Positions 1 to 64,000 of a stretch of DNA of 64,000 nucleotides are shown here, piece after piece. This DNA comes from Syntrophobacterales bacterium (GTDB taxonomy: Bacteria; Desulfobacterota; BSN033; WVXP01; G020346125), in contig CP070774.1 of NCBI GenBank assembly GCA_020346125.1, positions 1,565,147 through 1,629,146 of the forward strand. The letters run 5' to 3'. A program made the position numbers and the translations under genes. The notes under the pieces are model-generated. The model did not search any database, was not told the DNA's origin, and worked only from the letters and a program-made list of their open reading frames with translations. Within the stretch, counting starts at the first letter, position 1, and each line of letters starts with the position of its first letter.

Positions 1-501
1 GCGATCAAGCCTATTGCCCTGAAAGCCATCGCCACTATCAGGGAAGCCGTTGATATCCCGATCTCTGGAATCGGCGGCATAGCCACCTGGGAGGATGCCT
101 CGGAGTTTCTCCTCATGGGTGCATCTACGCTGCAACTCTGCACAGAGGTCATGGTTAGGGGATATGGTATCATTGAGGACCTTAATGATGGCCTCAGCAA
201 TTATATGGAGGAACACGGCTTTGCCTCCATAAATGACATGGTGGGCGTGGCCCAGAGAAAAATGAGGGCCCTTTCCGATCTGAGCAAGGAGTACAAAGTG
301 GTCTCCAGTGTGAAAGAGAGCAAATGTGTAAAATGTGATATTTGCTATATCTCCTGCAATGATGCGGGGTACCAGGCTATCAGCCTGAGAGAGGATCGGA
401 TTCCTATTATCGACGAGGAAAAGTGCACGGGGTGTTCTCTGTGCTACCAGGTCTGCCCTGTCTGGGATTGCGTTGCCATGAAAGAGGTGAGCGGTGGGTA
501 A
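1..501 (+). CDS. preA: NAD-dependent dihydropyrimidine dehydrogenase PreA-like subunit, C-terminal part (5' end lies outside the window)
   Basis: Frame 1 is open from base 1 (AIKPIALKAIATIREAVDIPISGIGGI...), so ORF 115..501 is the tail of a longer gene. A DHOD/DPD-type barrel tail is followed by two ferredoxin-type Cys clusters (CVKCDICYISC and CTGCSLCYQVCP). Confidence 0.8.
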   Translation, partial: AIKPIALKAIATIREAVDIPISGIGGIATWEDASEFLLMGASTLQLCTEVMVRGYGIIEDLNDGLSNYMEEHGFASINDMVGVAQRKMRALSDLSKEYKVVSSVKESKCVKCDICYISCNDAGYQAISLREDRIPIIDEEKCTGCSLCYQVCPVWDCVAMKEVSGG

Positions 502-546
502 TGGATATCAACGGATTTTCTGTTCCCATTGTGTAATGACAAATGA

Positions 547-744
547 CAAAGCTCGAAGTTCAATGAAACTGGAAAGAATAACCACCAAAATGTGGATTAT
601 ACGCCCTACGAGGGGTATAAAGGCAAAAGGGGGGCGACTCGCGTGGTCGTCGCACAAGGCAAGGTCTTCATCAAAGAAGGAGAGTTTCTGGGGCAACCCG
701 GACAGGGACGATACATCAAACGGAAGACTTTCAGGATTACGTGA
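547..744 (+). pseudogene. dihydropyrimidinase (hydantoinase) 3' remnant, about 65 codons of a roughly 460-codon gene
   Basis: Frame 1 reads ...NHQNVDYTPYEGYKGKRGATRVVVAQGKVFIKEGEFLGQPGQGRYIKRKTF*. This matches the conserved C-terminus of dihydropyrimidinases (HHQNVDY..FEG....G.P.VV.SQGK.V.E.G.L....G.GRYI.RK.F, recalled from DPYS/Dht). There is no upstream catalytic domain. An ATG at 501 overlaps the preA stop (TAATG) and opens only an 11-codon stub (MDINGFSVPIV*). Confidence 0.6.
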
Positions 745-908
745 GAAATGGTGGTCTGGTTTTTAAAATTTGCAATTTCCAAGTTCTTGGCCGGAAAGAA
801 CCATTGGGCATAAAACTTTTTCAATCAGATACTATTTTAGATTTCAGCTAATTAGATGTGTATGTATATGCATATTTCATCAGGAAACTTCAGTTTTAAA
901 AAAATTGT

Positions 909-937
909 TTGACAAATAAGCGGTATTTGCTTATTAT
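909..937 (+). promoter_or_regulatory. sigma70-type promoter for the permease gene
   Basis: TTGACA (909-914), 17-nt spacer, TATTAT (932-937). This leaves a leader of about 160 nt before the ATG at 1103 (SD AAGGAGG at about 1089). Confidence 0.5.
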
Positions 938-1102
938 GGCAAAAATTTTTAGGACAAATTTGCCGAGCCCTAACCATTGATAAAAATCTCAAGTCCATTT
1001 TTTGGGAAAGGAGGTGAAATTAGTTTATCTTCTTTAAATCATTAACTATAAGGAAGTGAAGGGTCTTATAGGCAATAACATTCTAAAAAAGGAGGGGTAA
1101 AT

Positions 1103-2527
1103 ATGGCTGCAGAAAAGAAGTGGATTATTTACACCATAGAAGACAAGCCACCAGCAGGTGAAAGCATCTTCCTTGGGATCCAGCATTATCTGACCATGTT
1201 TGGGGCCACGGTCTTGATTCCCCTTATCCTTGCGGGGGCGATGAAAATGCCAGCTGGAGATACGGCGCTTCTCATCTCGACGATCTTTCTCGCTTCGGGA
1301 ATCACGACGTGGCTTCAGTCCACCATCGGAAATAGGCTTCCTGTGATTCAGGGCGGGTCTTTCTCCTTTCTCCCCCCGGCCTTTGTCATCATCGGAGCCA
1401 CGGTCGGGCAGGGAATGGGCTATGAGATTGCCGTCCAGCAGATCACCGGTGCCATCATCATCGCTTCTGCGTTTGAGATCGTCCTTGGATGGTCCGGAAT
1501 CATCGGAAAGGTGAAGAAATATGTGGGCCCTGTCACCATTGGACCCACCATCGCCCTGATCGGACTGGCGCTGTACAAGGTGGGGGCCCCTGTGGCCTTT
1601 TCAGGAGGATTGGGAGGAAGCTGGCTCGTTGCCGGACTCACCATCATTGCCCTGATACTTTACTCCCAGTTTTTCGGGAAAAAGTCGAGGCTCTTTCTCC
1701 TGTTTCCCGTCCTTCTCGCCATCGTCACCGGATGGGTCATCGCCATCATCATTACGGCAGTGGGTTGGGTTGGGCCCGGGCATCCGGCCTATGTTGACTG
1801 GACAAAGGTGGCTGAAGCCCCATGGGTCAGCTACATGCCCATTGTTCCATTTAAATGGGGCGTCCCGCAGTTTAAAATCGCCCTCATCCTTGCCATGGTG
1901 GCCGCGTACCTGGCCTCCATGATTGAGTCGATTGGAGACTACTACGCAGTCGCACGGATCAGTGAGGCGCCGACCCCAACGGCTTCCATGATCAGCAGGG
2001 GTTTGGGAACCGAGGGAATCGGCTGTCTCATCGCCGGATTGATTCAGACCTGTAATGGTTCGACAACCTATTCGGAGAACATCGGGGCTATCGGTCTGAC
2101 CAGGGTGGCCAGCCGCCACGTAGTGAGATGGGGAGCCTCGGTGATGATCATCCTCGCCTTTGTAACAAAGTTTGGGGCGATCTTTACCACCATGCCAGGC
2201 CCTGTGGTGGGCGCCATGTACTGTGGGCTTTTCGGCATGATCGCCGCAGTGGGGTTGTCCAACCTCGTGCTCTGTGACATGACCTCTTCCCGGAACCTGT
2301 TTATCATCGGCTTCGCCTTCTTCATGGGCTTGAGTCTGCCCGAGTACTTCGACAAGTTCCCCATGGGTGCAGACTGGCCTGTCAGCGTGAGGTGGCTGGG
2401 TGATATCATCACAACCGTAGGGAAAACGGGAATGGCAGTTGCTGGACTCATCGGCCTTACCCTCGATAATATTCTTCCTGGAACAGAGGAGGAGAGAGGA
2501 CTCAAGGCATGGGCCGAAGCTGGATAA
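1103..2527 (+). CDS. nucleobase:cation symporter-2 (NCS2) family xanthine/uracil permease
   Basis: 474-aa polytopic membrane protein with NCS2-type motifs (IQGGSFSF, SENIGAIGLTRVASR). Strong SD; followed by a canonical terminator. Confidence 0.85.
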   Translation: MAAEKKWIIYTIEDKPPAGESIFLGIQHYLTMFGATVLIPLILAGAMKMPAGDTALLISTIFLASGITTWLQSTIGNRLPVIQGGSFSFLPPAFVIIGATVGQGMGYEIAVQQITGAIIIASAFEIVLGWSGIIGKVKKYVGPVTIGPTIALIGLALYKVGAPVAFSGGLGGSWLVAGLTIIALILYSQFFGKKSRLFLLFPVLLAIVTGWVIAIIITAVGWVGPGHPAYVDWTKVAEAPWVSYMPIVPFKWGVPQFKIALILAMVAAYLASMIESIGDYYAVARISEAPTPTASMISRGLGTEGIGCLIAGLIQTCNGSTTYSENIGAIGLTRVASRHVVRWGASVMIILAFVTKFGAIFTTMPGPVVGAMYCGLFGMIAAVGLSNLVLCDMTSSRNLFIIGFAFFMGLSLPEYFDKFPMGADWPVSVRWLGDIITTVGKTGMAVAGLIGLTLDNILPGTEEERGLKAWAEAG

Positions 2528-2566
2528 TAATCCAGTTGGCGGTAAATTGCACAATTCGCTTTATCG

Positions 2567-2596
2567 GTGGGGTTCCCGAGGAACCCCACTTTTTTT
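2567..2596 (+). terminator. rho-independent terminator of the permease gene
   Basis: Perfect 10-bp stem GTGGGGTTCC / GGAACCCCAC with loop CGA, followed by T7. Confidence 0.85.
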
Positions 2597-2613
2597 GTCA
2601 GTAAATAGATGGA

Positions 2614-2690
2614 GGACTCTGAGAAACTTGAAAAACGAACTCTGAGCGCGAGTATTTTGAGCAGCGAAGAGCGAGTTTTTCAGAGGTCTC
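2614..2690. repeat. dispersed palindromic intergenic repeat, family 1, copy A
   Basis: GACTCTGAGAAACTTGAAAAACGAACTC ... GAGCGAGTTTTTCAGAGGTCTC. The left arm nearly matches copy B (17133-17188). The reverse complement matches the outer arms of copy C (54791-54975). Confidence 0.6.
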
Positions 2691-2715
2691 AAAGGAATGA
2701 ATGGATACCGGGTAA

Positions 2716-3219
2716 TTAGTGACATACATGGAGGGGCTTCTTTACAAGGTCTCCGACTTTCTCGCCCAGGGAACAGAGTGCCGCTTTGTCTGGCACATCC
2801 TGAATCAGTCGAAGGGTCGTGCCTGAAGAAAGGACAGCATCGAATCGATAGAGGAAGAGATCTCCCTTGAAACGATACTTATTCACCTGAAACCCTCTAA
2901 TCTCCTCAAAGGGAACCTGCCAGGAGCGCCATATGCCCCTGAGGAAAAGCACCTTTCTCTCTCCATTAAAAAGTATATTTCTATAGTGCCGGGATTGTCG
3001 AATCAAAATGTAAAAAACAAGGGGAGCGACAAGGAGCAATGTGATCGCGATGAAATATGGAAGTATCTCTCCGCCAGGCTGCGAAAAGAAATAAACGAGA
3101 ATGGCAAAAACCCCCCATATCAAGATTATGACAATTCCTGCGTCCACAAGGATATTTTTGATTGGAAACTTGCCACCTGCATGAATTGAGATCGATTTCC
3201 CCTTTTCGAGAACTTCCAT
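2716..3219 (-). CDS. hypothetical membrane protein (two TM helices plus a soluble C-terminal domain)
   Basis: 167-aa ORF with clear hydrophobic segments (ILIWGVFAILVYFF, FIAITLLLVAPLVFYILI). No recognisable family. Confidence 0.5.
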   Translation of the reverse strand: MEVLEKGKSISIHAGGKFPIKNILVDAGIVIILIWGVFAILVYFFSQPGGEILPYFIAITLLLVAPLVFYILIRQSRHYRNILFNGERKVLFLRGIWRSWQVPFEEIRGFQVNKYRFKGDLFLYRFDAVLSSGTTLRLIQDVPDKAALCSLGEKVGDLVKKPLHVCH

Positions 3220-3576
3220 ATTAGCCCTTCAGGCGCTCAGTTGGAAATAAACGCCTATCCCCGTAAGGCGATTGCTTCAAAATGGTGAATGCGATTGGAG
3301 TGACGATCACTAAATCCAAAGCACGAAATCCGAAACAATTTCGAAATCATAAATTCAAATGAACCAAACTATGGTTTGATATTCTGCCAGTTGATGATAG
3401 AATTTGTTTCGGCCTGCGACGAGGAGTTCGGCTGAGGCTCCCTTCGGGTCTGAGCCTCAGGGTCGAAGACACTCGAAGCCCTCAGCCGAGTCGATTTCGA
3501 TATTCGAATTTCTCAAAGAGGTTCTTCGCCTAAAGCCGAGGGTTCTCTCGTTACCCGAGTATGATCAAAATTCTTC

Positions 3577-4092
3577 TTATTTCTTGAGCCCTGAGGCCAA
3601 CTCGATCTCCTTCATTAACTCGTCAAGATTATGATCGGCCTCTTGACAACACTCCTTCAGATAGTCCTCAGCAGCCTTTGTCACCATCCATCGCTCAAGA
3701 AAAACCCCCATGCCGACCGATGGCCTGAGCTCCGTTTCCATAAGGCCAATCGGGCGGCTGAGCCAGGAAAAGGCCTCCATCATGAGACGAAAAAGAGGCG
3801 ACTGTCCCTCCTCCTTTTCCCTGTATTTCTCATCGAATTCCCTGATGGATGGACGTATCTCCCTTTCTATTCTCTCCTTGTAGGCCCTCATGAAACGGAC
3901 ATTTTTTCTCTTCCTCTCGTCTATCCACGCACGAAATTCTTTCATGGTCTTCAGAAGGACCATGAGCTCCACCTCGAATGGAGTGACCTGACCCTGTACT
4001 CCCGGGGTGGATATCACCCCTGCCCCACATTTTCGACAGAACAGATCTCCCTGTTCGTAGGGGGTTGCACATCTCGGGCAGTTCGTTTTCAA
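3577..4092 (-). CDS. zinc-ribbon domain protein, hypothetical
   Basis: N-terminal CPRC...CRKCG zinc ribbon followed by a charged helical region. Confidence 0.55.
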   Translation of the reverse strand: MKTNCPRCATPYEQGDLFCRKCGAGVISTPGVQGQVTPFEVELMVLLKTMKEFRAWIDERKRKNVRFMRAYKERIEREIRPSIREFDEKYREKEEGQSPLFRLMMEAFSWLSRPIGLMETELRPSVGMGVFLERWMVTKAAEDYLKECCQEADHNLDELMKEIELASGLKK

Positions 4093-4128
4093 GTAATCAC
4101 ACCAACCCGTTGCGGCTTTCTATCCAGC

Positions 4129-4341
4129 CTATTTTCGCCTCCAGATAAAGTAGACAAAGAAGACCACCACACCGGCAAAAATGATTGCCCAGGGCAGCTT
4201 CCCTTCCCCCTTGTAAGCCTCGATCCCCACGGTAAAGGCAAGGATCAGACCCAAGACTATCCATTTGAGGTGTTTTCTCATGGGATATTCTCCATCGTTA
4301 CCCAGCCGGAGAACCTCTTTCCCGACTCCCCTTTCCAGCAC
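4129..4341 (-). CDS. small hypothetical membrane protein
   Basis: 70-aa ORF with two hydrophobic helices. Weak support only. Confidence 0.35.
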   Translation of the reverse strand: MLERGVGKEVLRLGNDGEYPMRKHLKWIVLGLILAFTVGIEAYKGEGKLPWAIIFAGVVVFFVYFIWRRK

Positions 4342-4659
4342 TAAAGATTACTCTCTATTCTAAAATCTCTTCTCGTTCAAGATCTTTTCTCTCCGAGCCG
4401 GCTGCCACCGTCCATTAACCCATTATTCCACCATTCCAGTACCCCAATTGCGAAGCCCCTAGGTTCTTCCTTTCTCCGCCGAAAACTATGCGCTTCTGGC
4501 CTGAAAGCATTAAGTGGATGAGCGCATCACCACTATAGGGAAGCGGGAAAGGCCGGTACTGGAATAATAGGAGTTGTGCCTCAAAACCCGATTCCTGGAA
4601 TCCCAGAGGACAGAAGTCTGAGGGCCCGGGAGGATGCAGGCTAAGGGAAAAAAGGGGAC

Positions 4660-5103
4660 CTAGACCGTTTCGAGGAGAGATTGTAATGTGAACTTACGAT
4701 CTTGTCTTTTTTTGGCCACCCTCTTAAATGCTACCGGGATATCAGCCATCAAGGAATACGATAGTTCAGCCACCGTAAGATAGAATTTCTCTATCTTATC
4801 CTCCATCTCCAGGGCCATCCGTAAGGCATCGGCCAGAGTTGTACCTGGGGCTGAATTAATAACAAATTCATAATCATCCGCATCGAGGCCCTCAAAAGAG
4901 TAACAGGCCTCAATGGTATCTGTTATCACCCCAAAATAGGTCTGTTTTATCACCTTCTCGAATCTCTTATTTTCCTTAATAAAAGACGAAAAGGTTTCTC
5001 CTGTTTTCGGATATCTACGGGCGTAATCCTGGTAGAATTCAGCGGACTCATTCTCTATCTTTGAGACAAAGCTCATGACCGCTGCCATTGTGTTTAATTT
5101 CAT
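4660..5103 (-). CDS. ferritin-like / rubrerythrin-like domain protein
   Basis: Helical protein with ExxY and E..E-type pairs (ENESAEFYQDY, ALEMEDKIEKFY). The ATG at 5103 overlaps the mmsA stop (TAATG), suggesting translational coupling. Confidence 0.5.
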   Translation of the reverse strand: MKLNTMAAVMSFVSKIENESAEFYQDYARRYPKTGETFSSFIKENKRFEKVIKQTYFGVITDTIEACYSFEGLDADDYEFVINSAPGTTLADALRMALEMEDKIEKFYLTVAELSYSLMADIPVAFKRVAKKRQDRKFTLQSLLETV

Positions 5104-6566
5104 TAGAACCACCTCTGAATAACTATCTTGGGGTCGGTGAAGAATCGGATGACATCTCTGCCTTGTCCATGTGTTACGCCAAAGAAGGAATCCTTCCGTC
5201 CGCCAAATGGGAAGAACGACATGGGCGCTACAATCCCTATATTGATGCCGACGTTACCTGCTTCCACATCATGTTGAAATTGTCTGGCCCATTTTCCGCT
5301 GGTAGTATAAATCGATGCGGCATTACCATAGGGGATGCCATTGATAATTCTTATCGCTTCATCCAGGTCCTTGGCCCTCAATAGAGAAGCCACCGGTCCG
5401 AAGATTTCCTCCCTGGCGAGGCTCATATCCGGTGTCACATTCTCAAAAACAGTCGGGTTAAGGAAACAGGTTTCCGGAACATCTCCCACGAGGTTTAGCT
5501 TCCTCCCATCAAGGGCCAGTTTAGCACCCTCTTTAATCCCTCTTTCAATAACCCCAGCGACCCTTTGTTTTGATGCTACATTTTGCAGGGGGCCCATCTG
5601 CACGGATTCATCAAGACCGTCGCCTACCTTTATGTTGGCTGCCGCCTCCACGAACTTATCCGCAAACCTCTTATAAAACGCATCATCACCAACTACCAGG
5701 GCATTGGCCCCAGATAGGCAGCGCTGGCCGGTATTGCCGAAGAATGACGACATTAGACTTGCCATAGAACTATCGAGTTCAGCATCGGGCATAATAACGA
5801 TAAAATTCTTGGCCCCAGTTTGGGCGATAACCTTCTTGCCAGCTTCACCGCACTTCCGGTAAACAATTCTGCCCACCGGCGTAGAGCCAACAAAGGTCAC
5901 ACCTTGAATATCAGGATGTTCCATGAGATTATTGGCTACATCCGTAGCCCCATTAACAAGATTCACCACACCCGGTGGAAGTCCTACCTCGTCAAAAAGC
6001 ATAAATAGGTCAGCCTGACTCATAGGGGCCCTGGGAGAAGGCTTAACGATGAAGGTATTTCCGCATGCAATGGCAAAAGGCAAGTACCATAGGGGCACCA
6101 TGAAGGGGAAATTGAAGGGAGCCAAGGTGCAAAAGACCCCCAAGGGCTGGTAAATGGCATATTCGTCAATACCCACTGCAATATCTTCCAGATTGAACCC
6201 CTGCATTAATGAAGGGATCCCCGAAGCCACTTCTACCATTTCAATGGCACGCCTGGTTTCACCTCTTGATTCATCGATTGTTTTGCCATGCTCAGTTGTC
6301 TGCACCCTACTCAGTTCATCGAATCTCTCCTCCATCAATTCAATCAGCCTCAAGAGATACCTGCATCTGGTCACGGGTGGGGTGTTTCTCCATTCCGGAA
6401 AGGCGTCTTTCGCCGCCTGAACTGCACGATAAACTTCGGTTTGCGTGCTCATAGGAACATGACACAAAAGCTTATCCCAGGCCGGATTTCGTACTTCTTC
6501 AAGCTCATTTGATTCAGAGGCGACCCATTCACCATTGATGTAATTTTGAAGTTTCCTGACCTCCAT
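5103..6566 (-). CDS. mmsA: CoA-acylating methylmalonate/malonate-semialdehyde dehydrogenase (ALDH superfamily)
   Basis: 487 aa. N-terminus NYINGEWV...NP, catalytic GQRCLSG, and FGG.K.S.FG tail typical of MMSDH. Confidence 0.85.
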   Translation of the reverse strand: MEVRKLQNYINGEWVASESNELEEVRNPAWDKLLCHVPMSTQTEVYRAVQAAKDAFPEWRNTPPVTRCRYLLRLIELMEERFDELSRVQTTEHGKTIDESRGETRRAIEMVEVASGIPSLMQGFNLEDIAVGIDEYAIYQPLGVFCTLAPFNFPFMVPLWYLPFAIACGNTFIVKPSPRAPMSQADLFMLFDEVGLPPGVVNLVNGATDVANNLMEHPDIQGVTFVGSTPVGRIVYRKCGEAGKKVIAQTGAKNFIVIMPDAELDSSMASLMSSFFGNTGQRCLSGANALVVGDDAFYKRFADKFVEAAANIKVGDGLDESVQMGPLQNVASKQRVAGVIERGIKEGAKLALDGRKLNLVGDVPETCFLNPTVFENVTPDMSLAREEIFGPVASLLRAKDLDEAIRIINGIPYGNAASIYTTSGKWARQFQHDVEAGNVGINIGIVAPMSFFPFGGRKDSFFGVTHGQGRDVIRFFTDPKIVIQRWF

Positions 6567-6843
6567 TTTTTCCTCCTTCGCCGTAGAGAATGTGAGCGTT
6601 TGGAAATTGATCGTCCCCTCCTCTTTCCACGTTTGTCCTCACATTCGGTCAGAGTAACGTAATGTAACGAATCCTGCCTTTGGAAGGCAAAAATATCACG
6701 AAGAAGTCTAACGGGTCAAGCAGAAAAGCATGCACGAGACATTGTGCCCAAGGAAGAAACGACGTAAGGAATGCTCGGAGAATTCTCCTCAAATTTTACT
6801 CCCTCCGCTCAGGGCGAATGCCCTGCTGAGAGCACGAGGATAG

Positions 6844-7152
6844 ATTACACAGATTCTCAAGACTCGCCCTATGGGGGGGCCTTATCCATATATCCATAAA
6901 AAGGCCATGAATCACCCAGCAATTGCCGAGTACGGCAAGATAATGGCGGGAAAAGTGCTGGGGATTTAAGTGATTGCTTCTTCGTAACTCGGGACTGGAA
7001 AAACTCAAGGCCAAGTACGACGTAATTAGTGACGTCCGCGGCAAAGGTTTGACAGGAGCCGATAAACTCGTAAAGGATCGAAAAACCAAAGAACCTGCAA
7101 AAATCGACGGCCACAAGAGGTCCAAAGGCCCTCCTGAGATCCTCGTCGTCAA
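6844..7152 (+). pseudogene. possible class-III aminotransferase C-terminal remnant (frameshifted), opposite in orientation to the surrounding operon
   Basis: Frame 2 reads LEKLKAKYDVISDVRGKGLTGADKLVKDRKTKEPA, resembling the conserved y..igdVRGkGLm.g.ElVkDr.TKeP block. Frame 1 upstream reads IHKKAMNHPAIAE, weakly like H..TysgHP.a.Aa. No intact ORF. Confidence 0.35.
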
Positions 7153-7159
7153 TAAATCG

Positions 7160-8488
7160 CTATGCTCTCATTTCTTGTGCAATCTTCTGCGTCGCCCGGA
7201 TGATCTTGTCGATATCCTCATCTGAATGTTCTGTAGAGAGTGCCCCCCCGCCCTTTACCACGAATACCCCTTCGTTCATCATCCTCAATTTGTACTCGAC
7301 GTCTCTCTTTTGGGAATCAGTGCGATCGAGAATATCCCTTGGACTCCTTATTCCCTCATCTTTTCCGAACGGAAAGACGACCTGATAGAGGGAGCCATAT
7401 CCATGGCACCGGGCGTTGATGCCGTTTTGTCGGAGGGCTTCCTCCACACCCCGCCTCACCCTTTCACCCATCTCCCTCAATTTCGGGTAAATCAAATGGG
7501 CGCTCTCCTTGAGGTATTGGACCTGGAGGAGCCCAGCCATCATACCTATGGGCGTACCCGAGAAGGTTCCACCTCCGATGTTAACACGTTCCCATGTATT
7601 GGGCCTTGTAATATGATCGCACATATCCATGATATCCCTTCTTCCGACGATAATACCTATGGGCATTCCTCCTCCGGCAACCTTCCCGAGGGTAGTCAAA
7701 TCGGGCACTATTCCGAACTCCTCCTGTGCTCCCCCGAGGGATACCCGAAAACCCGTTATGATCTCATCGAAGATCAGCAGTGCCCCTACTCTCAGCGTCT
7801 CTTCCCTCAGTGCCTTCAGGTAATGGACATCTGCTGGGATGCATCCAGCACCTGGTACAGGCTCGATGATGACCCCTGCCAAATCATGAGCGTCTTCCGC
7901 GATGGCCCTCATGGCCGCCTCGATGTCATTGAAGGGAAGGGTCTTCGTGTACCTGGACGTCTCCGGTAAGAGGCCGAGGCTTTCGGCACTTTCCAAGGGG
8001 GAGGTGATTTTGTACATGAGCTCGGGATTGGGGCCGTGCCAACCCCCCTCTATCTTGAGGATCACCTTCCGATCGGTGTACCCCCTCGCCAGCCTGACGG
8101 CATACATGGTGGCCTCGGTTCCGGTGCAGCAGAATCGAACCTTCTCGGCCGAGGGGATGATGTCGCAGAGCATCTCCGCGAATTCCACCTCGTGCTGATT
8201 TACGATCCCGACATGGAGGCCATCGGATAGCTTTTGAGCCAGTCCATCGATAATAAAGTCAGGGGCATGGCCAGTTATGCGGGCATAGTGGGCCATCCAC
8301 AGATCCACATACTCGTTTCCATCCACATCCCAAAACTTCGATCCCTTTGCCCTGATCGCATAAACGGGGTAGGGCCAGTGGTACCTATAGGAGTGGCCAA
8401 TTCCCCCGGGCATCACCTTCTCCGCCCTCTGAAAAAGTGCCTCAGATTTAGGAGTAGAACCTCGATACCTCTCCAACACCTCTTCCAT
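7160..8488 (-). CDS. class-III PLP-dependent aminotransferase, glutamate-1-semialdehyde aminomutase-like
   Basis: 442 aa. HemL-like signature: MPGG, FCCTGTEATM, FDEIITGFR, and the PLP lysine in TLGKVAGGGMP. Confidence 0.85.
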   Translation of the reverse strand: MEEVLERYRGSTPKSEALFQRAEKVMPGGIGHSYRYHWPYPVYAIRAKGSKFWDVDGNEYVDLWMAHYARITGHAPDFIIDGLAQKLSDGLHVGIVNQHEVEFAEMLCDIIPSAEKVRFCCTGTEATMYAVRLARGYTDRKVILKIEGGWHGPNPELMYKITSPLESAESLGLLPETSRYTKTLPFNDIEAAMRAIAEDAHDLAGVIIEPVPGAGCIPADVHYLKALREETLRVGALLIFDEIITGFRVSLGGAQEEFGIVPDLTTLGKVAGGGMPIGIIVGRRDIMDMCDHITRPNTWERVNIGGGTFSGTPIGMMAGLLQVQYLKESAHLIYPKLREMGERVRRGVEEALRQNGINARCHGYGSLYQVVFPFGKDEGIRSPRDILDRTDSQKRDVEYKLRMMNEGVFVVKGGGALSTEHSDEDIDKIIRATQKIAQEMRA

Positions 8489-8531
8489 CTTCCCACCTTT
8501 TCCGTTATAGGTTATCCTGCCATTTCCGATA

Positions 8532-9701
8532 TCAAATCACCGCCTCTTCTATAATCAACTGCTCCATCTCGAATCTCGCCATGCCAAGGCAACTCACATC
8601 GACGGTCTCATATCTCCCCAGTCGAATCGCCTCAGAGAGCGCCTTTCCCACGGCGGGGGCCTGCTGGAGGCCATGGCCGCTGAAACCCACCGCCATGTAA
8701 AACCCCTTAACCTCGGGGTGTTCGCCCAAGATGGCGTTATGATCTAATCGGTTCTCCGCATAGAGGCCTGCCCACCCTCCTTGCAGCCTCAAGCGATCGA
8801 AGAGCGGGATCCTGTGGGCGAGTTCCGGCCAGATCTCGTCGTAAAAGAGGGCCTTCTCCCATGTGAAGTTGACCCCGATGGGTTCATCCTCATTGGATTT
8901 TCCCGTGAGAATCCTTCCCCCGGTTTCGGTTCTGAAATAGAGGCCGGTGGTGTTGATGGTTAGGGGCACTTCGTAATTGAACTCATTGGGTGTTTTGCAT
9001 TCATATACCATACGCCTCAGGGGATCTACTGGGATATCGATCCCTGCCATTACCCCCACATCTCGAGCAAAAGGTCCGGCGGCATTCACCACGATGGGGC
9101 TCTGAATCCACTCCCCTTTCCTCGTCTTTACCCCATTGACCCCGTTGGACTTCACTGAAATGTTCACCGCTTCATCGGTGAGATATCTGGCTCCCATGGA
9201 CTTCGCCTTTTTCACGAAGCCGTTCAGGACCCCATGGGGATCTACGTATCCGGCCCGGGGGCCGAAGGTGGCCCCTGCCACGCCCTCAAGGTTAACATGG
9301 GGAATGATTTCCAGGATCTCATGTGGTTTGAGGAGCCGAACTTCCATTCCTTGAGAGGTCTGAAACTCGTGGAGTTTCTTCATGACCGGCCACTTCTCCT
9401 TTCTGCCAAAAAAGAGATACCCTCGCTGGCGAAAATCCGCATGGGGCCTTTCCCCATCAACCTCCATGAGTTCATCAAACTGCTCGAAGAAAGGTACGTT
9501 ATAGCGCGCAATATCAATGTTAACTTTGGTGCCAAATTGCTGCCTTATCCCCCCTATGCTCAGAGCCGTTGAAGAGTGTTCATACGTGGGGTCTCTCTCC
9601 AGAACGAGGACCTTGCCGTTAAATCCATCGTTCAAGAGGTTATAGGCGATGCTCGAACCCATCAACGCGCCCCCAATGATCACCACATCAGCTATCTCCA
9701 T
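8532..9701 (-). CDS. FAD-dependent oxidoreductase (DAO family, sarcosine/D-amino-acid oxidase-like)
   Basis: N-terminal Rossmann motif ADVVIIGGALMG and DAO-type C-terminal GFSGHGLQQAP motif. Confidence 0.85.
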   Translation of the reverse strand: MEIADVVIIGGALMGSSIAYNLLNDGFNGKVLVLERDPTYEHSSTALSIGGIRQQFGTKVNIDIARYNVPFFEQFDELMEVDGERPHADFRQRGYLFFGRKEKWPVMKKLHEFQTSQGMEVRLLKPHEILEIIPHVNLEGVAGATFGPRAGYVDPHGVLNGFVKKAKSMGARYLTDEAVNISVKSNGVNGVKTRKGEWIQSPIVVNAAGPFARDVGVMAGIDIPVDPLRRMVYECKTPNEFNYEVPLTINTTGLYFRTETGGRILTGKSNEDEPIGVNFTWEKALFYDEIWPELAHRIPLFDRLRLQGGWAGLYAENRLDHNAILGEHPEVKGFYMAVGFSGHGLQQAPAVGKALSEAIRLGRYETVDVSCLGMARFEMEQLIIEEAVI

Positions 9702-9756
9702 AGAATCAACCGCAATTTATCCGTACTGTAACGTAATTTTCAAGGTTTTACCCTTA

Positions 9757-10836
9757 TTAATCTAGTGCCTTATCCAATAGATCCCAGAGGCCTTGGACGT
9801 CCACAAAGGTTCCCACTTCCCCAGCCAGCCTGCCCGCGGCTCTCAGGAGGGTTGGCTCACAGGTGGGACATACCGTGGTGATTATCTCGACGCCAACGCC
9901 AATGGCGTCTCTGGCGCGATTTTTTGCGATCTCAATTGAGAGGTCCGGGTCTACGGCATTTACCCCACCCCCACCCCCACAGCAGGTCGAAAAATATCGA
10001 TAGTTTTCCATCTCAACCAGTTGGATGCCTAAATGCCGTAAGATCTCCCGCGGCTCATCAAAAACGCCCAGCATACGGCCCAGGTGGCATGGATCGTGAT
10101 AGGTGGCCCGAAATCCGAGTGGCTTAACTGCTTGTTGCTTCTTACGCAATTGCTCGGCTACTGCCACGATGGCGTGTTTTACCGGCAAACCGTACTTCTC
10201 CTTCAGGGTGGCGGTACATGTTGGACAGAGGGTCAAGATCTCAGGGGCGCCCATCTGCTGATAGGTCTTTTTGAACTGCCCCTGGATCATCTCAAACTCC
10301 TTGTCAAAACCCGTTGCCTCCACGATATAACCACAGCAGGTTTCATCGGCGATCAAGGGATGGATATCGAGGCGCTCAAGAACCGAGAGGGCTGTTGCCA
10401 ATTCTCGCGGTTTTGAGCGGTATACACATCCCACATAAAGTGTGAATTGCCCATCCCTCTCGGGGGCGGCCCTTGCATCTAAGAGGCGACCTTCCTCGAG
10501 GATCCTTTCGACATTGCCCTTGTGAACCGGTGTTGGACACCCTCGGTGGACCATCTCCCGACGCATGGAAGTGATGATGTCCAAGTTATTCAATGCACAA
10601 CGGGCCTCACACAGTCCGCAAAGGAGGCATCGGTCGAGGATCTGGGTTATTTCCACAGAGGGGCTCAGGGTTTTCTCGATAAGCCCCCTTCCCACCAGCA
10701 TCTTTCCCCTACAACTGTAAGTCTCGTAGACCTTGACATGATAGACAGGACATTGCTCCCTACAGAATCCACAGCGGGTTCGATTACAGGTATAAATATC
10801 CTCCGTATAATCGTTTAAACTCTTCCCCTTCATCAT
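9757..10836 (-). CDS. (Fe-S)-binding CCG-domain protein, GlcF / HdrD-like
   Basis: CxxCxxC..CP ferredoxin motifs (CGFCREQCP, CLLCGLCEARC) and two CCG-type motifs (CCGY, PCH; STCCGGGGG, CPTC). Confidence 0.8.
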   Translation of the reverse strand: MMKGKSLNDYTEDIYTCNRTRCGFCREQCPVYHVKVYETYSCRGKMLVGRGLIEKTLSPSVEITQILDRCLLCGLCEARCALNNLDIITSMRREMVHRGCPTPVHKGNVERILEEGRLLDARAAPERDGQFTLYVGCVYRSKPRELATALSVLERLDIHPLIADETCCGYIVEATGFDKEFEMIQGQFKKTYQQMGAPEILTLCPTCTATLKEKYGLPVKHAIVAVAEQLRKKQQAVKPLGFRATYHDPCHLGRMLGVFDEPREILRHLGIQLVEMENYRYFSTCCGGGGGVNAVDPDLSIEIAKNRARDAIGVGVEIITTVCPTCEPTLLRAAGRLAGEVGTFVDVQGLWDLLDKALD

Positions 10837-12315
10837 CTACGTTACCCCTTTATGATCCTCGATCCACCGTGATTGGAACTTCTTTCCCGTGTTCATGATA
10901 TTCTTGGGGTCGAAGATCCTTTTGATTCGGCGCATATATTTCAAACCTGGTCCATGCTCCAACTGGTTAAACCCCCCCAGTCTGTCTCCATCCCCGATAT
11001 AAGTACTCATGGTACCATCCAGTTCGATGGCCATCTCGCTCATCTCTCGGACGTACTGGTAGAATTGGTGTACTTTGTCCTGGCTCGAGTCGTCCACAAA
11101 AACGGCGAAGCTTACGGAAGCCGTGGCCTTGTTCGGGGATTCATTATAGATTGTCATACCCAGAATCTCCTGATCACACTTCTCGGCAATCTCCAGATAG
11201 CGGCGATAGCCCTCCTCTAGGCGCCCTATGGGCAAACCGAGATCCGCCGCACCGAACTTCTTTTGGCGCTGACTATCTGGCCACTTCTGCTTAAAGGGGA
11301 TGAACTCCAGGCGATGCTTCGAGTCCCACCATCCCTCCACCAACTCCTGCTCCCTAACCAGTTGCGCATTTAATTCATCGGTCATGATTTGGGTGGCCTT
11401 ATCCACGGTGAAGGCCACGATATCCTCATCGCCGGCGAAAGATAGGAAGAGAATGGCGGCAGCCCATTCCGGAAGCTGAGGCTCTCTCCCATATTTCTCC
11501 CGGTATGAATGGGTATAGAAATGTAATCGATTTCGGCAGTTGGCATGGGCACTTTCTATGGCCAACCCACTTCCCAGAAGGCGTTCGATGCCCTTGGCGG
11601 TATCGTTGAGGCACCGGCATAGATATCCCCTTACCTCCCGTGCCTCGGGAATTGGGACGACGCGGAGGGTTGCTTCAGTAATGGTGCCCAGGGTTCCCTC
11701 GGAGGCGACCAATAGATCGAGCAATTTATATCCCGTGGAGGAAAAGCTCACCTTCCGTGGGCCTACCCTTACGGCTTCGGCGCGACCCGTAACAATAACC
11801 GCGTTTAGCAGACAGTCGCTGATTTTCCCGTAGCGAAGCCCGAAGGTCGAATCGTTATCACATCCGATAGAAGCTCCGATGGTACATGCTCGCTTCGATT
11901 CGGGTTGGTGAGGAAGCCATAGTTTATGGCGGGCCAACTCGTTATTTAAGACATCAATGATAATTCCGGACTGAACTGTCACCGTCATGTTTTGCTGATC
12001 GACCTCAAGGATGCGATTTAACCCCTTGGTCTCTATCATAATCCCGCCTTTCCAGGCAACTGCGCCTCCGCCCATCCCAGTGCCTCCTGCGAAGGCGACG
12101 AGGGGGATTTCGTACCGATGGGCAACCTTGGTGATTCGCACCACCTCTTGTGTATCGTTGGGAATTACGATGATATCGGGAAGATCATTCATCCCACGGT
12201 AACGTGGGCTCCAGTCTCGGCTGTAGGCCATCCTGTGAATGGGGGAGGTGGTTGCCCGATCGCCCACTATATCCTGAAGTTCTGCAAAGGCCTTATCGAT
12301 CTTTCCCATATTCAT
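10837..12315 (-). CDS. FAD-linked oxidase, GlcD / D-lactate dehydrogenase-like
   Basis: FAD_binding_4-type domain (PDIIVIPNDTQEV...IPLVAFAGGTGMGGG). Start placed at MNMGKIDK (ATG 12315), which overlaps the upstream stop as ATGA. The longer track ORF (to 12555) would overlap the upstream gene by 240 nt. Confidence 0.85.
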   Translation of the reverse strand: MNMGKIDKAFAELQDIVGDRATTSPIHRMAYSRDWSPRYRGMNDLPDIIVIPNDTQEVVRITKVAHRYEIPLVAFAGGTGMGGGAVAWKGGIMIETKGLNRILEVDQQNMTVTVQSGIIIDVLNNELARHKLWLPHQPESKRACTIGASIGCDNDSTFGLRYGKISDCLLNAVIVTGRAEAVRVGPRKVSFSSTGYKLLDLLVASEGTLGTITEATLRVVPIPEAREVRGYLCRCLNDTAKGIERLLGSGLAIESAHANCRNRLHFYTHSYREKYGREPQLPEWAAAILFLSFAGDEDIVAFTVDKATQIMTDELNAQLVREQELVEGWWDSKHRLEFIPFKQKWPDSQRQKKFGAADLGLPIGRLEEGYRRYLEIAEKCDQEILGMTIYNESPNKATASVSFAVFVDDSSQDKVHQFYQYVREMSEMAIELDGTMSTYIGDGDRLGGFNQLEHGPGLKYMRRIKRIFDPKNIMNTGKKFQSRWIEDHKGVT

Positions 12316-13499
12316 AGGCTTTTCTCCGTGAACGGTAGGAGGCCATGATTTGTCCCTAAAAATCTCCGGCGGGAAAGGATTTCCAGATAGGGAGATGGAG
12401 TTCCATCTAAGATGAAATCTGAGATGATTTGACCTGTTGCTGGGCCCATCTGAATTCCCGCTCCACTGAAACCGGTGGCGCAGAGGAACCCCTTCACCTC
12501 CGTCTCCCCTAAGATAGGAAGACAATCGGGGGTAACTGTGCGCAACCCAACCCATCCCTGGACCAATTGACTATCGTTAAAGGAGGGCAACTTTTCATTA
12601 ACCCGCTTGATGATGAAATCCTTGAATGCATCATCAGGCTTTTCCTTATACTCGTAATAATCATCTGGATCAATAGGGCCACTATCCGCATCGAAGGCCT
12701 TATCCAATTTCCCCAACAGGATTAATCCCCCTGTCTCCTCCCGAAAATAGAAACCGGTGCTCATATCCAAGGTCATGGGAACAACGCGGGTGAGCCTTGT
12801 TTTAGGCCTGACGGCAAGTATCTGCCCCCTGATGAGTTTGATCGGCATCGTTGAACCAACCATTTTTGCAATGATCCCAGCCCATGGACCTGCCGCGTTG
12901 ATCACGGTGGGGGCTTCGATCTTCCCCTTATTGGTCATCACCCCTCTTACCCTCTCCCTTTCCACAATCACCGCCTCCACTTCTGTACCGACTTCCACCT
13001 CGATCCCGGCATCCCTGGCTTGTTTGGCCATTGCGGTGGTCAACAGGTAGGGATCCAGATAACCATCATCGGGTGTAAAAGCGGCTCCTGAAACGTCACT
13101 GACGGTCAACTGGGGGATGATTTTAAGCAGATCCTGGCATTCCAACCAATGGACTTGGACGCCTGCCCCTTTTTGTAGACTGAGATTCTGCCTCAATCGG
13201 TCTGCCTCCTCATTTCCATGGCACAAATGGATAAATCCGATTTTGTTAAAATCGAGCCGCATTTGCGATCTTTCATCGAGATGACGAATCGTCTCCAAGC
13301 TCCATTGGATCAATTCGATTTCCACCCGAGTGAAATGCTGGAGGTAGATGACCCCCACGGATTTGCTGGTCGATCCCGAGCAGAGAGCCTCCTTTTCCAG
13401 CAGGACTACCCTGAATTTCCTCGGCTTCTTTAAGCCCAAACAGTAGGCGATGGATACGCCCACAATTCCTCCGCCAATAATGACAACATCTGCGATCAT
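12312..13499 (-). CDS. FAD-dependent oxidoreductase (DAO family), first gene of the operon
   Basis: MIADVVIIGGGIVGVS Rossmann start with GGAGGAGG 11 nt upstream, and GFSGAGIQMGP motif. A GTG at 13520 is an alternative start. Confidence 0.8.
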   Translation of the reverse strand: MIADVVIIGGGIVGVSIAYCLGLKKPRKFRVVLLEKEALCSGSTSKSVGVIYLQHFTRVEIELIQWSLETIRHLDERSQMRLDFNKIGFIHLCHGNEEADRLRQNLSLQKGAGVQVHWLECQDLLKIIPQLTVSDVSGAAFTPDDGYLDPYLLTTAMAKQARDAGIEVEVGTEVEAVIVERERVRGVMTNKGKIEAPTVINAAGPWAGIIAKMVGSTMPIKLIRGQILAVRPKTRLTRVVPMTLDMSTGFYFREETGGLILLGKLDKAFDADSGPIDPDDYYEYKEKPDDAFKDFIIKRVNEKLPSFNDSQLVQGWVGLRTVTPDCLPILGETEVKGFLCATGFSGAGIQMGPATGQIISDFILDGTPSPYLEILSRRRFLGTNHGLLPFTEKSL

Positions 13500-13680
13500 G
13501 GCCACCCAATCCTCCTCCACTCCATGTTCAATAATATCACAATCTCTTTTATTACCTCAAATATTACCTCAGAATAAATAAATGGATTTTGAGGGGAATT
13601 TATGCTAACGATTTCAGAAACCCCGTGATTTAGGGTTGGCAAAAGATTTCAATGCAATGAAATTATCGTAGGGGGTTAAG

Positions 13681-14347
13681 ATGTCCACCATGGTAAAAAG
13701 GATCTCACGAGAGATCGTCAGCGGTCATATCGAAGAGTCGATAAGGGCCGTGAGAGAAGCCCTTCAGCATGAGATTCCACCCCAAGAGATTCTCGATGAT
13801 GGGCTGATACCGGCAATGGAAAGGGTGGGATTTCTCTTCCAAGAAGGGGAGATATTCATCCCCGATGTCTTTTTTTTCGGCAAAAGCCATGCACGGCTCA
13901 ATGGATATCCTTCGCCCGCTGCTCGCTCCATCGAAATTAATGGAGATGGGAAGCGTGGTCATCGGGACGGTATTGGGTGATATCCACGACATTGGTAAAA
14001 GGTTAGTCGCGATGATGTTAGAGGGGGCTGGATTCACCGTGATCGACTTAGGGGTTGAAGTCCGTCCCGAAGCCTTTGTCCAGGCAGTCAGAGTGCATCA
14101 GCCCAATATTGTGTCCATGTCGACCCTCCTAACCACAACCATGACGAATATGGGTGCAACCATCGAAGCACTCCTCAAGGCCGGGGTGAGGGACGAGGTG
14201 AAGGTATTGATCGGTGGGGCACCTGTAACGATGGATTTCGCAGAAGAGATTGGGGCCGATGGATATGGTTCCAATGCCTCAGCGGGCTTGAAGGAGGCCA
14301 AGGGATTATTAGGAGTCCTCAGGGGGGAACAGGGGGGAGGCAGATAG
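13681..14347 (+). pseudogene. methyltransferase cognate corrinoid protein (B12-binding cap plus Rossmann domain), frameshifted
   Basis: The cap domain in frame 1 (13681-) and the B12-binding domain with DxHxxG (GDIHDIGK) in frame 2 (13865-14347) join only if the T8 run at 13870-13877 is read as T7, giving ...IPDVFFSAKAMHGSMDILRPLL... Confidence 0.8.
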
Positions 14348-14357
14348 CGAGATTGAT

Positions 14358-14853
14358 ATGGAGAAAGCCATGAGGGTAAATGTGGGTGAAACGACTCATT
14401 TCAGGGCACTCTCAGAGAACCAAATCGAGGAAATCCTCGGTGCAGGACTGGAGATCTTGGAGAGGGTGGGCGTGAAGGTGAATGATGAGGAAACTCTCAT
14501 GCTACTCGAAAAAGGGGGTGCACGGAGGGAGGGGGAAACTCTTGTCAAAATCCCCTCCGCTATGGTACAGAGGGCACTCCAAACCGCACCTCATCGTGTT
14601 GTTTTGGCAGACCGCGAGGGCCAACAAAACCTCGTTCTCGAGAAGAATCGGATTTATTTCGGGACAGGATCCGATTGTCCATACCTCATTGACCCCTATA
14701 CTGATGAGAGGCGCCCATGCCTATTCGATGACGTGCTCAGGGGTGCTAAGGTTGCGGATGCCCTCGACCACATCGATTTTTTCATATCCCTTGGCCTCGT
14801 CTCCGATGTCCCTCGTTTGACCTACGACCGCCACCAATTTCTGGCCATGGCTT
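14358..14853 (+). pseudogene. MttB-superfamily (trimethylamine / quaternary-amine) methyltransferase, N-terminal third only
   Basis: About 165 aa with good MttB-family character (...YFGTGSDCPYLIDPYT..., DHIDFFISLGLVSDVP...). After ...QFLAMA the reading frame becomes the antisense of the DUF362 gene and loses all similarity. Family members are about 470-500 aa. Confidence 0.7.
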
Positions 14854-14897
14854 GGCTTTGTGTTTTTGCGGGAGGGTATGTGATGATGGATTGGCAC

Positions 14898-16103
14898 TTA
14901 TTCTTCCGTTTCCTCCAAGGATTTTTCCGCATACATTCGCCTCACCTTTTCCCTCCCCCCTATAATGGCATTAACCACATATGCGTTATTGGGCGGACAA
15001 CCCCTGACGAACCGCCTCCCTCTTTTATCCCCTGGTACACATTGCCCGACGGCCACGATTTCATCGCTCGGGATAGCCTTTGGAATATCGGGATCTCCCG
15101 TTATTACGGTCACCCCGGGTAGGTATTTCAGCTGGCCCGCATTTCTCATGTCTACAAGAGCGCTCATTACGGTATTTCGGCAGCCAGTACAGGTGACTCC
15201 CCCGAAGAGGAGGGAAAACCCATCAACCTCAACGGGATCATCCTCTACTGACCTCATAAACCTCCTCCTCACATTCTCCAAAGACTCCCCCGCGAGCTCT
15301 ATCATTTCATTATCCATAACGCCTAAGCCCCGTTCAGCGGCAAATTTTGTGATTAATACCTCCTCTGGTTTATATCCCATAATCTGGCCACATATGGAAT
15401 CAACGGCGACCAGGTCCTTTCCCGCAACGATGAGATTCATCTCAACGGGGCGTCCGAAAATGGGACCCAACCCCTCTTGGCAGAGAATGGCATCGACGAT
15501 GGATAGTCTCGGTTTAAATAGCATATTGATATCGACGACACCCTTGAAAACCCCTGTTCTATGCATCCGTCGCTTCTGTTCATCGGTTACCAAGCCTTTC
15601 AGCTTTTTCAAACTACACGTGAGCTCCGTCTGATCGTGGGTCTTCATCTTCGGCAGGCTAATGATGACATCGGCTCGGGTGACCAGTTCGAAGGTTTCCA
15701 TCTCCTTCAGGATCTCTCCCCCCTCAATGCCTACCGTAACCTTCGTTGTGGACTTCAAGTCGATGACTTCATAGTCCTCTGTCCTCAGTTCTCCATAACC
15801 CGAGTTGGTTATTACCTTTTCCGTATCGACCCCGACGGCAGATGACTCCGCTATGATGGGCCGTGACCCAAAATCCTGTACGATATCTGCGACAGCTCTG
15901 GTTACCTCCGGGCTGGTGATCACCGCTGATTGAGGATCTGTGGGTGGCGCTACCAAGGTAGGGTTAATGAGAACCAGGTCTTTCCGGGAAATGGTATCAT
16001 CGAGACCCCCGATAAGGTCAATGGCCTGCCTTATCGCCCCCTCAATCTCCTTTCCAGAGGGACTTTTAGGAGTCCTTACAATGGATACCTTGCTCCTCGG
16101 CAT
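14898..16103 (-). CDS. DUF362 domain protein with C-terminal Cys-rich segment
   Basis: 401 aa. DUF362-type core (LPKMKTHDQTELTCSLKKLKG, DAILCQEGLGP). C-terminal CTGC...C...GC cysteines. Confidence 0.75.
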   Translation of the reverse strand: MPRSKVSIVRTPKSPSGKEIEGAIRQAIDLIGGLDDTISRKDLVLINPTLVAPPTDPQSAVITSPEVTRAVADIVQDFGSRPIIAESSAVGVDTEKVITNSGYGELRTEDYEVIDLKSTTKVTVGIEGGEILKEMETFELVTRADVIISLPKMKTHDQTELTCSLKKLKGLVTDEQKRRMHRTGVFKGVVDINMLFKPRLSIVDAILCQEGLGPIFGRPVEMNLIVAGKDLVAVDSICGQIMGYKPEEVLITKFAAERGLGVMDNEMIELAGESLENVRRRFMRSVEDDPVEVDGFSLLFGGVTCTGCRNTVMSALVDMRNAGQLKYLPGVTVITGDPDIPKAIPSDEIVAVGQCVPGDKRGRRFVRGCPPNNAYVVNAIIGGREKVRRMYAEKSLEETEE

Positions 16104-16467
16104 CGTACTTTCCTCTTCAAGATAAGGCCTCGTGAGACATTTAGACTCCTATGAATACCTTCTAAACCGCCTCTCCCAACGGTCCGCCTCATCCGTTTTC
16201 CCCTATGATTTCGATTCATACTACTTTTTAAGGGGATTAGATGTCAAGGCCAAAGGGTACGATGCTGGCCCCTTCCCGAGTGGGCGATATAAAAAACACA
16301 CTTCTATAAATTCCACAAAAACATAGAACTCCTGGAGCAAATCTCGTCCTCCCTTCGCATGAGATTGATCATCGGGTTCCCTATGCATTTTACTATTAAA
16401 AAGGCCTGGACAAAAATAGGAGGGATGTGGTAAAAAAAGCCAGAATAGTGATGTTACTCCCCTACCG

Positions 16468-17118
16468 ATGGAATCGTTTCGGTACATAGTGATAGAAGGC
16501 CCGATCGGGGTTGGAAAGACCAGCCTTGCGAAACGGTTGTCTCCTCCGTTTAAAGCCAGATGTATCTTGGAGGCGCCAGAGGATAACCCGTTTCTCCATA
16601 AATTTTATCGAGATCGAAAAAAATACGCCTTTCAAACGCAGCTCTTCTTCCTGTTGAACCGATATCAACAACAGAGGGAGATTAGACAAATCGACCTCTT
16701 CAACCAGGTCACCATAACTGATTACCTGTTTACCAAGGATAGGATCTTCGCATATCTGAACCTGGACGAAAATGAACTAGCCTTATATGAGCGGGTTTTT
16801 GCCTTACTAAACGGGAGGATTCCCACCCCTGATTTAGTGATCTTTTTGCAGGCGAAACCGGAAACGCTGCTCGCCCGAATCAGGGTACGAGATATCGAAT
16901 ATGAAAGAGAGATCGACATTGAATATCTCCGAGCCTTGAACCAAGCTTATAATACCTATTTTTTCCACTATGAAGAGAGCCCCCTTCTCGTTGTCGATAC
17001 TAGCGAAATCGATTTTGTAAACAAAGAGGAAGATCTGGAGAATCTCATCCGGGAAACCCGCTCCATGAGGAGGGGGACCTGGTACTATAAGCCGCTTGGA
17101 TCCAAGAATTTGGACTGA
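16468..17118 (+). CDS. deoxynucleoside kinase
   Basis: P-loop IEGPIGVGKTS, then the ERS/DRY-like region and LID region typical of the dNK family. Confidence 0.85.
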   Translation: MESFRYIVIEGPIGVGKTSLAKRLSPPFKARCILEAPEDNPFLHKFYRDRKKYAFQTQLFFLLNRYQQQREIRQIDLFNQVTITDYLFTKDRIFAYLNLDENELALYERVFALLNGRIPTPDLVIFLQAKPETLLARIRVRDIEYEREIDIEYLRALNQAYNTYFFHYEESPLLVVDTSEIDFVNKEEDLENLIRETRSMRRGTWYYKPLGSKNLD

Positions 17119-17132
17119 GACGGAAGGAATGG

Positions 17133-17188
17133 GGTCTCTGGAAAACTTGAAAAAGGAGCAGAGAAGAGCTCCTTTTTCAGAGATCTCG
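17133..17188. repeat. dispersed palindromic repeat, family 1, copy B (short form); doubles as a bidirectional terminator-like hairpin
   Basis: GGTCTCTGGAAAACTTGAAAAAGGAGC AGAGAA GAGCTCCTTTTTCAGAGATCTC. Stem AAAAAGGAGC/GCTCCTTTTT. The left arm matches copy A. Confidence 0.55.
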
Positions 17189-17318
17189 AAATCTTAATTT
17201 TACAATCAGGGGGAGTCTCCCTTGGACAGAAGTCCTTCTGGAAACAGTCCGGAAGGACTTTTTTGGGAGGGAACTATCGGGCAAAGAGAGGCGCGATGAA
17301 GGAGGGAGGAAAGACAGG

Positions 17319-18167
17319 ATGCAAATTGTCTCAACAATAAAGGAGATGTGCTCCATCTCGGAAGGAGTTCGAACGGCTGGGCAAATCATTGCATTGGTTC
17401 CCACTATGGGATACTTTCACGAGGGCCATCTTAGCCTTATGAGAGAGGGGAGAAGGAGAGGGGATGTTTTGGTCGTGAGCCTCTTCATTAACCCCGCTCA
17501 ATTTGGGGAAGATGAAGATTATGCGAGTTACCCCCGGGATTTCTCAAAGGACAAAAACATCGCCGAGGGAATTGGAGTTGATATCCTCTTTGTCCCCACC
17601 GTGGAAGAGATGTATCCAGAAGGTTACCAGAGCTTTGTGGAAGTAGAAACGGTCACCAAACCCATGGAGGGTCAATTTAGGCCAACTCACTTTCGCGGCG
17701 TAACCACGGTGGTGGCTAAATTGTTCAACATCGTCAGGCCCCACAGCGCTATATTTGGGGAGAAGGATTTCCAACAATTGGTAGTCATCCGTCGAATGGT
17801 CGAAGACCTCAATATGGGAGTCGAAATCATCGGAATGCCCATCGTAAGGGAACGGGATGGCTTGGCAATGAGCTCTCGAAACACGTATTTGACCTTCGAG
17901 CAACGAAAAGCAGCCCTAAACCTTAACCGGTCCCTCCAGAAGGCCTCCCAATTCTTCCGCTCAGGGGAACGGAATCCAAAGAGAATTATCGAGGCTGCAA
18001 AAGAGGTAATCGAACGCGAACAAGACGTAACCATCGAGTATGTGGAAGTCCGCGATGCCAAGACCTTGGAGGAAATCGAAATCATAAGGGAAGAGGCTGT
18101 CATCGCCTTGGCAATGAAAGTGGGGAAGGTGCGGCTGATTGATAACCTCGTCTTTAGAGACCCATAA
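17319..18167 (+). CDS. panC: pantoate--beta-alanine ligase
   Basis: PTMGYFHEGHLSLM HIGH-type motif and full-length PanC pattern. Confidence 0.95.
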   Translation: MQIVSTIKEMCSISEGVRTAGQIIALVPTMGYFHEGHLSLMREGRRRGDVLVVSLFINPAQFGEDEDYASYPRDFSKDKNIAEGIGVDILFVPTVEEMYPEGYQSFVEVETVTKPMEGQFRPTHFRGVTTVVAKLFNIVRPHSAIFGEKDFQQLVVIRRMVEDLNMGVEIIGMPIVRERDGLAMSSRNTYLTFEQRKAALNLNRSLQKASQFFRSGERNPKRIIEAAKEVIEREQDVTIEYVEVRDAKTLEEIEIIREEAVIALAMKVGKVRLIDNLVFRDP

Positions 18168-18180
18168 CCGAATTGATTAT

Positions 18181-18243
18181 TGGAAGATTGGAATAATGGA
18201 ACGATGGAAAATACTGGAATAGTGGAATAATGGAATAATGGGT
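18181..18243. repeat. TGGAAT-rich repeat, family 2 (imperfect 8-mer TGGAATAA array)
   Basis: TGGAAGATTGGAATAATGGAACGATGGAAAATACTGGAATAGTGGAATAATGGAATAATGGG. Related motifs occur at 4419-4443 (reverse), 4555-4571 and 46446-46474. Confidence 0.55.
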
Positions 18244-18498
18244 TGAAAGGAAGAGAAACAAAAAATTTGTTCTTTCAGCCTTTGATACCCAATATTCCAT
18301 GTGGTCTATTCAATCATTCCATGTGGATAGCACAAATCGATCGTGACAAAAAACCTATGAGTTCATTATATTGTAGAAATTTCGACGAGTTTATTTCGTG
18401 CTCAGAACTCGCCTTCCCACCTTTTCCGACAGCTCATTGGCTTTACAGCTGATTGAATTCCTAACGAGGGAAGAGATGTCGTTGTGGAAGCCAAGTCG

Positions 18499-18876
18499 TT
18501 ACTTCGACTTAGGCTTTTCCGCCTTTTCTTTCTTCTTGGCCGGTTTTTTCTTCGTCGTTACCTTTCGGGCCTTTGGTGCAGCTTTTTTTGCGGCCTCTTT
18601 TTCGGGCGTGGCCTCAGCCTTCTTGGCCGGTTTTTTCTTCGTCGTTACCTTTCGGGCCTTTGGTGCAGCTTTTTTTGCGGCCTCTTTTTCCGCCACGGGG
18701 GCGGCCTTTTTTCGGGGTTCTCTCTTCACAACGGGCTTCTTTTTGGCCTCGGCCTTAATGGTTTGTACCTCTCCTTGAAAGGGTGCGCTTTTTGCCTCCA
18801 TCTTTGCCCTCAACTTCAGCCGCTTCCTTCTTCTCCTCCGTCGCCTTGCTAACTCCCTATCCTTTTCCCGCATCAT
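18499..18876 (-). CDS. histone H1-like lysine/alanine/proline-rich basic protein
   Basis: 125 aa. Arg-rich N-terminus, then KKAAPKARKVTTKKKPAKK repeats. Strong SD (AGGAGG) before the tandem ATGs. The antisense Phe-rich ORF has no SD. Confidence 0.65.
   Translation of the reverse strand: MMREKDRELARRRRRRRKRLKLRAKMEAKSAPFQGEVQTIKAEAKKKPVVKREPRKKAAPVAEKEAAKKAAPKARKVTTKKKPAKKAEATPEKEAAKKAAPKARKVTTKKKPAKKKEKAEKPKSK
18535..18690. repeat. intragenic tandem duplication: two perfect 69-bp copies at an 87-bp period
   Basis: CTTGGCCGGTTTTTTCTTCGTCGTTACCTTTCGGGCCTTTGGTGCAGCTTTTTTTGCGGCCTCTTTTTC occurs at 18535-18603 and again at 18622-18690. Confidence 0.9.
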
Positions 18877-19102
18877 TTCCTCCTATTTGTAAGGGAACCG
18901 CATCAAATCAGGTTCGCCCTCTTCAAGAATTACCTCAACTCATTCCCCTGGTCTTCTCCCAGGGGAAGGAGAGGGGACATTGGATCGCCTCCAAAATAAA
19001 CGAGCATATCAAGGGCGACCTTGATGCCTGCTACGTCGAACCGAGCGGCGACCGCTTTATTTATGGGAATGAACATTAGCTATTCGTTTCAAGGGCCCTC
19101 TA

Positions 19103-19747
19103 TCACCGGGATAGACCGCTCAACAGGGCTATGCTTTCTATTATTTGATCGGTGATCATCGGGGCATCCTTCCCCTCGGCAAAGATCGGCCTTCCAATGT
19201 TCACGCTTACTATCTTTCTCAACCCTCTACTTCCGTAATGAATACCTATAGGAACAAAAGGGATATGATTCTCCATTATATCGGCACCATTGGCCCCTCC
19301 ATGACCTTGCCAGCGGAGGATCATTTGAATCAGCCTCGACTTCCCCTTCCCAACCTTGCCTCGATAGTACGTCCCCTCGGGAAAGATAACCACATATTCT
19401 TTTGCCCTTAACAGTTGCAAAATATACCGGAAGGAGTTCATGGTTTTAGTCGTTCTAACCCTGTCTACGGGAATTCCGCCTAAAAGCGAGAGGAAGGTTT
19501 TGACACAGGGGATTCTGAAGAGTTCGCTCTTTGCTACATAATTGAGCTGGGGGCCCAAAGCCAGACTCACGATGGGGATATCGGTCCAATATTGGTGTTT
19601 CGGGAGAATTATGGCAGGGCCATTGTGGGGAATGTTCTCGAGCCCCTGAACCCGGAGATGGTAGCACAAACGGAAGATAATGGCAGTGATTGTCTTAATG
19701 AATCCATAAACAAAGGGATTCCTTCTCCTGTCCGAGCCAAAGCCCAT
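19103..19747 (-). CDS. PlsC-family lysophospholipid acyltransferase
   Basis: HX4D-type block (PKHQYWTDIP) and FPEGTY block. Confidence 0.75.
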   Translation of the reverse strand: MGFGSDRRRNPFVYGFIKTITAIIFRLCYHLRVQGLENIPHNGPAIILPKHQYWTDIPIVSLALGPQLNYVAKSELFRIPCVKTFLSLLGGIPVDRVRTTKTMNSFRYILQLLRAKEYVVIFPEGTYYRGKVGKGKSRLIQMILRWQGHGGANGADIMENHIPFVPIGIHYGSRGLRKIVSVNIGRPIFAEGKDAPMITDQIIESIALLSGLSR

Positions 19748-19965
19748 CTTCCCCGAAATTACCCTCTGAGCCTACCCTAAAAAACGAATATTCCCTTCCC
19801 GCCGTGAAATATCCTTACCATATTCCTAAACCTAAAGCAAGGCGACATTGAGTGGAGGTTCCGGACTTTTCTCAGGGGGACGTCATTGTTTCTGAGGGTA
19901 ATCCGCTGGAGAAGTGGGGTACACATTTAGGGTAATATACAAATTAGATGTTCCCCAGGTTCCCT

Positions 19966-20052
19966 GCAGCGAACATTAAAGAATTTTGGCTAACCATTTC
20001 TTAGTAAAGCGAACTCTAGAATGGTTTAAAATTCTTTTTAGAGAGCGAAAGG
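19966..20052. repeat. dispersed palindromic repeat, family 1, copy D (inner-unit type)
   Basis: CAGCGAACATTAAAGAATTTTGGCTAACCATTTCTTAGTAAAGCGAACTCTAGAATGGTTTAAAATTCTTTTTAGAGAGCGAA. Its reverse complement aligns with the inner unit of copy C. Confidence 0.55.
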
Positions 20053-20222
20053 GAATCTGGGAAACAGGCCGCACACCTTTGAAGGGATATTATCCTCTTT
20101 CCTCAGAGAGGGTTCCCTCTCCTCCGTTATGGAGTGTCACATTGTGAGATAGGAGCGAGAAATATTCTCCTTTTTTGGCTTTTGGACAGGAGGTTTTGCA
20201 ATCTCCTCCGAAGGGGTTGGGC

Positions 20223-20813
20223 TCAATCCTCGCGCTGAAACTCCTGGGGCTGAATATCCTCGTTCCTCATCGACTCCTTCACTTTCCTGGCCGTGATCAC
20301 CCCCGCCTTCAAGGCATCTCTGTTCAGCTTCTCCGTTCCCTTGGGGACCCTGGCAAGGACCGCTGCCTCCATGAACTTGTGGGAGATGATGTTCGTTAAC
20401 TCCGTTATTGCACCTAAGGAGATGATGTTTGCGACGATCTCCCTGTGAAATTTCTCCCTGGCTATCTTGGTGAAGGGAATCTGAATGGCTTTGCTGGTGG
20501 GAACCTGAGTTACGAAGGTGGAATCGACGACAAGTATCCCATCCTCCTTCAAGTCCCTGTAGTATTCATCGCAAGACTTTTGGTTCATGGCCAGAAGGAG
20601 GTCGAGCTTGATGGCCTTGGGGTAATCGATCTCTTCGTCGCTTACGACGACATCGGCCCTACTCGCTCCCCCCCTTGCCTCCGGCCCATAGCTCTGAGTT
20701 TGGACCACGAATTTTCCCCCGTAAAGGCCTAATGCCTCGGCGAGGATAATCCCACTCAGTATGATCCCCTGTCCCCCTGAACCGCCAAGGCGAACCTCGT
20801 ATCGTTCACCCAT
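20223..20813 (-). CDS. korC: 2-oxoacid:ferredoxin oxidoreductase gamma subunit
   Basis: GGSGGQGI motif; position as the last gene of the kor operon. Confidence 0.85.
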   Translation of the reverse strand: MGERYEVRLGGSGGQGIILSGIILAEALGLYGGKFVVQTQSYGPEARGGASRADVVVSDEEIDYPKAIKLDLLLAMNQKSCDEYYRDLKEDGILVVDSTFVTQVPTSKAIQIPFTKIAREKFHREIVANIISLGAITELTNIISHKFMEAAVLARVPKGTEKLNRDALKAGVITARKVKESMRNEDIQPQEFQRED

Positions 20814-20868
20814 GCCCCTGATTGCCTCCCGTGCCTTTTAAGACAGGTCGGCGAAACGGGGCCACCCA

Positions 20869-21714
20869 TTATCCTTCAAGGGAGGATAGCCCCTCCTTCG
20901 CCCTTTCCCTCACCTTATCGTACTCATCCTGATAAATGGGAAGATCCTTATCTACCAAGACTCCGATGATAATCCTTCCCTCCAGCTCTTCGGATTTCAT
21001 CCGTTTCGCCTCTTGTACCGTCACGGCGTTGTCCCTCTGCCATTTCATCATGTCAACAGCAGAACCCAAAAGATTTTGCTTGCCGTATTGGATGTGGCAG
21101 TGGCTGATTACCTCAACAACTCCGAACCCCTTTTTCAGGATAGCCCTCTCGATTAAACTATCCAAGAGTTTGGCATGGTAGACCGTTCCTCTTCCCACAA
21201 ATACCGCCCCTGCCGTTACCGCCAATTCCGATATCTTGAATTCCTGCTCGATATTACTATAAACGGCCGTCGTTGCCCTCATACCATAGGGGGTGGTGGG
21301 CGAGTATTGGCCCCCTGTCATGCCGTAGACGTTGTTGTTGACGATGATGGCAGTCAGGTCGATATTTCGCCTGGCCGCATGGATGAAATGATTCCCCCCG
21401 ATGGCGATGGCATCGCCATCCCCCATAATGACGATGACGTTGAGGTTAGAGTTAGCGAGTTTGATTCCCGTGGCAAAGGTGAGGGCCCGTCCGTGCGTGG
21501 TATGGAGGGTGTTGAAATCCACATAAACGGGAATCCTTCCGGAACACCCGATGCCAGAAACCAAGACGATATCATCCTTTTCATAGCCGGTTCGATCGAT
21601 GGCCCTAATCAAGGCCCCCAGTATGATTCCCGTTCCACAGCCGGGACACCAGACATGAGGGAACTTCTTGTCGTGGCGAAGATATTTATAGATAAGCTTA
21701 GTAATCTCTGGCAT
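20869..21714 (-). CDS. korB: 2-oxoacid:ferredoxin oxidoreductase beta subunit (TPP-binding)
   Basis: WCPGCG, GDGD...GGNH TPP motif. The ATG overlaps the korA stop (TGATG). Confidence 0.9.
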   Translation of the reverse strand: MPEITKLIYKYLRHDKKFPHVWCPGCGTGIILGALIRAIDRTGYEKDDIVLVSGIGCSGRIPVYVDFNTLHTTHGRALTFATGIKLANSNLNVIVIMGDGDAIAIGGNHFIHAARRNIDLTAIIVNNNVYGMTGGQYSPTTPYGMRATTAVYSNIEQEFKISELAVTAGAVFVGRGTVYHAKLLDSLIERAILKKGFGVVEVISHCHIQYGKQNLLGSAVDMMKWQRDNAVTVQEAKRMKSEELEGRIIIGVLVDKDLPIYQDEYDKVRERAKEGLSSLEG

Positions 21715-22856
21715 CAGGACACCTCCCTAATCCTCTTCAATATCTGCTGTGGGGTAATCGTCAATCCATCCACCCTGTTTATCGTGTTCACCTTTGCCTT
21801 TCCCTCATTCACCCTCTTCACTTCACGCGAGATCTGGCCCATGTTCATCTCCGGAACTATGAGCATCTTTGCCTTTTGGATGACTCTCTCGACGGCTGTC
21901 CTCATAAATGGCCAGAGGGTAATCAACCGTAGCAAACCCACCTTCACTCCCTTCTCCCTGGCATCGATTACCGCCCTGCGTGCTGATCTGGCCACGGAAC
22001 CATAGGCGATGATGGCAATATCGGCATCTTCCAGTTGAAAGAACTCTCCCATCTGGATCTCCGGGAAGCCAAGGGTAATCTTGCGATGAATGCGATCCAT
22101 GAAGGGGCCGATTTCGTCGGACCTCAACGTGGGAAATCCCCGGATGTCATGGGCGAGGCCCGTCACATGAAAACGATAGCCATCCCCGAAAATGGCCATA
22201 GGAGAAACACCCTGGGTGGTATCCTCGTAAGGGATGTACCATTCTGGTGGAACCGTGGGCCTGATCCTGTCGATCACCTCCACCTCCTCTGGCCGAGGAA
22301 GAGTGATCTTTTCCCGCATATGACCAACGACCTCGTCAAAGAGCAAGATAACGGGGGTCCGATATTTCTCGGATAAATTGAAGGCCTTTACGGAGAGATC
22401 GAAGCACTCTCTGACGGTGGAGGGGGCTAAAACGATGGCGGGGTGATCACCATGAGTCCCCCATCTGGCCTGCATGACATCTCCCTGGGAGGGATAGGTG
22501 GGAATTCCGGTGCTGGGTCCTAACCTCATCACGTCCCCGACAACACACGGCACTTCGGCCATACATGCAAATCCCAGGTTTTCTTGCACAAGGGAAAAAC
22601 CTGGACCGCTGGTGGCCGTCATCGACTTGGTTCCCGCCAGAGAGGCCCCTATGATCGCCCCCATGCTGGCAATTTCATCCTCCATCTGGATAAAGGTTCC
22701 ATCTACTTGCGGGAGTTTAACAGACATGATCTCGGCAATTTCCGTAGCCGGGGTTATGGGATATCCCGCAAAAAACCGGCATCCGGCAACCAATGCCCCT
22801 TCAACTACGGCTTCATTCCCCTGCATCAGGAATTCCCTGGGGCGCCTCTTTTTCAT
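21714..22856 (-). CDS. korA: 2-oxoacid:ferredoxin oxidoreductase alpha subunit
   Basis: MKKRRPREFLMQGNEAVVEGALVAGCRFFAGYPITPATEI. AAGGAGG lies about 16 nt upstream of the ATG at 22856. The track ORF extension to 23030 is read-through inside korD. Confidence 0.9.
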   Translation of the reverse strand: MKKRRPREFLMQGNEAVVEGALVAGCRFFAGYPITPATEIAEIMSVKLPQVDGTFIQMEDEIASMGAIIGASLAGTKSMTATSGPGFSLVQENLGFACMAEVPCVVGDVMRLGPSTGIPTYPSQGDVMQARWGTHGDHPAIVLAPSTVRECFDLSVKAFNLSEKYRTPVILLFDEVVGHMREKITLPRPEEVEVIDRIRPTVPPEWYIPYEDTTQGVSPMAIFGDGYRFHVTGLAHDIRGFPTLRSDEIGPFMDRIHRKITLGFPEIQMGEFFQLEDADIAIIAYGSVARSARRAVIDAREKGVKVGLLRLITLWPFMRTAVERVIQKAKMLIVPEMNMGQISREVKRVNEGKAKVNTINRVDGLTITPQQILKRIREVS

Positions 22857-23154
22857 CTTTCCTCTCAACCCGCCTCCTTTTCCTTCTACTTTCCACCGTA
22901 ATGGCGAAATCGGGGCATCGAATCTCACACCACCCGCATCCCGTACAGGAATCCAAATCCTCCACAAAGGGATAGCCCTCTTCGTCGATAGCCAAAACCC
23001 CTTTGGGGCAGAAAGCGACGCATATCCCACAGGCCTTACACCACGCCTTGAAGATATCGATCTTCGTTACAGCGGCCCTCTTTGGTTTGGGCTGCTTATC
23101 CGGTGCTATTTCGCTTGCCCCTTCTGGGGCCTGACTTACCTTTTCCGCTTTCAT
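22813..23154 (-). CDS. korD: 2-oxoacid:ferredoxin oxidoreductase delta subunit (2x[4Fe-4S] ferredoxin)
   Basis: CKACGICVAFCP and CTGCGWCEIRCP motifs; first gene of the kor operon. Confidence 0.8.
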   Translation of the reverse strand: MKAEKVSQAPEGASEIAPDKQPKPKRAAVTKIDIFKAWCKACGICVAFCPKGVLAIDEEGYPFVEDLDSCTGCGWCEIRCPDFAITVESRRKRRRVERKDEKEAPQGIPDAGE

Positions 23155-23411
23155 CCCTTTCTTACTCCTCTCGTTTCATCATACCGTATGCAGGTTAAAA
23201 GTGTCAATTACAATAGGATACGCCGGCCCGTTTAAAGCCTGTCCCGGAAGCATCCCGTAAACAGGTCCTTCAAGCAGAAAGGGGGTAAGCGAAAAAGAAG
23301 GGGATGATTTGAAGGACCTTAGCCAATCGCTATGCAGTAGTGCCTGTTTCGACAGGCTTTGATCCAACAATCAGATGCGGAACAGGGGGCAGAACCCCCC
23401 ATGTTCACCCC

Positions 23412-24443
23412 TTACCTTGCCTCAGGTGGGATGAGGCTCTCGGGGATCGTTAGCCCCTTCTCTTTGTAATAGGTGTAAGCCCCGAGATGCAGGGGAGCGG
23501 GTAGGGCGGTGAGGGCATTCTCCAGTGTGATGAAGGCTCCCAACGTATGGACGGCCTTCAGATAGTCGGGATTTTCAAAGAGGGCCTTGGTAAGGAGATA
23601 GACCACCTCCTTGTCCACATCCGCCCTAACCCCGAGGAAATTGGGCTGGGCGATGGTGAATACCGGATTAGTCTGTCCCGGATAGGTATTGGCCGGAATG
23701 GTATACCGGAAACCGGGATAGGCAGTCTTTTCGTTGATCTGTTCCAGTTGCTCGTCAGTGAACTCCAGAACCACCACCTGCATCCCCGGTGTAGTAAAGA
23801 TGTCGGTTACCGCTGCTACCGGAGGAAAACCAACGAGGTTGGCACCATCTATCCTCTTGTCCTTCATGGCATTTGCAGACTCAAAACGGCCCAGATACAC
23901 TCCCTTAACGTCATCCCTCGCCATCCCGAGCCCCTCCATGAGAGTGAGGCCGGACCTCTGTGCACCGCTTCCGCCCCTGCCGATTGAGAATCTGAGTCCC
24001 TTAATGTCTCTAAAAGTGCCAGTTTCCGCCCTATCCTTGACGAGTACCATGTGTTCCACATTGGGCCAGAGCATGCTGATGGTACGCAACTCCTTATATG
24101 GTTTTCCCTTGTAGATCCCCTTGCCATTCCAGGCCATATTCCCGAAGAGTCCCTGCAGGATAGCCAAATCCGCATCCTTGCCCTTGATCATCTTGATATT
24201 ATCTCTTGAACCGGCCGAGGTAATCGCATCAATGTGAATACCGTATCTGTTTCTTAGCCTAATGGTCCACAAGGAGGCCATGGCAACGCCCATGGGGTAG
24301 TATGTCTCCCCGGGAGTAGCTGTGGCAATGGTCAAGGAGATTGTTTTCTTCTCCGTGGCCGTTGCAACTTCCCCAATGGATACCGCTACGAAACCATAAA
24401 TAATGGCAATAGTAAGCACTTTGAATAGGGAACGTTTATCCAT
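23412..24443 (-). CDS. TAXI-family TRAP transporter solute-binding protein
   Basis: Signal peptide, then TIATATPGETYYPMGVAMASLW and the overall TAXI pattern. No TRAP permease gene is adjacent. Confidence 0.85.
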   Translation of the reverse strand: MDKRSLFKVLTIAIIYGFVAVSIGEVATATEKKTISLTIATATPGETYYPMGVAMASLWTIRLRNRYGIHIDAITSAGSRDNIKMIKGKDADLAILQGLFGNMAWNGKGIYKGKPYKELRTISMLWPNVEHMVLVKDRAETGTFRDIKGLRFSIGRGGSGAQRSGLTLMEGLGMARDDVKGVYLGRFESANAMKDKRIDGANLVGFPPVAAVTDIFTTPGMQVVVLEFTDEQLEQINEKTAYPGFRYTIPANTYPGQTNPVFTIAQPNFLGVRADVDKEVVYLLTKALFENPDYLKAVHTLGAFITLENALTALPAPLHLGAYTYYKEKGLTIPESLIPPEAR

Positions 24444-24689
24444 CTCCCTCCCTTCACGTTTCTTAGAGTGAATGAATGCTGGTCTCTTCGCCTACCACCG
24501 TTCAAAATCATACTCATAGTATTTAATCTATAGGCCGAAGTCAAGGAAATTGAGATCTGGAGATTCCTGAGTTTTGGAAAACTCCTTTGCCACGAGGCAA
24601 TCTGGCGGAGGAGCCCAAAGGTAATCACATTGGAAAGGCTGATGCCCTTGTGGTCTGTCGGAGGATGCGCCCGGATTGTGCTCGACCGA

Positions 24690-24917
24690 TCATCCGTATC
24701 GATATTGTACACCGAACCCACCCCCGGGGTAATTCCAGGTAACCGACCCGTATATACAGGCAATCATGCACGTGCCACATTCGAGGCATCCGGTGAATTC
24801 GACCTGCATCTGGCCAGTTTGCTCATTGAGGGAATAGAGGTGGGCCGGGCATGAATAGATACAGAAGCGTTCGCAACTCCCCCACTTCCTGCGTATTAAC
24901 CTGAAATGGTGAATCAT
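24690..24917 (-). CDS. fixX: FixX-like ferredoxin-like protein (ETF-QO-associated type), orphan
   Basis: CPAHLY...GCLECGTC...WNYPGGGFGVQYRYG matches the FixX C-terminal signature. Start chosen at MIHHFRLIRRKW because the same start is conserved in the second repeat copy. The track ORF starts at 24941. Confidence 0.65.
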   Translation of the reverse strand: MIHHFRLIRRKWGSCERFCIYSCPAHLYSLNEQTGQMQVEFTGCLECGTCMIACIYGSVTWNYPGGGFGVQYRYG

Positions 24918-25220
24918 AATTTTCCATAATCCTGATATCAATGATACTTTATGGAAAAAATCTGCGTAATATGATATTCACTATATTTCATAGAAATTCA
25001 GGCATGTTTCCTAACCATGAGATCTTCTCGTCAAGGAAAAATCGATTTTTTGATAAGCTACCATTGCATCATATAAAATACAATTAAAAAGGAATAGCCG
25101 TATATCGGAAAAACCTAAAAGACTTTCGGATCACGTTCGGGATGAGGGATCCCTTATATATTAATGATTTATTAGCTAAACTCTCCTACAAGTTAACTTT
25201 AAAAACGAAAAGGCGTCCCT
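24885..25220. repeat. about 335-bp direct repeat, copy 1 (fixX 5' end plus upstream region)
   Basis: Aligns along its whole length with 32288-32612, with long identical blocks (CTGCGTATTAACCTGAAATG, CGATTTTTTGATAA.CTACCATTGCATCATAT, CGTATATCGGAAAAACCTAAA, TTAAAAACGAAA.GGCGTCCCT). Confidence 0.85.
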
Positions 25221-25291
25221 GACACTATTTAACATTACTTCAAGAGTGGAGAGGATATAATCTCCTTCCGAATATTAATTAGGAACATTGT

Positions 25292-25789
25292 ATGGAGATA
25301 CCGGAATTTACATCGCGGGATACCCTGAACAAGCTTTGGTGGCTGCATGATTCTTTCTGGCATGCAGTGCTGGTGAAGGAGTTCGGTCTGGAGCGGGCCA
25401 ACCGGATCAACCTCGAAGTTGCCGAGAAGATTTTCCGCATGATGACCAATCAACTTCTGCGAGAAAGGGTGATCCGGCGACCACGCTCGATTCAGGATTT
25501 GCTGTCTATCTTTAAGGTCATCTGGAAGAATGCCTTTTTTGACGACCTCTATATCAACGATCCAATCCACTATGACGGCGACACCGCCGTCTGGATTGGG
25601 AGCAGATGTCATGTCTATGATGCGCTTAAAAAGGCGGATATGCTTGAAGGGTATGAGTGCGGCTGCCAGTCAGTGCGCAACGGGGTGATGAAGGCCCTGC
25701 GCCTCAAGCCCCTTCACGAGATTAAGGAAAGCCTCGTAAGGGGGGACGGCCGCTGTGTGATCGAGATCACCTTTTCACCCGATGAATAA
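25292..25789 (+). CDS. hypothetical protein (W..HD..W N-terminal motif and C-terminal Cys cluster; possibly DUF6125/ATC-hydrolase-like)
   Basis: 165-aa ORF with LNKLWWLHDSFWHAVLVKEFGLERA..., later YECGCQ and GDGRCVIEI. The family assignment is from memory and weak. Confidence 0.45.
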   Translation: MEIPEFTSRDTLNKLWWLHDSFWHAVLVKEFGLERANRINLEVAEKIFRMMTNQLLRERVIRRPRSIQDLLSIFKVIWKNAFFDDLYINDPIHYDGDTAVWIGSRCHVYDALKKADMLEGYECGCQSVRNGVMKALRLKPLHEIKESLVRGDGRCVIEITFSPDE

Positions 25790-25892
25790 CATACTCTGAG
25801 GAAGATGAGGGCCTTTTTTATAGGTTATTCCCTGATCTATTATTACCATTTGAATAGGATAAAGATAGTTAAATATTAATATCGGGAATTTG

Positions 25893-26765
25893 TTAGTGAA
25901 TATCGTTTTTTATGGTCCAGTCGATGACCTCAATGGGAGATTTCAAGATTTCTGCGCCCGATGCCTTTAAGGCCTCACATTTGCTTTCTACCGTACCCGC
26001 TGAACCCCGAACAATGGCTCCGGCATGCCCCATGCATTTGCCTTCCGGAGAAAATCGTCCGGCGATGTAGGATGCAACAGGCTTCGTCATTCCATTTGCA
26101 ATGAACTCGGCCGCCTTCTCTTCCTGCATGCCCCCCACTTCTCCAACAATGATAACCGCATCGGTTTCATCATCAGCTTCAAACAGTTTCAAGATATCCG
26201 GTAAATTAGTAAGAATGACCGAGTCTGCCCCCATTCCTACAACAGCGCTTTGGCCGATGTCTTTTTCTGAGAGAATGCCCGCAAATTCATAGGAGAGGGT
26301 TCCACTCCGCGAAATGATACCGACCCGTCCGGGCGAAAAAAGTGATCCTGGCATGATACCCATCTTACCTTTTCCCGGAACCAAGATACCCGGCGTTGTG
26401 GGGCCCAGTGCCAAAACCTCTTTTTCTAAGGCATAAGCACGCATCTTAATGACGTCATGGACAGGGATATGTTCGGGAACCACGACAATAAGCTTTATTC
26501 CCGCATCCGCGGTTTCATAGAACGCGTCTAAGACAAACGGTGCCGGCACGAAAAATACCGAGGCGTTTGCTCCTGTCTCCTGAACCGCCTCCTCAACACT
26601 ATCAAAAACCGGCAAATCTTCGACGGTGTTGCCACCTTTTCCAGGTGTGACACCGCCCACTACGGTTGTGCCGTACTTCAGCATCCAACGGGTTTGAGTG
26701 CTTCCAATCTTGCCGGTTATGCCTTGGACAATCACGCGTGTTTTATCGTCAATAAGGATACTCAT
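25893..26765 (-). CDS. sucD: succinate--CoA ligase alpha subunit
   Basis: VIVQGITGKIGS, GHAGAIV phosphohistidine loop, SRSGTLSYE. Confidence 0.9.
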   Translation of the reverse strand: MSILIDDKTRVIVQGITGKIGSTQTRWMLKYGTTVVGGVTPGKGGNTVEDLPVFDSVEEAVQETGANASVFFVPAPFVLDAFYETADAGIKLIVVVPEHIPVHDVIKMRAYALEKEVLALGPTTPGILVPGKGKMGIMPGSLFSPGRVGIISRSGTLSYEFAGILSEKDIGQSAVVGMGADSVILTNLPDILKLFEADDETDAVIIVGEVGGMQEEKAAEFIANGMTKPVASYIAGRFSPEGKCMGHAGAIVRGSAGTVESKCEALKASGAEILKSPIEVIDWTIKNDIH

Positions 26766-26839
26766 CTGTACGCCTCGTCTTTTTTCGCCTTTTGTAGAGA
26801 TTTCACATAATTCACATCAGAATAGTTTCGCGTTACAGG

Positions 26840-27988
26840 TTACTTTTTCCCCACCAGTTCGAATAGACGATCCACCGCGATTTCGGTAGGTGCTTCTGTC
26901 ACCACATGCACACCGCCTGAACGGAATATCTCCCAGGTTTCTTCTTGGTGATTACCGAGTGCCTTGGCCACAATGGGCAATGTGACATTATGGTCCCTGA
27001 TATACCGAACAACTCCGCGGGCGCCTTCGTGGATGGGGTTAATGCCGCCATAGATATTGATAAAGATTGCCCGCAGGTTGACCTTCATTATAACGAGTTC
27101 CATACATTTATAGAGCAATTCTTCGGTAATACCCCCCCCGGTTTCTAGAAAATTAGCCGGCCGGAGGCGCTGGCCGATAATGTCCATGGTCGCCATACCC
27201 AATCCAGCGCCGGAGGCTATGATACCAATATCGCCACCCAAATCCACATACGTCACCCCAATTTCCCTACCTTTGCGTTCCAATGGATTTTCAATGCGCT
27301 CCGTCATCTGTGGCAGCGGGTACTGAATACGGGAAAGCGCTGAATTATCAATTTCAATCACAGAATCAACCGCCAGTAGGCCTCCTTGATACCCGGTTTT
27401 AAGAATCACCATTGGGTTGATCTCTGCAATAAGTGCATCAAACTGCGAAAAAACGCGATATAGACGGACCAGGACGTCTGCACAGAATGTGAGAAGACGC
27501 TCGGATAACCCTAGACGTCTCAGAAGCATCCGGGCCTGAAAGGGGTAAAATCCAAAGGTGGGATCGCAGTAAAACGATGCGATCTTATCCGGTGACGTGC
27601 GAGCGGTCTCTTCAATGTGGGCGCCGCCTTCTGTACTCACCACAACGACCGGTTTTCCTGAGAAACCGTCGACCGTTATACCCATATATAGCTCTCTTAA
27701 AATGTCGGCCTTTTCGCACACCATGAGCTTACGAACGGGGAGCCCCTTGATTTCGAAATTAAATAACGTTCCTGAGATCTCTTCGAGTTCTTCGGGAGTT
27801 GTAGCCGTTTTTACCCCCCCTGCAAGGCCCCGCCCGCCGACTAGCACCTGGGCCTTAAGGACGACCGGATAGCCAATCTCACCCGCTATAATCAGCGCAT
27901 CTTCTGTCGTCTCAGCAACACCCCGTCTGGGGACCGGTATCCCGACGCTTTCAAAGATATCTATTCCTTCATATTCATATAGTCTCAT
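26840..27988 (-). CDS. sucC: succinate--CoA ligase (ADP-forming) beta subunit-like, ATP-grasp
   Basis: MRLYEYEG...PVVLKAQVLVGGRGLAGGVK and GGNIG-like C-terminal CoA-ligase domain. Confidence 0.85.
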   Translation of the reverse strand: MRLYEYEGIDIFESVGIPVPRRGVAETTEDALIIAGEIGYPVVLKAQVLVGGRGLAGGVKTATTPEELEEISGTLFNFEIKGLPVRKLMVCEKADILRELYMGITVDGFSGKPVVVVSTEGGAHIEETARTSPDKIASFYCDPTFGFYPFQARMLLRRLGLSERLLTFCADVLVRLYRVFSQFDALIAEINPMVILKTGYQGGLLAVDSVIEIDNSALSRIQYPLPQMTERIENPLERKGREIGVTYVDLGGDIGIIASGAGLGMATMDIIGQRLRPANFLETGGGITEELLYKCMELVIMKVNLRAIFINIYGGINPIHEGARGVVRYIRDHNVTLPIVAKALGNHQEETWEIFRSGGVHVVTEAPTEIAVDRLFELVGKK

Positions 27989-28237
27989 GGTAAATTCATA
28001 ACCTCACACACATTTTTGACAATAAGCTTTGAATATTTGGAGCCCGAGGAGGGCTTTGTTCACAATATTTCCTCTATTAGTACATTTTTTTGGACACGTT
28101 TCCCCTTCCGTCTATTATCTTCAAAGAATATGTATCGCGGTTTTCAAAAATTGCCTGATTGGTAATTATATGTATGATTAAAAATTTAATCAAGAATTTA
28201 ATTGAAATGTGCTATTGAAATGTGCTAAGCTTGAAGT

Positions 28238-28939
28238 ATGAGCAAGTATAGAGGGGAAAAAAATGCGAACGGCCTGATTGATCACAGCCATAAGGCTTAC
28301 AAGGGCATTCGTCGAATGCTGTATCACAAAGAACTCGTTCCAGGCCAGAAGATCGCATATCGTGAACTTGCGGAACAATTACGCATGAGTCCAACCCCAA
28401 TCATCCAAGCACTCAAGTGGTTAGAGATTCAGGGCCTTGTTCGCCATGAACCCCACCGTGGGTATCATATAGAGCCATTCAGTTTGCGGGAGGTAGAGGA
28501 GATCTATGAACTCAGGGAATTATTGGAAATAGCGCTTTTACCCATAGCAATTGAACAGCTGAATGAAGAAGGCATACAGCAATTAAAGACGGCGCTTAAA
28601 GCCCATTTATCTGCGGTTCGGGAATTTTACCTCAAAGAACGGTTGTTCAAAAATATGGAGTTTCACCTGACCCTGGCTGCTCTCTCAAAGAAGGTGACCC
28701 AATTGAGAATACTCCGTAATATCTTTGATCTCCTATTTCTGAAATACGGAGGTAATTATTTACCCATTGCATCACTTAAATCTGTGGACCAAGAGCATCA
28801 GGAGATTTTCGACTGCGTTGTATCACGAAATATCAAAGGGGCTCAGACAATCCTATCCCGACATATCTCAAATGTCAAAAGGCAGGTATTGCAGAGCCTT
28901 CGGCAAATGCTGGAAGAGGATGAAGAATCTGAATATTGA
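28238..28939 (+). CDS. GntR-family transcriptional regulator with FCD (FadR C-terminal) domain
   Basis: wHTH (YRELAEQLRMSPTPIIQALKWLEIQGLV) and a helical FCD domain with H..L/H motifs. Confidence 0.85.
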   Translation: MSKYRGEKNANGLIDHSHKAYKGIRRMLYHKELVPGQKIAYRELAEQLRMSPTPIIQALKWLEIQGLVRHEPHRGYHIEPFSLREVEEIYELRELLEIALLPIAIEQLNEEGIQQLKTALKAHLSAVREFYLKERLFKNMEFHLTLAALSKKVTQLRILRNIFDLLFLKYGGNYLPIASLKSVDQEHQEIFDCVVSRNIKGAQTILSRHISNVKRQVLQSLRQMLEEDEESEY

Positions 28940-29327
28940 TGGCTTCCTAAAAAGTCCAACTTCTGCGTTGTGCTGCATCCCCTGCTCTGTTAAATTGAAG
29001 GTAGCCATATCAATAGATATGGGATATAGAAGCTGCTTGAAAACAGTAACACCAAACAAAGAAAATATTTAACAGGGTAAATCACTGCAGTGTACTGTAA
29101 GTACGCCTCATTATTCAGGATTTGCGCGCCTTGAATTTGGAGCTTTTTACTTTGCCATCGAATTTTGACTTTTTACGAGATCATCAATATTAATGTCCTT
29201 ATCAAAGAAAAATTAGAGTGTTGCCAGAGCAGGACCCGATCGTATGGCCGATCGACCGCGACTTCGCTCTCTGGGTAGTTTTACATTTAGTTTTCAATAG
29301 TATTCAAATATCTCAGGAGGAATGAAA

Positions 29328-30764
29328 ATGGGGCTCAAGACAAAAGAGGAGTATATCGAATCATTGCGACAGATGAACCCGACCGCGTATATGTTCGGAG
29401 AGAAACTCACCAATATAGTGGACAACCCGCGGCTCCGGGCGGGCATTGAAGCAACCGCTGCAACGTATGAAGTGGCTGAGATGGATGAATTTCGTGATCT
29501 TGTGGTTACACAGAGTCCGTTGATCAACGAGCCGGTCAATCGGTTCACCCTGCCTCCATCTTCCATCGATGATCTTGTCGCACGAGTAAAGGTCAACCGG
29601 AAACTTGGAAACTGGGTCGGGACATGTCACCAACGATGCACGGGGCTGGATTGTCTCTCTACCTTGTCTATCGTTACTTATGATATTGACCAAAAATACG
29701 GAACAAACTATCACAAAAACTTCATTGAGTTCCTTAAACATATGCAAAAGAATGACCTGACGGGAAATGCCGGTGTGACGGATGTTAAAGGGGATCGCTC
29801 CCTGAGCCCTCACGAACAGCCCGACAAGGATATGTTTCTCCACGTGGCGGAACACCGGGATGACGGTATTATTGTCCGAGGGGCCAAGGCCCATCAGACA
29901 GGATCCCTTTCGTCCCATGAGATTATCGTCTTGCCCACGCGAGCAATGCGAGAAGGGGATGAAGATTACGCAGTTGCCTTTGCCATTTCCTCGGATACGC
30001 CAGGGTTGATCCATGTTGTAGGCCGTTCAAGCCTGGATACACGGGAACTGGATGGCTGTGATCTCGGGAACATCAGATACTCTAAATACTGCCCAACCCT
30101 TATCTTTAATGATGTTTTTGTCCCCCGGGAGCGGGTGTTTCTTTGCAGCGAAACAGAATTCGCGGCAGAGATGGTTGTACGATTTTCTTCTTTCCACCGA
30201 CAGAGCCACGGTGGTTGTAAAGCCGGAAGAATTGACTGCATGATCGGTACAGCCCTCACAATGATGGATTACAACGGAACTACCAAGGCCAGCCATCTCA
30301 AACAAAAGGTAATCGATATGCTTCATAGGGCCGAAACCCTCTATGGATGCTGTCTGGCAGCATCTTATGAAGGCAAGCAGGAGCCTTCCGGCCACTATTT
30401 TATTGATACGGTTTTGGCTAATGCTTCGAAAATCCATGAGGGCAAGGAACTGGCCGAGGCAAGTCGGCTGATGGTGGACATCTGCGGTGGCTTCGTTGCT
30501 GATTTGCCTTCGGATCGTGATTTTACAAATTCGGAAATCGGTCATCTGCTCAAGAAATATATGAAAGGTGCAGACAAATTCCCGGTAGAGAACCGCATCA
30601 AGATGTACCGACTTGCAGAAAAACTGGCCCTGGAAAGCGCAGATACCATCTCGGATATCCATGGCGGCGGCTCCCCGGAAGCACATCGCGTAACCATTTT
30701 TCGCGAAAGTGATATAGAGAGTAAGAAGAAGTCGGCCAAACGATTGGCCGGCATTGACGATTGA
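29328..30764 (+). CDS. 4-hydroxybutyryl-CoA dehydratase / vinylacetyl-CoA isomerase (AbfD) family protein
   Basis: HpaB/AbfD-family fold pattern. CHQRC (CxxxC) and HRQSHGGC (Hx6C) sit at the positions recalled for the AbfD [4Fe-4S] ligands. The second ATG (29328) has better SD spacing than 29322. Confidence 0.8.
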   Translation: MGLKTKEEYIESLRQMNPTAYMFGEKLTNIVDNPRLRAGIEATAATYEVAEMDEFRDLVVTQSPLINEPVNRFTLPPSSIDDLVARVKVNRKLGNWVGTCHQRCTGLDCLSTLSIVTYDIDQKYGTNYHKNFIEFLKHMQKNDLTGNAGVTDVKGDRSLSPHEQPDKDMFLHVAEHRDDGIIVRGAKAHQTGSLSSHEIIVLPTRAMREGDEDYAVAFAISSDTPGLIHVVGRSSLDTRELDGCDLGNIRYSKYCPTLIFNDVFVPRERVFLCSETEFAAEMVVRFSSFHRQSHGGCKAGRIDCMIGTALTMMDYNGTTKASHLKQKVIDMLHRAETLYGCCLAASYEGKQEPSGHYFIDTVLANASKIHEGKELAEASRLMVDICGGFVADLPSDRDFTNSEIGHLLKKYMKGADKFPVENRIKMYRLAEKLALESADTISDIHGGGSPEAHRVTIFRESDIESKKKSAKRLAGIDD

Positions 30765-30860
30765 TCCATGTTGAAGCGTTTTTGGTGGAATGAAAGGGCC
30801 TTATATAAGGCCCTTTTTAATGGCTCTATAAAGCAGAGATCGGTCACCAGAAGGGGTCAT

Positions 30861-31664
30861 CTATGAGTTGCGGGCTGGCAAGGCCGCGTAGTCTTGGATA
30901 CCTCTTATTATGCTCTCGGCAAAATCGTCCTGATATGTATCAGAGATTGATCTCTTGCATTCTCTGGGGTTTGATATAAAGGAGGTCGCAATCAATATAG
31001 ACGGCATCTGTGTGCCTATTAGGACATAGAAAGGTGCCTGCTTCACTCCTCGATCCTTAATATGGGAATATTTCTTATTCATATGTTCGTATAACGACTT
31101 TTGAACATGATCTGCCAATCGCCTTGATTCATCGATTTTCTCATTAGGCATGAGATCAGATAGAATCTTCTCCAAATCACTCATTCTTTCTTTTGAAGAA
31201 TTATCATTCAAGACTTGCACTTTGGATGCTTCTTCATCCGCCGCGAAATTCAAATAATAGGTCTCAATACCATAAACTCTCTGATCTCTGTAAGCGTTGC
31301 AATGAATAGATATGAACAGGGGTACTTTCTTGAGGTTCGCAATAGCCACTCGTTCTTCAAGGGGGATGAATTCGTCGCTTTCGCGGGTCATGATTACTTC
31401 AACATTAAGTTTATCACGGACCTTTTTGGCAAGCTTTTTCGTTATTGCAAGGTTTATATTCTTTGAGTAAACACCTTCTATATACCCGGGGGCTCCGAAA
31501 TCTTTGCCCCCGAATCCTGGGTCTATTGCGATTCTCTTTATGCTGAGGTCGCACTTAAGCCGTATAGTTGAAGTAGATGATGCGCATGGCCAGAATACAA
31601 CAACCAAACCCAACACAGCCAACCAGTATGGATTCCCTTTACTAAACATGATGAGTAGGCACAT
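30861..31664 (-). CDS. N-acetylmuramoyl-L-alanine amidase (Amidase_3)
   Basis: IAIDPGFGGKDFGAPG, IMTRESD, FISIHCNA motifs. Start uncertain: the track ORF begins at 31721 and overlaps the tauE-like gene, so MCLLIMF at 31664 was chosen. Confidence 0.8.
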   Translation of the reverse strand: MCLLIMFSKGNPYWLAVLGLVVVFWPCASSTSTIRLKCDLSIKRIAIDPGFGGKDFGAPGYIEGVYSKNINLAITKKLAKKVRDKLNVEVIMTRESDEFIPLEERVAIANLKKVPLFISIHCNAYRDQRVYGIETYYLNFAADEEASKVQVLNDNSSKERMSDLEKILSDLMPNEKIDESRRLADHVQKSLYEHMNKKYSHIKDRGVKQAPFYVLIGTQMPSILIATSFISNPRECKRSISDTYQDDFAESIIRGIQDYAALPARNS

Positions 31665-31686
31665 AGCGTTGAAATTATCCCCTTGC

Positions 31687-32091
31687 CTACTGCTCACAAC
31701 GTTCACGTGAGACATCAGCATGATTCACAGACAGGCTGGAGGTCCAACCGAACAGGATGTTAAGACCGATGATGATAAGGAACACCGCAAATATCTTCTT
31801 GAGAGTTTGCGCGGGCAGGTAGTTGGCCAAGCTCGCACCGATCAGTGCCCCAACAACTCCACCGACTGCAACCAAAGCGGCAAGCTTCAGGTCCACATTT
31901 CCCGCACAATAATGTCTGAGCACCCCTGCCAAAGCGGTTGGAACAATGACAGCAAGAGATACGCCAATGGCCTCGTGGATAGTCAGGCGAACCAGAAGTA
32001 GCAGTGCGGGAACAAGGATGACACCACCACCGATACCGAGCAATCCGCTGAGCACTCCTGCAACTACACCGACAATAACCAAGTTGATCAT
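31687..32091 (-). CDS. TauE/SafE-family anion exporter-like membrane protein (short, 4-TM form)
   Basis: GLLGIGGGVILVPALLLL signature. 134 aa is roughly half the usual family length. Confidence 0.65.
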   Translation of the reverse strand: MINLVIVGVVAGVLSGLLGIGGGVILVPALLLLVRLTIHEAIGVSLAVIVPTALAGVLRHYCAGNVDLKLAALVAVGGVVGALIGASLANYLPAQTLKKIFAVFLIIIGLNILFGWTSSLSVNHADVSRERCEQ

Positions 32092-32287
32092 GGTCTCCTC
32101 CGTTCTTTGTGGATAACGGGCTGCGAGATAAACTGCAGCCTCGACTTGGGGAAAATAATGAACTGCTGGTTCATTAAAACTAGGTAGATGTTAGGCTGCT
32201 TTATAGAGAATAAATTGCAAGTAGTTCATCATTTTTTTCAACAAAGAGGGCGAAGTGGACGCCGTTTATCAATTAATATACAGAATA

Positions 32288-32612
32288 TTTTCTGCGTATT
32301 AACCTGAAATGTTGGATCATAATCCTGTATAATACTATTATAATGATATTTTATGGAAAAAAATCTGCGTAATATTAAATTTTATAGAAATTCAGGTATT
32401 TTTTTTTAACATCAGATCTTCTAACAAGGGAAATAACGATTTTTTGATAAACTACCATTGCATCATATTACATTCAACCAAGAAGGGGTAATCGTATATC
32501 GGAAAAACCTAAAGGATTTTTGGATCAGGAAAATGAGAGACACCCTTAAATTATAAAGATTTAGAAGCCAAACCCTCTCGAAAGTTAACCTTAAAAACGA
32601 AAGGGCGTCCCT
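32288..32612. repeat. about 325-bp direct repeat, copy 2 (contains a 15-codon fixX-start stub)
   Basis: See copy 1. The minus strand reads ATG ATC CAA CAT TTC AGG TTA ATA CGC AGA AAA TAT TCT GTA TAT TAA = MIQHFRLIRRKYSVY*. Confidence 0.85.
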
Positions 32613-32790
32613 AAATACCACTACAGACACTTCCACCCAAAATTATGCCTTTAAAGCCGTATTTTTCCTATATAACCAGGTGCTCAATAAGGTTTTGGAC
32701 GAAAAAATAAGCGCGGTCCGTGCTCAAAAGCCTCAGAGATTGCCAACTGTTATGAAGAAACAGGAAGAAAATCGCATTGTCTCCCGCTAA
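32557..32790 (+). pseudogene. tyrosine recombinase (integron-integrase / Xer-like) N-terminal remnant
   Basis: Reads ...TSTQNYAFKAVFFLYNQVLNKVLDEKISAVRAQKPQRLPTVMKKQEENRIV*. This matches the SAM-like N-domain pattern sTqNqAlsAl.FlY..VL....l.....k.pkrLPvVLs.eEv. No catalytic domain follows, and the ORF is bounded by stops at 32554 and 32788. Confidence 0.55.
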
Positions 32791-32889
32791 GTCTTTCTGC
32801 TTCTCGCACAAACTCATCACCTCAACCAGGCCGCCCTGTTTCTGGGCTCTCCCGCAATTAAGCCAGTGCCGCCTGCGAATGGTTGGCCT

Positions 32890-32917
32890 TTGATTTTTCG
32901 GGTTAAGCTTGTATAAT
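32890..32917 (+). promoter_or_regulatory. candidate sigma70 promoter for coaBC (extended -10)
   Basis: TTGATT (32890-32895), 16-nt spacer, TG-TATAAT (32910-32917). Confidence 0.4.
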
Positions 32918-32951
32918 GTTATGATAGTTAGATTTAAAATGGGGTTGTAAA

Positions 32952-34178
32952 GTGGAGATAGTAAGCGGGAAAATGATCATTTTGGGCGTAACGGGAGGGA
33001 TTGCAGCATATAAAAGCGCTGAATTGGTTCGGCAATTGACCAAAAAGGGGGCGAAGGTACACGTAGTCATGACGAGAAATGCCCAGGAATTCATCGCCCC
33101 AATTACATTTCAAACCCTTTCGGGCAATCCTGTCCAGACGGACCTTTTTTCCCTCATTGAGGGGTCAAAAATAGGCCATGTGGCATTCGCGGATATGGCC
33201 GATCTGGTGGCCATTGCCCCTGCTACGGCCAACATCATTGGGAAGGTGGCAAATGGTATTGCAGATGACTTCCTCTCCACCATGATAATGGCCACCAAAT
33301 CCCCCGTACTGTTCGCCCCTTCTATGAATGTCAATATGTGGGAGAGCCCCGTAGTCCAGCGAAACGTGGCCACTTTGAAAAAGGACGGTTACCATTTTGT
33401 CGGTCCAGAAGAAGGGGATCTGGCCTGTGAGGTAATCGGCCAGGGGAGACTGGCTGCGGTGGAGGATATTTTAGAGGGCATCGAGGACCTCCTCATGGAA
33501 AAGGATTTACGTGGAGAACGGATTCTCATCACCGCCGGCCCAACCCATGAGCCGATCGACCCGGTTCGCTTTGTTACAAACCGATCTTCGGGAAGAATGG
33601 GATTCGCCCTCGCGAAGATGGCCAGAAGGAGGGGGGCTGATGTAATTTTGGTTAGTGGCCCCACACAACTTCCCGCTCCGAGAGGGAATATTCGGTTAAT
33701 TCCAGTCAAAACGGCTTCCGAGATGCGGGATGCAGTATTGGAGCATTATAAGGAATGTTCAGCCATCGTTAAAGCGGCAGCTGTTTCAGATTATCGCCCG
33801 AAATTCACCAGCGACCAAAAAATGAAGAAATTGAATGCCCAACTCTCCCTTGAAATGGAGAGAAACTCCGATATTATCGGGGAGATCGGATCGCTTAAGG
33901 GGAATCGTGTGTTGGTCGGATTCGCCGCTGAAACGGAGGATATCATCGCAAATGGACGGAAAAAATTGAAGGAGAAGCATCTGGACTTGATTGTCGCCAA
34001 CGACGTTGGCCGATCAGACTCCGGTTTCGGAACGGAAACAAATAAGGTGGTTATTATCGACTCCGGGGGAAAGGTCGATCCCCTGTCATTAAAGAGCAAG
34101 GATGAGGTAGCACATATTATCCTCGGGAGGGTCGTTGAAATCTTAAGGAAAAGGGGTCGTCGGAGAGGGAAACCTTAG
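32952..34178 (+). CDS. coaBC: bifunctional phosphopantothenoylcysteine decarboxylase / phosphopantothenate--cysteine ligase
   Basis: ILGVTGGIAAYK flavoprotein domain plus the CoaB domain (ITAGPT.EPIDPVR...N.SSG.MG). GTG start. Confidence 0.95.
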   Translation: MEIVSGKMIILGVTGGIAAYKSAELVRQLTKKGAKVHVVMTRNAQEFIAPITFQTLSGNPVQTDLFSLIEGSKIGHVAFADMADLVAIAPATANIIGKVANGIADDFLSTMIMATKSPVLFAPSMNVNMWESPVVQRNVATLKKDGYHFVGPEEGDLACEVIGQGRLAAVEDILEGIEDLLMEKDLRGERILITAGPTHEPIDPVRFVTNRSSGRMGFALAKMARRRGADVILVSGPTQLPAPRGNIRLIPVKTASEMRDAVLEHYKECSAIVKAAAVSDYRPKFTSDQKMKKLNAQLSLEMERNSDIIGEIGSLKGNRVLVGFAAETEDIIANGRKKLKEKHLDLIVANDVGRSDSGFGTETNKVVIIDSGGKVDPLSLKSKDEVAHIILGRVVEILRKRGRRRGKP

Positions 34179-34221
34179 GCTGAGCTCTTTATGGAAGGTC
34201 GTGCAAGGGAAAGAAAGGATG

Positions 34222-34503
34222 CTACGGTTTTTTCTCGGGCTTTATTTTCTCCGATTCGGTTTTCGGTGATTCGGCGGCGGGTTTTCCCGCCTCTTTTTCC
34301 GTTTTTTTCCCTTCCTTTCTGCTTTCAGAAGGGTAATCGGTCACGTAAAACCCCGGTCCCTTGAGGATGAAATTCGTGGGAGAAATGATCCTCCTTGCCT
34401 CTACCAGACAGTTTGGGCACGTGGGGTTGGCCTTTTCATCTATCTTGTGGAAGACCTCAAAGATATCATGACATTTTTGGCATTGATATTCGTAGATTGG
34501 CAT
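34222..34503 (-). CDS. FmdB-family zinc-ribbon protein
   Basis: MPIYEYQCQKC...CPNC signature with a Lys/Glu-rich tail. Confidence 0.75.
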   Translation of the reverse strand: MPIYEYQCQKCHDIFEVFHKIDEKANPTCPNCLVEARRIISPTNFILKGPGFYVTDYPSESRKEGKKTEKEAGKPAAESPKTESEKIKPEKKP

Positions 34504-34532
34504 GGAATCATCACAATGGAAGACTGCAATGG

Positions 34533-35381
34533 TTATGATAACATCGCATTCTGCATTTCCCTTCGCAGCTTTGCCAATGCCTCTTTCTCGATTTGCCTGA
34601 CCCGTTCCCTTGAAAGTTGAAACGTATCGCCAATTTCCCGTAATGTCAATGGGTTGTCACTCATGATGCGGTGCATGATGATGTATCTCTCCCTTTCGCT
34701 CAATTTGTCGAGGGCCTTAGAAATCTCCTCTCTCTGGATCTCCGAATCCTGAGATTGAATCAACATGTCCTCCTGATCAGGGGAATCGTCGGAGAGGAGC
34801 TCTAACGGTGTTAATTCTTGATTCTCATCAAAGGGGAGGTCCAAAGATACATCCCTTCTGCCCATACGCTGTTCCATCTCATGGATCTCATGCTCTTTTA
34901 CCCCCAAATCCTTCGCGATGTCCTGATAGGATTGTGGATGACCTTCCTGAGGAGATTCTAATAAACGTCTCACTTTTCCCAGCTTGTAGAACAATTTCTT
35001 CTGGGCCTGGGTGGTTCCAATTTTTACGAGGCTCCACGTTTTTATGATGAAATTCTGAATGTAGGCCCTGATCCACCAGACGGCGTATGATATGAAGCGG
35101 TATCCCTTATGGGGGTCGAATTTCTTAACCGCCATCATCAATCCGATGTTTCCCTCCTGAATCAAGTCCTGAAGCTTAACGCCATAATTCTTATATTCCA
35201 AGGCGATCTTGACAACAAAACGGAGATTTGATGTAATTAATTTGTGCGCCGCCTCGATATCGTCTTTGTCCCGATATTGCACGGCCAATGCAAACTCCTC
35301 CTGAGCGGAGAGGATCTGGAATTGATTAATTTGCGCCATATATTGATCCAGGGCATTGCTGACAACTGGAAGATTGGACAT
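34533..35381 (-). CDS. rpoH: RNA polymerase sigma-32 factor
   Basis: Sigma70 regions 2-4 plus an RpoH-box-like TQAQKKLFYKLGKVRR. Confidence 0.9.
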   Translation of the reverse strand: MSNLPVVSNALDQYMAQINQFQILSAQEEFALAVQYRDKDDIEAAHKLITSNLRFVVKIALEYKNYGVKLQDLIQEGNIGLMMAVKKFDPHKGYRFISYAVWWIRAYIQNFIIKTWSLVKIGTTQAQKKLFYKLGKVRRLLESPQEGHPQSYQDIAKDLGVKEHEIHEMEQRMGRRDVSLDLPFDENQELTPLELLSDDSPDQEDMLIQSQDSEIQREEISKALDKLSERERYIIMHRIMSDNPLTLREIGDTFQLSRERVRQIEKEALAKLRREMQNAMLS

Positions 35382-35409
35382 TTTCCGTTAACCCTCCACA
35401 ATCGAATTA

Positions 35410-35436
35410 TTAGCACTCTATTTAGTTGAGTGCTAA
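35410..35436. promoter_or_regulatory. CIRCE operator (HrcA binding site)
   Basis: Exact consensus TTAGCACTC-N9-GAGTGCTAA, extendable to a 10-bp perfect inverted repeat at 35409-35437. Lies 29 nt upstream of the rpoH ATG. Confidence 0.85.
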
Positions 35437-35437
35437 T

Positions 35438-35466
35438 AGTATAATACCTTTTAAGTGAAAATTCAA
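35438..35466 (-). promoter_or_regulatory. sigma70-type promoter of rpoH
   Basis: On the minus strand: TTGAAT (35466-35461), 17-nt spacer, TATACT (35443-35438). CIRCE starts 1 nt downstream of the -10, so the predicted start site falls inside the operator. Confidence 0.5.
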
Positions 35467-35629
35467 GGTCAAAAAAAGGGGAGCTTTTCAACAAGAAATA
35501 CCATTTTTTCCAGAATATTTTTATTTTTTTCATTATTTTATATTTTTTTTGAATATTTCTTCCGTTTTCATTCATTTTCGACTGCACAAGAGGTTATATT
35601 TAATTCTTTTAATTTGAGGAGTGATAAGG

Positions 35630-36097
35630 ATGGGAGAAGAAGAGAGGGATAAGGAGGAGAAGGGGTTTATCATAAGGGACAAAAGGCACTTCTCTCAGAA
35701 AGAGGGAAAACGGACTCCCGTCAAAAAAGAGAAGAAGGAGAAACCAGAGGCTGACGAGGCGAGGTTAAGAGGCGAAGAGCGGGAAAAGGAAGCGAAGATG
35801 AAAGAAGAGAAAAAAGAGGCGAGAGAAGAAGGCCAGCGGAGAGAGGTTCCCCTCCCCGAGGTTACCTTTTCCAATTTCGTCTTTTCATTGAGCACTCAGG
35901 CCCTCATCCAATTAGGTGAGATTCAGGATCCAGAATTAAAGAAAAGCCTGAAGAACCTTCCCTTGGCCAAACAGACCATCGATCTCATCGGGATGTTGAG
36001 GGAAAAGACAAGCGGGAATCTGACAAAGGATGAGGATGCTTTGATCGACAGCGCATTATATGATCTCAGGATGAGGTATGTGAAGGCAGTGGGATAG
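35630..36097 (+). CDS. DUF1844 domain protein
   Basis: Lys/Glu-rich N-terminus, then FSNFVFSLSTQALIQLGE...AKQTIDLIGMLREKTSGNL...LYDLRMRY. ATG at 35630 with GAGGAG upstream. Confidence 0.7.
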   Translation: MGEEERDKEEKGFIIRDKRHFSQKEGKRTPVKKEKKEKPEADEARLRGEEREKEAKMKEEKKEAREEGQRREVPLPEVTFSNFVFSLSTQALIQLGEIQDPELKKSLKNLPLAKQTIDLIGMLREKTSGNLTKDEDALIDSALYDLRMRYVKAVG

Positions 36098-36148
36098 CTC
36101 AGATCTTTTTCCCGTTCCGAGGGTCCCTCTTTTCCCTCCTTGCCCACT

Positions 36149-37657
36149 TCATGAACTCACCTTCCACTCCCGTAACAGTTGGACAACGAGCCGTACCCCT
36201 ACTCCCGTGGCCCCTTTTGGGATATAGGGCTTATCTTTATCTGCCCATACGGGACCGGCAATATCCAAGTGAACCCAGGGGTATTCCCCCACGAATTTCT
36301 TGAGGAAAGCACCGCCGGTAATGGTGCCCGCGGGCCTCCCCCCCACGTTCTTTATGTCAGCCACTTCGCTCTTTATCTGTTCCCCGTATTCCTCCCATAG
36401 GGGCAACTCCCAAACCTTCTCGCCAGTTCGATCCGCAGCCCTTCTCACCCTTGCCTTGAGCTCGTCGTCATTTCCCATCATTCCCGTAACGTTTTCACCC
36501 AGGGCGATGATACAGGCCCCGGTAAGGGTAGCCAGATCGATGATGGCTTTGGGTTTGAACCGCTGCGAGTAGGCCAAGGCATCGGCCAAAATGAGTCTCC
36601 CCTCCGCATCGGTGCTGATGACCTCAATGGTCTTTCCCGAGAGGGAGGTGAGGATATCTCCGGGCCGATAGGCAGAACCGCTGGGGAGGTTCTCCGTTGC
36701 AGGGATCAATGCGATCAGCTGGAAGGGGAGCTTGAGTTGAGATGCGGCTCGCAGAATCCCTATCGCTGCAGCTCCTCCTCCCATATCGTGTTTCATCTTG
36801 TCCATGTTTTCCGAAGGCTTCAGGGATAATCCGCCGCTGTCGAAGGTAATTGCCTTACCAATAACCACTACTCTGCCCAGGCTGTTGCTCGGAGGCTTGT
36901 ATTCAAGGATGATAAATTTAGGGGGTTCCCGGCTCCCCGAAGCTACAGCAAGGAGGGCGCCCATTCCGAGCTTTTTCATTTCATCCACATTGAGGACCTC
37001 ACACCGTAGTCCCGTATTCTCTGCAACCTCTTTGGCAATTTGGGCTAACATCGAGGGAGTTTTTCGATTGGCCGGCCGAGAGACCAAATCCCTTGCGAGA
37101 TAAACCGCCTGTGAAATGGCCTCAGCGGTGTCCACGGTCTTTTGGATTCGGGAGATTCCTCTTTCGTCCGGTGTGACCAGATGGACCTGTTCAACCTTTT
37201 TGATTTTCTCCATTTCCTCCGTCTTGAACTCGGTGAACCGGTATAACCCCAGATAGATTCCCTCGATAAGGCCCTGAGAAAAATCCTCGAGGCTGATTTT
37301 TCGCTCCCCACTGAGGTAGGGATAAAGGGAGAACTCCTTTACTCCCTTATCGCGGAGAAATTGGGCAGCCTTGGAGGCGGCGCCCCTCCATTTATCTAAA
37401 TGAAAATCACTCCTTTTTCCCAATCCCATCAAGAGAATGCGTGTAGACGGAATGGTTCCCTTGGTATAAATCAGGGATGGTTGATAAAGTTCCCCTTGAA
37501 AGTCCCCGCTTTGAATGACTCCGGATATGAGACCTCCAGAGGCCTTGTTCATTGCCTCCGTATCCCGTAGCAATTTCTCGTCCCCTTCGAAATGAAAGGC
37601 CACGACGGCCTCCGATGTGAAGGATTCGAGCCTGCCTCTTTGTAAGATGATCTTCAT
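36149..37657 (-). CDS. pepA: leucyl aminopeptidase (M17)
   Basis: STDAEGRLILADAL and the M17 metal-ligand pattern, at full length. Confidence 0.95.
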   Translation of the reverse strand: MKIILQRGRLESFTSEAVVAFHFEGDEKLLRDTEAMNKASGGLISGVIQSGDFQGELYQPSLIYTKGTIPSTRILLMGLGKRSDFHLDKWRGAASKAAQFLRDKGVKEFSLYPYLSGERKISLEDFSQGLIEGIYLGLYRFTEFKTEEMEKIKKVEQVHLVTPDERGISRIQKTVDTAEAISQAVYLARDLVSRPANRKTPSMLAQIAKEVAENTGLRCEVLNVDEMKKLGMGALLAVASGSREPPKFIILEYKPPSNSLGRVVVIGKAITFDSGGLSLKPSENMDKMKHDMGGGAAAIGILRAASQLKLPFQLIALIPATENLPSGSAYRPGDILTSLSGKTIEVISTDAEGRLILADALAYSQRFKPKAIIDLATLTGACIIALGENVTGMMGNDDELKARVRRAADRTGEKVWELPLWEEYGEQIKSEVADIKNVGGRPAGTITGGAFLKKFVGEYPWVHLDIAGPVWADKDKPYIPKGATGVGVRLVVQLLREWKVSS

Positions 37658-37937
37658 TGCAAAGTTCCTCCAACTTTTCTAAGCTTCGGAAATCCGATGC
37701 AAATCACCTTCATGCCCTGGGTGCGGTATCATCGGAATAGACATATTCCCTATTGCGCCCGTAGTTCTTGGTTCTTTCACATAGAGGACAGAGAGCTCGG
37801 ATTTACACCGGCGTGAAAGAGCGATGCCTTAGTTCAAGCCATAGTGGGGTAAGTCGGGAAAATCGGCGGAAACCACGGTTTTTTAGGTGAACCATAGTAA
37901 ATCACTTATTCATGGTCGGCAAGGCCGCTGAACCTTT

Positions 37938-39377
37938 TCACCCCTCCTGGAGGATCACGAAGATATTACCCCCCTCGCGGTTGATCAAAAGAAGTACTCT
38001 CTCTCTCCGGTTTGCCCTCTGCATTGCGCGTTGGTAGTCCTTGGTATCCTCGATCTTCTTGCGATTGACCTCAAGAATTACATCCCCGGGTTGGAGCCCC
38101 GCATTGTGACCAGAACTTCCGGGTTCGACCTCCACGATTACAACTCCGCGATCCACCGTGATTCCCCATCTTTGGACCATTTGGGGGGTAATTTCCTCCA
38201 CCTTAAGGCCAAACCACCCCTTCTTAACCTCGGGTGTTTCGGCTTCGGCCGTAATTTCGCTTGCCATTTCCTCCGTTTCGATGGGGATGGTCATCTCTTT
38301 CCCATTACGGATGATATTGAGGGTAACCTCTTGGCCGACTTCCTTCTTGAGGACTTGTTGAACCAGTTCTTTTGAATTCCTCACCATCTGACCGTCGATC
38401 TCCTTGACGATATCCCCGATCTTGAGGTCTGCCCTTTCGGCAGGACTGTTGGGGAATATCTTGTTGATGAGAACACCTTCCTTATTTGATAACTCAAATT
38501 GCTTTCTCAGCTCTTGTGTGAGATCTTGTATACCGATACCAATCCACGCCCTAATGACCTTCCCACGTTTGATCAACTGATGGCTGATGGATTTGGCCAG
38601 GTTAATGGGGATCGCAAATCCAATGCCGTGTCCTGGTTGAATGATCATGGCATTAATTCCGATGACCTCTCCCCGTATATTACAGAGGGCCCCACCGCTA
38701 TTGCCGGGATTGATGGATGCATCGGTCTGAATAAAATCCTCATAGGTTCCCGTACCAAAACCCGATCTGCCCGTGGCGCTGACCACTCCCACCGTAACCG
38801 TCTCCTCCAGGCCAAAGGGACTCCCAATAGCGACGGCCCACTGTCCAACCCGCAATTTATCGGAGTCGCCTAAGGTAGCGGGTTTCAGATTTTCCCCTTT
38901 TATGTGAACTACCGCGAGATCCGTTTTGGGGTCGTTCCCCTTGGTCGTCCCATCGAATTCCCTGCCGTCATAGAGCCTTACCGTTATCTTATCGGCATCC
39001 GCAACGACGTGGTGGTTGGTGATGATATTGCCGCTCTTGTCGATGATTACCCCGGAACCGGTCCCCCTCTGCTTTTGTCTGTACTCCCTTCTGGGGCGTC
39101 CGAATCCCTTGAAGAATTCCTCGAAAGGGGACCCCCTGAAGAAGTCCTCCCCAAACCCCTCCCATGGGGAGAAGCTCACCGTTCTTTCGCTGAAAATGCT
39201 CACCACCGAAGGCCTTACCTTATTGGCCACATCAATAAAGGCTCCTTCCAATGATGTGGCGTCGAAAGCTTCCTTGGTGAGAGGTTGTGATGGGAGGGCC
39301 CAATGGAAAAGGATGAAGAACGTTAATCCAATGAGAAGCGCGGCGCAATAGTGTCTTTTTTTTGGATCTTTTGCCAT
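37938..39377 (-). CDS. htrA: DegP/HtrA-family periplasmic serine endoprotease with two PDZ domains
   Basis: TNHHVV, D...DLAV, GNSGGAL catalytic triad context, and two PDZ regions. Confidence 0.9.
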   Translation of the reverse strand: MAKDPKKRHYCAALLIGLTFFILFHWALPSQPLTKEAFDATSLEGAFIDVANKVRPSVVSIFSERTVSFSPWEGFGEDFFRGSPFEEFFKGFGRPRREYRQKQRGTGSGVIIDKSGNIITNHHVVADADKITVRLYDGREFDGTTKGNDPKTDLAVVHIKGENLKPATLGDSDKLRVGQWAVAIGSPFGLEETVTVGVVSATGRSGFGTGTYEDFIQTDASINPGNSGGALCNIRGEVIGINAMIIQPGHGIGFAIPINLAKSISHQLIKRGKVIRAWIGIGIQDLTQELRKQFELSNKEGVLINKIFPNSPAERADLKIGDIVKEIDGQMVRNSKELVQQVLKKEVGQEVTLNIIRNGKEMTIPIETEEMASEITAEAETPEVKKGWFGLKVEEITPQMVQRWGITVDRGVVIVEVEPGSSGHNAGLQPGDVILEVNRKKIEDTKDYQRAMQRANRRERVLLLINREGGNIFVILQEG

Positions 39378-39474
39378 ATTTACCTCCTCGAAGTTCTCCC
39401 TAAAAGATAACCATCAATTGAATAATTACAAGTCAAAGGGAGAATTAAAAAACCTCCTTTATGAAGACATCTTG

Positions 39475-40533
39475 CTATTTCTGTGCTTCTCGCTTAACCC
39501 TTTCCCCCCGATCCGATGGTTCCACGGGAATCCTGGCCTCCTTAAAGAGAGATCGATAGACGAGGAGGCTTGTCAGGAATGGAAATACATAAAAGATGAG
39601 GCGATACAGGATCACGGCAACGATGGCCTCCTCCAGGGGAACGTTGAGGCTATAATAGATGGCCGCCATAGATCCCTCCATGACTCCAAGCCCCCCGGGA
39701 ATCAGTGAAAGTATCGAGGCGAATAGTCCCACGGCAAACCCCACGATGAGGACTTCGGGGTGAATAAAATAATGGATAGCCAGAAAGCAGAAGTAAAGGG
39801 TGAGGAGGCAGCCAATCCAATCGAGGAAGACATAGAGGACTGGGGCCTTCAACTCCCCCCTTTTCAGCCCCATCAATTCCATTCCCTGATTGAATTCCGC
39901 TTTGAAAGAGGTGAGTTCCCCACCTTCAATTATGGTGCCCCCCTTCTTTGAAAAAGAGGAGTGGAGCTTGTTGGTCCATCGGGCGATGCGGTCGATCCAG
40001 TTCTCCCGGAACTCCCTATTGACGACGGATTTAAATGCCAAGTACGTCACATAGAGGGCAATAAAGATGAGAAAACTGGATATGAGAAAATTGTAAATTC
40101 CCATTTGTCTGCTTGCAAGGAGACTGCTGAAGCCGATAAGGACGAATAACATCAATATCACATTGATGATAAAGGTATGGATGATGGAGATGACTATGGT
40201 CTCGCTGTAGGAAATCCCCTTTTTCTTCAGCAGGTAAACCCGGGCGGTAAATCCGCCTATTCCTCCCGTGGACAGGACATAATTGATGGAGGTCGAAACC
40301 CACGAGATGTTGAAGATCTCCACAAAAGAGAGTCGAATATCCATCAACTCCAGTATTTTTTTCAGCGAGAGGGCGATGAGGAGATAACTTCCGAAGGCAG
40401 CGGCAAAGGATAGGCCGAGGAAGTAAAGGTCAAGCTTTGCCGAAAGGCGGATCATTTTTCTGATATCTGATACGCTTACCAATACTGCCACTGCGATGAA
40501 AATAAGAATACCGATTTTAATCCATCTCTTCAC
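39475..40533 (-). CDS. lysylphosphatidylglycerol-synthase-TM / YbhN-like flippase-like membrane protein
   Basis: 352 aa, 8 predicted TM segments, UPF0104-type pattern (PGGLGVMEG). Confidence 0.65.
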   Translation of the reverse strand: MKRWIKIGILIFIAVAVLVSVSDIRKMIRLSAKLDLYFLGLSFAAAFGSYLLIALSLKKILELMDIRLSFVEIFNISWVSTSINYVLSTGGIGGFTARVYLLKKKGISYSETIVISIIHTFIINVILMLFVLIGFSSLLASRQMGIYNFLISSFLIFIALYVTYLAFKSVVNREFRENWIDRIARWTNKLHSSFSKKGGTIIEGGELTSFKAEFNQGMELMGLKRGELKAPVLYVFLDWIGCLLTLYFCFLAIHYFIHPEVLIVGFAVGLFASILSLIPGGLGVMEGSMAAIYYSLNVPLEEAIVAVILYRLIFYVFPFLTSLLVYRSLFKEARIPVEPSDRGERVKREAQK

Positions 40534-40723
40534 CTTGACCCCTTTGACTCATCTCCTTGATATCCGTCCCTTTGGAAGGTCCTCTCTCAACTCCGTAGAA
40601 AGTAGGCAATCTCAGGCTTGGTCTACCCTCCTCTCCACCATTGCGAGGTTATTCGACACCAAAGAAACGTACAGACCTCATGGGCTTGTACATTGATCAT
40701 CACGATGCGGATAATTTTTCCAT

Positions 40724-41380
40724 TTACCGAGGGAGGAAAACCCTAATCTCCTCCAACCTCTTCCTCGCCATTTCATTATTGGGATCGAGCTCTAATACCC
40801 TTTCCCATTCGGCCTTAGCGAAGTCATACTGCTCCCTTCGGAAATAGATCTCTCCGAGAAGGGCATGGGCCTCAATGTGGCGGGGGTTGAGATTGATGGT
40901 CTTCATGAATTCAGTTACAGCTTCACTCTCCGCTTCCTTGAACCAATAAGCCAGTCCTAGGGCGTAGTGGATCTCATCATTTTTAGAATCCATCCTTTCC
41001 GCCTGCTTGAAGACCTTTAAGGCCTTGTCATAATCCCTGAGATATTCCGCATAGGTCATGCCTAAGTTATAGAATAAATCGAATTTTTTCAGCCCCAGCT
41101 GAACTGCCTTTTCGTACTCCTCGATTTCCCTCTCATGCATCCCCTTAAAGCCATAGGCATATCCTAGGTGATAATGGGCAAGAGCGAAATGAGGATTATC
41201 CTGGATTACCTGCTCGTGGGAATCGATTGCCTTGTCCCAATCGCCTTGTTCCAGATAAAAGTCCGCTTCCCTATCGCAAATGGTTTGAATCTTCGAGGGG
41301 GATAGTCCAAGGTGACCAAAGGAGCACCCAACGAAGAGAAAAAGGAAGAAAAATGGGTTAGTGATACTTTTATATTTCAT
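40724..41380 (-). CDS. tetratricopeptide-repeat lipoprotein
   Basis: Signal peptide with lipobox (LFVGC) followed by multiple TPR units. Confidence 0.8.
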   Translation of the reverse strand: MKYKSITNPFFFLFLFVGCSFGHLGLSPSKIQTICDREADFYLEQGDWDKAIDSHEQVIQDNPHFALAHYHLGYAYGFKGMHEREIEEYEKAVQLGLKKFDLFYNLGMTYAEYLRDYDKALKVFKQAERMDSKNDEIHYALGLAYWFKEAESEAVTEFMKTINLNPRHIEAHALLGEIYFRREQYDFAKAEWERVLELDPNNEMARKRLEEIRVFLPR

Positions 41381-41529
41381 CTCTGTGCAATGCGCGTTAG
41401 CGTATTTCTAAAAACCAACCGTATGAGTCTATTGAAATATTACCCTCAATGCAAGGAAATTCTCCAGAGGCTCGAGAAACTTCCCAAAGAGCTCCTTTTC
41501 CATTTTTTAAGAGACCTCGTCCGGGATCC

Positions 41530-41557
41530 TTGACAATTGAGAAACCAAGATTATATT
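41530..41557 (+). promoter_or_regulatory. promoter of hsp20 (sigma70-like; -35 also resembles the sigma32 CTTGA core)
   Basis: TTGACA (41530-41535), 16-nt spacer, TATATT (41552-41557). Confidence 0.5.
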
Positions 41558-41620
41558 GAGATTAAGGAGAGAGGAGATGATTTCATACAAGAGAATTTCA
41601 TTAATAGGAGGTGAGGGTTC

Positions 41621-42073
41621 ATGGCAGAGAAGGAACTTACTCCTTGGAGGCCGTTTACAGAATTAAGCAATCTCAGAAGGGAGATGGACAGGCTTTGGGA
41701 GGGCTTTTTCGGCGAGAGGCCTTTCGCGAGAGTTTGGGAGAGAGAATGGGCTCCGTCTCTTGATATGTCTGAGACCAAGGACAATTTTGTGGTGAAGGCG
41801 GAAGTTCCGGGGATAGATGCCAAGGATATCGACATCTCCTTGACGGGCGATATCCTGACCATCAGGGGGATGAAGAAGCAGGAAAAGGATGAGAAGGAGG
41901 AAGATTACCATCTAGTGGAGAGAAGCTACGGGTCATTTTCCCGCTCGGTGAGGCTTCCAACCGAAGTGGAGAGCAATAAGATAAAGGCATCTTATAAGAA
42001 CGGAATCCTTAACATTACCCTTCCCAAATCGGAGAGGGTAAAGGCAAAGGAAGTAAAAATTAAGGTGGAATAG
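41621..42073 (+). CDS. Hsp20/alpha-crystallin small heat-shock protein
   Basis: Alpha-crystallin domain (PSLDMSETKDNFVVKAEVPGI...ASYKNGILNITLPK). Confidence 0.9.
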   Translation: MAEKELTPWRPFTELSNLRREMDRLWEGFFGERPFARVWEREWAPSLDMSETKDNFVVKAEVPGIDAKDIDISLTGDILTIRGMKKQEKDEKEEDYHLVERSYGSFSRSVRLPTEVESNKIKASYKNGILNITLPKSERVKAKEVKIKVE

Positions 42074-42370
42074 CCCATCCTCCTCTCTCCCCCTACCCAA
42101 TTTCATATTGTGATTATAGTTATTTGTTCCCTTCAGACAGTCATTATTTGTAACAACCTCTCCCTCTACATGTTTTTTTGGTCATTCCATTATCCTCATC
42201 CCACAAGGGATTATCTCAACAGGCTTGGATTGGCAGGGGTTCACAGGGATACTCAATTTGTGTTTTTCCTGCTCCTTTCGGTTCTCAAGATTCCTCATCG
42301 TGAGGGATTTTTTCTTAAAAGCTTTTTCAGGGCTCTATGGTACATGGGAATGGCAGTTCCCACCGGATAC

Positions 42371-42399
42371 TTGACAGGAAAGGACCATCTTTATATCAT
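42371..42399 (+). promoter_or_regulatory. sigma70-type promoter for the adh / aldolase pair
   Basis: TTGACA (42371-42376), 17-nt spacer, TATCAT (42394-42399). Confidence 0.45.
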
Positions 42400-42439
42400 G
42401 TCGGCCGAATGTAGCTGCTCCGATTGAGCAAGCTAACGG

Positions 42440-43477
42440 ATGGGTGTCGTGCGGGTAGCAATGTACTATAACAATCATGATGTGCGGCTTGAGGAGATCC
42501 CCGTGCCCCACATTGGCCCGGGGGAACTGCTGGTCCGAATAGAGGCGAGCGGTATCTGCGGCAGTGATGTGATGGAGTGGTATCGGCGTGAAAAGGTGCC
42601 TTTGGTACTGGGCCACGAAATTGCGGGGGAGGTTGTGAAGGTGGGCGAGGGCGTCCGGCAATATAAAAAGGGAGATCGTGTATCCGCGTCTCATCATGTG
42701 CCCTGCAATACTTGTCGGTACTGTCTGAATGGACATCACACCGTATGTGAAACGTTGCGTAAAACAAATTTTGACCCCGGAGGACTCGCCGAGTACGTTC
42801 GCCTGCCGGCAATCAATGTGGACAGAGGTGTCTATCTCCTTCCTGGTGAAGTATCTTTTGAAGAGGCGACTTTCATCGAACCGTTGGCCTGCGTTTTTCG
42901 GTCCCTGAGGATGGGCCGATTCCAGCCAGGGCAGACAGTCCTTGTCATAGGGAGCGGTATTACTGGATTGCTCCATGTTCATCTGGTAAAAGCCCTGGGG
43001 GCGGGTCGTATTGTGGCAACGGATATTGTGGAAAGCCGTCTGGAAGCCGCGCGGCAATTGGGGGCGGACGTGGTTCTTGATGCGAGAGGAGACGTTCCCT
43101 CTCGGCTCAAGGAAGTCAATGATGGATGGTTGGCCGATCTGGTGCTGGTTTGCACTGGGGTGATATCTGCTCAGATTCAGGGTATGGAATCGGTCGAAAG
43201 GGGAGGCACGGTCCTCTTTTTTGCACCGACAGATCCAGGGGTAACGGTCCCCCTCTCTATCAATGATCTTTTCTTTCGAAACGATATTACACTCACAACC
43301 TCTTACGCGGGAAGTCCGAGAGACCATGCGGACGCCCTTGAGCTGATTCGTACACGACGGTTACGTGTCAAGGAGATGATTACCCACCGATTGGGATTGG
43401 CCGAGACGGGCCGGGGATTCCAATTGGTGGCCGAGGCCAGGGATTCCATAAAGGTGATCATCGAACCCCAAAAGTGA
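42440..43477 (+). CDS. zinc-dependent medium-chain alcohol/polyol dehydrogenase (threonine/sorbitol dehydrogenase-like)
   Basis: GICGSD, GHE..G, structural-zinc Cys cluster (CNTCRYCLNGHHTVC), GSGITGLL Rossmann. Start uncertain (42440 or 42461). Confidence 0.85.
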   Translation: MGVVRVAMYYNNHDVRLEEIPVPHIGPGELLVRIEASGICGSDVMEWYRREKVPLVLGHEIAGEVVKVGEGVRQYKKGDRVSASHHVPCNTCRYCLNGHHTVCETLRKTNFDPGGLAEYVRLPAINVDRGVYLLPGEVSFEEATFIEPLACVFRSLRMGRFQPGQTVLVIGSGITGLLHVHLVKALGAGRIVATDIVESRLEAARQLGADVVLDARGDVPSRLKEVNDGWLADLVLVCTGVISAQIQGMESVERGGTVLFFAPTDPGVTVPLSINDLFFRNDITLTTSYAGSPRDHADALELIRTRRLRVKEMITHRLGLAETGRGFQLVAEARDSIKVIIEPQK

Positions 43478-43581
43478 CGGAAACGTTTCCGTGGTCAGTC
43501 GTTCATTCCCTGGTTTCTTGAGGAACAGACGGATCACCGAAAATCAAGGTGCACAGTTACTATCAGAAGGAGGATGTTATC

Positions 43582-44370
43582 ATGGATTGGGGAATGCAAA
43601 ATCGTCTGTCTCGGCTGATTCAATCAGACGGCCACTGTTTCTTTTTGCCGATCGATCATGGCTATTTTCAGGGTCCCACCCGAAAGCTGGAGAAACCGGG
43701 CGAAACAATCAAACCCCTAATTCCTTACGTCGACGCTCTTTTTGTGACGCGAGGAGTGTTACGTTCCTGTATTAATCCAAGGACCAGTCCGCCCATTATT
43801 TTGAGAATCTCCGGTGGGACCAGTATCATCGGAAAGGACCTTTCCCACGAGGGAATTATCACTTCGATCCAAGAGGTCCTCCGCCTCAGTGTGGCCGCTG
43901 TTGGCATGTCGATCTTCGTGGGAAGCGAGTATGAGCACGACTCCCTTCTCAATCTGGGGAAGCTGGTGGATGAGTGTGAAAACTATGGGATCCCGGTTAT
44001 GGCCGTTACGGCTGTTGGAAAAGAGCTGGAGAAGAGAGATGCCCGTTACCTCGGGCTGTGCTGCCGGATCGCCGCCGAACTGGGTGCCCAAGTGGTTAAG
44101 ACCTACTGGTGCGAAAATTTTGAGAAGGTTGTTAATGGCTGCCCCGTGCCTGTAGTCATGGCGGGCGGACCCAAATGTGAGACAGAACGTGAAGTTTTCG
44201 AATTTGTCTATGATGGCATGCAAAAAGGGGCCATCGGTCTGAACCTTGGGAGAAATGTCTGGCAGCATGAGCACCCGGTTGCCATGGTAAAAGCCCTCCG
44301 GACCATCGTTCATGAGAATGCGTCTGTTGAGGAGGCGAATGACCTATTCAGGTCACTCAGTGGCGAATGA
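43582..44370 (+). CDS. class-I aldolase family protein, LsrF / DhnA-like
   Basis: DWGMQNRLSRL...DHGYFQGP...GSEYEH...MAVT.VGK...IAAE.GAQ..KTY...GCPVP.V.AGG.K...GRN..Q..HPVAM.KA tracks E. coli LsrF closely (from memory). AAGGAGG lies 8 nt before the ATG at 43582. Confidence 0.85.
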   Translation: MDWGMQNRLSRLIQSDGHCFFLPIDHGYFQGPTRKLEKPGETIKPLIPYVDALFVTRGVLRSCINPRTSPPIILRISGGTSIIGKDLSHEGIITSIQEVLRLSVAAVGMSIFVGSEYEHDSLLNLGKLVDECENYGIPVMAVTAVGKELEKRDARYLGLCCRIAAELGAQVVKTYWCENFEKVVNGCPVPVVMAGGPKCETEREVFEFVYDGMQKGAIGLNLGRNVWQHEHPVAMVKALRTIVHENASVEEANDLFRSLSGE

Positions 44371-44609
44371 ACTCCGCATCCAATGTGAGAGGAACTCCAG
44401 GGAACCGTACAAGAAAGGATATGGACAGATATGGGGAGTTGTTAAATATACTAGTATCATTTCCCAAAAGTAATTTATAAAAATCATCCCAAAACTGATC
44501 GTACGTATTTAATCGCATTTATAGACGCTATGCGATCGTGTTAATTATGCACGTTATTATTGGGATGTTACACTAGGACATTTACATGCCCCTTCGAATA
44601 CTATGACCC

Positions 44610-45680
44610 TCACCCTGGAAGTTGGATTGTTCTGTACCCTTTAATTCTTCGGGTTATCCATTTTTCGATTGTTTCCTCTGTGAGCCCCCGTAACCTCTTC
44701 CTCAGATTTTCCAGGGGGATCTCAGCCCTTGCCGCTGATTTATGCCCCCCAGCGTGGCCCAAATCCCCGAAGAGCTTCGAGGCCATCTTCCCAGCATCCT
44801 TACGGTATCCGTCGCTACGTAGGATGATCACGAGATCATCATCGACCACAGATGATATGACGGTCCAGGAGATATTGTTCACCCTCATGAGGAAATCGGC
44901 CAGCTGAACACAGATATCAGGATGGTCGATCTCACCCATGTGAACGAAGATCTTGTCCTTAAAGATCTTCATCCTATCGAAGGCCATTTTAAAGTAGCTG
45001 AGGATTTCAGGCGAGAGCTCGGAAAGCTCGATCTTACGGAGCACGTTTTTGTTTGCCCTTGGAAAGAGGTAACGGAAGGCCCACACGTCCTCCGCTCGCG
45101 TATGGCGCTCGAAATTGTTGGTATCCGTCTTAATGCCGTAGAGCAGGGCCGTTGAGAGTCTGGTTGAGGGCTTGATCCGGGCCGCACTGAGGTATTCGGT
45201 CATGATGGTGGAGGTTGAGCCATAGCTGGGACGGATGTCCTGAAAGGAGGCACTATAGCCCTTCGTGATGGGGTGGTGGTCTATGATCACATCGAAGTGA
45301 TGGTCCTGAGGAAGATCGAAGTGGGTGGGTTGCCCATCGAGAATAGACATCCGATTGAACTCCTCAAAATCAATTTCCTCAATCCTCTGCATGGGGATAC
45401 TGAGAAGCTTGACCAGGGCGATGTTCTCTTGCCGGGTAATCTCGCCAACAAAAGCCGTCGTCGCGTATTTTATGGATTTGAGAAGGAGGGTCTTCATGGC
45501 GAGGCTGCAAGCGATGGAGTCGGGGTCCGGTTTGATGACTATAAGGAGCCGGTCCTCGGGGGAGAATAGCCTCCTCAGTTCATGGAGTTTCAAGCGGGTT
45601 GATTCGAGATCCGGAAATCCGGACATCCTCCTCATCTGAGTCCCCGTTTCTCTTAGCTTCCTCATATCCCCTCGGAACAA
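44610..45680 (-). CDS. DHH/DHHA1-family phosphoesterase (NrnA-like)
   Basis: DPDSIAC, IIDHHP and GHAGGHKSAA (DHHA1) motifs. Start uncertain (45680/45665/45635). Confidence 0.8.
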   Translation of the reverse strand: MFRGDMRKLRETGTQMRRMSGFPDLESTRLKLHELRRLFSPEDRLLIVIKPDPDSIACSLAMKTLLLKSIKYATTAFVGEITRQENIALVKLLSIPMQRIEEIDFEEFNRMSILDGQPTHFDLPQDHHFDVIIDHHPITKGYSASFQDIRPSYGSTSTIMTEYLSAARIKPSTRLSTALLYGIKTDTNNFERHTRAEDVWAFRYLFPRANKNVLRKIELSELSPEILSYFKMAFDRMKIFKDKIFVHMGEIDHPDICVQLADFLMRVNNISWTVISSVVDDDLVIILRSDGYRKDAGKMASKLFGDLGHAGGHKSAARAEIPLENLRKRLRGLTEETIEKWITRRIKGYRTIQLPG

Positions 45681-46258
45681 CTCCTTGAGATCTGGGATAA
45701 TTTTTCCCTTGTATGGGCATCTTCAAAATAGGTAGTTTTGAGCATCTCTTCGATTCGATGACATGTATGGAGAGCAGCCTTTCCCAAGGCATTTGATCGG
45801 AATCCTTTTTGGTATATACGGATAATTCCTTTCCCCAGGGCGGATAGATTCAGGTCCAGGTCCAATCCCTTCACTATTGCCAGAGCCCTCCCCCTCTCCC
45901 TTCGTTCTCGTTCAATAGAAGTTGAATCGGGGGGCCGAGATAAATAAGCGAGAAGCTGGAGGAATGTCTTCAAATCGAAGCCAAGAGACTCGATCCTATT
46001 GAAGGGCTTTTCGCCCCAGAGTTTCCTCGGTCCCTCATGCCCCCCTTCCGCTAGATACCAATCCTTAACCAGGCGAAATCCCGCGCGGAATAACAGCTCC
46101 CCTTGGGCAGTACTGACGGACGGAACACCTTTCATGAGGCTCTCCTGGGTTTCCCAATGAAATGGGCTTTCGTAGGAGATTTCGTAGTCTCCAATTGATA
46201 ACCCTTGGAGGCGGGACAACGAATCTCCTATTTCCTGAGGAGCCGAGAAGGCCATCAT
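45662..46258 (-). CDS. hypothetical protein
   Basis: 198-aa ORF immediately upstream of, or overlapping, the DHH gene. No family recognised. Confidence 0.4.
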   Translation of the reverse strand: MMAFSAPQEIGDSLSRLQGLSIGDYEISYESPFHWETQESLMKGVPSVSTAQGELLFRAGFRLVKDWYLAEGGHEGPRKLWGEKPFNRIESLGFDLKTFLQLLAYLSRPPDSTSIERERRERGRALAIVKGLDLDLNLSALGKGIIRIYQKGFRSNALGKAALHTCHRIEEMLKTTYFEDAHTREKLSQISRSCSEGI

Positions 46259-46648
46259 ACCTCGTGGATCGTAAGGATTTTATCGTGATTTTATCCAAGG
46301 GTGTGATGAGATTCAATACCACGAAAGGAAATGGCAGTCAATTTATTAAGGCTTGGAAGCTCAAGCCTTTTTATTGGAAATATTTTTATAATAAGTTGAT
46401 CACAGAGGAACCCAGGGGGTTTTCCCCCCAGATAGAACACCCAAACTGGAAGACTGGAAAAATGGAATACTGGATATCATCAAGGGCATGTACCGCGCGA
46501 AGAGGCATGTTTCCTCGTGACCTTCAGACTCCCCCCAAGTATGGAGAATGAAAAAATTGCTATGGTTCAAGGGTGTTTTTTAGACGGAGTTTGACAAGAC
46601 GATTCAAATTCCATTATCCTTTATGCGAAAGAGAGAGGAGCATTGGAG

Positions 46649-48358
46649 ATGGCAATATTAGGATCGTTTACATTTGTTCTCCACTCCCATTTGCCCTACG
46701 TCCTTTCCCATGGAACCTGGCCTCACGGCATGGATTGGTTGAATGAGGCAGCCTCCGAGACGTATATTCCCCTCCTCGAGGTGTTTAATCGGTTGGTCGA
46801 TGAAGGCCATTCGCCTAAGGTGGTGGTGTCTATTTCTCCCGTGTTGGCCGAGCAGCTCGGCGACCCAACTTTTCAGGATGGATTGAGGGGCTATTTGAAG
46901 AATAAGATTGATGCAGCCAAGGAAGATGGAGCGCAGTTTACAAGATGGAATCAACCCAATATGAAAAGACTTTCCGAGATGTGGAAAGACTATTTCACCA
47001 ATGTTTTGGATCTCTTTGAAGATAAATACCGCGGCAACCTGATCGCCGCTTTCAAGAGGCTCCAGGATATGGGAGCCATTGAGGTTATCACCTGCGCGGG
47101 AACCCATGGTTATCTCCCCCTCCTCGGCGAAGATTCAGCAATTAAGGCCCAGATCAGAGTTGGGGTAGAGACCTACGAGAAATACTTTAACCGACATCCC
47201 AGGGGAATTTGGTTGCCCGAGTGTGCCTATCGGCCCAGATATCAATGGAGGTACCCTCTCGATGGGTTTGGGGATGAGAGGATGAGAAAGGGCATTGAGG
47301 AATTTCTCCATGAGGATGGAATCGAATATTTCGTCGTCGATTCACATCTTTTAAAGGGGGGAAAGGCCATCGGGGTTTATATCCACCGTTTCGAAGCCTT
47401 GAAGCAGCTCTGGAAACAGTTCGAGAGGGAGTACGTCGTTGAGGCGAAGGGGATTGAGAAGTCTCCTTACCGAGTTTACCTCGTCAGCTCGTCTCCGGGT
47501 GGGGAGAAGCCAGTCGCCGTCTTCACCAGGGACCCGGAGACGGGAATTCAGGTCTGGAGCGGAGAGTGGGGTTATCCGGGAGACGGGCACTATCTGGACT
47601 TTCATAAGAAACATTTCCCCGGGGGGCATCGATACTGGAGGGTAACCAGCGCCAAAACTGACCTCGGCCATAAGGAAGAATACAACCCTGAATGGGTGGA
47701 AGAGCGGATAAGGGAAAATGCGAGCCACTTTAAGGATCTGGTAAAGCGGATTTTGAGTAGGCATAAACAGGAGTCGGGGAGGTCAGGAATCGTCAGCGCC
47801 CCCTTCGATTGCGAGCTCCTTGGCCATTGGTGGTTCGAAGGCCCCCAATGGCTCTACTACGTCTTAAAGTGGATGGATATGGACCCGGAGATGGAGCTCA
47901 CGACGTGTGGGGAGTATCTGGACAGCGATCCTCCACAACAGATCATCGCACTCCCCGAAGGATCGTGGGGCGAGGGGGGATTCCACTGGATATGGCTCAA
48001 TGAATGGACGAAATGGACGTGGGAGCTCATTTACGAGGCTGAGGCGAAGATGAAGGAGGTTGTTCAAAAGCACGCCAAAACTTCCGACTCCGATCTCTTA
48101 CGGCTCCTTCGACAGATGGCCAGGGAGCTTTTGCTTTTGGAGAGCTCTGATTGGCAATTTCTCATCAGCACATGGAGCGCACGGGATTATGCCGAACTCC
48201 GGGTACGGGAACATTATGAGGATTTCATGAGACTGTATAACCTCGTTCAAAAACTCGAGCGAGGTGTTAAACTTCACATTGGCGATTGGGAATTTCTCGG
48301 GGACTGCGAAAATCGGGATAGCCTATTCGCGGATATCGATGTTGGCTGGTGGGCGTGA
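46649..48358 (+). CDS. GH57-family 1,4-alpha-glucan branching enzyme
   Basis: FTFVLHSHLPYV N-terminus and the GH57 pattern (WLPECAY, ELLGHWWFEG). GAGGAG lies 9 nt before the ATG at 46649. Confidence 0.9.
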   Translation: MAILGSFTFVLHSHLPYVLSHGTWPHGMDWLNEAASETYIPLLEVFNRLVDEGHSPKVVVSISPVLAEQLGDPTFQDGLRGYLKNKIDAAKEDGAQFTRWNQPNMKRLSEMWKDYFTNVLDLFEDKYRGNLIAAFKRLQDMGAIEVITCAGTHGYLPLLGEDSAIKAQIRVGVETYEKYFNRHPRGIWLPECAYRPRYQWRYPLDGFGDERMRKGIEEFLHEDGIEYFVVDSHLLKGGKAIGVYIHRFEALKQLWKQFEREYVVEAKGIEKSPYRVYLVSSSPGGEKPVAVFTRDPETGIQVWSGEWGYPGDGHYLDFHKKHFPGGHRYWRVTSAKTDLGHKEEYNPEWVEERIRENASHFKDLVKRILSRHKQESGRSGIVSAPFDCELLGHWWFEGPQWLYYVLKWMDMDPEMELTTCGEYLDSDPPQQIIALPEGSWGEGGFHWIWLNEWTKWTWELIYEAEAKMKEVVQKHAKTSDSDLLRLLRQMARELLLLESSDWQFLISTWSARDYAELRVREHYEDFMRLYNLVQKLERGVKLHIGDWEFLGDCENRDSLFADIDVGWWA

Positions 48359-48460
48359 ATGTGGAGGTCAATCGCCTTCATAGAGCGGCGGCCACTGTTC
48401 TGCATCGGTCAATCAAAGAGGACTTCGGTTGACAGGATCGGGAGGAAGGTGGCCGATAGA

Positions 48461-48955
48461 TCATCGGAACAAGTAGGTACGGATGATGAGGTAAGCGATA
48501 TAAGCCGAGAGGATTAATAGGCCAGCGATGATTCCCTTTTGGAATAATATCCTCCTTCCCGGAGAAAGGGTGTCTAGATAATCGGACAAATTACGAAGAT
48601 CCTTATCCGAGGTGTAGGCGAAACACAACCTGGCGTACACCTTATTTTTTAGCTCTTCGATTGCAAGAATCCTTCCCTTGCACTGTATTCTGATGCCATT
48701 TGTAAGAATGGCGAAAACCATGGACTCACCAACGCGTAAATCGAAATTGGCCTCCACTTTCAATCCGCCCAGACTGATATTAATAGTTTGCATGGTCATC
48801 TGTCTCCCGTAGCGGAAACAGACGGCAGTTTTCATCACGGGATACCGGGGAAATTTCCGCTTTTCATAGATGGCTTGGGTCTTTCCCGAATATCCATTGG
48901 CGAAATGTTTTACCCCCCGAAGGGAGACATTCATGTCTCTATGTCCTTTTATCAT
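48461..48955 (-). CDS. PilZ-domain protein with C-terminal TM anchor
   Basis: RKFPR (RxxxR) and NISLGGL (D/NxSxxG) c-di-GMP-binding motifs. Hydrophobic C-terminus. Confidence 0.7.
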   Translation of the reverse strand: MIKGHRDMNVSLRGVKHFANGYSGKTQAIYEKRKFPRYPVMKTAVCFRYGRQMTMQTINISLGGLKVEANFDLRVGESMVFAILTNGIRIQCKGRILAIEELKNKVYARLCFAYTSDKDLRNLSDYLDTLSPGRRILFQKGIIAGLLILSAYIAYLIIRTYLFR

Positions 48956-49344
48956 CCAGGTCTTAAGGCCCCAGATACGGGTTACAGTGATATGATATCG
49001 ATTTTGAAGAGCTGGCCTTCCCTCTATCGAAACCTATATAAAACTGAGGTACTCTTGTCAAAGGAATTTCTGGCCCATATCGGGGAATATGAAACAAGTG
49101 GCTTTTATTTCCGGGAAATTTCAGACTCATATTTCCAATTTCACGTAAATCAGCCTTGTACTGGGGAGGTTCAAATGAGGGACAAGTGAATGCCTTGACA
49201 ATCAACGGCAGTAATGGTAGGAAATAAACTAAGTATTTGTTATTAAAAGCAAACTGAATTTGAATAGAGATCCCCTCACGGGATTTGGCTCAATGAACCG
49301 GAACATTTCCTCGATGTATTTCTGTCAAAAACCCTTTGGATGGA

Positions 49345-50808
49345 ATGGTAGGGTATCAATTAGAGATGGGTGGTAGGTTAAACCAGTTAAGGGATTTCTT
49401 CACCTCTCGGAGGCTGGTCGTCGTCTCCAACCGACTTCCCTATAACCCCTCTCGAACCTCCGGGGGAATTCGTTATGTTAAGGGAAGCGGCGGTTTAGTC
49501 ACGGCCTTGGATCCCATTCTTCGGCTTTCCAACGGCCTGTGGATTGGTTGGGACGGAGGGACTGGGGCCCCCATAAAGGGGAGACGGGTTACCATTTCCG
49601 AACCTGAAGGCGAAGGGAGCTATCAACTCCGGTTCGTCGATTTGACGGAGAAGGAGATCAGCCACTATTACTACAGTTTTTCCAACAGGACGCTTTGGCC
49701 ACTATTCCATAACTTCATTGGGAAGAGCAATTTCAATAGTGCCCATTGGAAGACGTACTTCAAGACCAATGCCTATTTTGCAGGGACAATCTTGGAGGAG
49801 GCCAATCCATCGGATATCATCTGGATTCAGGACTATCACCTCTCCCTGGTTCCCAATTTCATCCGTTACCAGAATCCTGAATTAAGTCCTTACTTCTTCC
49901 TCCATACGCCCTTTCCCCCCTATGATACATTCCGTGTCCTCCCCTGGTGCAAGCCGATCCTGGAAGGATTTTTGGGAAGCGAGAAGATCGGCTTTCACGT
50001 AAAGGGCTACGCCGATAACTTCCTCGACTGTGTTCAGAAGATCCTCAACGTCAACGTGGATAGGGAATCTGGGATTATCGAGCTAGAGGAAAGGAACGTC
50101 AAGGTGGGCGCGCATCCCATCAGCATCGACTATGACGCATTTCACGATATGGCGCTGGCGAAACGGGTGACCAAACGAGTCGAAAAACACCGCAGGAGAA
50201 TTGGAGATCGAGTAATAATCTTAGGAGTGGACCGATTAGACTACACCAAGGGGATAAAGGAGAGGCTTTTGGCAGTCGAACGATTTCTGGAGAAACACGG
50301 CAAGTTTAGAAATAGGATCCTCTTCATCCAGGTAGCCGTACCCAGCCGCACGAGGGTCGATGAATACCGGATAATGAAGAAAGAGATTGACGAAACCATT
50401 GGCCGCATCAACGGGCGATTTACGGGAGAAGGATGGCCTCCCATCCATTATATTTACCGATCGCTTTCTCGTGAAGAATTGGTGGCTTATTACCGGCTTG
50501 CCGACATCGCCCTCATTACACCAGGACGTGATGGCATGAACCTCATTGCCAAGGAATATATAGCTTCGCAAGTGGATAAGGATGGTGTATTAGTATTGAG
50601 CGAATTCGCAGGCGCTGCCGATGAGCTGACCGAGGCCCTATTGGTAAACCCATATGATATTCAGACCGTCTCCGAGACGATCTATAAGGCCATTAGGATG
50701 TCTTCGAGGGAGAAAAGGAGACGCGTGGAAAAAATGCAAGATCTGGGAAAGAGGAGGGATATCTACCACTGGGTGAGGGATTTCTTCGGGGAAATTGATC
50801 AGCTATGA
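49345..50808 (+). CDS. otsA: alpha,alpha-trehalose-phosphate synthase (GT20)
   Basis: [37 protein letters not shown]. Start ambiguous (49336 TTG, 49345 or 49366 ATG). Confidence 0.9.
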
Positions 50809-51638
50809 GGAGTCAGGACTTCCCTCCCCACATGAGTTTCTCGGGGATGAAATACCTGTTCGATGAGAAGGACGGCGTCATTGATGAGGTTAGGGCTCAG
50901 GATCGGCGGGCCTTCTTTTTAGATTATGATGGAACCCTAACTCCTATCGTGAGGGATCCCCACAAAGCCTTCCTTTCTCCCGAACACAGAAGGATTATCG
51001 CTTCACTCCTTGGAAACGAGAACAATCTCGTCTGCGTTATCAGTGGAAGGGCCATCGAACAGCTGGAGGCGTTCATTGGCCTCAAGGGCCTCATCCTGGC
51101 AGGAAATCACGGCATGGAAATAGCCGGCCCCGATATTTCCTATGTGAATGATGTTGCAATTAGGACGAAACCCCGTTTACGGGAAATAGCCGAAATGTTG
51201 AAGAAGAAGCTGAGCGATTTCGAAGGCGTCCTGGTTGAGGATAAAGGGCTTACGGTGAGCGTGCACTATAGAATGCTACCGGTTAAGCGTCACGATAGTT
51301 TGAAGGAGTCCTTTTATCGGGAGATGGAGAAGTTCTTAGCCTCCAATACGGTTATCGTTACACGGGGAAATAGGGTTTTTGAGGTGAGGCCCAATGTGAT
51401 CTGGCATAAGGGATCTGCGGTGAAATGGATATTGGGCTCCCTGTCGGGTCGCCATTGTAAGGTGAGGCCTTTTCCCATTTATATGGGAGATGACGAGACG
51501 GACGAGGATGCCTTCAATGAACTAAAAGGTCTGGGGCTAACCATCCTGGTTTCACCTCGAAAAAGGGCGAGTGAAGCGTGCTATTTCATCAGGAGCGTGG
51601 AGGAAACCTATCAATTCCTTGAATGTTTTGCCCACTAA
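50805..51638 (+). CDS. otsB: trehalose-phosphatase (HAD)
   Basis: FLDYDGTLTPIV, SGR, GDDETDEDAF. ATGA overlap with the otsA stop. Confidence 0.9.
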   Translation: MRSQDFPPHMSFSGMKYLFDEKDGVIDEVRAQDRRAFFLDYDGTLTPIVRDPHKAFLSPEHRRIIASLLGNENNLVCVISGRAIEQLEAFIGLKGLILAGNHGMEIAGPDISYVNDVAIRTKPRLREIAEMLKKKLSDFEGVLVEDKGLTVSVHYRMLPVKRHDSLKESFYREMEKFLASNTVIVTRGNRVFEVRPNVIWHKGSAVKWILGSLSGRHCKVRPFPIYMGDDETDEDAFNELKGLGLTILVSPRKRASEACYFIRSVEETYQFLECFAH

Positions 51639-51771
51639 CGATTAATCCACACGATATTGTGGGATCTTATACGGCAGGGTTTTTTCAGGCAGACGTATGA
51701 GGAGGGGGAATTTAGACAATCGTGTATTCACTGGTGGAAGGTAACAATCAGGTTTGGAGACGATAGATTTT

Positions 51772-53283
51772 TCACCCGGAGAAGGTTCCTGCACGTGGTT
51801 TCCCTACCGGAATTAATTTCCTTTTAGCCCTCGCTCTTCTGTAGAGGTCCATATACTCTTTGGCCGCCCTTTGCCAGGAGAAATCGGCCTTCATTCCCCG
51901 AATTATCAACCTCTTCCACGTTTCTCCATCCCGATATACAGCCAATGCCCTTCGGACAGTATCGAGGAAATCCCTCGCGTCATAGCTTTGGAATTTAAAC
52001 CCCGTCCCTTCCCCGGTTTTGGGGTCGTAATCCTGAATGGTATCATCAAGGCCGCCGGCTGCCCTGACAAGGGGAACCGTTCCATACTTGAGGCTATACA
52101 TCTGATTGAGCCCGCAGGGCTCATATCTGGAAGGCATGAGGAAGATATCCGATCCCGCCTCGATCTTGTGTGCCAGGGTATTGTCATAGGCGATCTTGAT
52201 GCCCGCCTTTTTTGGATATTCCTTGGCGATGCTTTTGAAGAGCTTGTGGTACTTCTCATCCCCCGTTCCCAACAGGACGAAGCCGAGATCCATCTTCATG
52301 AGGTCTTCCATGATTTCGGCCAGGAGATCGAGCCCCTTCTGATCCGCCAAGCGGGAGATGATGGCCAGGAGGGGGAGCTTCTTTAATGACCCCGGAAGGT
52401 TAAATTCTGCCAGAAGATCTTCCTTACATTTTGCCTTTCCCGAGAGATCCTTTTCGTCGTAGTTGGCCGCAATGAGGGGATCGGTCTTGGGATTCCACTC
52501 GCCGTAATCAGCCCCATTGAGGATGCCGTAAAGGTCATTGCTTCTATCCCGAAGAACACCTTCCATTCCATAGCCGAATTCCGGTGTCTGTATCTCACGG
52601 CTATATGCATGACTCACGGTATTGACGACGTCGGAAAAGACGATGCCGGCCTTTAGGAGGTTGATCTTTCCCCAGTATTCCATTCCTCCCGGATGATAAA
52701 CTTCCATGGGAAGTCCCGTGACACCCAACTTCTTCTCATCGAATATCCCTTGGTAAGCGATGTTATGAATGGTGAATACAGAAAAAGTTCCTGAGAAGAA
52801 GGGGTCTTTCCTATATAGAGTCCTTAAATAGGCGGGAATGAGGGCAGTCTGCCAGTCGTTACAGTGAAACACATGAGGTTGGAAATCGAGCATCTTGCAG
52901 AGAATGAAGGCCATCCTGGAAAAATAGACGAATCGTTCCATATTGTCGAAGTAATCGCCCTTGGACGTTCCATAGAGGAATTCCCGGTCAAAAAACTCAT
53001 CCTTGTTAATGAGATAGAGGGGAACGCCCCCGTCCGCTTCAGCCGAAAAGATGGAGTCGTTCAGGACCTCTCCGAAAAGGGGTATCTCCACGTCTTCAAA
53101 GATCACCTTGACTTGAAAGTCCCCCTTCTTGGTCATTCGATAGTAGGGCATGGCCACACGGATATCACAGCCCAGTCCCTTGATTGACTTTGGCAGCGAA
53201 CCGGCAACATCGGCCAGCCCTCCTGTTTTGGCGAAGGGGAACACTTCAGGCGAAAGCAAAAGGACTCTTAACGATTCGGCCAT
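51772..53283 (-). CDS. glgA: glycogen synthase (GT5)
   Basis: FAKTGGLADVAGSLP. Start at MAESLRV (ATG 53283) with AAGGAG upstream. The track ORF extension to 53322 would overlap pyk. Confidence 0.9.
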   Translation of the reverse strand: MAESLRVLLLSPEVFPFAKTGGLADVAGSLPKSIKGLGCDIRVAMPYYRMTKKGDFQVKVIFEDVEIPLFGEVLNDSIFSAEADGGVPLYLINKDEFFDREFLYGTSKGDYFDNMERFVYFSRMAFILCKMLDFQPHVFHCNDWQTALIPAYLRTLYRKDPFFSGTFSVFTIHNIAYQGIFDEKKLGVTGLPMEVYHPGGMEYWGKINLLKAGIVFSDVVNTVSHAYSREIQTPEFGYGMEGVLRDRSNDLYGILNGADYGEWNPKTDPLIAANYDEKDLSGKAKCKEDLLAEFNLPGSLKKLPLLAIISRLADQKGLDLLAEIMEDLMKMDLGFVLLGTGDEKYHKLFKSIAKEYPKKAGIKIAYDNTLAHKIEAGSDIFLMPSRYEPCGLNQMYSLKYGTVPLVRAAGGLDDTIQDYDPKTGEGTGFKFQSYDARDFLDTVRRALAVYRDGETWKRLIIRGMKADFSWQRAAKEYMDLYRRARAKRKLIPVGKPRAGTFSG

Positions 53284-53318
53284 GGATATCTCCTTTGCAG
53301 TCGGGAAACTTCCCTCTC

Positions 53319-54731
53319 TCAATCAATGAGCGCTATTTTGATGGTATTGGTGTTTCCTGGAATGCCGATGGGAAGACCGGCTGTGAGAACGATTTTTTCT
53401 CCCTTCTTCGCAAAGTCCATTTCCATCGTTATCCGCTTTGCTTTCTCAATCATATCATCGGTGTCCTCGAATTTGTCTACCTTTATGGGGATAACACCCC
53501 AAGAGAGGTTCAACTGTTTGATGGTTTCCTCGTTTGGGCTCAACGCGATGATTGGATGGCTGGGCCGATGTCTCGAGACGAGCCGGGCCGTCATTCCCGA
53601 TTCCGTAGGGGTCACAATGGCCTTGGCATTCACCTCCCGAGCCAGAAGGCAGGCTCCGTAGCTTATGGCATCGGGTGTATAGCCTCGCCGATTATGGCCT
53701 CTGTTTTCGAAAAGCTCATATGGGAATCCCCCCTCAGAGGCCGTGGCGATGTTGGCCATGGTTTTCACTGACTCAATGGGGTAATTTCCCAAAGCCGTCT
53801 CCTCAGAAAGCATCAAGGCGTCAGTCCCGTCAAAAATGGCATTGGCAATATCGGTGACCTCTGCTCGTGTAGGCCTGGGATTGTTGACCATTGACCCCAG
53901 CATCTGGGTGGCCGTGACTACCGGTTTACTCAGCGCATTGGCCTTTCGGATGAGCATCTTCTGAACGAGGGGGACTTTTTCCAAAGGGGTTTCTACCCCG
54001 AGATCCCCTCGTGCAACCATAATGCCATCCACATCTTCCAATATGCCGTCGATATTGTCCAATGCCTTGCGGGTTTCTATTTTCGCAATGATGGGGATTT
54101 TTGAATCCTCCGATTCCATGATGTCCCTGACACCCTTGATATCCTCGGCCCTTCGTACATAGGAGAGGGCCACAAAGTCGATCCCCATCTTGATCCCAAA
54201 GATGAGGTTTCGCCGGTCATTTTCCGTTAAGGAGGGGATTTTAGAGGTTCCTGAGGGGAGATTGACGCCCTTACGGGATGAGATATGTCCACCGGCCATC
54301 ACCCGGCATCGAATATCCGTGGGGTTGGTTTCAACAACCTCCAGCTCCAGAGCACCGTCGTCGAGGAGAATCGCGTCCCCAGGATTAAGCTCCATAGGGA
54401 GATTCGTGTAGCTCACCGAGACCTGATGTTCATCCCCAGTTACGTCCCGGGTGGTGAGGGTGAACCAACTCCGGGGTTTTAGGATTGCGTAACCCTTTTG
54501 AAATACCCCAATTCTAATCTTGGGGCCGGCGAGATCCTGAAGGATGGACACATTTTTACTAAGTTCTTGGGATATCCTCCTGATCGATTCAATTTTGGAC
54601 TCATGTTCCTGAATGGTGCCATGGGAGAAATTTAGCCGGGCGACGTCCATGCCGGACCGGATCAATTCCTCAATGACCTCGGCCGACTCGCTGGCCGGAC
54701 CAATTGTGCAAACGATCTTGGTCTTACGCAT
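53319..54731 (-). CDS. pyk: pyruvate kinase
   Basis: MRKTKIVCTIGPAS, MVARGDLGVE, full-length pattern. Confidence 0.95.
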   Translation of the reverse strand: MRKTKIVCTIGPASESAEVIEELIRSGMDVARLNFSHGTIQEHESKIESIRRISQELSKNVSILQDLAGPKIRIGVFQKGYAILKPRSWFTLTTRDVTGDEHQVSVSYTNLPMELNPGDAILLDDGALELEVVETNPTDIRCRVMAGGHISSRKGVNLPSGTSKIPSLTENDRRNLIFGIKMGIDFVALSYVRRAEDIKGVRDIMESEDSKIPIIAKIETRKALDNIDGILEDVDGIMVARGDLGVETPLEKVPLVQKMLIRKANALSKPVVTATQMLGSMVNNPRPTRAEVTDIANAIFDGTDALMLSEETALGNYPIESVKTMANIATASEGGFPYELFENRGHNRRGYTPDAISYGACLLAREVNAKAIVTPTESGMTARLVSRHRPSHPIIALSPNEETIKQLNLSWGVIPIKVDKFEDTDDMIEKAKRITMEMDFAKKGEKIVLTAGLPIGIPGNTNTIKIALID

Positions 54732-54790
54732 GAGCGTGCCTGGTTTCTAAGAAAACCTTCAGAACAAAGTAATTCTTATGTTATTTCGAC

Positions 54791-54975
54791 ATCTCTGAAA
54801 AAGCTCGCTCATCGCTGCTCAAGAATATTTTTTCGACCATTCTAAAGTTCGCTTCACTGCAAATCCCAAACTCGCCCTCCGGGCTTAAACATAGGATTTG
54901 CAACCGTTTCGCTTTACTAAGAATGGTTACCGAAAAAATCTTTAATTCGCTCTCAGAGATCCCTTTTTCAGTTTT
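54791..54975. repeat. dispersed palindromic repeat, family 1, copy C (composite, nested)
   Basis: The outer arms match copy A in reverse orientation (ATCTCTGAAAAAGCTCGCTCATCGCTGCTCAAGAATATT ... TCGCTCTCAGAGATCCCTTTTTCAG). The interior carries a copy-D-type unit (CGACCATTCTAAAGTTCGCTT...TACTAAGAATGGTTACCGAAAAAATCTTTAAT). That unit is itself split by a GCAAATCC...GGATTTGC hairpin. Confidence 0.6.
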
Positions 54976-55106
54976 TGACTCATTTCATTTTATCAACACA
55001 GCATCAGCTTATTCATTAGTTCGTATTGGATCAATCTCTTTTTGACCGAACGGGAGTTATTGTACATGGGCTAACATTTTGCAATTTGGGTGAATTTATA
55101 TTCAAT

Positions 55107-56447
55107 TTATCCCACCAAGATCAACCGGAGGTCCATCACGTTAGTATTGGTAGGGCCGGTGGTGAGGAGATCTCCGAGTTCTTTGAAGAAGTGGTAAGAG
55201 TCATTATCCTCGAGATAAGCGGTGGCATCTAAACCCAGCTCGTGAGATCTCCTGATGGTTTCACCATCGGCTATCGCTCCGGCCGCATCCGTGGGACCAT
55301 CTGTGCCGTCAGTTCCCCCGCTGATGACAACGACGCTCCTCAATCCCTGGATACCCAAAGCCGAAGCGAGGGCGAATTCCTGATTTCTCCCCCCGAGGCC
55401 TTTCCCCCGAATGGTAACTGTGGTCTCCCCTCCGGAGATGAGACAGGCGGGCGGGTCGATGGGATGCCTCGTTTTTACGATTTCCTTTGCAATAGCCGCA
55501 TGGACTTTTGCCACCTCCCTGGTCTCTCCCTCTATGAAAGTGGAAAGGATGAGGGGTGTATATCCCAGTTCCCTTGCCCTTTGCTCCGCCGCTTTGACCG
55601 CGATGATATTACTTCCGATGATCACATTGTGAGTCTTTTCGAAGATGGGATTACCTGATTTGGGGGTTTCCTCGATTTCCCCCTTGATGCCCCGCTGAAT
55701 CCGGTCCTTAATGGACCCCGGGACTTTTCCCAAGAGATTATATTTTCTCAGGATGGCCATACACTCGCCAAAGGTGCTTTCGTCTGGAACGGTGGGTCCC
55801 GACGCAATCACGTCCAGCGGATCACCGATCACATCGGATAGCATTAAGGCAATAAGGGTGGATGGATAGGCAAGCCTGGCCAAGCCTCCACCCTTAAGGT
55901 TAGAAATGTGTTTCCGGATGGCATTGATCTCATTGATGTTCGCCCCACACTCCAGAAGGAGGTTGGTAATCTTCTGCTTGTCCTGGAGAGAGATTCCCTC
56001 GGCAGGAGAGGTTAACAGGGCGGATCCCCCTCCGGAGATGAGGCAAATCACCAGGTCAGTTTCATGCAGGTGCTCAAGCAATCCGACGATCTCCTGCGTC
56101 GCCATGACTCCATTTTCGTCCGGGATGGGATGGCCCGCTTCATTGAGTTTGACCCTTTTCAGTTCGGAGAGGTATCCGTATTTTACGTTAATAACCCCTT
56201 TTGTGATTCGATCGCCCAGGATCACCTCTATAGCTTGGGCCATAGAGGCCCCAGCTTTTCCGGCCCCGATGACGTAGATATTGGCATAATCTCGGAGGGA
56301 ATAGGTTTTTCCATCGACCCTGATAATTGCCCCTTCCAACTTCAGGTGCATCTTGACGGTTTCGACGGGATCCACCGCCTTCAGGGCATGGGTAAAGATT
56401 TCTATCCCATCGATTCTCAGTCGTTGGAGGTTTCTACCATCTGCCAT
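55107..56447 (-). CDS. glycerate 2-kinase (DUF4147/MOFRL, GckA/TtuD type)
   Basis: VIGAGKAG, ISGGGSAL, ISGGETTV and SGGTDGTDGPTD motifs. Confidence 0.85.
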   Translation of the reverse strand: MADGRNLQRLRIDGIEIFTHALKAVDPVETVKMHLKLEGAIIRVDGKTYSLRDYANIYVIGAGKAGASMAQAIEVILGDRITKGVINVKYGYLSELKRVKLNEAGHPIPDENGVMATQEIVGLLEHLHETDLVICLISGGGSALLTSPAEGISLQDKQKITNLLLECGANINEINAIRKHISNLKGGGLARLAYPSTLIALMLSDVIGDPLDVIASGPTVPDESTFGECMAILRKYNLLGKVPGSIKDRIQRGIKGEIEETPKSGNPIFEKTHNVIIGSNIIAVKAAEQRARELGYTPLILSTFIEGETREVAKVHAAIAKEIVKTRHPIDPPACLISGGETTVTIRGKGLGGRNQEFALASALGIQGLRSVVVISGGTDGTDGPTDAAGAIADGETIRRSHELGLDATAYLEDNDSYHFFKELGDLLTTGPTNTNVMDLRLILVG

Positions 56448-56480
56448 GACTTACTTCGCTCATCGGGGTCGAGGAACGGA

Positions 56481-56831
56481 TTATGTGGTGGAGATCACCT
56501 CCGTATCCGTTGTCCCCTCCTCCAGGGCCGGCGCTTCGTACTCCCCGGAGATTTGAGCCTCTTGAGCCATTTTCAACTTCTCCTCCAATTCCCCCTTTGA
56601 TTTGTGGAGTTTTCTGACGGTGTTTTTTAGGTTGAGGCGGCTGCCAAACCCGACGAGGGTTCCCACCACGATGCCGACGAAGAAGGGAATGAATATAAGA
56701 AGGTACATATCAAAGGGTGGGGTCTCCAAGCCAAAATAGTAGGAAATGGTGATGGGTTGGGTGTTGTTCTTCGCGAAGGAAACCGCTAGGATGATAACCA
56801 AAACGAGGATGACGAGTTTAAGGTAGTTCAT
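56481..56831 (-). CDS. LapA-domain (DUF1049) membrane protein, copy 2
   Basis: Two TM helices with the LapA-type pattern and a charged coiled tail. The ATG at 56831 has a G-rich SD; alternative ATG at 56849. Confidence 0.6.
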   Translation of the reverse strand: MNYLKLVILVLVIILAVSFAKNNTQPITISYYFGLETPPFDMYLLIFIPFFVGIVVGTLVGFGSRLNLKNTVRKLHKSKGELEEKLKMAQEAQISGEYEAPALEEGTTDTEVISTT

Positions 56832-56952
56832 AGCTCTTCCCCCCTTCATGTGGGTTGAATAACGATTGTTTTCATCAAAAGGGAAATAATAAAAGAGCCA
56901 AGAGGGGAACCCTTGGGCTCTTCTAAAAATGGTCGATCCCAGAGAGAAGACG

Positions 56953-57297
56953 TTATCCCTTTTTCGCCCTGGGCCTTTTCGGTTTAGGGGGTTCTTCCTC
57001 AGGGGGTTTTTCCTCAGAGGGCTTCTCCTCAGGAGGTTTTTCCTCGAGCTTTCCCCTTAAGATCTTTTCCAGCCGGTCAATAGCATCAGCTGTCCTGTCC
57101 CTGAGGGATTCCGTGACCGAGCTTAGCGTTTCAATCTGTTCCTTTAAGCCAACCTCCGCGCGGCCCTTGAGGGATTCCATGGTTGAGGACAGGGAATCGA
57201 CTGTCTTCCTCATCTCCCTTGTCCCCCCGGTCCTCTGGTAAGCCAGGATGGAAATGATCAGGGCGATAATGGCGATGATAAAGGTGACAACCAACAT
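56953..57297 (-). CDS. N-terminally anchored coiled-coil protein with IIAIIAL..SI..YQRTGG motif, copy 2 (Pro/Glu/Lys repeat tail)
   Basis: Paralogue of 57600..57887. The tail EEKPPEEKPSEEKPPEEEPP is encoded by a 15-nt tandem repeat at about 56990-57050. Confidence 0.5.
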   Translation of the reverse strand: MLVVTFIIAIIALIISILAYQRTGGTREMRKTVDSLSSTMESLKGRAEVGLKEQIETLSSVTESLRDRTADAIDRLEKILRGKLEEKPPEEKPSEEKPPEEEPPKPKRPRAKKG

Positions 57298-57336
57298 TAA
57301 ACTATCCTCCCTTTCACGAATGCTCTCACTAATGGT

Positions 57337-57579
57337 TTACAGAATTGGTTTTTTCTCCTCTTCCGCTCCCTTTTCCTTCCGTTTTCTCCGGGAGTAGCCC
57401 GTCCAGGTGAGGAGCCATCCCAAGATGATGCCGATAAAAAGGGTGCTCAAAAGCATAAGCGCACTCGAGATGGAGGCCTTCCACAGGAAAAATTGAATAG
57501 CGACAACCTGGGTATTTTGTATGGTAAAGATGACGATCAAAATGGCTAAAACGATGAATACAATAGTTTTAACAGGCAT
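57337..57579 (-). CDS. LapA-domain (DUF1049) membrane protein, copy 1
   Basis: 80 aa, two TM helices (FTIQNTQVVAIQFFLW... GIILGWLL), basic tail. Confidence 0.6.
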   Translation of the reverse strand: MPVKTIVFIVLAILIVIFTIQNTQVVAIQFFLWKASISSALMLLSTLFIGIILGWLLTWTGYSRRKRKEKGAEEEKKPIL

Positions 57580-57599
57580 AAGGGACTTCTCCTCAGGAG

Positions 57600-57887
57600 T
57601 TACATTTTTTCCCGCTCATCCTGCAATTTCAGCGTCTTTCCCAATTTTTCAAGGGCTTCACCGGTCTCCTGCTTGAGTTTCTTCGTCTTCTCCTCCAACT
57701 TTTCCACCTGCTGGACGGTCTCCTTCCTAAACTTGTCCGTTCTCTTCTGCAGGGCTTTGACCTGGTCGTTCAGGCCAACCAATCCCCCCGTGCGCTGATA
57801 GCTGATGATGGAAAAGACAAGGGCAATGATAGCAATAATGAGGGCTAAAGTGGCCCTAAATCCACCCTTCACGATTTTTTCCGCCAT
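57600..57887 (-). CDS. N-terminally anchored coiled-coil protein with IIAIIAL..SI..YQRTGG motif, copy 1
   Basis: 95 aa, one TM helix plus heptad-like K/E-rich region. Shares the anchor motif with 56953..57297. Confidence 0.5.
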   Translation of the reverse strand: MAEKIVKGGFRATLALIIAIIALVFSIISYQRTGGLVGLNDQVKALQKRTDKFRKETVQQVEKLEEKTKKLKQETGEALEKLGKTLKLQDEREKM

Positions 57888-57961
57888 TTTTGCTCACCTC
57901 ATAAGGAGAATGTGATTTGGAATTTCAAGGCATCATCTTCCTTCCCGTGATCTGCTAGGAG

Positions 57962-59893
57962 TTATGCCGATTTCCGTTTGGGTTTTTCAACCTCAACGAG
58001 GGGTTTGCCCAGGACCCTTTTCAGGTCCTCCTCTTCCAAAACCTCTTTTTCCAAGAGCAGGGTGGCCATTTTTTTTAGTTTTTCCCCGTTCTGAACCAAT
58101 ATCTTCTTGGCTTTTGTATGGGTTTCGTCAACGATGCGTTTTATCTCTTCGTCGATCTCCTTGGCCGTTTTCTCGCTATATTCCTTAGAGGATGGAAAGG
58201 GGGATTGCAGGAAGAGGGGTCTCTTCTCCTTTTCGAAGGTGACGTAGCCCAGCTTCTCGCTCATTCCGTATTCCTTGACCATGCTGGTGGCGATATCCGT
58301 TGCCCTTTGAAGATCATTGTGGGCCCCGGTGGAGATTTCCCCGAAGGTGATTTCTTCGGCGATTCTTCCCCCCAACAACACGGCCAGTCGGTCCAGGAGC
58401 TCCGATTTGGTCATAAGGTATCTGTCTTCCGTGGGGAGTTGGAGCGTATAACCCAGGGCTGAGATGCCCCGGGGAATGATGGAAATCCGATGCACGTGAT
58501 CGGCGTTGGGAAGGACTGAGGCCACAAGGGCGTGGCCCGATTCGTGGTAGGCCACGATCTCCTTCTCCTTTTTGGACATTAATCTTCTCTTCTTCTCAAG
58601 GCCAGCTACAACCCGGTCGATGGCCTCTTCAAAGTCGTCCGTCTCCACCTGATCTTTGTTTTTCCTGGCAGCTAACAGGGCTGCTTCGTTCACGATGTTG
58701 GCCAGATCCGCCCCGACAAAGCCCGGGGTCCTGGCGGCGATTATCTTCAGATCCATCTCCTTGGACAATTTTACTCCCCGAGTGTGGACTTTCAATATCT
58801 CCTCCCTTCCCACGATATCGGGCCGATCCACCAGGATATGTCTGTCGAATCGCCCCGGTCTGAGCAGGGCGGGGTCTAAGATTTCGGGTCGGTTTGTAGC
58901 AGCCATGATTATGACGCCGGTATTGGGATCGAACCCGTCCATCTCTGCTAACAATTGATTCAGTGTCTGCTCCTGTTCGTCGTGCCTACCCAGCGGGTTA
59001 ACGCCCCTTGCCTTTCCCAGTGCGTCCAGCTCATCGATGAAGATAATACAGGGAGCCCGCTGCTGGGCCTGGGCAAAAAGATCCCTCACACGGGCAGCTC
59101 CCACTCCTACGAACATCTCCACGAAGTCGGATCCGCTAATGCTAAAAAAGGCCACATTGGCCTCCCCGGCTACAGCCCTCGCCAACAGGGTCTTGCCGGT
59201 TCCAGGAGATCCAACCAATAATACCCCTTTGGGTATCTTCCCCCCTAACTTTTGGAATTTCCCCGGGTTTTTCAGGAATTCAATTACCTCCTGCAACTCC
59301 TCCTTGGCCTCATCGATTCCGGCCACGTCTTTAAAGGTGATCCTATTCTCCTTTTGGGCAAAGATCTTCGCCCTGCTCTTTCCGAAGGAGAGGGCTCCCG
59401 CTTCGGGTCCCATCCTGGTGAAAAGTAGGCGCCATATAATGAAGAAGAAGATGATGGGAATGACCCAGGCAAAGATACCGCTCACCCATTTATTTTCCTG
59501 TTTTCCCTTATATTGGATTCCCTTGTCTTCCAGCGCCTTGATTAATTCCGGGTCTTCCACCCTCACCGTCTGGAAGGATTTGCCCGAATGGTCGATACCC
59601 TCTTCACCCTTTAACCTCCCCCGTATGGTCTGCGGGGTTATCACTAACTCCTCTACCCTGTTTTCCCTGACCAAGTCCTTGAATTGACTATAGGAGATTT
59701 CATTCGCCTTTTGGGCGCTTAAGTAGTTTTGCAGGAGGAAGATCAAAAGGAAGGCTATGATGACATACCATATGGTGAAGTGTGTTTTTCTGGATGGAGG
59801 CGGTGAACCCCTCTTCCTCTGTCCCGGGGAATCGTCTAACCCCAGTAAATCCCTTATGTTTGATTTATCCCTTTTCCCACCCTTTTTAGGCAT
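57962..59893 (-). CDS. ftsH: ATP-dependent zinc metalloprotease FtsH
   Basis: GSPGTGKT Walker A, SRH region, HESGHA zinc site. Confidence 0.95.
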   Translation of the reverse strand: MPKKGGKRDKSNIRDLLGLDDSPGQRKRGSPPPSRKTHFTIWYVIIAFLLIFLLQNYLSAQKANEISYSQFKDLVRENRVEELVITPQTIRGRLKGEEGIDHSGKSFQTVRVEDPELIKALEDKGIQYKGKQENKWVSGIFAWVIPIIFFFIIWRLLFTRMGPEAGALSFGKSRAKIFAQKENRITFKDVAGIDEAKEELQEVIEFLKNPGKFQKLGGKIPKGVLLVGSPGTGKTLLARAVAGEANVAFFSISGSDFVEMFVGVGAARVRDLFAQAQQRAPCIIFIDELDALGKARGVNPLGRHDEQEQTLNQLLAEMDGFDPNTGVIIMAATNRPEILDPALLRPGRFDRHILVDRPDIVGREEILKVHTRGVKLSKEMDLKIIAARTPGFVGADLANIVNEAALLAARKNKDQVETDDFEEAIDRVVAGLEKKRRLMSKKEKEIVAYHESGHALVASVLPNADHVHRISIIPRGISALGYTLQLPTEDRYLMTKSELLDRLAVLLGGRIAEEITFGEISTGAHNDLQRATDIATSMVKEYGMSEKLGYVTFEKEKRPLFLQSPFPSSKEYSEKTAKEIDEEIKRIVDETHTKAKKILVQNGEKLKKMATLLLEKEVLEEEDLKRVLGKPLVEVEKPKRKSA

Positions 59894-59990
59894 CTCGACT
59901 CTCTTCTGTTATTTCCTTCTAAGACCGAGCAGTCAGGCCCATTATTTACAAATGTAGCCGAAGTGACATCTATTTTCAACTTTTTTCCGT

Positions 59991-61292
59991 TTAGGCATCA
60001 TCTCCGAATACCCTTTGAAAGATCTCGTCCACGTGCCTCAGGTGACTATGGAGGTCGAAACACTCCTCGATTTCCTTGCGGGTGAGCACCGTGGAAATCT
60101 TCCGGTCCTTTAGGATCACCTCCTTGAAATCAGTCCCCTCTTCCCAAACATTCATGGCGTTCCTTTGGACCATTGAATAAGCTTCTTCTCGGGAAATCTT
60201 CCTCTTGGTCAATTCCAACATGAGCCTCTCCGAGAAGATTAATCCCTTTGTCTTTTCTAGATTGCTGGCCATGTTTTCGGGGTAAACCAGAAGCTTAGCG
60301 ATGATAGTAGTTACCCTGTTGAGCATATAATCCACGAGTATGGTACTGTCAGGGGCAATCACCCTTTCAACCGAGGAGTGGCTGATATCCCTCTCATGCC
60401 AAAGGGATATGTTTTCAAGGGTGGCCAATGAATTTGCCCTCACCAGCCGGGCCAAACCACAGAGATTCTCCGAGAGGATGGGGTTGCGTTTATGGGGCAT
60501 GGCTGAGGATCCCTTCTGCCCCTTTGTGAAAAATTCCTCCGCCTCGAGGACCTCCGTCCTCTGAAGGTGGCGAATTTCGACAGCGAACTTCTCAATGGAT
60601 GAGGCGATGATGGCCAATGTTGTGAAAAACTCGGCATGATGATCCCTTTGAATAATTTGGGTCGAGACGGGGGAGGGTTTCAGACCGCACTTACGACATA
60701 CGTAGTCCTCTACAAATGGGGGGGTATGGGCAAAAGTCCCCACGGCGCCGGAGATTTTCCCGCAGCTGATGGCCTCCTTAGCCCTTTCCATACGGGTCAG
60801 GTTCCTGTGCATTTCATCATACCAGAGGGCCATTTTTAAGCCAAAGGTAATCGGTTCGGCATGGATCCCGTGGGATCTGCCAATCATTATCGTATCCTTA
60901 TATGTAAAGGCCTTTTCTTTGAGGACTGAAAGGAAGTTACGGATATCCTCGATGATCAGTTCCGAGGACTCTTTCAAGAGCAAAGCCAGGGATGTATCCA
61001 GGATATCAGAAGAGGTGAGGCCGAAATGAATATATCGCGAAGCCTCTCCCACATGCTCGCCCACTGCCGTTAGGAAGGCGACCACATCGTGTTTCGTTAC
61101 TTTTTCGAGCTCAGCGATTCGTTCGATATCGAACCGCGCCTTTTCCTTAATTTCCTTCAAGGCCTGGAGGGGGATTTCTCCCATCTCCGCCCATGCCTCA
61201 CATGTCAGGAGCTCGATGTGAAGCCACTTTTTGAATTTGTTCTCGTCGGTCCAAATGCGTCCCATTTCCGGGCGTGTATACCTCTGAATCAT
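59991..61292 (-). CDS. purB: adenylosuccinate lyase
   Basis: MIQRYTRPEM..., SSAMPHKRNP signature loop. Confidence 0.95.
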   Translation of the reverse strand: MIQRYTRPEMGRIWTDENKFKKWLHIELLTCEAWAEMGEIPLQALKEIKEKARFDIERIAELEKVTKHDVVAFLTAVGEHVGEASRYIHFGLTSSDILDTSLALLLKESSELIIEDIRNFLSVLKEKAFTYKDTIMIGRSHGIHAEPITFGLKMALWYDEMHRNLTRMERAKEAISCGKISGAVGTFAHTPPFVEDYVCRKCGLKPSPVSTQIIQRDHHAEFFTTLAIIASSIEKFAVEIRHLQRTEVLEAEEFFTKGQKGSSAMPHKRNPILSENLCGLARLVRANSLATLENISLWHERDISHSSVERVIAPDSTILVDYMLNRVTTIIAKLLVYPENMASNLEKTKGLIFSERLMLELTKRKISREEAYSMVQRNAMNVWEEGTDFKEVILKDRKISTVLTRKEIEECFDLHSHLRHVDEIFQRVFGDDA

Positions 61293-61634
61293 AATTATCT
61301 CCTTAGTGGAATCGAGATAAGGCCATGATGGTGGAGAATTCGTGCAAGGGGCATTTAGTTGGAAGAGGAAAACCGTTTTTTAACGGTAACCTTGCCTTGA
61401 GGCGATGCTTTCAAAGATCCTAATGGATAGCGACCATCCTCCGCAGTTAGGATGAGAAATTCCCTCATCAGTTGCATTTCATTGTATCCGTTTAACGCTA
61501 AAAGTCAATATATATATTCAATACTAAAACAAACGTTGAATGATCCAAAAAAGGACATGAAGGGTTTATAGGGAGCTTCCCAAAAAACCACAAAATTCTC
61601 AAGAATTTGGGGAAAGGGAAGGCAGGAAGACATG

Positions 61635-61664
61635 TTGACAAAGGCCGGTTGAGTTTCATATCAT
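61635..61664 (+). promoter_or_regulatory. sigma70-type promoter for map
   Basis: TTGACA (61635-61640), 18-nt spacer, TATCAT (61659-61664). Confidence 0.4.
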
Positions 61665-61704
61665 GGTTTCATGTGACCCCCCAAAGTTCGGGAGCAGAAA
61701 ATAA

Positions 61705-62469
61705 ATGATCACCATAAGATCCAAGCGCGAAATCGATTGCCTCAGGAGAAGCAACCAGATCGTTGCCTCTGTTTTTCGCGAGATCAAGAAGATGGTGAGG
61801 CCTGGTATTACCACCAAGGAGCTCGATCGAGAGGTGGAGAGATTGATCAAGGCGCACGCGGGAATCCCCGCGTTTAAGGGATACAGGCCCCTGGGTTATC
61901 AGTCTGAGTTTCCGGCAAGCATGTGTATTTCCGTTAACGAGGAAGTGGTCCATGGCATCCCCGGACCCCGCAAGTTGAAAGAGGGGGATATCGTCAGTTT
62001 AGATGTGGGAGTATTGCTCGATGGTTATTACGGCGACGCCGCCATTACCCTTGCTGTCGGCACGGTCAGCGAAGAGGCGAAGAGATTGTTAGAGATAACA
62101 GAGAAGGCTTTATATGTGGGGATAGAAAAGGCGAAGCTCGGAAATCGCCTCTCCGATATCTCCCATGCCATTCAGGCGTATGCAGAGGAAAATGGATTTT
62201 CCGTTGTGAGGGATTTTGTAGGGCATGGGATCGGAAAATCCCTTCATGAGGATCCCCAAATCCCTAATTTCGGGCCTCCTCACCAAGGGCCGAGGCTGCA
62301 GCAGGGCATGATCTTTGCTTTGGAACCCATGGTAAACGCAGGAACCTGGCAGGTAACAAGATTGAGGGATGAGTGGACCGTCGTTACCGCCGATGGAAAG
62401 CTATCGGCGCATTTCGAACATAGCATTGCTTTGACAGATGGCGATCCTGAGATCCTGAGCATGGAATAG
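61705..62469 (+). CDS. map: type I methionyl aminopeptidase
   Basis: Full-length Map pattern (FKGY, VHGIP, DVG...GYYGD, HGIG, EPM, EHS). Confidence 0.95.
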   Translation: MITIRSKREIDCLRRSNQIVASVFREIKKMVRPGITTKELDREVERLIKAHAGIPAFKGYRPLGYQSEFPASMCISVNEEVVHGIPGPRKLKEGDIVSLDVGVLLDGYYGDAAITLAVGTVSEEAKRLLEITEKALYVGIEKAKLGNRLSDISHAIQAYAEENGFSVVRDFVGHGIGKSLHEDPQIPNFGPPHQGPRLQQGMIFALEPMVNAGTWQVTRLRDEWTVVTADGKLSAHFEHSIALTDGDPEILSME

Positions 62470-62569
62470 TTCCTCAGTGCTGCTGTGTTGCGGTGCTGCA
62501 GTTATGCAGTCTGAATGTTCATTCAATGAGGTTATATATTCGCGCTCAGAGCGGCCTTTTCTCACCAGC

Positions 62570-63052
62570 TCAGAGTTTATACTTGAATTTCCTCAGGAGG
62601 TCTTTTCGCCAGGCGGCATCATCCTCTTTTTCCACTCCCTTGGGGGGGGAACCATCGATTACCCCCATAATCCCCTTGCCCTGTTCTGTCTCCACAATGA
62701 TTACCTCGACGGGATTTGCCGTGGCGCAATAGATGGAGCAGACTTCCTGGCACATCTTAATAGCGTTGAGCACGTTGATGGGGAAGGCATCTTTCATCAC
62801 CACCACAAAGGTATGGCCCGCACTGATCTCCATGCCCATAGTTTCCGCGGTCTTTTTGAGATCGTCGTCATTTCCCTCCAGCCTCAATAGGCAGGCTCCG
62901 GAAGCCTCGCAGAAGGCGATGCCGAATTTGGCATTAGGCACCGTTGAGGCCATGATTTCGTATAGGTCCTCTACCGTCTTGATGAAATGGGTTTGCCCCA
63001 AGATTATGTTATAGCCCTCTGGAATTTCCAGTTTCACCGTCTTCAATTCCAT
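62570..63052 (-). CDS. adenosine-specific kinase family protein (COG1839/PF04008-like)
   Basis: GQTHFIKTVEDL...FGIAFCEASG...INVLNAIK...ATANPVEVI...GVIDG...WRK.LLRKFKYKL matches my recollection of this small conserved family. Confidence 0.7.
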   Translation of the reverse strand: MELKTVKLEIPEGYNIILGQTHFIKTVEDLYEIMASTVPNAKFGIAFCEASGACLLRLEGNDDDLKKTAETMGMEISAGHTFVVVMKDAFPINVLNAIKMCQEVCSIYCATANPVEVIIVETEQGKGIMGVIDGSPPKGVEKEDDAAWRKDLLRKFKYKL

Positions 63053-63053
63053 T

Positions 63054-63542
63054 TCACCTTACCTCCCTTTCCCCCTCTTGGATCATCTGCTCGATCAGTT
63101 CCCTGCTGGGATGTTCTGGAAAGATCTCAAGGCCCTTCTTTAAATAGATGGCCGACTCCTTGAGGTTTTCCATAACATAGTAAGTTGTTCCCAGGTTAAT
63201 ATAAGGCAGGTAAAAATTGGGGTCCAGCTTAATGGCCTTCTTGAATGCCTCAATCTCCCTTCGCTTCCAATCGAGGCTTCTCAACTGATCGTATTTGTAC
63301 CTGTAGGCGATTCCCAGGTAATTATATCCCACTGCCGAACGAGGTTCTATTCGCAGGCCTTTCTTATATCTCTTGATTGCCAGGTCGTATTTACCCTGTT
63401 TGACGAGCACGGCCCCTTCCTCAAAATAGGATGTTGCGCTTTTTTTATTCTGCATTCCGGCACAAGCAGCGAGGATGATCAATACAGCAAGGATAAGAAG
63501 AATAATCTTACCAACCGTTCTGTATATCCTCAATAAAACCAT
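63054..63542 (-). CDS. TPR-repeat lipoprotein
   Basis: Signal peptide with lipobox (ILAAC) and three TPR units. Its start lies 1 nt from the downstream gene. Confidence 0.75.
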   Translation of the reverse strand: MVLLRIYRTVGKIILLILAVLIILAACAGMQNKKSATSYFEEGAVLVKQGKYDLAIKRYKKGLRIEPRSAVGYNYLGIAYRYKYDQLRSLDWKRREIEAFKKAIKLDPNFYLPYINLGTTYYVMENLKESAIYLKKGLEIFPEHPSRELIEQMIQEGEREVR

Positions 63543-63802
63543 CTATATATCCCCCATAAGCCTTGCGGACCAATCCATTTTTCCCGAAATTCGGTCCCTT
63601 ATATTTGAACCCATACAAATACAACCACATGACATAAAAAGCCAATCATATACATCGATGTATACCACGTGCACTGGCAATGGTCAATAAGCTGAAATTC
63701 ACTCAATCTTTTAAGAGCTCCATTGCCTCTGAGCGTTATCTGGGGGAAAAGGATACAACAATAACTGATTATATACTCGTCATAGATGTCAGGAAATTTC
63801 GC

Positions 63803-64000
63803 TTAATTTTCGAGGGGTTGGCTTAAAAATGTGATTACCCTCAGATTCTCCCCATCGGTTTCGAAGCTGACCGAGCCATTGCTGTCCGTCCTCAGGATAC
63901 GACAGCCAAAATTTTCATATCGATTGAGGACTTTCGGGTTGGGTAGGTTGAAAATGTTTCGAAAACCCACGCTGAATAGAGCGTACGAAGGTTTGACGGC
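63803..64000 (-). CDS. 3' end of an unidentified gene (5' part outside the window)
   Basis: The minus-strand frame is open from the window edge to a TAA at 63805-63803 (...FRNIFNLPNPKVLNRYENFGCRILRTDSNGSVSFETDGENLRVITFLSQPLEN*). The tail looks like a beta-strand-rich hydrolase C-terminus, but no family can be asserted. Confidence 0.3.
   Translation of the reverse strand, partial: AVKPSYALFSVGFRNIFNLPNPKVLNRYENFGCRILRTDSNGSVSFETDGENLRVITFLSQPLEN

Follow-up and report, generated by a model that had tools for sequence, protein, structure and literature searches.

Pseudo-compound transposons and MITE-flanked units carry their cargo genes between two copies of a short element in direct orientation. 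The locus described here lies in a 64-kb stretch of DNA, referred to as the window, and is similar in that its cargo genes lie between two direct copies of a sequence, R. However, R lacks terminal inverted repeats, shows no target duplication and is known in no further copies, nor is a transposase partner in view. As in a Campbell insertion-duplication, direct repeats of a few hundred bp bracket the insert, and each of these repeats borders chromosomal DNA on one side and imported DNA on the other; unlike in such an insertion, however, R is not found at the site in relatives, its copies are 78% identical, there is no plasmid or ICE backbone, and a 7.4-kb operon has been removed. The locus also recalls the integron platform (intI, attI, Pc/Pint), with a putative IntI-family fragment adjoining a non-coding region that has divergent promoter-like sites and with heterologous DNA starting at a sharp edge, whereas it has no attC and no cassette array, the 5′ end of the integrase gene is not in R, and the edge carries no core site. 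Decayed integrative elements accreted in tandem have been documented in CIME/IME arrays, where the repeats are short att sites that duplicate the 3′ end of the target gene, often a tRNA (PMC5704250). The locus shares with these arrays a mosaic of decayed pieces, a recombinase remnant, a variable chromosomal spot and direct-repeat bounds; in contrast, its repeats are a 330-bp orphan sequence, no tRNA or tmRNA is present, and there is only one internal integrase fragment of 55 codons.

The initial annotation described the feature as a duplicated start of fixX, whereas our analysis indicates that it is an ordinary rearrangement scar. The account that we favour, and consider reasonably probable, is that the patchwork bounded by the two copies of R is a recombination scar that replaced an operon and cut fixX; the way in which the repeats arose, and a probable regulatory role of R, are inferred. 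The repeats are as follows.

24886-25220, no strand assigned: R1, the first repeat copy, non-coding, 335 nt, delimited by alignment with R2
32289-32612, no strand assigned: R2, the second repeat copy, 324 nt, delimited by alignment with R1, its left edge confirmed by an independent contig (L096)

MAFFT alignment and a repeat search both identified R1 and R2 as collinear direct repeats, spaced 7068 nt apart, at coordinates that the initial annotation had right to within 1 nt. Its estimate of three-quarters identity was close to the aligned value of about 78%: blastn gave 78.7% over 338 columns (E 1.7e-56), and 261 of the 337 columns of the global alignment were identical, with 15 gap columns. 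The identical blocks of 20-35 nt that it reported were partly borne out, since the longest exact runs measure 21, 20, 18, 17 and 14 nt, but even the largest near-exact block, which includes one mismatch, reaches 32 nt and not 35. The identity is clustered in blocks (p 0.005), a distribution that could also reflect patchy gene conversion instead of functional constraint. R matches no gene. A search of the window with a two-copy nhmmer profile returned only R1 and R2, and the three longest R blocks, with up to 2 or 3 mismatches allowed, likewise matched within the window only in these two copies. Related loci totalling about 1.4 Mb contained no R homologue, an R 20-mer had no match in GTDB species genomes, JGI metagenomes gave chance matches only, viral contigs yielded no match to the three R blocks, and nothing in plasmids or phages matched R2 and its flanks. 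R1 and R2 are diverged copies of one discrete non-coding unit of about 330 bp that does not derive from fixX.

The source is a single 2.07-Mb contig from an uncultured organism, and nothing specific speaks for an assembly artefact, whether a collapsed repeat or a chimeric join. At 78% identity, and with no exact run longer than 21 nt, the copies cannot mislead an assembler. An independent Logan contig of 1656 nt (SRR14739665) matches window positions 32299-30644 at 100% identity over its whole length and crosses two of the junctions: it spans the one between abfD and the amidase gene and enters R2 by 11 nt, which indicates that at least the abfD/amidase junction is not an artefact of this assembly. 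Such an artefact is scarcely credible.

Both ends of R are sharp and common to R1 and R2, whereas the four flanks bear no relation to one another, a pattern that also fits a mobile unit. R could then be a small non-autonomous element that landed twice independently in a rearrangement-prone region, with the 7 kb being whatever lay between; the same region hosts a MITE with copies in other genomes, and the differences between relatives just ahead of the coaBC promoter mark a hot spot. We consider this decidedly unlikely, however: R has no terminal inverted repeats, its ends (TTCCTGCGTA... and ...GGCGTCCCT) not being mutually inverted, and direct reading of the sequence at the ends showed no target-site duplication in its flanks; no third copy was found in the 64 kb, the 1.4 Mb of related loci or the collection scans; and for neither interrupted gene, fixX or intI, does the missing half lie beyond R.

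At its left end, R1 runs into a fixX-like reading frame, and a short frame occupies the equivalent position in R2.

24690-24917, minus strand: chimeric 75-aa ORF, with about 11 codons from R1, a few junction codons (WGS) and FixX residues 32-91
24878-24885, no strand assigned: junction or filler between the fixX homology and R1, outside both the R1/R2 homology (which ends at 24886) and the fixX homology of relatives
32273-32320, minus strand: ORF of 15 codons (MIQHFRLIRRKYSVY and a stop), formed by R2 and its flank

Both copies carry, on the minus strand, an ATG followed by MI(H/Q)HFRLIRRK, which had led to R2 being read as a fixX stub and R1 as the native upstream region of fixX. Neither reading held. 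The intact FixX of relatives is 91 aa long and begins MTIEEKLA...CKNCRERFC, and homology of the window to the intact gene of L006, L007 and L009 begins, by blastn and tblastn, at 24872-24877, the start of the homology to intact FixX being placed at about 24877-24882 (residue 32 of 91). Everything 5′ of this point, including the ATG and the 11 codons, is repeat sequence without a counterpart in relatives, in which fixC lies directly upstream of an intact fixX and R is missing. The 75-aa ORF covers only positions 39-95 of the 95 of NCBIfam FixX; its N-terminal 31 FixX residues, including the first Cys of the CxxC, have been replaced, and it falls short of a full-length FixX, which has about 91-95 aa and both Cys motifs. 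Among the listed members of a 95-member cluster, the window ORF alone is 75 aa long, the other 14 listed all being 91 aa. These findings indicate that the shared start derives from R and not from fixX, and that the fixX of the window is a truncated chimera.

Comparison with relatives revealed what formerly occupied the site. Their order between coaBC and the TAXI gene is 4HBT, CoA-transferase, ACAD, etfBA and fixCX, the segment from 4HBT to fixC amounting to 7.4 kb. In the window, homology to these loci is lost within fixX near 24880, at about codon 31, and is regained at 32888, 64 nt upstream of coaBC.

32888-32951, plus strand: conserved region upstream of coaBC, again homologous to relatives, with a promoter-like TTGATT-16-TATAAT

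None of the 4HBT, CoA-transferase, ACAD, etfBA and fixC genes is present anywhere in the 64 kb, and R is missing from L006-L011, which carry 4HBT to fixCX at the site. The repeats do, as had been proposed, bracket DNA that relatives do not have here; the empty site that would be expected of an insertion was not found, since the relatives hold the 7.4-kb operon instead, which points to replacement and not to insertion into an empty site. A patchwork of about 8.0 kb (24878-32887) stands in place of the ancestral operon. Relatives diverge immediately upstream of the coaBC promoter, L008 also being without ETF/FixCX genes at this site, and rearrangements in the clade have a hot spot in the DNA preceding coaBC.

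The DNA of the patchwork comprises the following pieces, in addition to an integrase fragment beside R2 that is described below.

25256-25789, plus strand: DUF6125-like gene unit, with its ATG at 25292 and a weak match to Pfam DUF6125
25884-30824, no strand assigned: conserved cluster abfD-gntR-sucCD, by homology to L012-L014
25893-26765, minus strand: sucD, by family match
26840-27988, minus strand: sucC, by family match
28238-28939, plus strand: gntR, by family match
28923-29200, no strand assigned: MITE-like insertion lying between gntR and the abfD-like gene, its terminal inverted repeats 41 nt long
29322-30764, plus strand: HpaB/AbfD-family gene, by family match
30861-31721, minus strand: Amidase_3 (AmiC/CwlD-like) gene, given a later start and 267 aa in the public record
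31687-32091, minus strand: short TauE-family gene of 134 aa, covering profile positions 1-112 of 237

The DUF6125 homologues in L091-L095 show 83-85% DNA identity in unrelated contexts, with homology beginning at 25256-25281. The next piece is 82-87% identical at the nucleotide level to L012-L014, with homology ending at 25883/4 and at 30817-30824; all four of its genes were found in 16 of the 79 fetched loci, and abfD lay beside sucC in 38. Six functionally unrelated genes had been described between the repeats, and while these identifications were broadly right, abfD-gntR-sucCD is therefore a conserved cluster. The gap between gntR and the abfD-like gene is about 380 nt in the window compared to at most a few nt in L013 and L014, and copies of the MITE occur elsewhere (229 nt, 93% identical, in L095; partial, about 95%, in L009-L011). 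The amidase and tauE genes had no homologue in any fetched locus; a second 134-aa member of the TauE cluster is present in another Logan assembly. No replication, transfer, mob or intact integration gene was found in the bracketed DNA. In agreement with the initial interpretation, GC3 is lower in five bracketed genes than in the other 42 genes of the window (Mann-Whitney p 0.0005). The bracketed DNA is, on these sequence matches, a mosaic of at least four independent pieces, namely DUF6125, abfD-gntR-sucCD with its MITE, the amidase with the short tauE, and the integrase fragment.

These data bear on the proposal that a circular element homologous to the upstream region and start of fixX integrated by a single Campbell-type crossover, R2 being the duplicated fixX start. 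The bracketing of DNA that relatives do not have, the recombinase remnant next to R2 and the lower GC3 of the module agree with it, as would a marginal collinear similarity of about 50 nt (p about 0.01) between the flanks left of R1 (fixX′) and left of R2, which, if real, would mean that the R/fixX′ junction was duplicated along with R. However, this similarity fails stricter scoring, and about 2% of window tiles did as well or better in the FixX-profile test, including two with no relation to fixX or to ferredoxin genes. Furthermore, R is not the native upstream region of fixX, which in relatives is fixC directly preceding the intact 91-aa gene, and is not present once at an unoccupied site in L006-L011; the insert is a mosaic without rep, mob or intact int genes and not one coherent replicon; and the copies are only 78% identical. 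The direct repeats of the initial annotation stand, but integration of such an element is unlikely.

The tyrosine-recombinase remnant reported directly outside R2 is real and probably belongs to the integron-integrase family.

32614-32787, plus strand: integron-integrase-family fragment of about 55 codons, covering positions 55-119 of roughly 315

Its frame is open, with no N- or C-terminal remainder. It matches TIGR02249 at positions 55-112 (E 5.3e-11, 42 bits against a cut-off of 265, the IntI-specific insertion falling in the missing part) and residues 64-115 of IntI4 (PDB 2a3v, E 0.014), and 524 of 1.84 billion representatives matched it at E<=1e-3 (best 2.3e-10), with an E of 3.6e-22 for its family HMM. 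The fragment points away from R, so that R lies where attI, Pint and Pc would be expected. This raises the possibility that R is the attI/promoter region left by a chromosomal integron that has decayed, or else the att-proximal arm in a tandem accretion of integrative elements, with its left edge as the site-specific crossover point; the back-to-back promoter-like sites in the left 60 nt of R1 fit this, a paired CTGCGTAWTA motif could represent recombinase-binding repeats, and tandem accretion of decayed elements has the precedent cited above (PMC5704250). Nevertheless, no RYYYAAC...GTTRRRY hairpin that could be an attC, and hence no cassette array, was found anywhere in the window; the N-terminal 54-62 codons of the integrase were undetectable in R, which should hold them, even by frameshift-tolerant alignment (p 0.16 and 0.32); no GTTRRRY core site lies at the R boundary; a native chromosomal gene and not a cassette lies beyond R1; and the window contains a single integrase fragment and no tRNA or tmRNA target. 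This origin of R is very unlikely. A more speculative variant still is that R is an undescribed portable recombination and regulatory module tied to integron-type integrases, attI-like without cassettes, whose outward-facing promoter would be joined, together with its ribosome-binding site and its start codon, to the DNA beyond by recombination at the left edge; if so, it would create chimeric genes like R::fixX′ and allow the capture of repeat-flanked gene patches.

A consensus scan flagged the following promoter-like sites in the repeats.

24901-24930, plus strand: promoter-like site CTGAAA-18-CATAAT in R1
32304-32333, plus strand: promoter-like site CTGAAA-18-TATAAT in R2, at the position homologous to the R1 site
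24913-24941, minus strand: promoter-like site TTGATA-17-TATGAT facing fixX′, flagged in R1 only

Such sites are no commoner than in shuffled sequence, so the R1 site is only a lead. Each copy contains CTGCGTAWTA twice, at a spacing of 73 nt, and the rest of the window is free of it (chance expectation 0.08 matches). It is plausible that both copies of R still act as promoter or operator regions, because identity falls in short blocks, both copies keep a promoter-like site and the CTGCGTAWTA motif is paired; R1 would then serve fixX′-TAXI and DUF6125, and R2 tauE-amidase. The initial suggestion of a reused promoter or operator is in keeping with the block-clustered conservation and the one shared promoter-like site, but not with a site count no higher than in shuffles. 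The shared plus-strand site would also drive a transcript of about 280 nt through R, and RNAalifold found a few compensatory pairs, covariation having no power with only two sequences. However, Rfam gave no family at the gathering threshold and none within R even at E<=1, and the folding energies of both copies on both strands equal those of dinucleotide shuffles (z -0.8 to +0.9), making it highly improbable that R is a structured RNA (leader, riboswitch or small RNA) duplicated with its promoter.

Returning to the recombination scar, the mechanism may have been a Campbell-like insertion, the arrival of a repeat-flanked unit or a mobile element. DNA with one R would have recombined with a resident R by insertion-duplication, or would have come as an R-flanked unit, in either case in the wake of a now-decayed element encoding a tyrosine recombinase. 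In this account, imported DNA replaced the operon of 4HBT, CoA-transferase, acyl-CoA dehydrogenase, etfB, etfA, fixC and fixX and cut fixX at about codon 31; the left end of R1 now supplies the ATG and about 11 codons of the 75-aa remnant, and the abfD-gntR-sucCD cluster was later hit by the MITE. A divergence of 22% and a longest identical run of 21 nt make the copies poor substrates for RecA-type crossover, and a recent homologous event is thus unlikely. The pre-insertion state, a single R between fixX′ and coaBC, was not found in the relatives examined, nor was a donor carrying R in the collections searched.

The value of these findings lies mainly in the annotation and evolutionary history of the locus, and they have no bearing on a long-standing open question. 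The public record lists the 75-aa protein as an ordinary gene in a ferredoxin cluster, whereas it is a truncated chimera with no FixABC partner nearby. If R does function as a promoter cassette, it would illustrate on a small scale how regulatory sequence is reused in gene-order turnover. For the organism, the comparison indicates that this lineage lost an acyl-CoA dehydrogenase/ETF/FixCX electron-transfer operon here and has the abfD-gntR-sucCD cluster of CoA metabolism in its stead.

The collinear direct repeats described in the initial annotation are real: both MAFFT and a repeat finder place copy 1 (R1) at 24886-25220 and copy 2 (R2) at 32289-32612, and blastn aligned the two with 78.7% identity over 338 columns (E 1.7e-56). 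A global alignment gave 261 identical columns out of 337, with 61 mismatches and 15 gap columns. The repeat unit, R, has sharp ends that are common to both copies, and the four flanks are unrelated. The identity is clustered, with exact runs of 21, 20, 18, 17 and 14 nt, and permuting the match/mismatch vector gave a sum of exact runs at least as large only 0.5% of the time. A profile built from both copies detected nothing further in the 64 kb, and the three longest conserved blocks did not occur beyond R1 and R2 in the window when up to 2 or 3 mismatches were allowed. The surrounding gene calls made earlier were mostly borne out by Pfam and NCBIfam, and the features are as follows:

19950-20087: small conserved intergenic element
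21714-23030, minus strand: oxidoreductase alpha subunit, whose longest ORF has 438 aa and starts with GTG
23285-23371, minus strand: relic of DctM, a fused TRAP permease, 29 residues long, after the TAXI gene
Left of R1: FixX-like ORF (fixX', a truncated ORF), then a TAXI-TRAP solute receptor and a 2-oxoacid:ferredoxin oxidoreductase (Pfam/NCBIfam)
24886-25220: R1
Between R1 and R2 (the module): DUF6125 (weak match), sucD, sucC, a GntR/FCD regulator, an HpaB/AbfD-family gene, Amidase_3 and a 134-aa TauE-family gene
28923-29200: 278-nt element between gntR and the abfD-like gene
32289-32612: R2
32614-32787, plus strand: integrase fragment of about 55 codons with no stop
Right of R2: coaBC
Within R, conserved blocks: CTGCGTAWTA, CGTATATCGGAAAAACCTAAA and CTACCATTGCATCATAT

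Relatives of the locus were located through the TAXI protein and their contigs fetched; the best covered were L009 and L010, with 73% TAXI identity to the window, and the closest was L006, with 83%. L009 and L010 share the order sigma factor, Zn-ribbon and coaBC (on the opposite strand), followed by a 4HBT thioesterase, a family III CoA-transferase, an acyl-CoA dehydrogenase (ACAD), etfB, etfA, fixC and fixX (91 aa), and then by TAXI, DctM, ferredoxin and the oxidoreductase alpha, beta and gamma genes; L006 likewise carries etfA-fixC-fixX-TAXI. Homology of the window to these relatives ends at 24872-24877, within fixX, and restarts at 32888, 64 nt upstream of coaBC, and no trace of the 4HBT, CoA-transferase, ACAD, etfB, etfA or fixC genes was found in the entire window. 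About 8.0 kb (24878-32887, both R copies included) thus takes the place of the relatives' 7.4-kb operon, and the event is one of replacement, with no empty site having received an insertion. Among themselves, the relatives diverge directly past the coaBC promoter, and the site next to this promoter is evidently labile. In L008 (GCA_975958265.1), the interval from coaBC to TAXI (4347-6569) holds an OMP decarboxylase, a 4HBT gene and a 77-aa ORF, without the CoA-transferase, ACAD, ETF and fixCX genes, making this a second lineage that is missing them here.

Some further differences were noted to the left of the replaced interval. DctM, a 671-aa protein in L009 and L010, is reduced to the relic in the window, so the TAXI receptor is an orphan; L006-L008 also have no permease gene at that position. 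The alpha ORF overruns the site of the relatives' separate 105-aa ferredoxin gene (tblastn 23154-22843), and the mechanical call merges two genes. The element at 19950-20087, the second small conserved intergenic element of the window, matches, when inverted, the etfA-fixC spacer of L006 (L006:1267-1403) at 85% identity, has a partial second copy at 54908-54951, and contains the hairpin-like AACCATTTCT...AGAATGGTT.

The left boundary of the replacement falls inside a gene. Intact FixX of the relatives is 91 aa long with the N-terminus MTIEEKLA...SICKNCRERFCIYSCPAH, of which the window ORF (MIHHFRLIRRKWGSCERFCIYSCPAH) keeps only residues 32-91 (NCBIfam FixX positions 39-95). The ATG and the codons ahead of the FixX homology are repeat sequence that is absent in the relatives, and R1 donates the start codon to the truncated gene. 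Because this ATG and these first codons belong to R, the start shared by copy 2 is not a fixX stub, as it had been taken to be. The public record annotates the 75-aa chimera as a protein. Among the listed members of its 95-member cluster it alone has 75 aa, the 14 other listed members all being 91 aa. A decayed piece of fixX to the left of R2 is a marginal candidate: lenient DNA alignment found this flank collinear with fixX' over about 50 nt at about 62% identity (p ~0.01), strict scoring found nothing (p 0.5), Pfam gave no match, and the FixX profile placed its hit at a different spot (p ~0.01, a score equalled or bettered by about 2% of ordinary window tiles). Third codon positions of fixX' (24693-24872) differ by 8-13% from those of L006 and L007, compared with 25% for the adjacent TAXI gene, and three lineage-specific amino acid changes, one of which turns the R of the YPRGG motif into G, fall at positions that are invariant in the relatives. 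Such a pattern could reflect relaxed selection or a separate recombination history, on numbers too small for significance.

The module itself is a mosaic. Scanning the SucC-like protein against GTDB species genomes yielded 79 loci, and in the three closest (L012-L014, 82-87% nucleotide identity) homology spans exactly sucD-sucC-gntR-abfD (25884-30824). In 38 of the 79 loci abfD is found no more than 6 kb from sucC, and 16 contain all four genes, so this part of the module is a functional cluster, contrary to the earlier description of its genes as all unrelated. A sucCD-like pair accompanied by an HpaB/AbfD-family gene, and frequently by a GntR regulator, is found again in MAGs (L012-L090) whose labels include Deltaproteobacteria/Desulfobacterales, Dehalococcoidia/Chloroflexi and Latescibacterota, and the cluster is thus a conserved one. 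Close homologues of the DUF6125 gene (83-90% amino acid identity) were found in quite different neighbourhoods, with homology beginning at 25256-25281. The amidase gene, tauE and the DNA around them had no match in any fetched locus, and neither gene had relatives in viral contigs; an independent 1656-nt Logan contig (SRR14739665) is identical to window positions 32299-30644. GC3 of five module genes is lower than that of the other 42 window genes (p 0.0005, or p 0.0085 with DUF6125 included). The TauE-family protein (31687-32091) spans the first half of the Pfam profile and no more; its cluster (at least 90% identity) has another 134-aa member, from a different public assembly, and the protein may be a genuine short form rather than a fresh truncation.

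Within the conserved cluster, gntR and the abfD-like gene abut in L013 and L014 (with 6-16 nt between alignment blocks and at most 38 nt between called ORFs), whereas in the window they are separated by about 380 nt holding the 278-nt element, which has 41-nt terminal inverted repeats and overlaps the gntR stop. A 229-nt copy with 93% identity lies at L095:4159-4386, in a DUF6125-homologue locus, with a fragment at L095:800-861, and in L009-L011 the coaBC-4HBT spacer holds partial copies of about 95% identity. The element at 28923-29200 is a MITE-type insertion. The repeat probably caused gaps in scaffolding, seen as runs of N inside the copies (L009:2520-2604, L010:2572-2592 and L011:693-694).

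The tyrosine-recombinase remnant reported beside R2 is also real and matches integron integrases. It aligns with residues 64-115 of V. cholerae IntI4 and with positions 55-112 of TIGR02249 (E 5e-11), its sole NCBIfam match, and scores E 3.6e-22 against the family HMM. A full HMMER search retrieved 524 library representatives at E<=1e-3 (best 2.3e-10); word-based search returned no homologues. Integrase homology becomes detectable no more than 2 nt from where R2 ends on the right, and by eye the plus strand of R resembled a decayed IntI N-terminus in frame with the fragment, which made the right half of R a candidate for the decayed 5' end of the integrase gene. This candidate was rejected, an HMM of 62 N-terminal integrase positions finding nothing in any frame of R and frameshift-tolerant alignment failing to beat shuffles (p 0.16 and 0.32). 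No attC-like sites and no tRNA genes were found in the window. It is unlikely that R is an attI-like site or an att arm, a reading for which the accretion of decayed integrative elements offers a comparison (PMC5704250).

Neither terminal inverted repeats nor a target duplication was found in R, and two independent insertions of R as a small mobile element appear unlikely. No match was detected for an R 20-mer in GTDB species genomes, for three R blocks in viral contigs, for R2 with its flanks in plasmids or phages, or for R in the 95 fetched loci (about 1.4 Mb of related loci), and five matches to an R 20-mer in JGI metagenomes were all chance matches in unrelated AT-rich DNA. A structured RNA was rejected, with no Rfam matches and a folding energy no better than shuffles on either strand (shuffle z-scores). 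Mismatches between R1 and R2 lack codon periodicity; in the 11-codon ORF all three changes fall at third positions, too few to count as evidence of coding selection. Reuse of a GntR operator was likewise discarded, the conserved operator-like motif between gntR and sucC being absent from R. Both copies carry a plus-strand promoter-like site at the same position (CTGAAA, an 18-nt spacer, and CATAAT or TATAAT), and R1 additionally has a minus-strand promoter-like site facing fixX'. Transcription would be predicted to start near 24937 and 32340 on the plus strand and near 24906 on the minus strand; the frequency of promoter consensus matches in R was not above that of shuffles. CTGCGTAWTA occurs twice per copy, 73 nt apart, and is absent from the rest of the window (0.08 matches expected by chance). 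The shared promoter-like sites, the CTGCGTAWTA pairs and the block-wise conservation suggest that a promoter or operator role is the most likely current function of R.

Taken together, the locus holds a replaced operon, a fixX truncated and given a chimeric start, a mosaic module, an integrase fragment and a diverged repeat pair. Recombination between R sequences (insertion-duplication) could have produced the bracketing repeats, or the module may have arrived as an R-flanked unit, in either case in a region that would have been visited by an element encoding a tyrosine recombinase. A recent RecA-type event or ongoing loop-out between the copies is unlikely, since they are 22% diverged and their longest identical run is 21 nt. 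The observation of the repeats is confirmed, and its earlier interpretation is supported in part. The locus is an ordinary, if untidy, rearrangement scar, of some value for annotation and of low general interest.
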